Shown here: piece after piece, positions 1-12,860 of the stretch
How positions within the stretch are numbered: the stretch's first letter is position 1
How the letters are laid out: every line of letters starts with the position of its first letter
IMG/VR virus record: IMGVR_UViG_2737471837_000008
Coordinates: 1 to 12,860 of that record
Length of the DNA: 12,860 nt
Source: a virus
Lineage: Duplodnaviria > Heunggongvirae > Uroviricota > Caudoviricetes
Direction: 5' to 3' (one strand)
Translations under genes and position numbers: made by a program
The notes under the pieces: generated by a model
Seen by the model: the letters and a program-made list of their open reading frames with translations, nothing else
Databases searched by the model: none
What the model was told of the DNA's origin: nothing

Positions 1-180
1 TCACCGTCGCGGCCTGTCCGGTTTCTTCCACTGATACGGCCTCACATCATCCTGCTGGTGGCGTTCCTGTTGCAGCACAACGGAAACAGGCGCTGAACAC
101 CTGTTAATTTTGCTTGCTGGTTGTTTGATTTCGGCAATGCTGCGGATCATCTCCAGCATATCGGCTTCGGTGATGGTCAT
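1..180 (-). CDS. hypothetical small protein (59 aa, MTITEADMLEMIRSIAEIKQ...)
   Basis: ATG at 178-180 preceded by AAGGTG about 7 nt upstream; stop TGA at 1-3. Below the ORF-track size cutoff. No recognisable family. Confidence 0.3.
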   Translation of the reverse strand: MTITEADMLEMIRSIAEIKQPASKINRCSAPVSVVLQQERHQQDDVRPYQWKKPDRPRR

Positions 181-204
181 GATTTACACCTTAGGAAATC
201 TTAG

Positions 205-480
205 GGGCTGGTTGACACTTTCCGGCTTAAGACCTTAACAAATCTTAACATCGCAGGTTGACACACTTGACACTTTTTCGCGAAAAACCTTATCAAACCT
301 TAGCATTTCTAAGCATGGCAACTTGACACTTTTCGCGATTTTTTCGGCTTTTTGACGTGGTAAATCTGGCGCAAAGCCAGTAACGGCGGGGTTTACAGCG
401 AGGTTGACACTTTTTCGCGTTCAGAGTGTAAAGTGTCAACCCGGCAGACGGCCTGACTTGACACTTTTCGCGAATTTTAC
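205..480. repeat. iteron array: four copies of TTGACAC-TTTT(T)CGCG plus partial and inverted copies
   Basis: Full units at 267-283, 323-338, 404-419, 458-473; half-sites GGTTGACAC at 211-218 and 257-264; inverted GTGTCAA at 433-439 facing TTGACAC at 458-464. Second motif CCTTAACAAATCTTAACA / CCTTATCAAACCTTAGCA at 233-250 and 289-304. Lies directly 3' of the winged-HTH gene. Confidence 0.6.
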
Positions 481-485
481 GGTCA

Positions 486-1010
486 TTAATGGGATGATTT
501 TTCCCACTCAGCCAGGGCGTTTAGTCCGGCTTCACTCCAGTTATCCAGCTCATCGGGACAATCACCTGCAACATAGCAGAGCTCACAACGCAGCATACGA
601 ATTGCCAGCCTGGCATTTTCCCGAAAATCATACTGCTCAAAGTAATATTGCCCAGCATAATCCTCAAGGCAGATAGCACCATCATCAAGAAATTGCACTT
701 CACAGCATAATTCCCCGGCTGCATCCTGCACACGCTGCTGTATGTCATCGTCCGTTACTGGTGCAGGGATTTTACCGTCTCTGGCCTTAACTGCTTTCCA
801 GAACTCGCCCCACGTCATTTCCAGCGTTCTTTCTGGCCACATTTCAGAAACGGTGTCTTTCCCCTGTGCTGGTGGGCTGTTCCGCTGCTCTGTCGCCTCC
901 ACATCAATTTTTTTGCCAGACATGATCACTTCGCCTTTCTCGATCCAGTCGTAAACTGTCTGGCGGCTTACGCCTTTGTGTTTAGCATATTCTGCTTTAC
1001 TCATTAGCAT
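486..1010 (-). CDS. MerR/Nu1-type winged-HTH DNA-binding protein with C-terminal Cys cluster; candidate TerS-like / packaging-redirection (Rpp-like) or excisionase-like protein
   Basis: N-terminus MSKAEYAKHKGVSRQTVYDWIEKGEV matches the excisionase/Nu1 HTH pattern; six Cys between residues 102 and 151 (C-x2-C-x5-C at 142-151). ATG at 1008-1010 with GAGAGGG 5 nt upstream. Function inferred, not demonstrated. Confidence 0.6.
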   Translation of the reverse strand: MLMSKAEYAKHKGVSRQTVYDWIEKGEVIMSGKKIDVEATEQRNSPPAQGKDTVSEMWPERTLEMTWGEFWKAVKARDGKIPAPVTDDDIQQRVQDAAGELCCEVQFLDDGAICLEDYAGQYYFEQYDFRENARLAIRMLRCELCYVAGDCPDELDNWSEAGLNALAEWEKSSH

Positions 1011-1019
1011 ATTGCCCTC

Positions 1020-2057
1020 TCATGAAATAACGTTGTGTGCTGTCTGCCCCTGTGACTTCAGCTTGTTTTCAGCATATGCCTCGAACACCGTCACCCACGC
1101 ATCACCATCGGCAGTAAGATACGCTCCGATGTGGCGAACGGACTTAACCAGAAATTTTCCGGTGAACGTGGTCGAGTTTTTGGAGATAACACTGGGCGCT
1201 GTAGTATTAGTCATGAGGATCGACGATGCTCCTGAAAACATTCCCTGAGGCAGTTCGATCACATCACTACACCGTATATCTCCCCGCAACGGGCATTTAA
1301 AACTGACGGTAAAAGGCTTTATCCATGTTGGTTGGCCTATTAATTCATAAGGTTCAATTTTCTTTATTTTCCCCAGTTCCAGTGATGAATTATCATAAAG
1401 ACGAATGCGATCTGGTAACATAATAATGCCTACCCCGCTATATCCTTTCTGACGAATAATCGCTTTCGATAAACTTCGCACAGCCATAGCCAGCGAACCT
1501 ATATCAAGGTAAACCAGTGGAATATCTTCAGGTAAAACCAGGTTATCACTGACCGAGGATTCAATAATTTTATCTGGATACGCCTGTTTCAAAACACGCG
1601 ATAACACGTCTCCTAATTTTTCTCCCTGAAATCCAGTACCGCTAAATCTCACAGGAGAACCATCTTCTTTTTTTCTATAAACGGGGTTAACAACCAGATT
1701 CAACGTCTGGTTGGTGCCAATCCAGTTAGCATAAGCCATATAGACTTCACCATAGATAATCTCTCCCTGTTGATCTGGATTAGCCAAAGGAAGTCCAGAA
1801 GCAAAGCCAGCAGTTAAGCTAACAATGCATCCGTTGAGATTTACACTTTGCTGTAACATCTCAATAGGTAAGCCATAAATTGTCAGCATCGTTCCGGAAC
1901 CAACAACATCCAGGCCGGTTACTTCAAAGTCAAATTCAACATGCAACCCACATCCTGGTGTTTCACTGGTATCAAAAGGCCCAATGGGGTTCCCATTGCT
2001 ATCCACTGGCGGCTTACCAGTTTTAGGGTTAATAATTTCCAGTCGGTAATAACGCAT
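1020..2057 (-). CDS. hypothetical protein, 345 aa, beta-rich, no recognised family
   Basis: Long ORF with protein-like composition; ATG at 2055-2057 overlaps the upstream stop (TAATG); 9-nt gap to the downstream winged-HTH gene. Confidence 0.7.
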   Translation of the reverse strand: MRYYRLEIINPKTGKPPVDSNGNPIGPFDTSETPGCGLHVEFDFEVTGLDVVGSGTMLTIYGLPIEMLQQSVNLNGCIVSLTAGFASGLPLANPDQQGEIIYGEVYMAYANWIGTNQTLNLVVNPVYRKKEDGSPVRFSGTGFQGEKLGDVLSRVLKQAYPDKIIESSVSDNLVLPEDIPLVYLDIGSLAMAVRSLSKAIIRQKGYSGVGIIMLPDRIRLYDNSSLELGKIKKIEPYELIGQPTWIKPFTVSFKCPLRGDIRCSDVIELPQGMFSGASSILMTNTTAPSVISKNSTTFTGKFLVKSVRHIGAYLTADGDAWVTVFEAYAENKLKSQGQTAHNVIS

Positions 2058-2392
2058 TAGTAAACCTCGAACTGATTAGTACTTTCACGAAAAATGAGCT
2101 TTCCCGGAGCAAATGGAAGTGCCAGATTGATGTCGTAACCATCAGGGGAAGCAATCAGAGGCGTGTATACAATGACCTCACCAGAACTGTTTTTCAGTTC
2201 CAGATAATAGCGATTCGCATACAGATTGAACGGAACACGGGCAAATAAAATTTCCCCTCCCATCCTGAATTTAAATTTGAAAGGTTTTTCCCCATCAGGT
2301 TTGAATGGTATAAAAGTATTCATACTCCAGACTCCTGCACAATTTGATTCTTGATACCTGACAATGATTGCCACTAAATTATTTAGTGGCAT
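2057..2392 (-). CDS. hypothetical protein, 111 aa (or 88 aa from internal ATG)
   Basis: ATG at 2390-2392, 7 nt after the stop of the 223-aa gene; alternative start at MNTFIPF with AGGAG upstream. Beta-rich; no recognised family. Confidence 0.55.
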   Translation of the reverse strand: MPLNNLVAIIVRYQESNCAGVWSMNTFIPFKPDGEKPFKFKFRMGGEILFARVPFNLYANRYYLELKNSSGEVIVYTPLIASPDGYDINLALPFAPGKLIFRESTNQFEVY

Positions 2393-2399
2393 GATTCAC

Positions 2400-3071
2400 T
2401 CACTCTGTTTTTTCCAGTTGAGCCAGCCGCCCGGATATTTCTTCCAGTTTTTCCAGGGCTGGCTTGCAGGCCGCATCAATAACGTCCCGGACCATTCCGG
2501 CAAGCTGCTCTTCTGCTGTCGGCGTTGTTACTTCCACACCTGATGGTTTCCCGCCCTTATCCCATACGCCCAACGGCACGAGCGCAACGTGATCGATAAG
2601 AAATGGCGTACCCTCAATAAAAAAATTGTCCTCGCCCATTACATCAGGAACTTCTGCCCCACCGGACGCACCACAAAACACAACCGACGGGCTGGTGGAT
2701 ACCTCCCCCCGTGCTTTCTGGATGTAATCGATGATTTCCTGCCCGTAAATCCGGCATACGCCCCACACCTCGTCACCGCGAATATACGGCAACATAACGG
2801 TGCCAATAATGCGCGACCGTTCGCCCACGTCTTCAAGGGTTTTGCTTTCGGGATGGTCGATAATGACGGGTACTCCGGCGCAACGTTCCAGGAACTGCGG
2901 ATTGAGATAAGTTTGCGGTGAACGCCAGACAAATTCTTTTTCTTCGGCGCGGTAGGCCATGCCCGTCCCTGTAATACGCAGGTTAACCAGCCACATGTTG
3001 GAGAACTGATAAGGCGACGGTAGCTGACCGTCCCGAATCTGCTTCGCCGCCTCAATTTCTGTTAAAAGCAT
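2400..3071 (-). CDS. hypothetical protein, 223 aa, with G-A-S-G-G (GxSxG) motif; possible serine hydrolase/protease
   Basis: ORF with ATG at 3069-3071 (no obvious SD). GASGG at residues 134-138 and His73 in VIIDHPE. Enzymatic assignment is inference from the motif alone. Confidence 0.65.
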   Translation of the reverse strand: MLLTEIEAAKQIRDGQLPSPYQFSNMWLVNLRITGTGMAYRAEEKEFVWRSPQTYLNPQFLERCAGVPVIIDHPESKTLEDVGERSRIIGTVMLPYIRGDEVWGVCRIYGQEIIDYIQKARGEVSTSPSVVFCGASGGAEVPDVMGEDNFFIEGTPFLIDHVALVPLGVWDKGGKPSGVEVTTPTAEEQLAGMVRDVIDAACKPALEKLEEISGRLAQLEKTE

Positions 3072-3135
3072 AATGTTATCCGGTTATAAGCAATAAGCCC
3101 CGCCAAATCCGGCAGGGCTGAACTCAGCACGTTTT

Positions 3136-3714
3136 TCATGCCCCCGCGAGGCTTGCAGTGTTAATTTTGACCAGGCGACGGGGAGGGATTTTGAAAGCAC
3201 TAAGCCAGTTATTCGGATCCCCCTGATATTCAGTAATCCGCCGTCCGTCTTCATCCATTCTTACGGTTTTACGCAAATAGCCCGGCGTATTTTCCACAGC
3301 CCACTGAACACTGTCTTTTGCAGCCTGGTAAATCTGATCTTCCAGCACCGCCAGCGTTGCAGAATCTGAAACGGAACGAATATCCACATCACTGAATTTT
3401 TTAGCCAGCTTCTGTGCACCAATTAATGCACGCTTGCGGTAATCCATCGACTTTTCACCAGCAAACGGGGCTGGAGCGCGACGGCCCATATTGCTGTATG
3501 CGGAATCTGCTTTAGCCTGGGCTTCTGCCAGTGAGGATTCATCTTCGACTGACGCGACGATGTTTTGATTAGCGTTATCCTCTTTTATGAAATCCTGTGC
3601 GGGGATCGCATTCAGAATTTCGATAATCTCCTGCGGAGTGCTGCCCTGCGACTCTGACAGAGCGTTAACCACCTCCATCAGTTTTAATCGCAAATCTTCT
3701 TTGCTTGCTGGCAT
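3136..3714 (-). CDS. hypothetical protein, 192 aa, helical with acidic low-complexity segment
   Basis: ORF track starts at GTG 3723; the ATG at 3712-3714 (MPASKEDL...) with GAGAGGTGG upstream is the more likely start. No recognised family. Confidence 0.6.
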   Translation of the reverse strand: MPASKEDLRLKLMEVVNALSESQGSTPQEIIEILNAIPAQDFIKEDNANQNIVASVEDESSLAEAQAKADSAYSNMGRRAPAPFAGEKSMDYRKRALIGAQKLAKKFSDVDIRSVSDSATLAVLEDQIYQAAKDSVQWAVENTPGYLRKTVRMDEDGRRITEYQGDPNNWLSAFKIPPRRLVKINTASLAGA

Positions 3715-3752
3715 TTTTACCACCTCTCTTTTTCACCAAAAAATCACGACCA

Positions 3753-3932
3753 TCAGGCCGGACGTTCTACGGGATAAAGCGCCCGCTGCATTAAACGCCG
3801 GGCGACCTCATGAATGCTCGGAGCAATCCCCAGCGGAGAATTGCGGCGTTCCTCGTCCTGGATGCGCTGTAATGCTTCAATCTGATCACGAGCGAGTAAA
3901 ACGGGTTTCACGCTGGCTTTTCTCATAGTCAT
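3753..3932 (-). CDS. small protein (57-59 aa), possible RHH-like DNA-binding protein
   Basis: ORF-track start is TTG at 3950; ATGs at 3930-3932 and 3924-3926 follow AGGAG. Sequence MTMRKASVKPVLLARDQIEALQRIQ... has a strand-helix-helix pattern. First gene after the terminators. Confidence 0.45.
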   Translation of the reverse strand: MTMRKASVKPVLLARDQIEALQRIQDEERRNSPLGIAPSIHEVARRLMQRALYPVERPA

Positions 3933-4050
3933 ATCTCCTGAACAAAACAATGGTTATGATTGCATAAACTGAAATGATGATCTACATCATTGCAATTTAT
4001 GAAACAATAACGCATGATGATCGCGTTCTTCCCATTGACTTCAATCACCT

Positions 4051-4122
4051 GAAAAACAAAGCCCGCAACACTTCTGGCTGCGGGCTTTTTACTGGCACAA
4101 AAAAGCCGGGAAAAATCCCGGC
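4051..4122. terminator. tandem intrinsic terminators (one bidirectional) just 3' of the PerC-like gene
   Basis: Hairpin GCCCGCA(4061-4067)/TGCGGGC(4079-4085) flanked by A-run 4052-4060 and TTTTT 4086-4090. Second hairpin GCCGGGA(4105-4111)/CCCGGC(4117-4122) preceded by AAAAAA 4099-4104, i.e. a T-run on the minus strand. PerC-like stop is at 4128-4130. Confidence 0.6.
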
Positions 4123-4127
4123 CTCCG

Positions 4128-4415
4128 TCACTGACTGCAATTTTTCGATCCAGGGTATTTCCTGAATGCCTTACCATTGGGCTGATGTAATCCCATCCCG
4201 GCATGTGCCCGGCTGATGGTTTCGCGCATCTCCCCGAAATTATCCTGCCTTGCTGGTGGGCGTGCTGCCTTGCGGATACATTCCGCGCGACGTTTTGCCG
4301 CCTGTTCCCGTGCCTTGTCATCATTCGCCAGCATGATGACCTCAGCCCACCGCGCCGCCGCTCTCCGGTACAGACCACGCGCTTCCAGTGCTTCCGCTTT
4401 GCTGTCGTGAATCAT
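4128..4415 (-). CDS. PerC-family transcriptional regulator-like protein (95 aa)
   Basis: AEALEARGLYRRAAARWAEVIM... matches the PerC/Pch family signature as I recall it. ATG at 4413-4415 overlaps the upstream stop (ATGA); AAGGAG upstream. Confidence 0.7.
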   Translation of the reverse strand: MIHDSKAEALEARGLYRRAAARWAEVIMLANDDKAREQAAKRRAECIRKAARPPARQDNFGEMRETISRAHAGMGLHQPNGKAFRKYPGSKNCSQ

Positions 4416-4990
4416 GCGCCTGTTTTCTCCTTTGCTGCCCGGCGCTGACGTTTGCGCTTCTCATTCAGCGCCACCAGCCGCGTTTCTGCGTCCTGTTGTT
4501 CCTGTGGTGTCACCTCGCCGCACGGCTGGCCTTTCAGGTCGTAACGTGCACCACCAGCCATTAAGGCGCGGTAATAGCGCGGAGACTGCGCATAAGATGC
4601 CAGCGTCGCACGTAATGCCCCTGGCCCGAATGCCAGCCCCCTGACGGCGAGATCCTGCATCAGGTCGTCGAATATCCCCACCTTAAGCGGCTTCGGTGCT
4701 TCCCGGCTGAATAATTCAGGCCACAACTCAGTGAGGCGGTTAACGCGCCTGCGGTTTTTGCGCTGGCGTTTGGTCATATGCCGCCACGGTGTCGCCCCTG
4801 TGGGCTTCTGCTGCGCTTTCTGGTTACCGGGCATCACTTTATGCGCCGATGTGGTTTTATCCTGCTCCTGTGCCGCCTGCGTCGTTTTCTGCGGCGTGCC
4901 GTAAATGCCTTTAGGTTTTCTGTTAATGGTCAGCGTTGTCATGCTTTGCCCCATCGTTTTTACTGATTGTTTCATGCCCGGCACTTTCAT
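4412..4990 (-). CDS. FinO/ProQ-domain RNA-binding protein (RNA chaperone family)
   Basis: WPELFSREAPKPLKVGIFDDL...LRATLASYAQSPRYYRALMAGGARYDLKGQPCGEVTPQEQ aligns with the ProQ N-terminal FinO domain (PLKIGIFQDL...LRSALRLYTSSWRYL...RVDLDGNPCGELDEQ). Start uncertain (ATGs at 4990, 4975, 4954, 4942); lysine-rich N-terminal tail. Confidence 0.8.
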   Translation of the reverse strand: MKVPGMKQSVKTMGQSMTTLTINRKPKGIYGTPQKTTQAAQEQDKTTSAHKVMPGNQKAQQKPTGATPWRHMTKRQRKNRRRVNRLTELWPELFSREAPKPLKVGIFDDLMQDLAVRGLAFGPGALRATLASYAQSPRYYRALMAGGARYDLKGQPCGEVTPQEQQDAETRLVALNEKRKRQRRAAKEKTGA

Positions 4991-5282
4991 CTACCGGATA
5001 CCACGCAAATGATCCAGGTTCATCAGAAAGAATGAATTTTGTGTTTGGCAAATACATGCATTCGTAAAAACCATCTTCCTGATGATACGGTGCCATTCCA
5101 TACTCACCAGTAAGAATCGGTAATATTTCAGAATAAATTTCTGAATCACCAGAATAAAACACATCACAAATCGCCCATGCTGCAATCGGACTATACCAGT
5201 CGTTGCCATTGTCATTCCTGAATTTCGCCCACCACCCCTGAACCGCTGGCGAAATATTTTTTGGTATGGCTTCAAGAAACAT
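4923..5282 (-). CDS. hypothetical protein, 119 aa, aromatic-rich
   Basis: ATG at 5280-5282 with AGGGGG 5 nt upstream; overlapping opposite-frame ORF 4991-5332 looks like junk. No recognised family. Confidence 0.5.
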   Translation of the reverse strand: MFLEAIPKNISPAVQGWWAKFRNDNGNDWYSPIAAWAICDVFYSGDSEIYSEILPILTGEYGMAPYHQEDGFYECMYLPNTKFILSDEPGSFAWYPVDESAGHETISKNDGAKHDNADH

Positions 5283-5357
5283 ACAACCCCCTTTGCAACT
5301 CTATTTCTATATTTTCGTGATAAAAATGCCAATTATTCACACTATTCCATTTTGATT

Positions 5358-5635
5358 GTGAACAGTCGTGAATAGTTAGTGAACAGTTTTTCAATAACTG
5401 TTCACCATGTTTTTTAGTTTAAAATCATATGGTTATTTTGTTTCAGTGAACAGTTGAACAGTTACCCCCTATAGAATTTAATTTGCAGTGAAAAATGATT
5501 CACCGTTACAAGTTACAATGCGTTTTAAAAGTTTTAGCCGAAACTGTTCACGCCGTTCACTTCGTCGATGAATCCAGTAATGACGCGGCTTTTAGAGGTG
5601 AACAGTAGTGTTCAGTAGTGTTCACAACTGTTCAC
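5358..5635. repeat. replication-origin-like iteron cluster (GTGAACAG / CTGTTCAC) around AT-rich spacers
   Basis: GTGAACAG at 5358-5365, 5379-5386, 5446-5453, 5598-5605; variants at 5368-5375 and 5454-5461; CTGTTCAC at 5398-5405, 5544-5551, 5628-5635; tandem TAGTGTTCA at 5606-5625. AT-rich 5406-5445 and 5461-5490. Starts at the primase/helicase stop codon. Confidence 0.7.
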
Positions 5636-7404
5636 TTTTCATGGATTTTTGGCACAGCGGGTAACCATTCATTGGCACTATCAGCCAACTCCATGTTGTA
5701 GCGCATTCCGACATTGGTCTTTGCCTTCTTGTACTCAGCCCCATATTCTTTCATCACTTTTGGAAAATCTTTGCCAAAATTCGTTAGATTTAATGGCTTA
5801 TCGAAACCATAAGCATCCATATATGCAAGATATGCATGGTAGAGATAAATGCGAGGGGCTCTTGGATATATATTCAGGTTTCCCATGAACATTCCTACAG
5901 CTTCACCAAGTTCGACAATATGGTTACAAAAAGCATATAGCGGATCAGTATGGCGTTTTACTTCCATTGCTTCTTCACCATCACGTTGTTCGAGCAGTAA
6001 TGTTCTTGCTTTTTCGGGATCTGAAAAATTTACCAACAGCCTACGGACTATTACCGGAATTTCTGCTGCGATTTTTTTTGGTAAACATGTGTCCTTGTTT
6101 TCTTCCGCTATCGGATTATTGAACTGAAAAATAACCCTACGGCGTGAAATACCTCCCGCTCTTTCTGTAAAAACCATCGGTTTATTATTTGTTATCAAAA
6201 CAACTGAGCGTAAGACGGTGGTGTATCTTTTTTCATATTTCGGATTAATTTGCAGAGGATCCCCACCTGTTATAGCTTTAATACCATTACCTTCGCCAAA
6301 ATATTTAGGTTGGTCCGGTAAAATAATCAGACTTTTACCAACCAGTTGCTCACGTCCACCAGCATCATCTAACGCTTTCATATCACTGCCTGCGGTGTTC
6401 TGCTCACCCGCCAACATTCTGGCAATTTGAGTAAACATACTTTTACCACTTCCACCTTCGCCAGTTGCTTCAATGAATAATTGCCAGTCGTAGCGATTAG
6501 CCAAAACCATAAACAGAGCAGCACATATCCGCTTCATCTTTGATGAATCGTATCCTGCTGCATGTGACAGCCAACGATGAAAATGGGGCGCATGGTCATG
6601 AATATTTTCACCAAGCGCAGGTGGCGTATAATAAATTCCATTATGCGAAGTGATCCAGTGCTCTGGTGAATGAGGTAAAAATCTACCACTTGTTATGTCA
6701 TAAACTCCATTTTCAAAAGGTATTATGGTGTCACGCTGTTCTCTCATTACGGGTACAGATATTTTTAAAGCATCAACCGCGTTACTAATTGCCCGCTTAC
6801 TGAAATTTGTCTTATTTTTTTCGTAAATTGATACCATTTTACGACTCAACTCCATATCAGATATTTTTTTCCACACTCCAGAACAGTATGCATAAGCAAA
6901 ATTGTTACCAGGGTGAACAGCTATTTCCTCAAAGCATTCAGCCAAAAGTGAAGCCCGCTCGTTATCCGCCATTCTGGAAAGAGATATTTTGTGTTTTTTC
7001 TCAGTCCTTACTGACAGAATATCCCCGCGCTCTGCCTGTTCGCGGATCCGTTGCAGGTAGTCGCGCCAGTTCTCCGGCTCCCGGTCGGTGATACCTTTGT
7101 ATAATTTCGCATCCTGTACGCCAGCCAGCGCCAGCTTTTCAGCGATAGCATTGATCTGGATTGGTTCGATCTCCCCAGCGAGATAGACACGCGCAAAGCG
7201 GCGTTCATCGTCGACAATGCGGATATTCGCCAGGTCTGCCAGTTGCTTCGGCCCCAGGTAAACAGGTGGCACGTTATCGCCGTGTTTTCGTCCTTCGCTT
7301 TCAATCCAGTGTTGAGCATGGGCATAAGCGTCCGTCCCGGCAAAAATGATTACCTCGGTGAATTTATCCTTCGGCTGATATTTTAAATTCGGTGCGTTTT
7401 TCAC
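5632..7404 (-). CDS. P4-family primase/helicase-type replication protein (D5-like SF3 helicase domain)
   Basis: 590 aa with Walker A GEGGSGKS (GX4GKS) and the overall pattern of P4-alpha/D5-type C-terminal helicases. GTG start at 7402-7404 overlaps the upstream stop (GTGA); first ATG is about 143 codons in. Confidence 0.85.
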   Translation of the reverse strand: MKNAPNLKYQPKDKFTEVIIFAGTDAYAHAQHWIESEGRKHGDNVPPVYLGPKQLADLANIRIVDDERRFARVYLAGEIEPIQINAIAEKLALAGVQDAKLYKGITDREPENWRDYLQRIREQAERGDILSVRTEKKHKISLSRMADNERASLLAECFEEIAVHPGNNFAYAYCSGVWKKISDMELSRKMVSIYEKNKTNFSKRAISNAVDALKISVPVMREQRDTIIPFENGVYDITSGRFLPHSPEHWITSHNGIYYTPPALGENIHDHAPHFHRWLSHAAGYDSSKMKRICAALFMVLANRYDWQLFIEATGEGGSGKSMFTQIARMLAGEQNTAGSDMKALDDAGGREQLVGKSLIILPDQPKYFGEGNGIKAITGGDPLQINPKYEKRYTTVLRSVVLITNNKPMVFTERAGGISRRRVIFQFNNPIAEENKDTCLPKKIAAEIPVIVRRLLVNFSDPEKARTLLLEQRDGEEAMEVKRHTDPLYAFCNHIVELGEAVGMFMGNLNIYPRAPRIYLYHAYLAYMDAYGFDKPLNLTNFGKDFPKVMKEYGAEYKKAKTNVGMRYNMELADSANEWLPAVPKIHEK

Positions 7405-7691
7405 TTCTTACCTCCCGCAACCAACATTGCCCGGATTTTTTTAATATTCGTGGCTGCACGTCTCGCCACTGCCTGTTGTTTGTTTTCCACCAGAATAAAA
7501 TCACGATCAAACTGACGGCGCGGCATTACGCAGTCATATTCGTAAACCTCACGGCGGTAGGTGATATTGCCTGGCGTAACGTGACGAATAACCACTCGCC
7601 CCCCACGTCTGGTGTCGCGGTAAATATCTCCGTGTCTGATTTCAGGCCGAGAGAGACCGCTGGCAGTAAAGCCAGAATTTTTCTTTTTCAT
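7401..7691 (-). CDS. hypothetical basic protein, 96 aa, translationally coupled to the primase/helicase
   Basis: ATG at 7689-7691 with AGGAAA upstream; stop overlaps the helicase GTG start. No recognised family. Confidence 0.6.
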   Translation of the reverse strand: MKKKNSGFTASGLSRPEIRHGDIYRDTRRGGRVVIRHVTPGNITYRREVYEYDCVMPRRQFDRDFILVENKQQAVARRAATNIKKIRAMLVAGGKK

Positions 7692-7695
7692 GGTT

Positions 7696-7896
7696 TTATT
7701 TTCCTGTCAGCAGTTCCGGTTTTATTTCCGCACGAATACAGAGTTCAGAAAAAAATTCAGGAGAACCAACAATCTCATTACTTTTCAGTCGGCATTGTGA
7801 TTTCACTTTCCCTTTATCCAGGTAAACCAGTACGCGTCCGGTGAAATCATCTGGCACACTCAGGTTAACTGTCATTGTTGCAGGCTGATTACCCAT
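7696..7896 (-). CDS. small protein, 66 aa, single copy of an FTG-x-LV...NG-V-S...L module
   Basis: PDDFTGRVLVYLDKGKVKSQCRL...SPEFFSELCIRAEIKP aligns with both halves of the neighbouring 121-aa protein. Start overlaps the upstream stop by 8 nt. Confidence 0.6.
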   Translation of the reverse strand: MGNQPATMTVNLSVPDDFTGRVLVYLDKGKVKSQCRLKSNEIVGSPEFFSELCIRAEIKPELLTGK

Positions 7897-8254
7897 GATT
7901 CACCCCCTGAATGACCTGATAACCGCAACTGGTCAGCAACTCGATAAATTCCGGCAGTGTTCCGAAACAGCAATCATCTCGCAGCCGTTCTCGGGATACT
8001 TCAACGCCGTTTTCGTAGTGACTCACCATGCGTCCGGTAAAATGCAGATCATCATCGTGATGGCTCGTTAACGGCTTAATCAGTCGCGCACGTTCTGCCA
8101 GCTCCAGCAATGCTTCAACGCTTCCGGCAATTGCACCATCCGGCAGGTGATAATTACTTGCCACGCGTCCATTCTCCACGTTAACCAGTAGCTGCCCGGT
8201 GAATTTCTCATCAAACTGAATGCTGTTAAGGTCAGAAATTGACAGGTTATGCAT
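7889..8254 (-). CDS. small protein, 121 aa, tandem duplication of the same ~50-aa module
   Basis: DEKFTGQLLVNVENGRVASNYHL...SVEALLELAERARLIKP and DLHFTGRMVSHYENGVEVSRERL...LPEFIELLTSCGYQV. ATG at 8252-8254 preceded by AGGAGGT; overlaps the upstream gene as ATGCATAA. Confidence 0.65.
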   Translation of the reverse strand: MHNLSISDLNSIQFDEKFTGQLLVNVENGRVASNYHLPDGAIAGSVEALLELAERARLIKPLTSHHDDDLHFTGRMVSHYENGVEVSRERLRDDCCFGTLPEFIELLTSCGYQVIQGVNHG

Positions 8255-8450
8255 GGTGCACCTCCTGGCGAATACGGGCGGCGAATACCATCACGCAACC
8301 AGCCGGGGATTGCTGGCGCGCTTCCTGTTCGCTGGTGGCCTCGATGTGAATCACGCGCGGTTGTGCCGTACTCAGGGCGATAAAACGCCAGATGTATTTA
8401 TTCAGGTTGTGCGAGTCCCGCCCTTGCGGGTGTGTGGTATGATTTAACAT
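8247..8450 (-). CDS. hypothetical protein, 67 aa (MLNHTTHPQGRDSHNLNKYIWRF...)
   Basis: Internal ATG at 8448-8450 with GAGG 6 nt upstream; this is the C-terminal in-frame part of the 403-aa ORF-track entry. First gene of the leftward replication operon. Confidence 0.5.
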   Translation of the reverse strand: MLNHTTHPQGRDSHNLNKYIWRFIALSTAQPRVIHIEATSEQEARQQSPAGCVMVFAARIRQEVHHA

Positions 8451-8539
8451 AGCTACCTCGATACTTTCGCTATCGTTGGTGGTTAGAAGCCCCGTTACTG
8501 CTCCAACAGTGCGGGGTTTCGTCATTTTATGACTGATAA

Positions 8540-8640
8540 AAATCAAGTGTCGGACACATGTTATTTTATCGGTGTGGGACACGTCAAGCATTGCATTAAA
8601 CTTTTTTCTCGCTATCATTGTCGGACACCAAACCAATCGG
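8540..8640. promoter_or_regulatory. divergent promoter/operator region with repeated TGTC-G-GACA palindromes
   Basis: TGTCGGACAC at 8548-8557 and 8619-8628, variant TGTGGGACAC at 8573-8582, inverted variant at 8696-8704. Candidate rightward promoter TTGCAT(8591-8596)-16 nt-TATCAT(8613-8618); candidate leftward promoter TTGACG(rc 8582-8587)-18 nt-TAACAT(rc 8558-8563). Confidence 0.45.
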
Positions 8641-8649
8641 AAATCAGAA

Positions 8650-8829
8650 ATGGCAACGAAATCAGTAAATGCAAAATCGAAAAGAATAGATGCACGTGTC
8701 CCACTCCATATCGTTGATGCCATGGATAAGGTCAAAGAAGACGGCGAAAGTACAGGGCAGTTTGTAACAGCCGCATTAGAAGGCGAGATCAAACGCCGCC
8801 AGCGTCGCAAGGCCAAAGAGCAGGAGTAA
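8650..8829 (+). CDS. ribbon-helix-helix (CopG/Arc-like) DNA-binding protein, 59 aa
   Basis: MATKSVNAKSKRIDARVPLHIVDAMDKVKEDGESTGQFVTAALEGEIKRRQ fits a strand-helixA-helixB RHH layout with a basic tail. Only convincing plus-strand gene; opposite-strand frame through it reads as Ser/Leu/Cys-rich junk. Confidence 0.6.
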   Translation: MATKSVNAKSKRIDARVPLHIVDAMDKVKEDGESTGQFVTAALEGEIKRRQRRKAKEQE

Positions 8830-8886
8830 CCATCACTAGCGCCGTGGAGTGATGAACTGTGGCGCACAGGGTTACAGGTATATACG

Positions 8887-9063
8887 ATGACTGACAAATC
8901 ATTAAAGAAATTATCCTCATCCAGGAAAAAACAACGCAAAAATGCGGTAAGCGAACAAGAACAGGAAAGATTCGCACCTTGTTCGTTTGCTCTTGAGAAA
9001 TTCCTTAAAGAGCACAGGAAAAAGCTCTCGTTGCAAACCTTGGAACGAACCAAATCTGACTGA
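8887..9063 (+). CDS. possible small basic protein, 58 aa (MTDKSLKKLSSSRKKQRKNAVSEQEQERF...)
   Basis: ATG at 8887-8889, stop TGA at 9061-9063, downstream of the RHH gene on the same strand. Weak SD; below the ORF-track cutoff. Confidence 0.3.
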   Translation: MTDKSLKKLSSSRKKQRKNAVSEQEQERFAPCSFALEKFLKEHRKKLSLQTLERTKSD

Positions 9064-9458
9064 TCACATTGCCCACCAGCCGCAAATGTGGCATTGTTGG
9101 TGATGCGTTCAAGTATGTAGCTTTTCCACTGGCGGCTCTCTGCGGTCGCCTTTGTTTTATCCAGAACGAAATCAGACATCAGATTGATCAGCACCTGGCG
9201 ACCTGACAAAATCGCATCAGTCGCGCCACCAGCAAAATTTTTTGCTTTCCGGACAGCGTGGCCAACGGCATTTTGCAGCAAAATATTCTGCATTTCTGGC
9301 GTGCTGTAGTAACGGTGATCAGTGCCTTCACATTGAACGAACTTGTCGCTAAAATTCACCCACATAGCAAACATCGCGGTGCTGTAGGTAATTCGTTCAC
9401 AAAGGCGCTCCGGCAACGGGGCGCTTTCTCTTTTTGTAACGGTCAGAGCGTTACACAT
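9064..9458 (-). CDS. hypothetical protein; convincing only over roughly the first 130 codons, 3' end undefined
   Basis: ATG at 9456-9458 overlaps the antirepressor stop by 8 nt. Protein-like composition to about 9064, then junk-like sequence antisense to the plus-strand genes, with no stop until 8247. Confidence 0.4.
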
Positions 9459-10299
9459 GGCTGTTTTCCTCCATGCGACGGGCTAACCAACGCTGCGAAA
9501 GACGAATTAATTCAGCCTTCCGCTGGTGGTAGTCCTGGCCTAACTCAATCAGCGTGATATTGCTCTGCTCAAGGTAAGAAAGGTGCTCAAGCTGCAACGT
9601 GCTCATGTGGTCGCGTGGTTCGCCTGTGATGCCGTTCGCCTGCGCCCACTGTTTTGCAGTCATGCCACCCAGCACGATACGCGCCAGCATATTGGCTTCC
9701 GTGGTGTAGTGGTGCTGGAGTGTGTTTTTACCCAGTTCAGCCCGGTACGCCTCCAGCGCGGCGCACATCGGCTTAAAGTAGCTGGCAACGGTGATACGGG
9801 CTTTCAGTTCCCTGCGTAACGCTGCGGAACGCACTGGCGCTACCTTGTGTAGCTCCTCCTCGCATTTGATGAAGTACTGACGAACGGCGCGGCCCTGTTC
9901 GGTGCGTTCGACCATCGCCAGTTCTTTCGCCATGTTCGTGGAGATCAAATACTCTTCACTGCGACGATCACCGCCGCGCTTTGTTGTCCAATCAGAATCA
10001 AACTGTTCAATATTTACACTTTGGTTCCCCCGTTTCGGGGAATCAAAGTACAAATTTTCTACAACTTCAAAATCCACGCCATTTTTAAATCCGTACTCAT
10101 CAATGCGTCCTTTAATCCAGGTTGTGAAATCACGCTTCACACCCAGCGCCTTATGCAACGCTCTGGCGCTAACAATATTGGTTTCACGCCCGCCAATAAC
10201 ACCGGAAATAACCGGGATAATATCGCCGAAATTTTGCAGATTCTGGTTTTCAGGCCGAACGAAGCCCTGCCCCTGTACGGGCGTTTTTGGAAATTTCAT
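9451..10299 (-). CDS. AntA/AntB-family phage antirepressor-like protein (282 aa)
   Basis: N-terminal IPVISGVIGGRETNIVSARALHKALGVKRDFTTWIKGRIDEYGFKNGVDFEV matches the AntA antirepressor domain pattern. ATG at 10297-10299 with AGGAG 6 nt upstream. Confidence 0.75.
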   Translation of the reverse strand: MKFPKTPVQGQGFVRPENQNLQNFGDIIPVISGVIGGRETNIVSARALHKALGVKRDFTTWIKGRIDEYGFKNGVDFEVVENLYFDSPKRGNQSVNIEQFDSDWTTKRGGDRRSEEYLISTNMAKELAMVERTEQGRAVRQYFIKCEEELHKVAPVRSAALRRELKARITVASYFKPMCAALEAYRAELGKNTLQHHYTTEANMLARIVLGGMTAKQWAQANGITGEPRDHMSTLQLEHLSYLEQSNITLIELGQDYHQRKAELIRLSQRWLARRMEENSHV

Positions 10300-10376
10300 A
10301 AAAACTCCTGCTATCGAATTAAGTTACTTTTATTTGCTGGTGGATAGCTGGGGGCAATAGCCCCGTAGCCATTTAA

Positions 10377-10574
10377 TCAGGTAGCTGTTCCGCGTGATTC
10401 CGCAATACGCTGATTAATCCACTCGTCAATTTCACTCTCAACGAAAGCAATAGCTCGCGAGCCAATTTTAACTGATGCAGGAAATTTACCTTGCCCCATA
10501 AGGCGATAAATCCATGCCTTGCTATATCCAGTTCTACGCTGAACTTCCGTTAAACGAATAAGAGAGTTTGCCAT
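10377..10574 (-). CDS. alpA: AlpA-family phage transcriptional regulator (65 aa)
   Basis: MANSLIRLTEVQRRTGYSKAWIYRLMGQGKFPASVKIGSRAIAFVESEIDEWINQR matches the AlpA pattern including the EIDEW motif. ATG at 10572-10574 with AAGGTG upstream. Confidence 0.9.
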   Translation of the reverse strand: MANSLIRLTEVQRRTGYSKAWIYRLMGQGKFPASVKIGSRAIAFVESEIDEWINQRIAESRGTAT

Positions 10575-10833
10575 ATATTCACCTTGTAACGTCTATAAAG
10601 GTGTACATAGCTTGCATTAAGAAAAGTGATATTTATAGATGCTTACCATTATGAATGGCGAATACCATTTCAGTGAAATAGCTCCACCTTTTTTTAATAA
10701 TGGCGTTTACTATTTTAAGTATCATGCTGACGTGAAACACGAAGAAAAATTACTGTTCTTACGATTTAATCTGCATTGGTGGTTACTTTTTTTTGAAAGG
10801 AAACCACCATTTTTCTGGAATAGCGACCACTAT
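10575..10833. promoter_or_regulatory. AT-rich alpA upstream region with perfect 8-bp inverted repeat
   Basis: TGGTGGTT (10777-10784) and AACCACCA (10802-10809) separated by 17 nt; about 260 bp of AT-rich non-coding sequence. Regulatory role is inferred. Confidence 0.4.
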
Positions 10834-11547
10834 TTAACTTTTTGTTTTTTTTGGTCTTCTACCAATACGCTTCAGATGTTCAGGCCTTAAAATCAGATTC
10901 ACAGCCCTAGCAACATTAGAACCCGCCCCCCTTTTTTTCAAATATTCAAGTACCTCATGCTCTGTCGGAGCCGTCTGTGGGTCATCTGGGTCATACGTCG
11001 ACCATAGTTCCCTTATAGCATCCTGCACATACTCCAACCCATCACTCTTATGCCCATAAGTACACAAATACTCGTCAGGATTAATTACCTGATGAGATGA
11101 TTCAATGATTGCTGGCGGATTAACTTCCTTAACAGGTATAGGGCGAGGGCATCTCGCAAAATCAACGCTCTCATTTTTTATCCACTCATATAAAGAATGG
11201 CGACTAATTAAAGTTTTATCCTTGCTTATCTCATATGCACGATCGGTCAGTTGCGCTGATGTCAGACGTTTGTACTCAATATCACAAACATTTCCCCAAT
11301 TATCGTACTCAACTATTTCAGAGGTACATTCAACAGGAGTTAAGACACCACGACGGATGGCTGTTACCATTCCATTAGCCAACCCCCATGCCATTTTCCA
11401 ACGTTCATGTTTATTATCTCTGACATGTTCAAGAGTAGGGTAATCATAAGGATCAATTCCGGCCAACAATAAAGCGGCCTGGGTGATAGAAAACTCCTGT
11501 ACTGTTCGCCAGTGGGATAAGTCAGGAATGTTTTCCACAATTGGCAT
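10834..11547 (-). CDS. hypothetical protein, 237 aa, between integrase and alpA
   Basis: ORF track starts at TTG 11562; ATG at 11545-11547 (MPIVENIPDL...) follows AAGGGGGAG. Basic C-terminal tail (RIGRRPKKTKS). No recognised family. Confidence 0.65.
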   Translation of the reverse strand: MPIVENIPDLSHWRTVQEFSITQAALLLAGIDPYDYPTLEHVRDNKHERWKMAWGLANGMVTAIRRGVLTPVECTSEIVEYDNWGNVCDIEYKRLTSAQLTDRAYEISKDKTLISRHSLYEWIKNESVDFARCPRPIPVKEVNPPAIIESSHQVINPDEYLCTYGHKSDGLEYVQDAIRELWSTYDPDDPQTAPTEHEVLEYLKKRGAGSNVARAVNLILRPEHLKRIGRRPKKTKS

Positions 11548-11645
11548 ATTCTCCCCCTTCAAGCGATCTAATGTTAAGGCCGATCCAGCTCTGTTTGCAT
11601 CAGCCTTTTTAGGTGCTCAAAGTCTACTACTGTATACTCAACCAG

Positions 11646-12860
11646 TCACCCGCATTTTCCGAACTCACCATGCACCACATTTCCGCCATGCTCGAGCGAA
11701 TCCATATAGTCGGCATACCACTGGAGCATCTCCCGGCGACCATCCAGATATTGCGCATGGTTGTATGTGCCACGAATTGAGTTTTTATCGACGTGTGCGA
11801 GCTGCGTCTCTATCCACGCGGTGTTATAGCCCTGCTCATGCAAAATGGTGCTCATGGTGTGCCGGAATCCATGACCAGTAACGCGCCCGGCATAGCCGAT
11901 ACGACGAATGAGCACATTCATCGCCATTTCACTCATTGGCTTACTGTGGTGAATACGACCGGGGAAAATAAACTGATACTGGCCTGTCATGTTTTTTAAC
12001 TGCTCCAGTATTTTTATCGCCTGTTCTGGTAATGGCACACAATGCGGACGGCGCATCTTCATTCGTTCTTTAGGCACTTCCCACAAACGATTATCAAAAT
12101 CGATCTCCTGCCATTCTGCCTGCCGTAATTCCCCGGGTCTGACACCTGTCAGAATTAATAGCCGCATTGCCAGTTTGACGATCTGGCTTCCGGTGTACGT
12201 ATTAAAAACGCGGAAAAATTCCGGCAGTTCGTCGGCCTTCAAATAGGCGTAATGCTCTTTTTTATGTGGAGCAAATGCGCTCACCAGGTCAGGGGCTGGA
12301 TTATATTCGGCGCGTCCGGTGATGATTGCGTACCGGAACACCTCGCCGCATCGCTGGCGAACCTTACGCAATTTTTCAGTCGCACCACGGTCATTAAGAC
12401 GGGAAAGAACCGCCAGCAATTCCATCGGCTTAATTTCTGCGATCGGCCTACCGCCAATGTACGGAAAAACATCTTTTTCAAACGTCTCGATCATTTCCTC
12501 GGCGTATGACGATGACCACCTGTCGATCCGCTTTTCGTACCATTCGCGAGCAATACCCTCAAAAGTATTGCCAAATTTGCTCGCCTGTTCTCGCTTTTGG
12601 GCTTTTCTGGCCTCACTTGGATTTATACCACCAGCAAGAAGCCTTTTAGCCTCATCCCTTGCCGCCCTGGCATCAGACAGAGACACATCAGGGTACACAC
12701 CCAACGACAACATTTTGGGCTTTCCTGCAAACCTGTAGCGCAGTCGCCACCCTTTCGAACCGTTCGGCTCAATGAGCAACGAAAGCCCGTTACCGTCATT
12801 GAGTGTATAAGCCTTTTCTTTCGGCTTCGCGCGCCTGATGGCAAGGTCTGAAAGCAGCAT
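11646..12860 (-). CDS. int: tyrosine site-specific integrase, P4-type
   Basis: N-terminus MLLSDLAIRRAKPKEKAYTLNDGNGLSLLIEP...VSLSDARAARDEAKRLL is typical of P4-like integrases; catalytic HGFRHT and RGTYNHAQY motifs present. ATG lies on the last three bases of the window, so the true start may be a few codons beyond it. Confidence 0.95.
   Translation of the reverse strand: MLLSDLAIRRAKPKEKAYTLNDGNGLSLLIEPNGSKGWRLRYRFAGKPKMLSLGVYPDVSLSDARAARDEAKRLLAGGINPSEARKAQKREQASKFGNTFEGIAREWYEKRIDRWSSSYAEEMIETFEKDVFPYIGGRPIAEIKPMELLAVLSRLNDRGATEKLRKVRQRCGEVFRYAIITGRAEYNPAPDLVSAFAPHKKEHYAYLKADELPEFFRVFNTYTGSQIVKLAMRLLILTGVRPGELRQAEWQEIDFDNRLWEVPKERMKMRRPHCVPLPEQAIKILEQLKNMTGQYQFIFPGRIHHSKPMSEMAMNVLIRRIGYAGRVTGHGFRHTMSTILHEQGYNTAWIETQLAHVDKNSIRGTYNHAQYLDGRREMLQWYADYMDSLEHGGNVVHGEFGKCG

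What the first reader, a model, noticed from the sequence alone, without database searches (positions are those of the whole stretch)
205..1010. Nu1-type winged-HTH protein next to a TTGACAC-TTTTCGCG iteron array: candidate packaging site
A 16-bp unit recurs four times in 270 bp with half-sites and one inverted copy, directly 3' of a gene whose N-terminus resembles the terminase-small-subunit/excisionase HTH and whose C-terminus carries six Cys. In satellites that redirect helper packaging, a TerS-like or Rpp-like DNA-binding protein recognises an island-specific cos/pac site with repeated binding sites, so this pair could be that site and its binder. Alternatives: a multi-operator promoter for the small ORF at 1-180 (the unit contains the -35-like TTGACA), or a second origin.
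Basis: partly seen in the sequence, partly recalled or inferred. Interest (0 to 1): 0.6.

Follow-up and report, generated by a model that had tools for sequence, protein, structure and literature searches.

The report
Satellite packaging-site-like repeats and binder
A phage-parasitic island in E. coli carries a protein whose DNA-binding head is borrowed from a phage small terminase, next to a cluster of the short DNA boxes that this kind of head reads in real phage packaging sites. It is therefore most likely the island's packaging signal, although the usual DNA cutting site is missing.

Summary
Window 183-472 holds nine TTKACAC boxes. Four are the long form TTGACACTTTT(T)CGCG and two are inverted. 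There are none elsewhere in 12.8 kb.

The array lies 14 bp past the stop codon of a 174-aa gene (486-1010, minus strand). This is the last backbone gene of a ~14-kb P4/PICI-like satellite at tRNA-Gly.

The protein has a winged-HTH N-domain (residues 1-44), a linker, and a family-specific alpha/beta C-domain. Its six cysteines are not conserved.

Box arrays follow homologous genes across Enterobacterales (48-fold enrichment).

The same boxes also form the cosB of real cos sites. In Xenorhabdus they lie between a BZS1/phiNP-type cosQ-cosN and a genuine small-terminase gene whose recognition helix matches the 174-aa protein. Sister terminases with other helices have other boxes (ATGTCCCA, GGTAACA). 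Yersinia, Lelliottia and Rahnella/Rouxiella elements place the boxes between that cosN and non-terminase proteins with the same N-domain, an Rpp-like layout.

Origin, att/excision and promoter readings are disfavoured.

The main gap is that this island has no recognisable cosN and its helper is unknown. Binding of the boxes is strongly inferred; the packaging role is the best but unproven reading. It is a new variant of a known kind.

The parts
183..189 (+). Degenerate box TTTACAC, the most distal one, 3 bp upstream of the 59-aa ORF start on the other strand
   Evidence: TTKACAC degeneracy seen in true cosB arrays
212..221 (+). Box TTGACACTTT (half site without the CGCG tail)
258..264 (+). Box TTGACAC (half site), abutting the next box
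267..282 (+). Full unit TTGACACTTTTTCGCG
   Evidence: 96-99% conserved among 25 E. coli-lineage variants
323..337 (+). Full unit TTGACACTTTTCGCG
352..400 (.). Unique conserved block between boxes (minus strand GCTGTAAnCCCCGCCRTTACTGGnTTTGnGCCAGATTTACC). Conserved in Escherichia, Raoultella, one Pantoea locus and two uncultured viral contigs, absent in Rouxiella, Buttiauxella and another Pantoea locus. Function unknown; speculative place for a cut site
   Evidence: alignment A2; no match in phage records
404..419 (+). Full unit TTGACACTTTTTCGCG
   Evidence: 100% conserved
426..441 (-). Two overlapping inverted boxes (GTGTAAA + AAAGTGTCAACC on the + strand). The inverted pair with the next box is conserved in all genera
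458..472 (+). Full unit TTGACACTTTTCGCG, 14 bp from the stop codon of the 174-aa gene
187..316 (.). Second repeat family interleaved with the boxes: CTTAR pentamers at about 10-bp spacing (187-205, 232-250, 287-316). Conserved next to boxes in other genera; possible bending or second-protein sites
   Evidence: (D1, D2, D5)
879..1010 (-). Codons 1-44 of the 174-aa protein: winged-HTH domain of the type I small-terminase kind (GVSRQTVYDW recognition helix)
486..878 (-). Disordered linker (residues 45-55) and family-specific alpha/beta C-domain (about 57-174, weak dsRBD-like fold), plus stop codon. No relative outside this family
1..180 (-). 59-aa ORF immediately after the array, first of the variable cargo side (followed by sieB outside the window). 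Present in most E. coli members, absent in E. ruysiae and Raoultella

Best explanation
Window 183-472 is most likely a cosB-like (terminase-recruitment) packaging-recognition site of a P4/PICI-type phage satellite, and the 174-aa protein is its reader.

Step 1, strongly inferred. The N-terminal winged-HTH of the 174-aa protein is a copy of the DNA-binding domain of one specificity class of lambda-head-type small terminases. It binds the nine TTKACAC(TTT) boxes, probably several copies at once, with the wing in the adjacent A-tracts.

Step 2, inferred. The bound array marks island DNA for the helper phage's packaging motor. The family-specific C-domain would replace the terminase C-terminal region and contact a helper terminase subunit. 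This is analogous to Rpp or to a SaPI small terminase.

Step 3, unknown. Where and how the DNA is cut is not known. No known cosN is present. Cutting would be either at an unrecognised site (candidate 352-400) or non-specific, headful-type, next to the array.
For: 1. Box enrichment and confinement to the array.

2. In 13 loci fetched by protein similarity alone, there are 43 boxes in the 360 bp after each gene against 40 in 210 kb elsewhere. That is 48-fold, Poisson 5e-56.

3. In 25 E. coli-lineage variants the boxes are 97% conserved. Other intergenic bases are 84% conserved and third codon positions 84%.

4. In all seven elements where a related N-domain gene is present (L031, L073, L081, L085, L108, L114, L120), the same boxes lie between a BZS1/phiNP-type cosN and that gene. 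The cosQ motif GGGTCCTT was seen in L081, L085, L108 and L125. Phage BZS1's cohesive end is annotated.

5. The Xenorhabdus protein next to such an array is a full-length small terminase: 41% identity, E 1e-45 to BZS1 TerS, and phrog_57 over its whole length.

6. Helix and box co-vary on a shared cosQ-cosN. GV(T/S)RQT(I/V)YDW goes with TTKACAC. GV(N/D/H)RKTI.RW goes with ATGTCCCA, including an E. coli prophage with gpA, gpW, portal and gpE. GVSRKTVTSW goes with GGTAACA. The 174-aa protein has the first helix.

7. The gene order is the same as in P4: late operon, then cos, then cargo, then int.

8. Other cis functions are accounted for elsewhere: origin iterons at 5355-5636 and att with probable arm sites more than 900 bp away.

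9. The island backbone has no other packaging candidate.
Against: - No lambda, BZS1/phiNP or P2/P4-type cosN or cosQ is in the island or near any array that follows a 174-aa-type gene.
- The gene precedes the array here, whereas in true cos sites the array precedes the gene.
- The C-domain has no similarity to any terminase, to Rpp, or to the C-domain of the proteins next to cosN.
- The only helper lead is Rac-SA53-like phages, which are homologous to four island genes. Rac-SA53 has a different small terminase (Terminase_2), and neither Rac-SA53 nor the relative PdC23 has a cluster of these boxes.
- No terminase with the type I helix was found in Escherichia.
- The winged-HTH fold is equally that of Xis, Cox and BldC regulators.
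- No termini data could be obtained.
Confidence: 0.55

Rival explanations
1. Interference device rather than own packaging signal. The protein would bind the cosB of a competing or helper phage whose terminase reads TTKACAC boxes, or the array would titrate that terminase, blocking phage packaging. The island's own transfer would use something else.
For: The N-domain is a mimic of a terminase DNA-binding domain. Rpp has such a double role (PMC6739421). There is no cosN next to the array.
Against: Terminases with this helix were found only in Xenorhabdus, Arsenophonus and one unassigned record, not in Escherichia, Klebsiella or Pantoea where these islands live. The array is conserved in cis with the gene in every genus, which a pure trans-acting inhibitor would not need.
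Confidence: 0.13
2. Transcription factor with an operator array, in the manner of Cox, BldC or Xis filaments. It would control or insulate the downstream cargo genes (59-aa ORF, sieB) or end the long operon.
Against: No promoter or terminator consensus lies inside 181-485. The downstream genes are not conserved while the array is. There are no boxes at any other promoter region of the island. The closest sequence relatives of the domain are small terminases, E 5e-11.
Confidence: 0.15
3. A second replication origin or a partition (centromere-like) site bound by the 174-aa protein.
For: It is an iteron-like array in a non-coding region of an element that replicates autonomously after induction.
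Against: A P4-type iteron field (ACTGTTCAC, about ten copies) lies directly after the primase gene, as P4's crr does after alpha, and its sequence differs from the boxes. No partition ATPase is present. The domain is not of a Rep or ParB type.
Confidence: 0.07
4. An excision/recombination directionality factor with its binding sites in an att arm.
For: The fold and weak profile hits point to excisionases.
Against: The att core copies are at window about -911 and 13025. Probable arm repeats (GGGGAT/ATCCCC) lie beside attR, more than 900 bp from the array, with two genes in between. The island already has an AlpA-type protein. The protein is three times the size of an excisionase.
Confidence: 0.03

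Closest known systems
Rpp and the divergent cosB of E. coli PICIs (EcCICFT073; PMC6739421, PMC9026076)
   Same: A satellite-encoded protein with a small-terminase-like winged-HTH but no terminase C-terminal region, paired with island-specific binding sites that differ from the helper's cosB. The related Yersinia, Lelliottia and Rahnella/Rouxiella elements found here keep a helper-type cosN and swap only cosB, exactly the Rpp logic.
Lambda gpNu1 with cosB R sites, and the BZS1/phiNP-type small terminases (PF07278/DUF1441 on some members)
   Same: The N-domain is homologous (E 3e-9 to BZS1 TerS over 38 residues; profile E 5e-11). Repeated 7-10-bp boxes in both orientations lie next to the gene. 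Box sequence co-varies with the recognition helix.
   Different: Only residues 1-42 align. There is no coiled-coil or TerL-binding part, no terL next door and no cosN.
SaPI small terminase (TerS-SP) redirecting a headful helper
   Same: A satellite-encoded DNA-recognition subunit next to its own packaging signal. This would be the closest model if cutting is sequence-independent.
   Different: The SaPI protein is a full homolog of the helper's small terminase. Here only a DNA-binding domain from a different (cos-type) terminase family is present (from my own knowledge of SaPIs; not tested here).
P4 cos region
   Same: It has the same place in the element: after the last late-operon gene and before the cargo and int. 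The element also has a P4-like primase with TGTTCAC-type iterons just after it.
   Different: There is no similarity to the P2/P4 cohesive-end sequence, and P4 encodes no cos-binding protein of its own.
Xis, Cox and BldC winged-HTH proteins binding arrays of direct repeats
   Different: Those are single-domain proteins of 50-90 residues acting at att sites or promoters. Here the array is far from att and from promoters.

Membership tests
Small terminase of lambda-head-type cos phages (Nu1-like; BZS1/phiNP/PF07278 group) | N-terminal winged-HTH DNA-binding domain homologous to the family | tested here: met
Small terminase of lambda-head-type cos phages (Nu1-like; BZS1/phiNP/PF07278 group) | Central and C-terminal self-association and TerL-binding region | tested here: not met
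   Only residues 1-42 align with phrog_57 or with BZS1 TerS. The true member from L081 aligns over its whole length.
Small terminase of lambda-head-type cos phages (Nu1-like; BZS1/phiNP/PF07278 group) | Gene next to a large-terminase gene and downstream of cosQ-cosN | tested here: not met
   No terL in the island. No cosQ/cosN.
Small terminase of lambda-head-type cos phages (Nu1-like; BZS1/phiNP/PF07278 group) | Array of repeated binding boxes (R elements) beside the gene | tested here: met
   same box type as the cosB of L081 and L216
Rpp (redirecting phage packaging) proteins of Gram-negative PICIs | Sequence homology to RppA/B/C | tested here: not met
   RppC is in the PDB (6hn7_A), but phmmer against all PDB chains found nothing relevant at E<=1
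Rpp (redirecting phage packaging) proteins of Gram-negative PICIs | TerS-like winged-HTH without a TerL-binding tail, encoded by a satellite | tested here: met
   the island is a satellite
Rpp (redirecting phage packaging) proteins of Gram-negative PICIs | Island cos with helper-like cosQ/cosN and a divergent cosB | tested here: not met
   Not met in the window. Met in the related Yersinia, Lelliottia and Rahnella/Rouxiella elements.
Rpp (redirecting phage packaging) proteins of Gram-negative PICIs | Heterodimer with the helper's small terminase | not testable with these tools
   Needs two-hybrid assays, pull-down or a co-structure
Excisionase / recombination directionality factor (Xis, Cox, AlpA type) | Winged-HTH fold | tested here: met
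Excisionase / recombination directionality factor (Xis, Cox, AlpA type) | Binding sites within an att arm beside the core | tested here: not met
   The array is more than 900 bp from the attR core, with two genes in between
Iteron origin of a P4-type primase-helicase (ori/crr) | Repeats of the TGTTCAC type read by the alpha-like protein, next to its gene | tested here: not met
   Such repeats are at 5355-5636 and match P4 type 1 repeats. The boxes at 183-472 are different.
Phage satellite of the PICI / P4-like kind (the island as a whole) | Integrase at a tRNA att site, AlpA, primase with adjacent origin, about 10-15 kb, no full virion gene set | tested here: met
   Helper dependence itself was not tested.

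The most novel reading that the evidence does not exclude
The 174-aa protein may be a modular adaptor. A DNA-binding head captured from a cos-phage small terminase would be fused to a new domain that docks onto the packaging motor of an unrelated helper, possibly a headful one such as Rac-SA53-like myoviruses. A nine-box array without any cosN would then be enough to start packaging of the island. The same head-plus-box cassette has been fused independently to three different C-terminal partners in different satellites.
Probability: 0.25. Interest if true: 0.75.

Novelty: new variant of a known kind. Interest (0 to 1): 0.6.

Why it matters
About 3% of complete E. coli genomes (170 of 5426) and many other Enterobacterales carry this island backbone. 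Related PICIs of this kind are reported as lacking any recognisable packaging module (PMC11773190). A defined protein-site pair gives a direct handle for finding their helpers and for building or blocking transfer of such islands.

The comparison also yields a natural specificity table for one small-terminase family: three recognition helices paired with three box sequences on one shared cosQ-cosN. It further turns up Rpp-like proteins in Yersinia, Lelliottia and Rahnella/Rouxiella that are unrelated in sequence to Rpp. This suggests that swapping cosB while keeping cosN has evolved more than once.

Tried and rejected
- Searched for cosN/cosQ of lambda, BZS1/phiNP and P2/P4 type in the island and near all arrays: none. 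Smith-Waterman of three real cos regions against the island scored no better than shuffles.
- Tested the conserved block 352-400 as a possible cut site. It has no phage match. A pattern scan of viral contigs gave chance-level hits. The E. coli genome search was swamped by a chance 21-mer in napF. A weak local match to the P4 right end (score 21) was not pursued.
- The metagenome scan for contig ends at the array returned only two relevant contigs, so there is no termini information.
- Rfam found nothing in 1-1100. NCBIfam and Pfam gave no family above cut-off.
- EcCIMP1, a characterised related PICI, lacks this gene and these boxes.
- Rac-SA53 has none of the boxes, PdC23 has four scattered copies and no cluster, and neither has the central block.
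- The zinc-cluster idea was dropped because the cysteines are not conserved.

Full report
**What is in the sequence.**
The window matches E. coli 08-00022 (window 1-1100 is 100% identical, 4 mismatches over the full 12,860 bases). All major genes are on the minus strand. Read in gene direction the order is:
- integrase (11646-12860), a 242-aa ORF, AlpA, an AntA/B antirepressor
- Icd-like and small ORFs, DUF4222
- a 590-aa primase (5632-7404) followed by a non-coding iteron field
- a 119-aa ORF, ProQ/FinO, PerC, a 65-aa ORF
- four genes with phage structural homologs (195, 223, 111 and 345 aa)
- the 174-aa gene (486-1010), the repeat region (183-472), and a 59-aa ORF (1-180)
- sieB, outside the window.

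A 22-bp copy of the 3' end of tRNA-Gly lies just beyond the integrase. A damaged copy lies about 910 bp beyond window position 1. The element is therefore about 14 kb, one of several islands stacked at glyU next to ETT2. It is a P4/PICI-like satellite.

**Check of the observation.**
The repeats are as described. Allowing the degeneracy seen in related arrays (TTKACAC) gives nine boxes, two of them inverted. TTGACACTTT is found six times exactly in 205-480 and nowhere else exactly in 12.8 kb. No shuffle reached the observed count.

The gene is annotated in RefSeq and has 106 homologs in Escherichia, Citrobacter, Klebsiella, Raoultella, Enterobacter, Pantoea, Serratia, Rouxiella and Yersinia. 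All are 'hypothetical' apart from a few generic helix-turn-helix or DNA-binding labels and one automatic UniRef 'Repressor' label.

In an alignment of 35 homologs, residues 1-44 are nearly invariant. The rest averages about 50% identity, and the six cysteines are not conserved.

An AlphaFold model (pLDDT 88.8) shows a winged-HTH at residues 1-44, a disordered linker, and an alpha/beta domain from about residue 60 to 170.

**The protein and the boxes belong together.**
- Thirteen loci were fetched from species genomes by protein similarity only. They hold 43 boxes in the 360 bp after the gene and 40 in the remaining 210 kb, which is 48-fold enrichment with Poisson 5e-56. The two loci with no boxes after the gene are L011, a truncated copy, and L008, whose downstream sequence has no boxes.
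- The common core in all genera is aaaaGTGTCAA(c/g). The CGCG tail is specific to the Escherichia lineage.
- Among 25 distinct E. coli-lineage variants the boxes are 97% conserved. The rest of the spacer is 84% conserved, the same as third codon positions of the gene.

**What kind of site it is.**
The closest sequence relatives of the N-domain are small terminases of lambda-head-type cos phages such as Serratia phage BZS1 and Citrobacter phage phiNP. In those phages three GGTAACA boxes lie between the annotated cohesive end and terS.

A scan of viral contigs for the inverted box pair returned many copies of this island family. It also returned a second set of elements. In every one of these, the same TTKACAC boxes lie between the sequence GGGCATTGCGCGCCG(C/T)G and a gene with a related N-domain. 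In L081, L085 and L108 (and in L125, which has no such gene in the fetched stretch) this is preceded by GGGTCCTT. That is the cosQ-cosN of BZS1 and phiNP.

One of these genes, from Xenorhabdus, is a genuine full-length small terminase: 41% identity to BZS1 TerS, E 1e-45, and phrog_57 over its whole length.

This terminase family has about 300 members in Enterobacterales prophages and is often mislabelled 'RNA polymerase sigma-70'. Three N-domain types go with three box types on one shared cosQ-cosN:

| Recognition helix | Boxes | Where seen |
|---|---|---|
| GV(T/S)RQT(I/V)YDW | TTKACAC | Xenorhabdus stockiae |
| GV(N/D/H)RKTI(T/S)RW | eight or nine ATGTCCCA | X. bovienii; an E. coli prophage with gpA, gpW, portal, protease, gpD and gpE |
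| GVSRKTVTSW | GGTAACA | BZS1, phiNP |

The 174-aa protein carries the first helix (GVSRQTVYDW). This natural swap is the strongest evidence that this domain reads TTKACAC boxes and that arrays of them are cosB-type sites.

**An Rpp-like parallel.**
The other members of the second set are 184-194-aa proteins from Yersinia pseudotuberculosis and enterocolitica, Lelliottia, and Rahnella/Rouxiella. They have the same N-domain but a C-terminal part unrelated to terminases.

They sit where terS would be, behind a helper-type cosN and a swapped cosB. BZS1-type terminases occur in Yersiniaceae. This is the arrangement described for Rpp in E. coli PICIs (PMC6739421, PMC9026076), reached with a protein that shows no sequence similarity to Rpp.

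Their C-domain is also unrelated to that of the 174-aa protein (hhalign probability 0.5%). The head-plus-box cassette has therefore been joined to three different partners.

**Why packaging is the best reading for this island.**
- The array sits at the end of the long operon, before the variable cargo and the att/int junction of the circular form. P4 has its cos in the same place.
- The primase has its own P4-type iterons just downstream (ACTGTTCAC, about ten copies, 5355-5636), as crr follows alpha in P4. An origin role is therefore unlikely.
- The att core and probable arm repeats are more than 900 bp away, so an excision role is unlikely.
- No promoter or terminator consensus was found inside 181-485. 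The genes downstream differ between islands while the array stays. A dedicated operator is therefore unlikely.
- The gene and array are part of the conserved backbone, whereas the structural-homolog module is optional. Nothing else in the backbone looks like a packaging function.

**What does not fit.**
- The island has no lambda, BZS1/phiNP or P2/P4-type cosN or cosQ.
- The gene precedes the array instead of following it.
- The C-domain has no relative outside the family and only a weak dsRBD-like fold.
- A conserved unique block between boxes (352-400) is the only candidate for a cut site. It is missing in some genera and has no phage match.
- The only lead to a helper is that four island genes are homologs of Rac-SA53 genes. 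The 111- and 345-aa proteins match rac55 and rac56 (73% and 72%). The 223- and 195-aa proteins match the two halves of rac43, in permuted order. Rac-SA53 has a Terminase_2 small subunit and a Terminase_6N large subunit. Neither it nor its relative PdC23 has a cluster of TTKACAC boxes.
- The cutting step may therefore be sequence-independent (headful) or use an unrecognised site. This cannot be decided here.

**Verdict.**
The binder-site pairing and its terminase/cosB ancestry are well supported by comparative evidence. The packaging role in this island is the most likely function (about 0.55) but lacks a cut site, a helper and any direct data. The zinc, second-origin and promoter ideas are not supported. 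I rate it a new variant of a known kind (satellite redirection of packaging by a terminase-like DNA-binding protein and a private cosB), of moderate to good interest.

Noticed in passing
window 5355-5636: About ten copies of GTGAACAGT/ACTGTTCAC in both orientations fill the gap right after the 590-aa primase gene. They match the P4 type 1 ori/crr repeat TGTTCACC and the position of P4 crr after alpha, so this is probably the island's origin.
   Followed up: partly
window 1020-3723 (345-, 111-, 223- and 195-aa genes): Four island genes are copies of structural genes of Rac-SA53-like myoviruses. The 111- and 345-aa proteins match rac55 and rac56 beside baseplate gene bppV (73% and 72%). The 223- and 195-aa proteins match the N and C parts of head gene rac43 (DUF2213), split and in permuted order. 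The same 14 phages (Escherichia, Yersinia, Pantoea, Klebsiella and others) hit both queries. The module is optional among related islands.
   Followed up: partly
window 10649-10835: Four copies of a 22-nt unit (TTATGAATGGCGAATACCATTT-like) lie between the AlpA gene and the 242-aa ORF. This is probably a regulatory region of the island.
   Followed up: no
L001 13089-13108 and 27025-27046 (window about -911 and 13025): The island's att copies. The int-proximal one is a perfect 22-bp copy of the tRNA-Gly 3' end. The distal one is damaged by two deletions. A second integrase and another island follow toward glyU, and ETT2 type III secretion genes lie on the other side.
   Followed up: partly
L073 (Yersinia-type element), 82-9540: A cosN, TTKACAC array and N-domain protein are followed directly by a complete myovirus tail module (sheath, tube, tape measure, hubs). 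No terminase or head genes lie in between. This looks like a phage-derived element that keeps tails but not heads.
   Followed up: partly
L216, L217, L218, L023, L024 (cos regions upstream of terS): One small-terminase family shares cosQ-cosN but has three box types (TTKACAC, ATGTCCCA, GGTAACA) matching three recognition helices. The family is widely named 'RNA polymerase subunit sigma-70' in NCBI records, which looks like a misnomer. In both Xenorhabdus loci terS is not followed by terL.
   Followed up: yes
L014 4386-8168 (Lelliottia wanjuensis): There are three tandem genes with the same N-domain. Two are fused to unrelated C-terminal parts of about 340 residues with no Pfam match, and no box cluster lies nearby.
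   Followed up: partly
L215 10700-10870 (EcCIMP1 of E. coli MP1): This characterised related PICI lacks the 174-aa gene and the boxes. It has its own array of GGTTCA/TGAACC repeats beside its PerC gene.
   Followed up: no
window 187-316: A second repeat family, CTTAR pentamers spaced about 10 bp apart, some forming palindromes such as CTTAGAAATGCTAAG, is interleaved with the boxes. It is conserved next to boxes in Pantoea, Raoultella, Scandinavium and Citrobacter. It may be a site for a bending protein or a second binder.
   Followed up: partly
window 1-180 and L004 about 8800-8985: The 59-aa ORF after the array ends in W.W.KP..RR, as does a small ORF at the same place in Pantoea. It has weak hits to two PHROG families of unknown function.
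   Followed up: no

What the first reader, a model, noticed from the sequence alone, without database searches (positions are those of the whole stretch)
1020..3932. Unrecognised, translationally coupled five-gene operon with its own control region
Five consecutive minus-strand genes (59, 192, 223, 111, 345 aa) are packed with TAATG overlap and 7-64 nt gaps. They start right after tandem terminators (4051-4122) and a control region with ATGATG inverted repeats (AATGATG 3973-3979 / CATCATT 3985-3991, third copy 4014-4020), and run into the Nu1-type winged-HTH gene. I recognise none of the five. The 223-aa protein has GASGG (GxSxG) plus His73, compatible with a serine hydrolase or protease; the 345- and 111-aa proteins are beta-rich; the 192-aa protein is helical and acidic. 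Two hypotheses I cannot separate: a capsid-morphogenesis module (scaffold-like, protease-like, capsid-like, then TerS-like), or an accessory/anti-phage cargo system. No portal- or large-terminase-sized gene is in the window.
Basis: partly seen in the sequence, partly recalled or inferred. Interest (0 to 1): 0.75.

Follow-up and report, generated by a model that had tools for sequence, protein, structure and literature searches.

The report
Phage satellite carrying helper head and tail-tip genes
The five "unrecognised" genes are the late operon of an E. coli phage satellite that carries its own diverged copies of its helper virus's capsid protease, scaffold and baseplate plug and hub, which matters because satellites are generally assumed not to encode tail parts.

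Summary
In detail: five co-oriented minus-strand ORFs follow two real terminators and a significant, conserved palindrome. The window is a roughly 13-kb integrase/AlpA/primase island, meaning a phage satellite.

Four of the five genes are homologues of structural genes of the temperate myophage Rac-SA53.
- The 192-aa protein is that polyprotein's C-terminal domain.
- The 88/111-aa and 345-aa proteins are the phage's baseplate plug and central hub (78% and 74% identity). The hub has a gp27/Mu gp44 fold, not an HK97 capsid fold.
- The 57-aa first gene is a conserved small protein, possibly a ribbon-helix-helix regulator.

The plug-hub pair is a captured 1.3-kb cassette in a slot that is empty in sister islands or holds homologues of the helper's tape-measure gene and its upstream neighbour. 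Related satellites in Enterobacter and Pantoea and in IMG/VR contigs carry tape-measure, hub and spike homologues. Where satellite copies could be compared, they are under purifying selection.

In E. coli the satellite co-occurs with Rac-SA53-like prophages: at least 17 of 31 genomes against 0.5 expected.

The likely mechanism, which is inferred, is capsid-assembly redirection plus satellite-specific tail tips. This is a new variant of a known kind.

The parts
4048..4126 (-). Two tandem intrinsic terminators after perC. They insulate the operon from upstream transcription.
   Evidence: Sequence, scan, RNA fold z = -5.0. The equivalent position in the Pantoea, Enterobacter and L014 satellites also has a terminator.
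3953..4011 (.). Palindromic operator-like element with 27-nt arms and a 5-nt spacer.
   Evidence: None of 2000 shuffles reaches 22/27 complementarity. The core is conserved upstream of the homologous small gene in 3 other lineages. The right arm has 1-2 mismatches in close relatives.
3753..3926 (-). 57-aa protein (59 aa if translated from ATG 3932). It is the conserved first gene of the unit and a possible ribbon-helix-helix regulator.
   Evidence: It co-occurs with the 174-aa gene in 70 of 80 IMG/VR loci. 34 of 57 residues are invariant across 4 lineages. dN/dS is 0.04-0.15. There is no Pfam, PHROG, NCBIfam or PDB hit, so the fold assignment is inference only.
3136..3714 (-). 192-aa scaffold-like protein. 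Residues 58-186 correspond to the C-terminal domain of the helper-type protease-scaffold polyprotein. It lacks the protease domain and the long Ala/Glu/Lys-rich spacer.
   Evidence: 64% identity to Rac-SA53 rac43 residues 295-423. PHROG 6216 positions 409-545. Alignment. dN/dS of 0.08-0.14 among diverged satellites. A protein of the related DUF2213 family, Pa193 gp24, binds the capsid interior (PMC11456595).
3096..3119 (-). GC-rich hairpin followed by a U-rich tract between the scaffold and protease genes. Likely a partial terminator or attenuator.
   Evidence: A hairpin plus U tract is present at the same place, with different stem sequences, in L013, L014, L015 and L004.
2400..3071 (-). 223-aa capsid maturation protease domain (DUF2213 / Pfam Pa193_gp24) followed by a C-terminal long helix.
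1056..2371 (-). Captured phage cassette. It comprises about 50 nt from the 3' end of the tube-initiator-position gene (rac54), the plug gene, and the hub gene minus its last 4 codons.
   Evidence: blastn gives 73% identity to Rac-SA53 19612-20924. Junction alignments. The cassette is absent from sister islands.
2057..2323 (-). Baseplate plug homologue. It is 88 aa, or 111 aa if translated from ATG 2392.
   Evidence: 78% identity to Rac-SA53 rac55. PHROG 8737 at E 7e-36. Weak Pfam Pam3_gp18 match, 15.4 bits against a cutoff of 24.2. Gene order matches Pam3 gp17-gp18-gp19-gp20 (PMC9942802).
1020..2057 (-). 345-aa baseplate central hub (gp27 / Mu gp44 / Pam3 gp19 fold).
   Evidence: PHROG 196 at E 8e-37. 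74% identity to rac56. AF2 pLDDT 86 and pTM 0.83. Foldseek hits to PhiTE, Bas63, Pa193, E217, Mu gp44, T4 gp27 and VgrG hubs, E 6e-15 to 1e-7.
486..1010 (-). 174-aa protein with an N-terminal HTH like that of a small terminase. It sits in the packaging-specificity position (the TerS/Rpp slot).
   Evidence: PHROG 57 TerS N-terminus at E 4e-7. HTH_17 match below cutoff. Invariant VSRQTVYDW motif. No phage homologue. No match to RppC, even with a profile. In L014 it is replaced by Sf6-type TerS genes.
212..467 (.). Array of 7 TTGACAC(TTT) motifs plus ACCTTA-type repeats. Candidate DNA target (pac/cos-like site) of the 174-aa protein.
   Evidence: All 7 copies in the 12.86-kb window lie here. The same motif is clustered downstream of the homologous gene in Enterobacter (4 of 4) and Pantoea (3 of 3). 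It is absent where the gene is replaced by another TerS.

Best explanation
The five genes, together with the 174-aa gene and the repeat array after it, form the late morphogenesis and packaging unit of a phage satellite. The satellite is a PICI/P4-like island with integrase, AlpA, AntA/B, an Icd-like gene, a D5 primase, ProQ/FinO and PerC. Its helper is a Rac-SA53-type temperate myophage.

The unit starts behind two terminators and a conserved palindromic operator. It encodes the following.
(1) A small conserved protein, possibly a ribbon-helix-helix regulator.
(2) An alternative scaffold made of the C-terminal domain of the helper's protease-scaffold polyprotein, without the protease domain and the long spacer.
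(3) The matching maturation-protease domain, expressed separately and downstream of an attenuator-like hairpin.
(4, 5) A captured cassette with the helper-type baseplate plug and central hub.
(6) A small-terminase-like HTH protein, with a TTGACAC repeat array as its likely DNA target.

Shown here: the homologies, the folds, the capture footprint, conservation under purifying selection where it could be measured, the association with the helper prophage, and the recurrence of tail-tip genes in this satellite family.

Inferred mechanism: when the helper is induced, the satellite's scaffold and protease compete with the helper polyprotein for the helper's capsid protein. This redirects assembly, probably to a capsid sized for about 13 kb, in the manner of SaPI CpmB. 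The satellite's plug and hub replace the helper's in otherwise helper-built tails, giving satellite-specific tail tips. The HTH protein directs packaging of satellite DNA.
For: Satellite backbone. The window has integrase, AlpA, primase, PerC and ProQ. It has no capsid, portal, TerL, sheath or lysis genes, and none of the 80 related loci has them either.

Homology to one phage group. The same 14 phages carry homologues of both the 223-aa and the 345-aa proteins. Pairwise identities to Rac-SA53 are 53%, 64%, 78% and 74%.

Folds. The 345-aa protein is a hub. The 223-aa protein is a prohead protease.

The helper is a myophage. Rac-SA53 has a sheath, a portal, a major head protein and a tape measure with a lytic transglycosylase (SLT) domain.

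Capture footprint and slot variants. In sister E. coli satellites the same slot is empty or holds homologues of the rac52-position gene and the tape measure, at 82% and 50% identity.

Other satellites.
- Enterobacter and Pantoea satellites and a metagenomic contig carry tape measure, the small first gene, hub, scaffold, protease and a TerS(-like) gene in that order.
- IMG/VR relatives carry tape-measure, hub, spike or tail-assembly genes between the same two flanking genes.

Purifying selection within satellites. For hubs, dN is 0.17-0.22 with dS saturated. dN/dS is 0.07-0.15 for the tape measure, 0.05-0.09 for the protease and 0.08-0.14 for the scaffold among diverged satellites.

Spread. The identical 345-aa hub occurs in islands with three different integrases and att sites and two replicon types.

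Co-occurrence. At least 17 of 31 E. coli genomes whose satellite lacks a hub also carry a Rac-SA53-type prophage hub. The expected number is 0.5, hypergeometric P about 2e-23.

Control elements. The operator, the attenuator hairpin and the repeat array are conserved.
Against: - Nothing here shows expression, excision, packaging or incorporation of these proteins into particles.
- The three complete genomes whose satellite has plug and hub carry no Rac-SA53-type prophage, so the helper for this exact island is unproven.
- The satellite protease lacks the C-terminal domain that presumably targets the helper protease into procapsids. How it would be incorporated is unclear.
- Capsid-size redirection is an analogy, not a result. 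EcCICFT073 carries capsid-like genes yet uses full-size capsids (PMC6092414).
- The co-occurrence statistic is not corrected for clonal relatedness; many of the strains are pig ETEC.
- The benefit of a satellite-encoded hub remains unexplained.
- The ribbon-helix-helix assignment has no tool support.
Confidence: 0.7

Rival explanations
1. Interference weapon. The satellite's hub and plug, and the untethered protease, act as dominant-negative or mistimed copies. They poison helper tail or capsid assembly, or that of competing myophages, rather than serving as working parts of satellite particles.
For: - Satellites typically interfere with helpers through assembly proteins (PMC6739421, PMC6092414).
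- The cassette sits in a variable slot.
- The hub has lost its last 4 residues and gained 14.
- The protease lacks the capsid-targeting C-terminal domain.
- None of the 3 genomes with the hub-bearing island keeps a Rac-SA53-type prophage.
Against: - The hub keeps every residue that is invariant in its family, and that family's C-terminal tails are naturally variable.
- A satellite needs working tails for its own transfer.
- Hubs and tape measures in other satellites evolve under strong purifying selection, like structural proteins.
- Complete tape measure, plug, hub and spike sets occur in relatives. That looks like a replacement set rather than a single poison subunit.
Confidence: 0.15
2. Anti-phage defence or accessory cargo. 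On this view the genes form a defence system carried by the island.
For: - PICI and P4-like islands carry defence hotspots (PMC10085698, PMC13586616).
- A neighbouring variable region of related islands holds SieB, a GhoT-like toxin or an nSTAND1 protein.
Against: - PADLOC gives no meaningful hit: only two marginal matches at 14-15 bits.
- Four of the five proteins are 53-78% identical to virion morphogenesis proteins of one phage group.
- The folds are a hub and a prohead protease.
Confidence: 0.04
3. Decaying prophage remnant. On this view the genes are leftovers of a degraded Rac-SA53-like prophage and have no function of their own.
For: - The genes derive from phage structural genes, and a non-coding remnant of a neighbouring phage gene is present.
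- Sister islands contain a truncated rac52-like gene.
Against: - The head and tail genes lie 10 kb apart in the phage but are adjacent here, in a rearranged order, within a compact integrase/AlpA/primase island.
- The same architecture recurs at three att sites and in several genera.
- dN/dS is 0.05-0.2 among diverged satellites.
- The split protease and scaffold pair is conserved down to 56% identity.
Confidence: 0.03
4. Capsid module with an HK97-fold capsid protein. The proposed order is scaffold, protease, capsid (345 aa), then TerS, as in a capsid-forming PICI.
For: The scaffold-like and protease-like assignments are correct.
Against: - The 345-aa model matches only baseplate hubs. No HK97-fold protein appears among the listed matches.
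- The window has no portal, adaptor or TerL.
Confidence: 0.01

Closest known systems
Gram-negative PICIs such as EcCICFT073 (Fillol-Salom 2018 and 2019; PMC6092414, PMC6739421)
   Same: - Both have an integrase, AlpA, a primase and a PerC-type backbone of about 10-15 kb.
- Both have a morphogenesis and packaging region after the replication module that ends with a small HTH packaging protein.
- Both carry homologues of helper head genes. EcCICFT073 has capsid-like c1499 and decoration-like c1500.
   Different: - The helper-type genes here are a split protease and scaffold plus tail-tip proteins, taken from a myophage rather than from lambda or phi80.
- The 174-aa protein shows no detectable sequence relation to RppA or RppC.
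- Tail genes are 'forbidden components' in the SatelliteFinder PICI model (PMC10085698).
SaPI1 CpmA/CpmB capsid-size redirection (cited in PMC6092414, ref. 26)
   Same: A satellite-encoded alternative internal scaffold that shares the capsid-binding C-terminus of the helper scaffold. This is the same logic as the 192-aa protein, which shares the C-terminal domain of the helper polyprotein.
   Different: - There is no sequence relationship.
- Here the scaffold is paired with a separately encoded protease domain.
- Small capsids have not been observed for this island.
Capsid-forming PICIs (cf-PICIs; bioRxiv 10.1101/2022.09.08.507074)
   Same: Satellites that encode their own virion structural proteins, including a prohead protease, and borrow the remaining parts from helpers.
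   Different: - cf-PICIs encode the capsid, portal, adaptors and TerL, and steal whole tails.
- This island encodes no capsid, portal or TerL, but does encode inner tail-tip parts. It is close to the converse division of labour.
P4 satellite of the myophage P2
   Same: - The helper is a myophage.
- It has a P4-type integrase, AlpA, an Icd-like gene and an alpha-like D5 primase.
- The late operon sits behind its own regulated promoter.
- The genome is about one third to one quarter the size of the helper's.
   Different: - No Sid, Psu, Delta or Epsilon homologues were found among the proteins scanned.
- P4 remodels the capsid with an external scaffold and carries no tail genes.
Central baseplate of simple myophages (Pam3 gp17-gp20, Mu gp44, Pa193 and E217 hub; PMC9942802, PMC11456595)
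   Same: The 345-aa protein has the hub fold. The helper-type phage has the same gene order: tape measure, tube initiator, plug, hub, spike.
   Different: Here the plug and hub are detached from the rest of the tail module and sit in a satellite.

Membership tests
PICI (phage-inducible chromosomal island, Gram-negative type) | Integrase at one end, an AlpA-type regulator and a primase/replication module, in a compact island of about 10-15 kb | tested here: met
   Integrase at 11646-12860, AlpA-like HTH at 10377-10574, D5 primase at 5632-7404.
PICI (phage-inducible chromosomal island, Gram-negative type) | Packaging gene (TerS or Rpp) at the end of the morphogenesis region | tested here: inconclusive
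   The 174-aa protein has a TerS-like N-terminal HTH (PHROG 57, E 4e-7). It has no match to RppC structures by sequence or profile. In one relative its position is taken by true TerS genes.
PICI (phage-inducible chromosomal island, Gram-negative type) | No phage tail or lysis genes (forbidden components in SatelliteFinder, PMC10085698) | tested here: not met
   The baseplate hub and plug are tail genes. No lysis genes were found.
PICI (phage-inducible chromosomal island, Gram-negative type) | Induction, replication and high-frequency transfer by a helper phage | not testable with these tools
   The only evidence is indirect: co-occurrence with Rac-SA53-type prophages.
P4-like satellite | Sid, Psu, Delta and Epsilon core genes | tested here: not met
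   No such families appear among the Pfam and PHROG hits of the operon or of the other proteins scanned. Not every small ORF was scanned.
Capsid-forming PICI | Major capsid protein, portal, head-tail adaptor and connector, TerL, HNH | tested here: not met
   The window has no ORF of that kind. None of 80 related loci has a homologue of the Rac-SA53 capsid protein, portal or sheath.
Capsid maturation (prohead) protease, assemblin / T4 gp21 fold | The fold | tested here: met
Capsid maturation (prohead) protease, assemblin / T4 gp21 fold | Conserved catalytic His and Ser | tested here: inconclusive
H73 and the S125-T126-S127-P128 motif are invariant or nearly so, as are E153, D160 and H161. Which residues are catalytic is inferred from spacing only.
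Baseplate central hub (T4 gp27 / Mu gp44 / P2 gpD / Pam3 gp19) | The fold, and a gene position between the tape measure and the spike in the phage homologue | tested here: met
   Foldseek E values run from 6e-15 to 1e-7 against hub proteins of PhiTE, Bas63, Pa193, E217, Mu, T4 and Pam3. PHROG 196. The Rac-SA53 homologue lies between the tape measure and bppV.
Pam3 gp18-type baseplate plug (Pfam PF22479) | Match to the family profile | tested here: inconclusive
   The score is 15.4 bits against a cutoff of 24.2, E 0.027. Support comes mainly from gene order (PMC9942802).
Ribbon-helix-helix regulators | Match to an RHH family or structure | tested here: not met
   The 57-aa protein and its 4-sequence profile have no Pfam, PHROG, NCBIfam or PDB hit. 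The assignment rests only on its size, its sequence pattern and its position next to a palindrome.

The most novel reading that the evidence does not exclude
A family of enterobacterial phage satellites is defined by a conserved small first gene and a TerS-like HTH gene. These two genes flank a swappable module that routinely carries its own versions of the helper's inner tail-tip proteins: tape measure, plug, hub and spike. The resulting particles would be chimeric, with helper-built tails but a satellite-specified DNA-delivery core. One possible benefit is entry into cells that exclude the helper's own tail tip, for example helper lysogens that express superinfection exclusion directed at the tape measure or hub. 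Another is an altered host range. This would be a new mode of helper exploitation, and it would break the rule that satellites lack tail genes.
Probability: 0.3. Interest if true: 0.85.

Novelty: new variant of a known kind. Interest (0 to 1): 0.68.

Why it matters
Phage satellites are known to remodel helper capsids, redirect packaging or build their own capsids. Tail genes are treated as markers that an element is not a satellite.

This island and its relatives show satellites that keep diverged copies of the helper's baseplate hub, plug and tape measure, alongside a split protease and scaffold pair. Where satellite copies could be compared, they are under purifying selection.

If these proteins are built into particles, three things follow.
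- Satellites can customise the DNA-injection end of a borrowed tail, which bears on host range, superinfection exclusion and gene transfer in pathogenic E. coli.
- A poorly studied group of toxin-carrying lambdoid myophages (Rac-SA53 type) becomes a candidate helper class.
- Detection tools that reject elements with tail genes are likely to miss this class of satellite.

Tried and rejected
Searches that found nothing useful.
- Sequence and profile searches of the PDB for the 345-, 223-, 174- and 57-aa proteins gave no relevant match.
- One profile search was swamped by the NUDIX domain present in some phage homologues and told nothing about the protease.
- PADLOC and NCBIfam gave nothing relevant.
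- The 174-aa protein has no homologue in the phage collection and no similarity to the Rac-SA53 TerS.
- Literature searches for DUF2213, for Rac-SA53, and for satellites with baseplate or tape-measure genes found no description of such elements.

Comparisons that were uninformative.
- AntA and ProQ of the satellite are only distantly related to the AntA and ProQ morons in the helper-type tail region (39% and 30% identity), so this says nothing about the helper.
- The truncated gene in the slot of sister island L003 is not related to rac44. It turned out to be a rac52-like remnant.

Ideas rejected.
- GASGG as the active site is rejected because it is not conserved.
- The exact ATGATG inverted repeat as a strict operator is weakened by mismatches in close relatives. 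The larger palindrome and its cross-genus conservation restore the case.
- dN/dS between the window's hub and phage hubs (0.05-0.12) cannot show selection inside the satellite, because the donor phage is unknown. Comparisons between satellites were used instead.

Full report
**1. What is in the window**

The window is 99.9% identical to a chromosomal island of E. coli 08-00022. Read on the minus strand it encodes, in order:
- a P4-type integrase
- a hypothetical protein
- an AlpA-like HTH protein
- an AntA/B antirepressor
- an Icd-like gene
- several small genes, including a DUF4222 gene
- a D5-type primase
- a ProQ/FinO protein
- PerC
- the five genes of the finding
- a 174-aa HTH protein
- a 59-aa protein

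There is no capsid, portal, large terminase, sheath, tube or lysis gene. This is the layout of a phage satellite of the PICI or P4-like kind (PMC6092414, PMC10085698).

**2. The observation**

The five ORFs, the TAATG overlap and the short gaps are real. Two intrinsic terminators follow perC, with a fold z-score of -5.0.

None of 2000 shuffles matches it. In close relatives one arm carries one or two mismatches. In the diverged Pantoea and Enterobacter satellites, however, the same small gene is again preceded by a terminator and by a TGCAATGATGA / ATCATCATT-type inverted repeat. A fourth, metagenomic lineage (L014) keeps the terminator and the TGCAA motifs. The 'own control region' is therefore supported.

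Three details need correcting.
- The 111-aa ORF may start at Met24, giving 88 aa. That is the start in RefSeq, in the phage homologue and in the PHROG profile.
- The upstream ATG at 2392 cannot be dismissed, though. It lies at a conserved slot junction and starts a different gene in a sister island.
- The 64-nt gap between the 192- and 223-aa genes holds a GC-rich hairpin followed by a U-rich tract. Four lineages conserve it with different stem sequences. It looks like an attenuator that would give more scaffold than protease, which is an inference.

**3. What the genes are**

A tblastn search of the phage collection found homologues of both the 345-aa and the 223-aa proteins in exactly the same 14 phages. 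These are Escherichia phage Rac-SA53, vB_Apl-pPE4, five Yersinia vB_YenM phages, Pantoea PdC23 (two records), Klebsiella Chronis, RothC and RothD, the Shewanella phage vB_Sb_QDWS, and a same-length record named Hujiaoplasma phage zrk29-1.

Rac-SA53 is a lambdoid-regulated myophage with a portal, a head-morphogenesis protein, a major head protein, a sheath and a tape measure carrying a lytic transglycosylase domain.

Pairwise comparisons with Rac-SA53 give the following.

| Window protein | Rac-SA53 counterpart | Identity |
|---|---|---|
| 223 aa | residues 1-228 of the 430-aa rac43 | 53% |
| 192 aa, residues 58-186 | rac43 residues 295-423 | 64% |
| 88 aa | rac55 | 78% |
| 345 aa | rac56 | 74% |

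*The hub.* The 345-aa protein was modelled with pLDDT 86 and pTM 0.83. Its Foldseek matches are all baseplate central hubs: PhiTE, Bas63, Pa193, E217, Mu gp44, T4 gp27, Pam3 gp19 and VgrG. E values reach 6e-15. It is not an HK97 capsid protein.

In Rac-SA53, rac55 and rac56 lie after the tape measure and rac54 and before the spike bppV. That matches the Pam3 order of tube initiator, plug, hub and spike (PMC9942802). The small protein is therefore the plug, although its Pfam match is below threshold.

His73, the STSP motif at 125-128, E153, D160 and H161 are invariant or nearly so. GASGG is not.

The Pfam family DUF2213 is now named after Pa193 gp24, a putative scaffolding protein with a helix-turn-helix that binds the capsid interior (PMC11456595). 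In the phages, protease and scaffold form one polyprotein joined by a long Ala/Glu/Lys-rich helix.

The satellite has them as two genes in swapped order. Its scaffold lacks the spacer.

*The small first gene.* The 57-aa protein has no family or structure match. Its ribbon-helix-helix character is only my reading of the sequence.

**4. The plug-hub pair is a captured cassette in a variable slot**

Nucleotide homology to Rac-SA53 (73%) runs from window 1065 to 2371. It includes about 50 nt from the 3' end of the upstream phage gene rac54, which is non-coding here. It stops four codons before the end of the hub gene, which then acquires 14 unrelated codons.

Sister E. coli islands differ at this position.
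- In some, the protease gene directly abuts the 174-aa gene (L004).
- In another there is a truncated gene (L003).
- An IMG/VR relative (L038) carries in the same slot a 205-aa protein 82% identical to rac52, the gene just before the tape measure. It also carries a 680-aa tape-measure homologue whose first 40 residues are identical to the phage's.
- The L003 fragment is a remnant of that rac52-like gene.

Within one satellite lineage, then, the slot holds nothing, or the rac52-like gene plus tape measure, or plug plus hub. Whatever fills it comes from the helper's inner tail-tip region.

**5. Conservation and spread**

The identical 345-aa hub is found in islands with three different integrases and att sites and with two replicon types.

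Short, split-form DUF2213 proteins occur in E. coli, Citrobacter, Salmonella, Enterobacter, Pantoea and Klebsiella, down to 56% identity.

Satellites from Enterobacter and Pantoea and one metagenomic contig have the order tape measure, small first gene, hub, scaffold, protease, TerS(-like). Their hubs form their own clade, 70-76% identical to each other and about 52-55% identical to the window's hub. The window's cassette is therefore a separate acquisition.

Among these satellites:
- hubs have dN of 0.17-0.22 with dS saturated
- tape measures have dN/dS of 0.07-0.15
- proteases have dN/dS of 0.05-0.09
- scaffolds have dN/dS of 0.08-0.14 among diverged satellites
- the HTH protein has dN/dS of 0.12-0.20

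Two satellites whose proteases are 95% identical have hubs and tape measures that are only 70% identical. This points to module exchange.

A scan of IMG/VR with the 174-aa family returned 80 loci, mostly contigs of 9-17 kb. The small first gene and the 174-aa gene co-occur in 70 of them. No locus has a homologue of the Rac-SA53 capsid protein, portal or sheath.

The stretch between the two genes is variable. It can be:
- empty
- scaffold plus protease
- tape measure plus a 196-aa protein, a 101-aa protein, a hub, a 120-aa protein and a spike-like protein
- hub plus a 238-aa protein
- tape measure plus hub
- a siphophage-type tape measure
- a lambda-type tail assembly protein
- a single unknown gene of 234-261 aa

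**6. The helper**

Among 5426 complete E. coli genomes, 34 carry the DUF2213-type satellite operon and 89 carry a Rac-SA53-type prophage hub.

At least 17 of the 31 genomes whose satellite lacks its own hub also have the prophage. The expected number is 0.5, giving a hypergeometric P of about 2e-23. This is not corrected for clonality.

In five of these genomes the two elements lie 47-55 kb apart. In one related locus (L005) the satellite lies between a LysR-family gene and an Smr-domain gene. That is a few kilobases from a ttcA-like gene and a second integrase, which I take to be the Rac integration locus.

The three genomes with the hub-bearing island have no such prophage.

**7. Packaging end of the unit**

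The 174-aa protein has a TerS-like N-terminal HTH with an invariant VSRQTVYDW motif. It has no phage homologue and no detectable relation to RppC.

Downstream of it, all seven TTGACAC motifs of the window cluster in 212-467. The same motif clusters at the same place in the Enterobacter and Pantoea satellites. It is missing in the relative that has Sf6-type TerS genes instead. This co-variation suggests a protein and its DNA site that together set packaging specificity.

**8. How it most likely works**

Shown: this is a satellite late unit built from helper-derived head-assembly and tail-tip genes. It is conserved, and it is under purifying selection where that could be measured.

Inferred:
- The shortened scaffold and separate protease compete with the helper polyprotein for the helper capsid protein and change assembly. 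The likely outcome is a smaller shell suited to a genome about a quarter the size of the helper's, by the logic of SaPI CpmB (PMC6092414, ref. 26).
- The plug and hub enter helper-built tails.
- The HTH protein selects satellite DNA for packaging.

Why a satellite should supply its own hub, plug or tape measure is unknown. The reading I favour is a satellite-specific DNA-delivery core, for example one that evades exclusion by helper lysogens. Interference by poison subunits is the main rival.

No defence-family signal was found.

**9. Novelty**

PICIs with helper-like head genes are known. Satellites with baseplate hub, plug or tape-measure genes were not found in the searchable literature. 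SatelliteFinder treats tail genes as forbidden components. I rate this a new variant of a known kind.

Noticed in passing
window 181-485: The intergenic region after the 174-aa gene holds a dense repeat array. It has seven TTGACAC(TTT) copies, found nowhere else in the window, plus four ACCTTA-N-CAAATCTTA-type repeats. The motif is conserved in the Enterobacter and Pantoea satellites and lost where a different TerS replaces the 174-aa gene. It is a candidate pac/cos-like recognition site.
   Followed up: partly
L001 8938-9483 and 6599-8455 (just beyond the window's left end); L005 12307-13506: The region after the 59-aa gene is variable cargo. The window's island type has SieB (superinfection exclusion), a GH15 glycoside hydrolase and a GhoT/OrtT toxin. 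An island at another att site has an nSTAND1 NTPase. It looks like a defence hotspot at the satellite's end.
   Followed up: no
E. coli genomes STEC005, STEC719, RM9088, cq9, ETEC1732; L005 19364-21038: In several genomes the satellite sits only about 47-55 kb from the Rac-SA53-type prophage hub gene. In L005 it lies a few kilobases from a ttcA-like gene and a second integrase, which I take to be the Rac integration locus. Putative helper and satellite are therefore near neighbours on the chromosome.
   Followed up: partly
L013 versus L015: The Enterobacter and Pantoea satellites have nearly identical protease (95%), scaffold (90%) and HTH (89%) proteins. Their hub and tape measure are only 70% identical. 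The tail-tip genes are exchanged or diversify independently of the head and packaging genes.
   Followed up: partly
L011 12675-13914; L002 22226-22783: The helper-type prophages carry AntA-family antirepressor genes on the opposite strand inside their baseplate gene cluster. The Cronobacter prophage also carries a ProQ/FinO-domain gene there. The satellite has members of the same two families, but only distantly related (39% and 30% identity).
   Followed up: partly
window 7696-8254: Two adjacent small genes (66 and 121 aa) both match PHROG 340, so they appear to be paralogues. Their function is unknown.
   Followed up: no
L036-type loci and L060-L097: About 35 IMG/VR satellites of the same family carry a single unknown gene of 234-261 aa between the small first gene and the HTH gene. 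The three sampled have no PHROG match. About 14 carry nothing there, leaving a gap of 378-387 nt.
   Followed up: no
L008, L003 and L004 versus the window; L014 2182-4317: The same late operon is combined with different replication modules: a D5 primase, a RepA-type AAA_25 helicase or a DUF927 protein. It is also combined with different integrases, showing modular shuffling of satellite backbones. L014 additionally encodes a Q-like antiterminator upstream of PerC.
   Followed up: no
window 8247-9458: The 403-aa minus-strand ORF listed mechanically here is probably not a gene. RefSeq annotates an Icd-like gene on the minus strand and small genes on the opposite strand (a YlcI/YnfO-family gene and a hypothetical) in this stretch.
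   Followed up: no

What the first reader, a model, noticed from the sequence alone, without database searches (positions are those of the whole stretch)
5358..5635. Iteron-type origin beginning at the helicase stop codon
At least ten copies of the 8-bp GTGAACAG unit in both orientations flank two AT-rich stretches, starting on the stop codon of the primase/helicase gene. This matches the iterons-plus-AT-rich origin layout found immediately 3' of the replication gene in other chromosomal islands. The 8-bp unit is a directly testable specificity determinant for the replication protein.
Basis: partly seen in the sequence, partly recalled or inferred. Interest (0 to 1): 0.45.

Follow-up and report, generated by a model that had tools for sequence, protein, structure and literature searches.

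The report
Satellite island replication origin, P4-type iterons
The repeat cluster is very probably the replication origin of an E. coli phage-inducible chromosomal island; it sits right after the island's initiator-helicase gene, is built from the same 8-bp binding site that satellite phage P4 uses, and belongs to an origin type that has already been described.

Summary
GTGAACAG occurs 8 times in the window against 0.35 expected, and 7 of those copies lie in 5358-5635. Four one-mismatch copies and one copy with a perfect core bring the total to 12. The outermost iteron contains the TGA stop of the 590-aa replication gene.

The window is an E. coli PICI with the gene order of EcCICFT073: int, alpA-like, Icd-like, DUF4222, pri-rep, ori, PerC. 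The EcCICFT073 pri-rep-ori module has been shown to work experimentally (PMC6092414).

The Rep protein is 55% identical to EcCICFT073 Pri-Rep. Its C-terminal domain matches the P4 alpha origin-binding domain (PDB 1KA8, E 2e-21), and the iteron equals the P4 "type 1" repeat.

The 12 iterons form two 6-iteron units (3+1+2) in mirror orientation. One unit is collinear with P4 ori1, and its 80%-AT spacer (5406-5445) holds the least stable duplex of the whole window.

Relatives keep the same two-unit plan but use other iterons (GTCTACC, GTATAC, TCTACC) that track the Rep C-terminal domain. In this island the two units are in swapped order.

This is a new member of a known kind, of modest interest.

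The parts
5632..7404 (-). Rep (pri-rep / P4 alpha-like) initiator-helicase gene, 590 aa. The stop codon TGA lies at 5634-5632.
   Evidence: ORF list. Pfam D5_N, DUF5906 and Pox_D5. PHROG 864 'DNA primase' E 3e-128. 45% identity to P4 alpha aa 327-769. 55% identity over the full length to EcCICFT073 Pri-Rep. PDB 7OLA helicase match, E 2e-13.
5659..5949 (-). Part of Rep encoding the C-terminal origin-binding (winged-helix) domain, aa 486-582.
   Evidence: phmmer hit to PDB 1KA8 (P4 alpha C-terminal fragment), E 2e-21. This domain is closer to P4 (45% identity, score 222) than to EcCICFT073 (36%, score 130), whereas the helicase core is closer to EcCICFT073 (64% against 45%).
7015..7404 (-). Part of Rep encoding the N-terminal ~130-aa domain, which has a TOPRIM-like fold.
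5598..5635 (-). Unit B, block of 3+1 iterons. On the gene strand it reads GTGAACAG-tt-GTGAACAC-ta-CTGAACAC-ta-CTGTTCAC, with starts 10 bp apart. The first iteron contains the Rep stop codon.
   Evidence: In the ETEC variants the middle copies are perfect CTGTTCAC on the + strand. The block is collinear with unit B of EcCICFT073, L006 and L008.
5561..5597 (.). Unit B spacer: 37 bp, 54% AT, not AT-rich.
   Evidence: Composition. The stretch aaagccgcgYcattactgg is shared with the EcCICFT073 ori spacer.
5544..5560 (-). Unit B iteron pair. On the gene strand it reads GTGAACGG-c-GTGAACAG, 9-bp spacing.
5462..5543 (.). Central 82-bp spacer, 68% AT. It contains a weak iteron-like palindrome, GTGAAAAATGATTCAC, at 5488-5503, close to the centre of the cluster's dyad arrangement. 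It also contains the conserved AAAACTTTT and GGGGGTAA motifs that follow unit B in relatives.
5446..5461 (-). Unit A iteron pair. On the gene strand it reads CTGTTCAA-CTGTTCAC, 8-bp spacing.
   Evidence: E. coli RM9088 carries a third copy here.
5406..5445 (.). AT-rich spacer of unit A (40 bp, 80% AT). This is the proposed DNA-unwinding element.
   Evidence: 5410-5439 is the least stable 30-bp duplex of the whole 12,860-bp window (nearest-neighbour dG -30.0 against a mean of -40.3, sd 3.6). It occupies the same position as the AT-rich spacer of P4 ori1 and of the EcCICFT073 ori.
5358..5405 (-). Unit A block of 1+3 iterons. On the gene strand it reads GTGAACAG, then 11 bp, then CTGTTCAC-taa-CTATTCAC-ga-CTGTTCAC, with starts 11 and 10 bp apart.
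   Evidence: It is collinear with P4 ori1 (L002 9310-9360) and with unit A of EcCICFT073, L006 and L008.

Best explanation
The region 5358-5635 is the Rep-dependent vegetative replication origin of an EcCICFT073-type phage-inducible chromosomal island (PICI) of E. coli.

Proposed mechanism:
- After induction and excision, the 590-aa Rep protein binds the 8-bp iterons (core TGTTCAC, identical to the phage P4 type 1 repeat) through its C-terminal winged-helix domain.
- The 12 sites form two 6-iteron units (3+1+2) in mirror orientation. The triplets are spaced one helical turn apart, which would place the bound proteins on one face of the DNA.
- This concentrates Rep on both sides of the 40-bp, 80%-AT spacer at 5406-5445. 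The SF3 helicase domains then assemble into rings and open the duplex there. Priming and elongation by host enzymes follow, possibly helped by the N-terminal TOPRIM-like domain.
- Unit A (5358-5461) corresponds to P4 ori1. Unit B (5544-5635, with a GC-richer spacer) probably acts as the adjacent cis-enhancing set, playing the role of P4 crr.

What is shown here: the repeats and their statistics; the homology of Rep and of its DNA-binding domain; the collinearity with the EcCICFT073 ori and P4 ori1; the covariation of iteron and domain; and the duplex-stability minimum.

What is inferred: binding, melting at 5406-5445, the division of labour between units A and B, and who primes.
For: Repeat statistics.

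Position: intergenic, directly 3' of Rep.

Rep: SF3/D5 helicase with a P4 alpha origin-binding domain (1KA8, E 2e-21).

P4 record: NC_001609 annotates GGTGAACA/TGTTCACC as the 'ori type 1 repeat' in the rep_origin and in the crr directly 3' of alpha. P4 ori1 has the same RRR-F-[AT]-RR plan and similar spacings as unit A.

EcCICFT073: same gene order, Rep 55% identical, and an ori with the same two units and shared spacer sequence. Its pri-rep-ori supports plasmid maintenance, and deleting rep or ori impairs it (PMC6092414).

Relatives: the eight PICI-type relatives read in full after the genome scan (L006-L009, L012, L025, L031, L084), plus EcCICFT073 and the induced satellite vB_KppS-Ant, all have the two-unit plan right after the gene. 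Their iterons are lineage-specific and track the C-terminal domain.

Close E. coli variants (95-98% identity): the TGTTCA cores are kept, end bases vary, and one variant gains a copy.

Duplex stability: the least stable duplex of the window lies in the unit A spacer.

Uniqueness: there is no second iteron cluster in the 12.9-kb island.
Against: There is no experiment on this island. Only six of 5,426 complete E. coli genomes carry this exact ori.

The two units are in the opposite order (B then A) from every relative examined. This is a rearrangement whose effect on firing is unknown.

In P4 the iteron set that sits 3' of alpha is crr, a cis-acting helper, not the start site. Position alone therefore does not prove that initiation happens here.

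The N-terminal domain lacks the TOPRIM catalytic residues, so the priming step is unexplained.
Confidence: 0.8

Rival explanations
1. The cluster is only a crr-like cis-acting enhancer or Rep-titration site, as in P4. Under this reading the actual initiation site lies elsewhere in the island.
For: It sits exactly where P4 keeps crr, directly 3' of the alpha gene. Unit B has no AT-rich spacer.
Against: No second iteron cluster exists anywhere in the 12.9-kb island. Unit A has the arrangement of P4 ori1, not of crr, and contains the least stable duplex of the window. In EcCICFT073 the homologous region alone, with rep, makes a replicon (PMC6092414).
Confidence: 0.07
2. It is a decayed or rearranged origin that no longer fires. 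Under this reading the island is a defective remnant and the permuted order of the units reflects a disabling rearrangement.
For: The B-A order differs from all relatives examined. This ori type is rare: 6 of 5,426 genomes.
Against: The same permuted layout is kept in four sequence variants from unrelated strains. The iteron cores are intact while flanking bases and spacers vary. Rep is a full-length open frame. All 12 iterons and the AT-rich spacer are preserved.
Confidence: 0.08
3. The repeats are mainly operator sites through which Rep, or another island protein, controls transcription into the downstream genes (hypothetical protein, ProQ/FinO, PerC). Under this reading they are not an origin.
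For: The cluster fills most of the 349-bp gap between rep and the next gene on the same strand. No terminator for rep was found on the gene strand.
Against: No sigma-70-like promoter was found in 5100-5800. The sites covary with the Rep DNA-binding domain, and the layout equals the P4 ori1 and EcCICFT073 ori layouts. A regulatory side effect of Rep binding is not excluded.
Confidence: 0.04
4. It is a chance or low-complexity repeat, or a packaging (cos/pac) site.
For: None beyond its being a repeat-rich intergenic region.
Against: 0 of 200 shuffles reach the observed count. No lambda-type cosN is present. No Rfam family matches. The architecture is conserved across genera.
Confidence: 0.01

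Closest known systems
Replication origin of Gram-negative PICIs, prototype EcCICFT073 (Fillol-Salom et al. 2018, ISME J, PMC6092414)
   Same: Same island gene order: int, alpA-like, Icd-like, DUF4222, pri-rep, ori, PerC. Rep is 55% identical over the full length. The ori lies directly 3' of rep. It has two 6-iteron units, one with an AT-rich spacer and one with a GC-richer spacer that shares the stretch aaagccgcgYcattactgg.
   Different: The iteron is GTGAACAG here against CTGTCTACC in EcCICFT073. The Rep C-terminal domain is only 36% identical. The order of the two units is swapped, so here the first iteron overlaps the rep stop codon, whereas in EcCICFT073 unit A starts about 15 bp after the stop.
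Satellite phage P4 ori1 and crr (type 1 iterons TGTTCACC bound by the alpha protein; record NC_001609)
   Same: The iteron core is identical. The origin-binding domain is homologous (1KA8, E 2e-21). Unit A has the RRR-F-[AT]-RR plan of ori1 with similar spacings (10, 11, 19, 48 and 8 bp here against 10, 11, 22, 43 and 10 bp in P4). The position 3' of the initiator gene is that of crr.
   Different: P4 keeps ori1 and crr about 4.5 kb apart, and its crr is two direct 120-bp repeats with a different iteron arrangement (FF-spacer-RRR-F). Here two ori1-like units lie 82 bp apart in mirror orientation. Rep is 590 aa and lacks the P4 primase region (no alignment before aa 142). No psu, sid or delta genes were detected.
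[quoted passage not shown]
   Same: Same general layout and same logic: a self-loading helicase-initiator recognises short repeats next to its own gene (PMC6092414). The helicase core matches PDB 7OLA at E 2e-13. That 7OLA is the SaPI5 Rep helicase is my own recollection, not something a tool returned.
   Different: The iterons and the DNA-binding domain are unrelated, and those islands have divergent rather than unidirectional transcription. The likeness is one of design, with distant helicase homology only.
Escherichia phage vB_KppS-Ant (LR881103), an induced 16.5-kb capsid-encoding satellite
   Same: It has TGTTCACC iterons in the two-unit plan immediately after its primase-family gene. The C-terminal 142 aa are 49% identical.
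   Different: Its units are in the canonical A-then-B order and start about 30 bp after the stop. Its morphogenesis module is different (portal, capsid, connector).

Membership tests
Gram-negative PICI replication origin (EcCICFT073 type) | Located immediately 3' of the pri-rep gene, in an intergenic region | tested here: met
   The iterons span 5358-5635. The rep stop is at 5632-5634 and the next gene starts at 5282.
Gram-negative PICI replication origin (EcCICFT073 type) | [quoted passage not shown] | tested here: met
   Twelve iterons flank 5406-5445 (80% AT) and 5462-5543 (68% AT).
Gram-negative PICI replication origin (EcCICFT073 type) | Host element has PICI organisation: int, alpA-type regulator and pri-rep, all transcribed in one direction, about 10-15 kb | tested here: met
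   int 11646-12860, HTH/AlpA-like 10377-10574 and rep 5632-7404 are all on the - strand. The order matches EcCICFT073.
Gram-negative PICI replication origin (EcCICFT073 type) | Initiator homologous to an experimentally validated PICI Pri-Rep | tested here: met
   55% identity over 586 aa to the CFT073 protein at L088 27242-28996.
Gram-negative PICI replication origin (EcCICFT073 type) | Fragment supports Rep-dependent replication | not testable with these tools
   This has been shown only for EcCICFT073 (PMC6092414).
Phage P4 type-1-iteron origin (ori1/crr) | Iteron TGTTCACC / GGTGAACA | tested here: met
   The 7-bp core TGTTCAC is identical. The ninth base is not conserved here.
Phage P4 type-1-iteron origin (ori1/crr) | Initiator carries the alpha-type C-terminal origin-binding domain | tested here: met
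   1KA8 match over aa 486-582, E 2e-21.
Phage P4 type-1-iteron origin (ori1/crr) | Bipartite origin with ori1 and crr separated by kilobases, crr being two direct 120-bp repeats | tested here: not met
   There is a single cluster of two mirror-oriented units 82 bp apart, and no other cluster in the island.
Phage P4 type-1-iteron origin (ori1/crr) | Element is P4-like (psu, sid, delta, epsilon, full-length 777-aa alpha with primase domain) | tested here: not met
   No Psu, Sid or Ogr/Delta hit appeared in the Pfam or PHROG scans of the island ORFs. Rep is 590 aa and has no similarity to alpha aa 1-326.
Plasmid iteron origins (RepA/pi/TrfA type) | Tandem direct 17-22-bp iterons with DnaA boxes, and an initiator that recruits the host DnaB | tested here: not met
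   The iterons are 8 bp and occur in both orientations. There is no DnaA-box cluster. The initiator is itself an SF3 helicase. The ori DNA has no match in 72,556 plasmids.

The most novel reading that the evidence does not exclude
This PICI carries the P4 iteron and a P4-type origin-binding domain on an otherwise EcCICFT073-type helicase. Two different satellite families in E. coli may therefore share one origin specificity. If so, P4 alpha could fire (or titrate) this island's origin and the island's Rep could act on P4 ori/crr. That would give cross-replication or incompatibility between unrelated satellites. Together with the lineage-specific iterons seen in relatives, it would also mean that the C-terminal domain and its iteron set are exchanged as one cassette. 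The permuted B-A order would show that the two origin units work independently of their relative order.
Probability: 0.25. Interest if true: 0.5.

Novelty: new member of a known kind. Interest (0 to 1): 0.27.

Why it matters
It assigns a concrete origin, a probable unwinding site and a 12-site binding map to an unannotated intergenic region of an E. coli satellite island.

It ties the PICI origin class directly to the biochemically studied P4 alpha/iteron system, for which a domain structure exists.

The family comparison also gives ready material for working out a DNA-recognition code for these initiators: the same scaffold is used with at least three iteron types, and one pair of nearly identical domains goes with different iterons.

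None of this changes current understanding of how such origins work.

Tried and rejected
- DNA searches with the ori region found nothing in the phage collection or the plasmid collection. Only six E. coli chromosomes carry it.
- Rfam gave only sub-threshold noise.
- No lambda cosN, no IHF consensus and no DnaA-box cluster were found. A cos site, a host-initiator origin and an RNA gene were therefore dropped.
- The only terminator-like hit (5379-5405, + strand) is an iteron inverted pair on the antisense strand, and no promoter-like site was found.
- A single-sequence AF2 model of the Rep N-terminus was too poor to use (pLDDT 53). It was redone with an alignment.
- The classical P4 papers (Ziegelin 1993, PMID 8253092 / PMC413647) are not in the library. 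P4 biochemistry is therefore cited from the GenBank feature table, from a reference list and from my own knowledge.
- A text search for TGTTCACC returned only unrelated primer sequences.
- The supplements of PMC6092414 hold no iteron sequences. I could therefore not tell whether this iteron type is among those drawn in its Fig. 2a.
- Two look-ups of CFT073 hit the wrong neighbourhood before the island was found.
- I first read the right half as 'P4 crr-like in arrangement'. On checking, the P4 crr units are FF-spacer-RRR-F, so both window units are ori1-like in arrangement and only crr-like in position.

Full report
**1. The observation**

The 8-mer GTGAACAG occurs eight times in the 12,860-bp window on both strands, against 0.35 expected. 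None of 200 dinucleotide-preserving shuffles reached eight. Seven of the eight copies lie between 5358 and 5635.

With one mismatch allowed there are 11 copies in that 278-bp stretch, and 16 more scattered over the remaining 12.6 kb. A twelfth copy, GTGTTCAG at 5608, has the perfect 6-bp core. Ten of the 18 TGTTCA cores in the window lie in the stretch.

The ORF 5632..7404 on the minus strand ends with TGA at 5634-5632, inside the outermost iteron 5628-5635. The coordinates, the 'both orientations' claim and the overlap with the stop codon are therefore correct. 'At least ten copies' holds only if one mismatch is allowed.

Of the spacers, 5406-5445 is 80% AT, 5462-5543 is 68% AT and 5561-5597 is 54% AT. 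The window average is 53%.

**2. The element**

The window is 100% identical to a chromosomal segment of E. coli 08-00022. Close variants (95-98% identity) exist in three other strains, and in all only six of 5,426 complete genomes carry this sequence.

All genes run on the minus strand:
- a tyrosine integrase with a P4-type arm-binding domain (11646-12860);
- an AlpA-like HTH/excisionase-type regulator (10377-10574);
- an AntA antirepressor;
- an Icd-like protein;
- a DUF4222 protein;
- the 590-aa 'DNA primase family protein';
- the repeat region;
- a hypothetical protein, a ProQ/FinO-domain protein and PerC;
- a DUF2213 protein and further ORFs with no family match.

This is the gene order of EcCICFT073, the prototype Gram-negative phage-inducible chromosomal island. 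I located that island in CFT073 at L088 22931-33655.

**3. The initiator**

The 590-aa protein has D5_N, DUF5906 and Pox_D5 domains, which make up an SF3 helicase module. It is 45% identical to residues 327-769 of the P4 alpha protein and 55% identical over its whole length to EcCICFT073 Pri-Rep.

Residues 486-582 match the only solved fragment of P4 alpha, PDB 1KA8, at E 2e-21. The helicase core matches PDB 7OLA at E 2e-13. From my own knowledge, not from a tool, 1KA8 is the winged-helix origin-binding domain of P4 alpha and 7OLA is the SaPI5 Rep helicase.

Compared domain by domain, the helicase core is closer to EcCICFT073 (64% against 45% to P4). The C-terminal domain is closer to P4 (45%, score 222, against 36%, score 130).

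**4. Anatomy of the repeat region**

On the gene strand, starting at the stop codon, write R for GTGAACAG-like copies and F for CTGTTCAC-like copies. The region then reads:
- RRR-F, with starts 10 bp apart (5635-5598);
- a 37-bp spacer;
- RR (5560-5544);
- 82 bp;
- FF (5461-5446);
- a 40-bp AT-rich spacer;
- R (5405-5398);
- 11 bp;
- FFF, with starts 11 and 10 bp apart (5386-5358).

These are two 6-iteron units (3+1+2) in mirror orientation. A weak iteron-like palindrome, GTGAAAAATGATTCAC at 5488-5503, lies close to the centre of this dyad arrangement.

The least stable 30-bp duplex of the entire window is 5410-5439, inside the AT-rich spacer of the promoter-distal unit (unit A). Its nearest-neighbour dG is -30.0, against a mean of -40.3 with sd 3.6.

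**5. Comparison with P4**

The P4 GenBank record annotates GGTGAACA/TGTTCACC as the 'ori type 1 repeat'. It marks six copies in the rep_origin (9310-9413) and ten in crr, the 'cis required region for replication', which lies directly 3' of the alpha gene (sequences). The iteron of the window is therefore the P4 iteron.

P4 ori1 reads RRR-F-[35-bp AT-rich]-RR with start-to-start spacings of 10, 11, 22, 43 and 10 bp. Unit A of the window reads the same, with spacings of 10, 11, 19, 48 and 8 bp, and the two align collinearly.

The crr units use the same iterons in another arrangement (FF-spacer-RRR-F). The window's cluster is thus crr-like in position but ori1-like in construction. That the P4 alpha protein recognises the origin is established biochemistry (Ziegelin et al. 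1993, cited in PMC8628076). That it binds the type 1 iterons through its C-terminal domain is my own knowledge; the paper itself was not available.

**6. Comparison with the validated PICI origin and other relatives**

Fillol-Salom et al. (PMC6092414) state three things:
- the region immediately 3' of the replication gene in Gram-negative PICIs has iteron sets flanking an AT-rich region;
- a plasmid carrying EcCICFT073 pri-rep-ori is maintained at the restrictive temperature;
- deleting rep, or deleting the ori, impairs that maintenance.

The EcCICFT073 intergenic region (L088 28997-29284) has CTGTCTACC iterons arranged as [FF-AT-R-FFF]-spacer-[RR(R)-F-spacer-RR]. Both units align with those of the window. 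The alignment includes a non-iteron stretch of the unit B spacer (aaagccgcgYcattactgg) and the AAAACTTTT motif that follows unit B.

A scan of one genome per species returned 80 loci encoding relatives. Most have an iteron cluster directly after the stop codon. The eight PICI-type relatives I read in full (L006-L009, L012, L025, L031, L084), and the induced satellite vB_KppS-Ant, all show the same two-unit plan. Their iterons differ by lineage:
- TGTTCAC: Erwinia, Tatumella, Pectobacterium, Raoultella and vB_KppS-Ant;
- GTGTTCAT: Escherichia sp. ESNIH1;
- GTATAC: Pseudocitrobacter;
- TCTACC: Rosenbergiella;
- GTCTAC: Kluyvera.

The iteron type follows the sequence of the last ~40 residues of Rep. 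For example, EcCICFT073 and Rosenbergiella share VKGxTQTN and a TCTACC-type iteron. The number, orientation and spacing of sites are conserved while the site sequence changes along with the adjacent protein's DNA-binding domain. That is the strongest computational evidence that Rep binds these sites and that the arrangement is functional.

**7. What is particular to this island**

In every relative the order after the stop codon is unit A (AT-rich spacer) and then unit B. In the window and its three close variants the order is B then A. As a result unit B begins on the stop codon, and the sequence that normally follows unit B (AAAACTTTT ... GGGGGTAA) lies between the units.

Among the close variants:
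- the TGTTCA cores are invariant;
- the end bases of the iterons vary (GTGTTCAG against CTGTTCAC);
- RM9088 has one extra 8-bp iteron in the pair at 5446-5461.

This pattern argues for a maintained, working site rather than a decaying one.

**8. Mechanism and rivals**

Best explanation, at 0.8 confidence: Rep binds the 12 iterons through its winged-helix domain. It oligomerises on both sides of the AT-rich spacer 5406-5445, and its SF3 helicase rings open the duplex there. Unit B acts as an adjacent enhancing set, analogous to crr.

The rivals are:
- a crr-like enhancer with the real origin elsewhere (0.07). No second cluster exists, and unit A has all the ori1 features;
- a dead, rearranged origin (0.08). 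The conservation pattern argues against this;
- a purely regulatory operator array (0.04);
- chance, or a packaging site (0.01).

No DnaA-box cluster, IHF consensus, cosN, promoter-like site or Rfam family was found in the region.

**9. Novelty and verdict**

The kind is known. Origins made of iterons flanking an AT-rich stretch 3' of the initiator gene are described for SaPIs, for Gram-negative PICIs (PMC6092414) and, with this very iteron, for P4.

This locus is a new member. Three modest points go beyond the literature I could read:
- the iteron is identical to P4's, on an EcCICFT073-type helicase scaffold, which suggests that the C-terminal domain and its iterons are exchanged together;
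- the order of the two units is permuted;
- iteron and domain covary clearly across genera.

Interest is modest (0.27).

Noticed in passing
L007 4353-4650 and L009 4353-4650 (downstream of the Rep homologues): The Rep C-terminal 100 residues of Pseudocitrobacter faecalis (L007) and Escherichia sp. ESNIH1 (L009) differ at only about five positions (for example RKERKNRGM against RKERKTRGV). Their iterons nevertheless differ (GGTATACAC against TATGAACAC) within the same two-unit layout. This is a candidate natural switch of DNA-binding specificity.
   Followed up: partly
[not shown]
   Followed up: partly
L003 (E. coli RM9088), aligned to window 5446-5461: This variant has one extra 8-bp iteron (TGAACAGT) in the iteron pair, giving three copies instead of two. 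It is a case of copy-number variation by one repeat unit.
   Followed up: yes
window 5462-5469 and 5527-5535; L088 29252-29275; L006 and L008 after unit B: A conserved AAAACTTTT ... GGGGGTAA motif follows unit B in all relatives, where GGGGG serves as the ribosome-binding site of the next gene. In the window it is stranded between units B and A, and a second GGGGG precedes the real next gene at 5282. This is a footprint of the rearrangement that swapped the units.
   Followed up: partly
window 4412-4990 (-), 4128-4415 (-), 9451-10299 (-), 8247-9458 (-): The island cargo includes a ProQ/FinO-domain protein (where EcCICFT073 has an SSB), a PerC-family activator, an AntA antirepressor and an Icd-like cell-division inhibitor. 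RefSeq calls the last of these as a shorter gene inside the 403-aa ORF.
   Followed up: no
window 6913-6920 (+), inside the rep gene: There is one isolated exact GTGAACAG copy within the rep coding sequence. From my own recollection, P4 has a secondary origin inside alpha, so I noted it, but a single copy is compatible with chance.
   Followed up: no
L001 16933-18153 (E. coli 08-00022, beyond the window's int end): A second, divergently oriented tyrosine integrase lies immediately next to the island's integrase. This suggests that two integrative elements sit in tandem at the same site.
   Followed up: no
L013-L015, L019, L035, L042, L049, L053 (Pectobacterium/Dickeya) and several Serratia loci: Many full-length (~790-aa) alpha homologues with a P4-like C-terminal domain have no iteron cluster within 400 bp after the stop codon. 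A crr-type set 3' of the gene is therefore not universal in the family.
   Followed up: no

Follow-up and report, generated by a model that had tools for sequence, protein, structure and literature searches.

What do the two small, overlapping genes that lie immediately before the replication genes of an Escherichia coli satellite encode, and do their products serve replication, act on a helper phage or do something else? The first-pass annotation of this DNA described the two proteins, of 121 and 66 residues, as being built from a repeated module with an FTG motif, which it did not recognise, and regarded them as candidates for interference with a helper phage or for the regulation of replication.

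The island

The window, i.e. the whole stretch of 12.86 kb that was analysed, was compared with an island in the chromosome of E. coli 08-00022 across 1.2 kb (positions 7300-8500), and there the two are identical. All of the island's genes are on the minus strand. The integrase (11646-12860) comes first in the gene order and is followed by a 242-residue protein, an AlpA-family regulator and an AntA/AntB-family protein. A leader ORF (8247-8723) of the Icd-like or P4 cI type comes next. It is named 'host cell division inhibitor Icd-like protein' in RefSeq and matches phrog_6196 with an E-value of 2.5e-54. The ORFs of the 121-residue protein (7889-8254) and the 66-residue protein (7696-7896) are located between this leader and the gene for a 96-residue DUF4222 protein (7401-7691; Pfam PF13973, E 6.8e-18), which is very basic (pI 10.95). 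Downstream of the latter is a 590-residue primase-helicase (5632-7404) with D5_N, DUF5906 and Pox_D5 matches, corresponding to the C-terminal region of P4-family primases, as found in Pfam, NCBIfam and PHROG. Beyond the primase-helicase there are ProQ/FinO-like, PerC-like and DUF2213 protease-like proteins, and the order ends with a protein that matches a 'baseplate hub' PHROG and a 174-residue protein with a TerS-like helix-turn-helix (HTH). In its gene layout the window corresponds to a phage-inducible chromosomal island (PICI) of Gram-negative bacteria or to a P4-type satellite.

Both small proteins are already public as 'hypothetical protein', each on more than 100 contigs, and the paper describing the PICI EcCIMP1 is silent on their genes. 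The plasmid collection that was searched contained no relatives, and the phage collection contained no relative of the 121-residue protein itself. Rfam scans for an upstream RNA of the P4 CI or P1 C4 type returned nothing at the gathering threshold or at E<=1.

The repeated module

The 121-residue protein contains two copies of the module. The first (8081-8215, minus strand) comprises residues ~14-58 and runs from DEKFTGQLLVNVENGRVASNYHL to GSVEALLELAERAR, and the second (7907-8053, minus strand) comprises residues ~68-116 and runs from DLHFTGRMVSHYENGVEVSRERL to GTLPEFIELLTSCGYQVIQ. The single copy in the 66-residue protein (~7717-7854, minus strand) spans residues ~15-60. The similarity was evaluated by Smith-Waterman alignment with the BLOSUM62 matrix against 5000 shuffles. 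The N-terminal half of the 121-residue protein aligned with the 66-residue protein with a score of 79 (z=15.1) and with its own C-terminal half with a score of 56 (z=9.1; shuffles 20.4+/-3.9), while the C-terminal half and the 66-residue protein gave a score of 47 (z=6.9). In each of the three comparisons the observed score was equalled by 0/5000 shuffles. The same relationship is visible in the DNA, where three copies of a 35-nt direct-repeat family with 66-77% identity (8169-8203 in the first module, 8007-8041 in the second and 7811-7845 in the 66-residue protein) span the codons of FTGRxLVxxENG. The repeat noticed in the first-pass annotation, two modules in one protein and one in the next, is thus borne out by the alignment statistics and by the DNA repeats, as well as by the profile matches described below.

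The dN/dS ratio of the 121-residue gene is 0.11-0.19 in six pairwise comparisons. The gene is under purifying selection and therefore encodes a real protein. In the 66-residue gene the module is nearly invariant and the N-terminal head is variable, with at least two allelic forms; the dN/dS of this gene is inflated because the head varies between these forms. Across genera the identity of the module is about 30%. Gly20 is invariant and Phe18 and Gly29 are nearly so.

Family membership

The phrog_340 profile matches the 121-residue protein in two stretches (E 3.3e-29) and the 66-residue protein in one (E 1.1e-17), and phrog_2512 spans residues 33-111 of the former. PHROG 340 and 2512, to which the island proteins are thereby directly connected, are phage protein families of unknown function. 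The phrog_340 profile has 85 positions and fits single-module proteins of temperate phages such as Fels-1 STM0898.2n; unlike these, the window has a two-module and a one-module protein in tandem. Scans of both proteins against NCBIfam and a copy of Pfam-A that did not contain PF27490 gave no match, and a PADLOC scan returned nothing. The statement that the module is not a recognised one is therefore correct in that no well-characterised domain was found in Pfam, NCBIfam, the PDB or PADLOC, but PHROG (family 340) and Pfam (PF27490, 'Rem') already list the module. The two proteins are further members of this family and are still uncharacterised.

Precomputed PF27490 matches, graded 'weak', are present on the homologues P0022, P0023, P0187, P0188, P0138, P0145, P0153 and others; P0015, the cluster representative of the window's 121-residue protein, has none. 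When Rem together with the Rem-like protein P0176 was aligned with the module alignment (A3) using hhalign, the probability was 96.6% (E 6.8e-10, 45 columns). The module profile gives Rem 27.2 bits in hmmsearch, compared to a peak of 9.1 for 5000 shuffles, and recovers P0176 with an E-value of 3.3e-4 among 1.84 billion proteins. These profile comparisons identify the module as remotely homologous to Rem of E. coli K-12, the protein on which PF27490 was founded.

Rem (b1561) is encoded by the cryptic prophage Qin. Its C-terminal 45 residues, a hairpin, a helix and an AGF strand, align with the module, and like the island proteins it is a small prophage early-region protein without an assigned function. 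Rem differs in that it lacks the FTG motif and has an additional N-terminal hairpin, so that it could be described as having '1.5 modules'. Furthermore, rem follows hokD in the nin region, unlike the FTG genes of the satellites or those of the early-left operons discussed below. Rem is counted among the uncharacterised genes of E. coli K-12 (PMC11551758), and membership in its family consequently gives no function. Literature searches found nothing on PF27490, on the function of rem or on DUF4222 in connection with satellites.

The family is small. When 1.84 billion representative proteins were searched exhaustively with the module profile, 97 matched at E<=1e-3, nearly all of which are 55-135 residues long and have one or two modules. 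The named members are all from Enterobacterales. Rare members are fusions: a Bro-N domain is joined to the module in P0130, two modules are connected by a linker in others, and one distant member (P0167) carries a DnaG-type CHC2 zinc ribbon. An apparent fusion of AntA to the module (P0051) was rejected as a true fusion, being a deletion derivative of an island.

Predicted structure and composition

The AF2 model of the 66-residue protein, obtained with 32 diverse sequences, has a pLDDT of 84.8. It consists of an extended N-terminal segment, a β-hairpin (residues 21-27 and 30-37) and a helix (residues 46-55). In most family members the helix is followed by a short 'AGYxV' strand. For the 121-residue protein the alignment was shallow, and the resulting model (pLDDT 47) is too poor for judging whether the two halves form a pseudo-dimer. 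Fold searches with the 66-residue model found no structural neighbour. A monomer that is confidently predicted, yet is not compact and has no neighbours, suggests that the unit needs a partner for its fold to be complete.

PDB sequences were searched with both the protein and the module profile, and the only matches were chance ones, to designed armadillo proteins and to an RNF4 hairpin. The armadillo repeat, a three-helix unit of ~42 residues, was rejected. The best phmmer E-value was 1.7e-4 with no stretch passing on its own, the predicted structure is a hairpin plus a helix, and designed armadillo proteins were not recovered when the PDB was searched with the profile. The hairpin of the module, G-x-x-x-V-Y-x-E-N-G-K-x, resembles hairpins of the MORN type. 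MORN_2 proteins are among the weak multi-stretch matches of the module profile, and a MORN-repeat protein is among the non-significant fold matches in BFVD. However, the window proteins have no Pfam MORN match and the helix of the module is absent from MORN repeats, so that the likeness is confined to one hairpin.

The 121-residue protein is acidic, with a pI of 5.05 and a charge of -9, and the family as a whole is mildly acidic (median pI 5.7). No catalytic, HTH or ribbon-helix-helix (RHH) signature was found in either protein in Pfam and NCBIfam scans. The small size, the acidic composition and the lack of these signatures would fit a binder better than they would an enzyme or a DNA-binding protein.

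A variable slot between the leader and the replicase

The Icd-like leader opens, and the DUF4222 gene closes, a slot in front of the replicase that is filled with an array of small overlapping ORFs, the content of which differs among islands. The slot of the window, like that of island L102, contains the 121- and 66-residue genes. In L002 the order is 74, 121, 77 and 66 residues, and in L104 it is 76, 74, 121, 77 and 77. A 97-residue recombinant precedes the 66-residue gene in L103, and a collapsed 67-residue allele takes this place in L193. Klebsiella satellites have a 69-residue ORF and a 66-residue FTG protein. The cassettes other than FTG encode unrelated helical proteins. Collapsed one-module alleles, which have remained in register, and hybrid alleles are both found in intact operons, and the former are consistent with the one- and two-module forms being interchangeable.

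The stop codon of the Icd-like ORF and the start codon of the 121-residue gene share an 8-nt overlap, ATGCATAA (8247-8254, minus strand), which is preceded by the Shine-Dalgarno sequence AGGAGGTG. The 121- and 66-residue genes likewise overlap by 8 nt, as had been noted before, in ATGGGTAA (7889-7896, minus strand), which is preceded by GGGGGTG. The DUF4222 gene begins 4 nt past the stop codon of the 66-residue gene, and the primase start, a GTG at 7404, has a 4-nt overlap with the DUF4222 stop. No terminator-like site was found on the minus strand between the 121-residue, 66-residue, DUF4222 and primase genes. Thus the placement of the two genes directly upstream of the 96-residue gene and the primase, in one string of overlapping or abutting genes on the same strand, is as first described. 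Most junctions of the slot, in the different islands, have a AGGAGGTG-like Shine-Dalgarno sequence within the upstream gene and an 8-nt overlap of the ATGNNTAA type, and because of this shared overlap most slot products end in ...HA or ...HG. The overlaps and the embedded Shine-Dalgarno sites indicate translational coupling. The FTG genes are thus accessory and optional, being cassettes of a slot that is hypervariable and translationally coupled.

Coupling of this kind could by itself be the purpose of the ORFs, which as couplers or spacers would then serve mainly to carry ribosomes over from the Icd-like leader to the DUF4222 and primase genes, with a functionless peptide. The junctions agree with such an arrangement, and in phage P1 the antirepressor gene ant lies directly after icd and is translationally coupled to it, its translation depending on that of icd. 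A functionless peptide is extremely unlikely, however, in view of the strong purifying selection on the 121-residue sequence, the conservation of the module across genera, with its invariant and nearly invariant Gly and Phe residues, the confident fold prediction and the occurrence of the family in unrelated operon contexts.

The organization of satellite P4 is similar. Its cI/Icd-like ORF is followed by epsilon and orf151, each with an 8-nt overlap, and then by orf106 and the alpha primase; in P4 as in the window, a small DUF protein and the primase come after the slot. The cI/epsilon junction, with an 8-nt overlap and an embedded Shine-Dalgarno site, has the same geometry as the junction between the Icd-like ORF and the 121-residue gene, and the leader ORFs have similar C-termini (LSLAARLPVVEVSRA in P4, LSLAARLPVQEVRHV in Klebsiella and MVFAARIRQEVHHA in the window). 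The slot of the FTG genes is therefore that of epsilon and orf151, and the 121-residue gene has exactly the position of epsilon, directly after the leader and translationally coupled to it. The proteins themselves are different: epsilon has 95 residues, is non-repetitive, unlike the two-module protein, and has no detectable sequence similarity to it, and a search with the module profile (hmmsearch --max) found nothing meaningful in P4 epsilon, orf151, orf106, the cI ORF or orf88. All that follows from the synteny with epsilon is that accessory genes are tolerated at this place.

P4 epsilon acts on the C repressor of P2 to derepress the helper. The shared position, together with the P1 icd-ant precedent, raises the possibility that the 121-residue protein, as a pseudo-dimer, and perhaps the 66-residue protein are epsilon-like antirepressors, which would bind and inactivate the repressor of a resident helper prophage and enable the island to start helper induction or to strengthen it. 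Two modules in one protein would go well with a repressor that is a dimer. The Bro-N domain, which is common in antirepressors, is fused to the module in P0130, but Pfam finds no AntA/AntB, Bro-N or KilAC domain in the 121- and 66-residue proteins, and the only other family member with an antirepressor domain is the deletion-derived AntA fusion P0051, which was not designed as such. The island already has an AntA/AntB-family protein, neither epsilon nor orf151 resembles the module in sequence, and derepression of a helper makes less sense for those family members that are found in lambdoid early-left operons or, in the case of Rem, in the nin region. Furthermore, Gram-negative PICIs are reportedly induced by their helpers instead of inducing them, according to one study. 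A Rem homologue is labelled 'prophage antirepressor' in GenBank (MN652886), but a literature search found no basis for this label. On balance, an antirepressor of this type is unlikely.

Relationship to replication

The replicase that lies downstream of near-identical FTG genes can be of the D5/P4 type, the DUF927-Toprim type or the RepA/AAA_25 type. Of 5426 complete E. coli genomes, 399 (~7%) contain DNA of the FTG genes, whereas the wider DUF4222/Icd region was matched in 1382. Most related islands thus lack the FTG genes even where DUF4222 and a primase are present. This and the varying replicase argue that the genes are accessory and are not replication factors.

The other possibility is that the two proteins assist or regulate replication together with DUF4222 and the primase-helicase, for instance as a loader, an origin adaptor or a copy-number regulator. 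It is suggested by the uninterrupted string of genes that leads into the primase, by the zinc ribbon of P0167 and by the pairing of an acidic 121-residue protein with a very basic DUF4222 protein encoded downstream. Nevertheless, the three replicase types are unrelated, satellites of Pectobacterium and Klebsiella have FTG genes without DUF4222, the lambdoid family genes are in the early-left operon, across cI from the replication genes, and the family has no nucleic-acid-binding signature. A part in replication, one of the two roles put forward in the first-pass annotation, is thus distinctly unlikely.

Lambdoid relatives and the ParE-like gene

The module is not specific to satellites, since the family is also found in prophages. 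Apart from Rem in Qin, there are more distant members with a single module; in lambdoid prophages their genes belong to the early-left operon and are placed between those of the CI-type repressor and the integrase (int), as in Fels-1 (STM0898.2n), several prophages of Klebsiella and the Escherichia phage LMessi. The cassettes of this operon are, in order, a 123-residue protein, 0-2 FTG genes, an optional ParE_like gene (PF24732) and an optional gene for a 137-residue protein. By eye the 123-residue protein is a plausible homologue of the module, but it was rejected with an hhalign probability of 0.3%.

In 13 of the 16 loci selected for FTG, the ParE_like gene (E 1.9e-20) directly follows the FTG gene and overlaps it. 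Conversely, among 80 viral loci selected for the ParE-like gene, FTG is immediately upstream in 63. These counts are descriptive only, as the loci are from closely related phages and are not independent. The arrangement resembles that of type II antitoxins of ParE and RelE toxins, in that a small protein is encoded upstream of the toxin-like gene with an overlap, and the rem gene is just downstream of relB-relE-hokD in Qin. FTG proteins might then be antitoxins or neutralisers of toxins of the RelE/ParE superfamily, and those of the satellites, as orphans, would disarm a toxin of the host or helper. However, either gene also occurs without the other. FTG is absent from 17 of the 80 ParE-like loci and the ParE-like gene is missing from 3 of the 16 FTG loci, which rules out FTG as the obligate antitoxin. 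The 123-residue gene, which is present in all 80 ParE-like loci and abuts the toxin gene in the 17 that are free of FTG, is for this reason the better candidate for a toxin partner. Moreover, neither the window nor its relatives have such a toxin gene, and the DNA-binding domain that type II antitoxins typically have is absent: no RHH, HTH, AbrB or Phd domain was found in the 121- and 66-residue proteins with Pfam and NCBIfam, and the 66-residue model is a hairpin plus a helix. We consider an antitoxin function very improbable.

Proposed role

The reading that we prefer, with a probability of roughly 0.4, is that of a non-enzymatic early effector which, in dimeric or pseudo-dimeric form, would bind a protein of the host or the helper. 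As the family has no homologue of known function, this mechanism is derived from the size and composition of the proteins, from synteny and by exclusion. The interval encodes two translationally coupled small proteins made of three Rem-family modules of ~45-50 residues. Each module is predicted to have an extended N-terminal segment, a β-hairpin (FTGRvLVyvENGkv.s...L), a loop and an amphipathic helix (F.ELa..AG), usually followed by a short final strand. The two genes are probably transcribed and translated with the early operon of P4- or PICI-type satellites. The module would function as a unit of protein-protein interaction and not as an enzyme. Single-module proteins may form homodimers and the 121-residue protein an intramolecular pseudo-dimer, an idea raised in the first-pass annotation for its two halves and in keeping with the interchangeable occurrence of one- and two-module polypeptides. 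Early after induction, the proteins would bind stoichiometrically to a protein of the host or the helper phage, remaining outside the replication machinery. By analogy with P4 epsilon, whose position they share, they may interfere with the helper phage.

Implications

At present the finding amounts to a correctly recognised repeat within hypothetical proteins whose family is already catalogued, and their role is putative. A more far-reaching reading is that Rem modules in general are effectors directed at the helper or the host, that the 121-residue protein is a pseudo-dimeric counterpart of epsilon with an antirepressor or anti-defence activity, and that the slot is a general 'helper-manipulation' locus. 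Although we think it doubtful that all of this applies, the effector reading, if true, would provide the first function for Rem of E. coli K-12. A function, once found, would annotate a family that in its satellite form alone is present in about 7% of the complete E. coli genomes, and the annotation would extend to Fels-1-like and Klebsiella prophages and to Rem of Qin, a member of the 'y-ome'. The most useful by-product of the analysis is the variable, coupled cassette slot of P4- and PICI-type satellites, which is positionally equivalent to the epsilon slot of P4 and is a sensible hunting ground for genes of helper manipulation or anti-defence.

Alleles of the two FTG genes

The gene for the 121-aa protein exists in many collapsed or hybrid alleles, all in register, among its homologs (P0045/P0048, P0032, P0036, P0038, P0050, P0069 and P0043). 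In these alleles the head of module 1 is fused either to module 2 or to the module of the 66-aa gene. Examples are found in the satellite loci L193 (2501-2704) and L103 (1694-1987), and at least one such allele lies within an intact operon. These alleles imply that unequal crossing-over between the modules has occurred repeatedly. For the N-terminal head (residues 1-15) of the 66-aa protein (window 7696-7896, minus strand), two or more allelic forms exist, among them MGNQPATMTVNLSVP and MHNHEAHVPVVLNVP. The pairwise dN/dS of its gene reaches 1.35 because these allelic heads precede a module that is almost invariant.

Related proteins and weak resemblances

A homolog of Rem encoded in a Rac-like prophage record (MN652886.1, locus L192, 5967-6227) was labeled 'prophage antirepressor' by its depositors; a search of the accessible literature found no publication backing this label. 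In phmmer, designed armadillo-repeat proteins weakly matched residues 45-116 of the 121-aa protein (window 7889-8254, minus strand), at E 1.7e-4 for the best of them. MORN_2 repeat proteins were likewise weak matches when the search used the module profile. In both cases the likeness appears to be local, compositional or at the level of a hairpin rather than a sign of homology.

In lambdoid prophages the early-left cassette (L005-L020 and L021-L100, e.g. L007 6583-7804) is composed of a gene for a 123-aa protein, none to two FTG genes, an optional gene for a 73-aa ParE_like protein (PF24732) and an optional gene for a 137-aa protein. Among the loci selected for the ParE-like gene, the 123-aa gene is present in 80 of 80. 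An FTG gene or the 137-aa gene is likewise found in 80/80, so that no locus lacks both (0/80).

Organization of the island

The island and a further integrative element form a tandem. Directly beside the integrase of the island are another tyrosine integrase, oppositely oriented, and a major capsid protein gene (L001 14833-19201, just past window position 12860). At the other end there is a flanking sieB (superinfection exclusion) gene. The late region (window 486-3723, minus strand) contains four proteins of note. The 174-aa protein has an HTH of TerS-like/excisionase-like type (phrog_57), and the 345-aa protein matches a 'baseplate hub' PHROG (phrog_196, E 8e-37). One half of phrog_6216 is matched by a DUF2213 protease-like protein and the other half by a 195-aa protein. 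The late region is a putative packaging or morphogenesis module.

A 403-aa ORF (window 8247-9458, minus strand) appears in the mechanical ORF list, without annotation as a gene. RefSeq calls an Icd-like protein from its 3' part (8247-8723) only, and the plus strand has a YlcI/YnfO-family gene in antisense at 8650-8829. No Rfam family, such as the C4/CI-type immunity RNA, was detected at 8247-9458.

The small-ORF array

A hypervariable array of two to five small ORFs is flanked by the Icd-like leader ORF on one side and by the DUF4222 gene and replicase on the other. It lies within 7401-8723 (minus strand) in the window, 3102-4795 in L002 and 745-2702 in L104, both satellites, and 4600-5900 in loci L105-L108. 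In P4 (L101, 6984-8584) the same slot is occupied by epsilon and orf151. Most junctions within the array have the form AGGAGGTG-N4-ATGNNTAA, an 8-nt overlap, and because of this form most of the array products end in ...HA or ...HG. The array appears to be a site of cassette exchange in P4/PICI-type satellites.

What the first reader, a model, noticed from the sequence alone, without database searches (positions are those of the whole stretch)
8455..9063. Plus-strand RHH regulator with palindromic operator candidates embedded in a minus-strand island
The only convincing plus-strand gene is a 59-aa RHH protein. The intergenic region has two identical TGTCGGACAC palindromes 71 bp apart, a one-mismatch third copy, and an inverted copy inside the RHH coding region. 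Back-to-back candidate promoters place these sites on the -10/+1 of both the rightward RHH promoter and the leftward promoter of the replication operon. This reads as a repressor switch gating replication, in addition to AlpA. An RHH antitoxin is a less likely alternative, since no toxin-like partner follows.
Basis: partly seen in the sequence, partly recalled or inferred. Interest (0 to 1): 0.55.

Follow-up and report, generated by a model that had tools for sequence, protein, structure and literature searches.

The report
Hidden repressor switch in phage-satellite island
A tiny, uncharacterised DNA-binding protein (YlcI family) sits head-to-head with the replication genes of an E. coli phage-satellite island. 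Its three binding sites cover both promoters, which makes it a good candidate for the master repressor that Gram-negative satellites were thought to lack.

Summary

Three copies of GTG-TCGGA-CAC lie at 8547-8557, 8572-8582 and 8618-8628. Two bracket the -10 of the leftward promoter of the icd-like/primase operon. The third abuts the -10 of the ylcI promoter.

The main evidence is comparative. In 79 related loci from many Enterobacterales genera the promoter frame is conserved. The 5-bp core of all three sites changes together, and it tracks residues 12 and 14 of the protein's beta-strand. These are the positions that read bases in Arc. In E. ruysiae, operators plus the N-terminal half of ylcI are swapped as one cassette between near-identical flanks.

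The model island EcCICFT073 carries the same module. I found no description of it in the papers searched, which call Gram-negative PICIs unidirectional and their repressor "unclear".

- The "inverted copy" in the coding region is a by-product of the conserved Arg-Val-Pro codons.
- Most sites in the family are asymmetric, not palindromes.
- A second plus-strand gene (ORF58, 8887-9063) exists, but it is Escherichia-specific and dispensable.

Repression itself, and how AlpA or a helper phage relieves it, remain inferred.

The parts
8650..8829 (+). ylcI-like gene: 59-aa ribbon-helix-helix protein (beta-strand about residues 11-17, helix 19-28, helix 35-58)
8547..8557 (.). Operator site A (GTGTCGGACAC), immediately downstream of the -10 of the leftward promoter, over the expected transcription start
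   Evidence: An equivalent site lies at about -100 to -112 from the ATG in related loci, always with that locus's own core.
8572..8582 (.). Operator site B (GTGTGGGACAC), in the spacer of the leftward promoter, abutting its -35
   Evidence: The most strictly positioned site (-77/-78), followed by the conserved (G/T)TCAA, which is TTGA(C/A) on the minus strand.
8618..8628 (.). Operator site C (TTGTCGGACAC), abutting the -10 of the ylcI promoter, over its expected start
   Evidence: At -32 in 76 of 77 loci, preceded by the conserved GTATACT.
8558..8587 (-). Leftward promoter of the icd-like/primase operon (-35 TTGACG 8587-8582, 18-nt spacer, -10 TAACAT 8563-8558)
   Evidence: Scan hit. Equivalent hits in L005, L024 and CFT073. 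The -35 TTGA[CAG][GA] sits at the same offset in 59 of 79 loci.
8591..8618 (+). Rightward ylcI promoter (weak -35 TTGCAT 8591-8596, 16-nt spacer, -10 TATCAT 8613-8618)
   Evidence: Read from the sequence. The -10 is conserved as TATACT across loci. Detected by the scan in L024 as TTGATT-16-TATACT. The -35 is poorly conserved.
8247..8450 (-). First gene of the regulated leftward operon: 67-aa Icd-like protein, followed by small ORFs, DUF4222 and the D5/P4-type primase (5632-7404)
   Evidence: NF033153 phage_ICD_like, E 6e-20. Primase domains. Synteny ylcI / icd-like / primase across genera.
8486..8520 (-). Conserved hairpin in the 5' leader of the leftward transcript
   Evidence: Fold z-score -2.3. 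Conserved across 20 loci, with both-side changes in 6 of 12 pairs. Role unknown.
8887..9063 (+). ORF58: small basic protein downstream of ylcI. Escherichia-specific accessory gene, not part of the conserved switch.
   Evidence: Homologue in CFT073. 39 clusters, all Escherichia, with in-frame indels. phrog_21027. Absent from other genera and from E. ruysiae L031.
9131..9160 (+). Terminator-like hairpin with a T-run that would end the ylcI-ORF58 transcript. A second, stronger one lies at 9402-9437.
   Evidence: The 9402-9427 hairpin is conserved in CFT073.
8694..8707 (.). Judged not to be an operator.
   Evidence: It overlaps the codons for R16-V17-P18. It is present only in the window and L003, and absent from L002 and L010 of the same class and from all other classes.

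Best explanation
The 59-aa YlcI-family protein is a ribbon-helix-helix repressor. It most likely acts as a dimer that inserts a two-stranded beta-sheet into the major groove. It recognises three 11-bp sites of the form GTG-N5-CAC (core TCGGA here) in the 199-bp region between its own gene and the icd-like gene.

Sites A and B flank the -10 of the leftward promoter, with B in the spacer and A over the start. Occupancy should therefore shut off the operon that carries the icd-like gene, DUF4222/RgdR and the replicative primase, keeping the island silent. Site C lies directly after the -10 of the ylcI promoter and should give negative autoregulation.

Specificity is set mainly by beta-strand residues 12 and 14 (Arg and Asp here). 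The invariant Arg16 probably reads the invariant GTG/CAC flanks. At least a dozen protein/operator specificities exist and are exchanged between islands as a cassette, like phage immunity regions.

Shown here: the fold, the sites, their positions relative to conserved promoter elements, the protein-DNA co-variation and the cassette exchange.

Inferred: binding itself, the sign of regulation, and the inducing signal. Relief of repression must connect to AlpA, because published work shows that AlpA over-expression is enough for replication of EcCICFT073, which carries this module. Possible routes are AlpA-driven leftward transcription running antisense through ylcI into the operon, or an AlpA-dependent or helper-encoded anti-repressor.
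For: Fold:
- AF2 pLDDT 89, with an extended strand followed by two helices.
- hhalign places YlcI R12/D14/R16 on Arc Q9/N11/R13, which are Arc's base-contacting residues (established knowledge). Positions 13, 15 and 17 are hydrophobic, and the G32/S34 turn is conserved.

Sites:
- 67 of 78 loci carry at least 3 copies of a locus-specific 9-mer at about -101 (or -111), -76 and -31. Shuffles reach this 3 times in 200.
- Sites B and C of the same locus differ at 1 or fewer of 9 positions in 65 of 77 loci.

Co-variation:
- The 5-nt cores differ by 0.32 on average within a residue-12/14 class and by 3.63 between classes.
- After collapsing to 37 non-redundant combinations, 0 of 5000 label permutations reach the observed value.

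Conserved frame:
- Only the 5 core positions vary inside aagtG.....CAc.TCAA ... GTATACTG.....CAC.
- The leftward -35 is at the same offset in 59 of 79 loci.
- Promoter scan hits are in the same place in the window, L005, L024 and CFT073.

The sites follow YlcI and not its neighbours:
- The Icd-like proteins of the window and CFT073 are almost identical, yet YlcI and the operators differ.
- Window and L031 are 93-96% identical on both sides but show no DNA similarity across 8393-8734, which holds the operators and the N-terminal half of ylcI.
- One operator class occurs with AlpA types of 35-78% identity, or with no AlpA hit.

Context:
- The synteny alpA ... ylcI / icd-like ... primase is conserved across genera.
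- The same module is in EcCICFT073.
Against: - No experiment shows binding or repression.
- The rightward -35 is weak and poorly conserved.
- Published work on EcCICFT073 explains induction through the activator AlpA alone. AlpA over-expression triggers replication even though ylcI is present (PMC6092414). So YlcI is not an insurmountable block, and the operon may also be reached by read-through.
- In 6-10 of 77 loci the upstream region is rearranged and sites A and B are missing.
- Site B lies about 48 bp upstream of the ylcI start, so it could also activate that promoter. The sign of autoregulation is not settled.
- The tendency of co-resident islands to carry different classes is not significant: 1 of 29 pairs share a class against 3.1 expected, P = 0.17.
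- Part of the co-variation statistic reflects shared descent. The concerted change of three separate sites and the cassette swap are the phylogeny-independent parts.
Confidence: 0.72

Rival explanations
1. YlcI binds the three sites but acts as an activator or a dual regulator, for example by stimulating its own promoter from site B in the way lambda CI does at OR2, or by being needed for expression of the leftward operon. In this reading it is not a silencer of replication.
For: Site B is centred about 48 bp upstream of the predicted ylcI start, a position compatible with activation (coordinates). The ylcI -35 is weak, as is typical of activator-dependent promoters.
Against: Sites A and B sit inside the core of the leftward promoter (spacer and start), and site C sits over the ylcI start. 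These are positions at which bound proteins normally occlude RNA polymerase (established knowledge).
Confidence: 0.1
2. ylcI and ORF58 form a type II toxin-antitoxin pair. The RHH antitoxin autoregulates its own operon, and the palindromes are its auto-operator.
Against: ORF58 has no homologue next to ylcI in any of 79 loci outside E. coli and E. albertii. It is cleanly absent from E. ruysiae L031, whose flanks are otherwise 93-96% identical. The three-site architecture persists without it. ORF58 hits no Pfam or NCBIfam family. Its low-confidence model is a helical hairpin, not a RelE-like sheet. Two of the three sites lie in the other promoter.
Confidence: 0.04
3. The repeats are bound by another factor (AlpA, the Icd-like protein that PHROGs label 'transcriptional repressor', a helper-phage protein or a host protein), and YlcI has a different job.
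For: phrog_6196 and phrog_1743 label the Icd-like family as transcriptional repressor. AlpA is a known activator of PICI genes (PMC6092414).
Against: The operator core follows YlcI residues 12 and 14 and not the neighbours. Near-identical Icd-like proteins go with different cores. One core class goes with AlpA of 35-78% identity or with none. A cassette limited to the operators and the N-terminal half of ylcI is swapped between conserved flanks.
Confidence: 0.04
4. The region is part of the island's packaging site (cos/cosB-like repeats) and YlcI is a packaging accessory. This was prompted by K-12 ylcI and ynfO lying beside cos and the small-terminase homologues.
For: K-12 ylcI is divergent from nohD with a lambda-like cos between them. 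GGGCGGCGA at 8276-8284 resembles lambda cosN.
Against: The cosN-like match has 3 mismatches and is at chance level: 8 matches against 7.4 expected. K-12 ylcI lacks the three-site arrangement. The sites coincide with conserved promoter hexamers. The published PICI cosB is read by Rpp-TerS, not by an RHH protein (PMC6739421).
Confidence: 0.02

Closest known systems
Phage P22 immI repressors Mnt and Arc (ribbon-helix-helix)
   Different: No significant sequence similarity (hhalign probability 6%). There are three separate 11-bp sites 25 and 46 bp apart (centre to centre) in place of one 17-21-bp operator bound by a tetramer. The controlled operon carries icd-like and primase genes, not ant.
Omega repressor of plasmid pSM19035 (RHH binding repeated short units in direct or inverted orientation)
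   Different: Omega binds contiguous 7-bp heptads cooperatively. YlcI sites are 11 bp long and spaced 22-46 bp apart. There is no sequence relationship.
Stl / Rpr master repressors of Gram-positive PICIs (SaPIs)
   Same: Same position and logic: a regulator transcribed divergently from the excision/replication operon of a phage satellite, placed to keep it silent until a helper phage arrives.
   Different: As far as I know, Stl/Rpr are larger helix-turn-helix proteins inactivated by helper proteins. YlcI is a 59-aa RHH protein with no known inducer. Gram-negative PICIs have so far been described as unidirectional, AlpA-activated and without an identified repressor (PMC6092414).
E. coli K-12 YlcI (DLP12) and YnfO (Qin), DUF3950
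   Same: Same NCBIfam family (NF041551) and a similar RHH-like pattern (RNIRFP ... GSGNFS).
   Different: The K-12 genes lie beside cos and nohD in lambdoid prophages and show no three-site operator. Function is unknown, with nothing found in the literature search. The satellite subfamily (MATKSVNAKS...) has no tblastn hit in 50,697 phage records.
P4 CI RNA / P1 C4 RNA immunity (c4-icd-ant)
   Same: They occupy the equivalent 'dynamic zone' between alpA and the replication genes of P4-like and PICI elements, and control an operon that begins with an icd-type gene (PMC10111431).
   Different: They are RNA repressors. No C4 or IsrK match was found in this window at E up to 1. Here a protein repressor appears to fill that place.

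Membership tests
Ribbon-helix-helix (Arc/MetJ/CopG) superfamily | Strand-helix-helix fold of about 45 residues | tested here: met
Ribbon-helix-helix (Arc/MetJ/CopG) superfamily | N-terminal strand with alternating polar (DNA-facing) and hydrophobic (core) residues, and a Gly-x-Ser/Thr turn before helix B | tested here: met
   Positions 12, 14 and 16 are polar and 13, 15 and 17 hydrophobic in 36 aligned homologues. G32 is nearly invariant, and E33 and S34 are invariant.
Ribbon-helix-helix (Arc/MetJ/CopG) superfamily | Significant sequence or profile match to a known RHH family | tested here: not met
   No Pfam family at E up to 0.1. No PDB sequence match. hhalign against Arc gives probability 6%. 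Membership therefore rests on fold and pattern.
Ribbon-helix-helix (Arc/MetJ/CopG) superfamily | Dimer with an intermolecular beta-sheet that binds DNA specifically | not testable with these tools
   Only a monomer could be modelled. Specific binding is inferred from protein/operator co-variation.
YlcI/YnfO family (NCBIfam NF041551) | HMM score above the curated cutoff | tested here: met
   58.7 bits against a cutoff of 30, E 4e-16. RefSeq annotates the gene the same way.
Pfam DUF3950 (the Pfam family of K-12 YlcI) | Pfam HMM match | tested here: not met
   No Pfam hit at E up to 0.1.
Type II toxin-antitoxin module | Antitoxin always paired with a toxin gene in the same operon | tested here: not met
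   ORF58 is confined to Escherichia, absent beside ylcI in the other genera and deleted in L031.
Type II toxin-antitoxin module | Partner belongs to a known toxin family or fold | tested here: not met
   No Pfam or NCBIfam hit. The only PHROG match has unknown function. The low-confidence model is a helical hairpin.
PICI master repressor (functional class, Stl/Rpr-like) | Transcribed divergently from the replication/excision operon, with operators in the divergent region | tested here: met
   Gene order and strands. Three sites overlap both promoters.
PICI master repressor (functional class, Stl/Rpr-like) | Loss of the repressor gives constitutive island replication, and a helper-phage product relieves repression | not testable with these tools
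   No experimental data. The literature searches found no study of this gene.
P4 CI / P1 C4 RNA immunity | C4 or IsrK-type RNA upstream of icd | tested here: not met
   The Rfam scan of the whole window at E up to 1 gives only two unrelated weak hits.
Lambda-type cos site | cosN sequence with flanking repeated terminase-binding elements | tested here: not met
   The best cosN-like match has 3 mismatches, at chance frequency.

The most novel reading that the evidence does not exclude
YlcI-type RHH proteins are the missing master repressors of Gram-negative PICIs, including the model island EcCICFT073. These satellites would then have the same divergent repressor/replication-operon layout as SaPIs, not a purely unidirectional, AlpA-activated one. 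Their immunity would come in a dozen or more interchangeable specificities, set largely by two beta-strand residues that read a 5-bp core. Induction would require AlpA-driven antisense transcription through ylcI, or an anti-repressor, to flip the switch.
Probability: 0.4. Interest if true: 0.75.

Novelty: new member of a known kind. Interest (0 to 1): 0.62.

Why it matters
[quoted passage not shown] Induction is attributed to the activator AlpA, and the helper signal is unknown.

This small gene gives that question a concrete, testable candidate. It is present in EcCICFT073 itself, apparently added only in later RefSeq annotation, and in loci from more than 25 genera.

It would also:
- assign a function to the uncharacterised YlcI/YnfO (DUF3950-related) family;
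- provide a natural set of at least 12 matched RHH-protein/operator pairs that differ mainly at two residues and five base pairs, useful for studying RHH recognition and for building orthogonal repressors;
- explain how several related islands in one genome could be controlled independently.

Tried and rejected
1. cos-site idea. GGGCGGCGA at 8276 resembles lambda cosN, and K-12 ylcI lies beside cos. Rejected because the match is at chance level and the K-12 locus lacks the three sites.

2. RNA immunity (C4/IsrK), as reported for some PICIs. No Rfam hit.

3. RgdR. The PICI paper says it is encoded by all E. coli PICIs, so I checked whether it is YlcI. It is a 99-aa protein with RGD at residues 20-22 (PMC3378721). 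That corresponds to the DUF4222 protein at 7401-7691, not to YlcI.

5. Toxin-antitoxin reading. ORF58 is real but dispensable.

6. Fourth operator in the coding region. It is explained by the Arg-Val-Pro codons.

7. Heteroimmunity of co-resident islands. The trend is in the expected direction but not significant, P = 0.17.

8. AlpA read-through. No minus-strand terminator is predicted between antA and icd in the window, but a terminator-like site follows alpA in Xenorhabdus L005. The read-through route therefore stays a hypothesis.

9. tblastn of YlcI against 50,697 phage records found nothing.

Full report
**Where the window comes from.** The window is 100% identical to E. coli 08-00022 chromosome NZ_CP013662.1. 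RefSeq annotation and my domain scans show a phage-satellite island of the PICI type. All of the following genes are on the minus strand:
- tyrosine integrase;
- an AlpA-type regulator (10377-10574);
- an AntA antirepressor (9451-10299);
- an Icd-like protein (8247-8450);
- small ORFs and a DUF4222 protein;
- a D5/P4-type primase (5632-7404);
- ProQ/FinO and PerC proteins;
- DUF2213 and capsid-like proteins.

Only two small genes run the other way: the 59-aa ORF at 8650-8829 and a 58-aa ORF at 8887-9063.

**The observation.** TGTCGGACAC is at 8548-8557 and 8619-8628, 71 bp apart, with a one-mismatch copy at 8573-8582.
- In the whole window these are the only matches with up to one mismatch: 4 hits (one site counts on both strands) against 0.55 expected, and 2 of 200 shuffles reach 4.
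- The first copy is the perfect 11-bp palindrome GTGTC-G-GACAC (8547-8557).
- A 14-nt stretch inside the coding region (8694-8707) is 93% complementary to 8571-8584.
- A leftward promoter-like site has its -35 TTGACG at 8587-8582 and its -10 TAACAT at 8563-8558.

**The protein.**
- It has no Pfam match but belongs to NCBIfam YlcI/YnfO (E 4e-16), a family with no known function. A literature search for YlcI, YnfO and DUF3950 found nothing functional.
- An AlphaFold model built on 36 homologues is confident (pLDDT 89). It shows an extended segment 11-18 followed by helices 19-28 and 35-58.
- Foldseek found nothing.
- In the alignment, positions 12, 14 and 16 are polar and 13, 15 and 17 hydrophobic. 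G32 is nearly invariant, and E33 and S34 before helix B are invariant.
- hhalign puts R12/D14/R16 on Arc Q9/N11/R13, which are the residues that contact bases in the Arc-operator complex (established knowledge).

The RHH assignment therefore rests on fold and pattern, not on significant sequence similarity.

**Comparative evidence.** This is the core of the case.
- A scan of one genome per species found 79 loci encoding relatives, in Escherichia, Pectobacterium, Yersinia, Xenorhabdus, Serratia, Proteus, Morganella, Dickeya, Hafnia, Kluyvera, Klebsiella, Enterobacter and others.
- Gene order is conserved. alpA lies downstream and convergent. ylcI is followed, about 200-225 bp away and divergent, by an icd-like gene or another small gene, and then by a primase.
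- Stacking the 125 bp upstream of each ylcI start shows a conserved frame, aagtG.....CAc.TCAA ... T-rich ... GTATACTG.....CAC. Only the five central bases of each GTG-N5-CAC unit vary.
- An unbiased search for the most repeated 9-mer in each upstream region found at least three copies (up to one mismatch) in 67 of 78 loci, at about -101 (or -111), -76 and -31 from the ATG. Shuffled sequences reach three copies 3 times in 200.
- Within a locus, sites B and C differ at no more than one of nine positions in 65 of 77 loci.

**Co-variation with the protein.** Between loci the core changes completely, and it changes with beta-strand residues 12 and 14:

| Residues 12, 14 | Core |
|---|---|
| R, D | TC(G/C)GA |
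| K, E | TCAGC |
| M, T | AAATA |
| Q, N | AATCG |
| Q, S | AACAC |
| Q, V | (A/C)ATGC |
| S, T | TCTTA |
| A/S, K | TGGCC |
| K, S | GCACC |
| K, Q | GA(T/C/G)TC-like |
| K, H | TGTTC |
| T, A | TTGAA |

- Mean core distance is 0.32 within a class and 3.63 between classes.
- With redundancy collapsed to 37 combinations, none of 5000 label permutations reaches the observed association.
- Some of that statistic reflects common descent. The concerted change of three physically separate sites inside an otherwise conserved frame does not.

**The sites follow YlcI, not its neighbours.**
- The Icd-like proteins of this window and of EcCICFT073 are almost identical. Yet CFT073 YlcI has KSQALKARVP, and its sites are GTGTGGCCCAC (twice) and CTGTCCCCCAC.
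- An E. ruysiae island (L031) is 93-96% identical to the window over 7022-8393 and 9184-10532. It has no detectable DNA similarity over 8393-8734, the stretch that holds the icd 5' end, the leader, the three sites and the N-terminal half of ylcI. It belongs to the M,T/AAATA class.
- That is an immunity-type cassette exchange whose boundaries enclose exactly the recognition strand and its targets.
- One operator class also occurs with AlpA proteins of 35-78% identity to the window's, or with none nearby.

**Anatomy relative to promoters.**
- On the minus strand the conserved TCAA next to site B reads TTGA(C/A/G), at the same offset in 59 of 79 loci. A TAnnnT hexamer lies 16-18 nt further on.
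- The promoter scan finds this promoter independently in the window, Xenorhabdus L005, Pectobacterium L024 and CFT073.
- Site B therefore fills the spacer next to the -35. Site A follows the -10 and covers the expected start.
- The conserved GTATACT before site C is the -10 of the ylcI promoter (TATCAT in the window). Site C covers that start. The -35 of this promoter is weak and not conserved.
- These are positions from which bound proteins normally exclude RNA polymerase. The most likely reading is repression of the replication operon through A and B, and negative autoregulation through C.
- Site A is 22-25 bp or about 35 bp from B, and B is 45-46 bp from C. The steps of roughly 10 bp suggest that helical phasing matters, but I did not test this.

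1. The coding-region copy falls on the codons for R16-V17-P18 (CGT GTC CCA C). It resembles an operator only in this R,D class, and only in two of its four members. No other class has a coding-region copy of its own operator.
2. Most family sites are asymmetric and occur in either orientation. Site A is inverted relative to B and C in the M,T, S,T, Q,V and K,H classes.
3. ORF58 is a real gene. CFT073 has a 57-aa homologue in the same place. 39 protein clusters, all from Escherichia, share the core ERFAPC(A/S)F(A/V/I)LEK(F/Y)LKE with in-frame indels. It is absent from all other genera and from L031, where window 8828-9184 collapses to two bases. So it is an accessory gene, not a partner needed for the switch, and a toxin-antitoxin reading is unlikely. 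Its structure prediction is a low-confidence helical hairpin.

**Relation to published work.**
- It shows that AlpA activates island genes, that AlpA over-expression is enough for EcCICFT073 replication, and that helper phages induce alpA (PMC6092414).
- EcCICFT073 carries the ylcI/icd-like pair between alpA and the replication genes. Both genes have late RefSeq locus tags, which suggests they were missing from the original annotation.
- None of the papers found on EcCICFT073, EcCIEDL933, EcCIMP1 or helper-embedded PICIs mentions this gene.
- A later survey places Bro-N proteins and C4/IsrK immunity RNAs in this zone (PMC10111431). This window has no such RNA.
- RgdR, said to be encoded by all E. 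coli PICIs, is the DUF4222 protein next to the primase, not YlcI (PMC3378721).
- The family is small: 96 clusters at 50% identity with E up to 1e-3 among 1.84 billion representatives. It has no tblastn hit in 50,697 phage records.
- K-12 ylcI, beside cos and nohD, lacks the three-site arrangement.

**What remains open.**
- Binding, the sign of regulation and the inducing signal are all inferred.
- Because AlpA alone can induce EcCICFT073, YlcI repression must be bypassed or relieved downstream of AlpA.
- In the window no minus-strand terminator is predicted between antA and icd, so alpA/antA transcripts could run antisense through ylcI into the operon. That would both bypass the repressed promoter and interfere with repressor synthesis.
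- A terminator-like site follows alpA in a Xenorhabdus locus, so this route is a hypothesis only.
- An anti-repressor (AntA, ORF58 or a helper protein) is an alternative.

**Verdict.** The finding is real. Its interpretation is supported by strong comparative evidence. In kind it is an ordinary RHH repressor/operator switch. It matters because of where it sits and because of the natural series of matched specificities it reveals.

Noticed in passing
window 8887-9063 (+): ORF58 is a conserved, very basic 57-72-aa protein found only in Escherichia, always just downstream of ylcI. Its core is ERFAPC(A/S)F.LEK(F/Y)LKE. It is cleanly absent from an otherwise 93-96% identical E. ruysiae island. Function unknown.
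   Followed up: yes
window 8247-9458 (-), and RefSeq CDS CP48_RS32910 (window 8247-8723): A stop-free 403-codon frame runs antisense through ylcI and ORF58. PGAP uses part of it to extend the Icd-like protein to 158 aa, overlapping ylcI. Homologues such as the 66-aa protein in CFT073 start at MLNHTTH (8450), so the extension looks like an annotation artefact.
   Followed up: partly
window 8486-8520 (-) and 8456-8475 (-); alignment A3: The 5' leader of the leftward operon holds a hairpin (GCCCCG...CGGGGC type) followed by CUCUAACCA. Both are conserved across genera, and 6 of 12 pairs show changes on both sides. A second small hairpin lies next to the ribosome-binding site. This could be a regulatory leader. 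No Rfam family matches.
   Followed up: partly
window 7401-7691 (-): The DUF4222 protein upstream of the primase corresponds to RgdR, the published PICI-encoded regulator of LEE and motility (99 aa, RGD at residues 20-22). This copy has R-H-G-D at residues 19-22.
   Followed up: partly
window 9402-9437 (+); L082 8016-8043: A strong plus-strand terminator hairpin (11-12 bp stem plus T-run) between ORF58 and antA is conserved in CFT073. It overlaps the start of a possible minus-strand ORF (9458 downwards) that has no family match.
   Followed up: no
window 8276-8287 (+): GGGCGGCGAATA inside the icd-like gene resembles lambda cosN (9 contiguous matches), but it is not above chance in the window. 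The island's real packaging site was not located.
   Followed up: partly
L001 15933-23301 (just beyond the window's right end in NZ_CP013662.1): A second tyrosine integrase, followed by a major capsid protein and small hypothetical genes, lies immediately next to this island's integrase. This suggests two satellite-like elements in tandem.
   Followed up: no
window 1020-2392 (-): The 345-aa capsid-like gene and its 111-aa neighbour share about 81% DNA identity with parts of Actinobacillus phage vB_Apl-pPE4 and Escherichia phage Rac-SA53. These are the only phage-database matches of the whole window.
   Followed up: no
loci L016/L033/L037/L061 (Xenorhabdus innexi), L018/L040/L051/L060 (X. mauleonii) and others: Genomes with several ylcI islands nearly always carry different specificity classes: 1 of 29 pairs share a class against 3.1 expected. 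This fits heteroimmunity but is not significant (P = 0.17).
   Followed up: yes
loci L008, L017, L021, L023, L078, L009: In a few loci the region upstream of ylcI is rearranged. Only site C remains (or sites B and C), and sites A and B with the leftward promoter are missing. These are possibly decayed or recombined islands.
   Followed up: no
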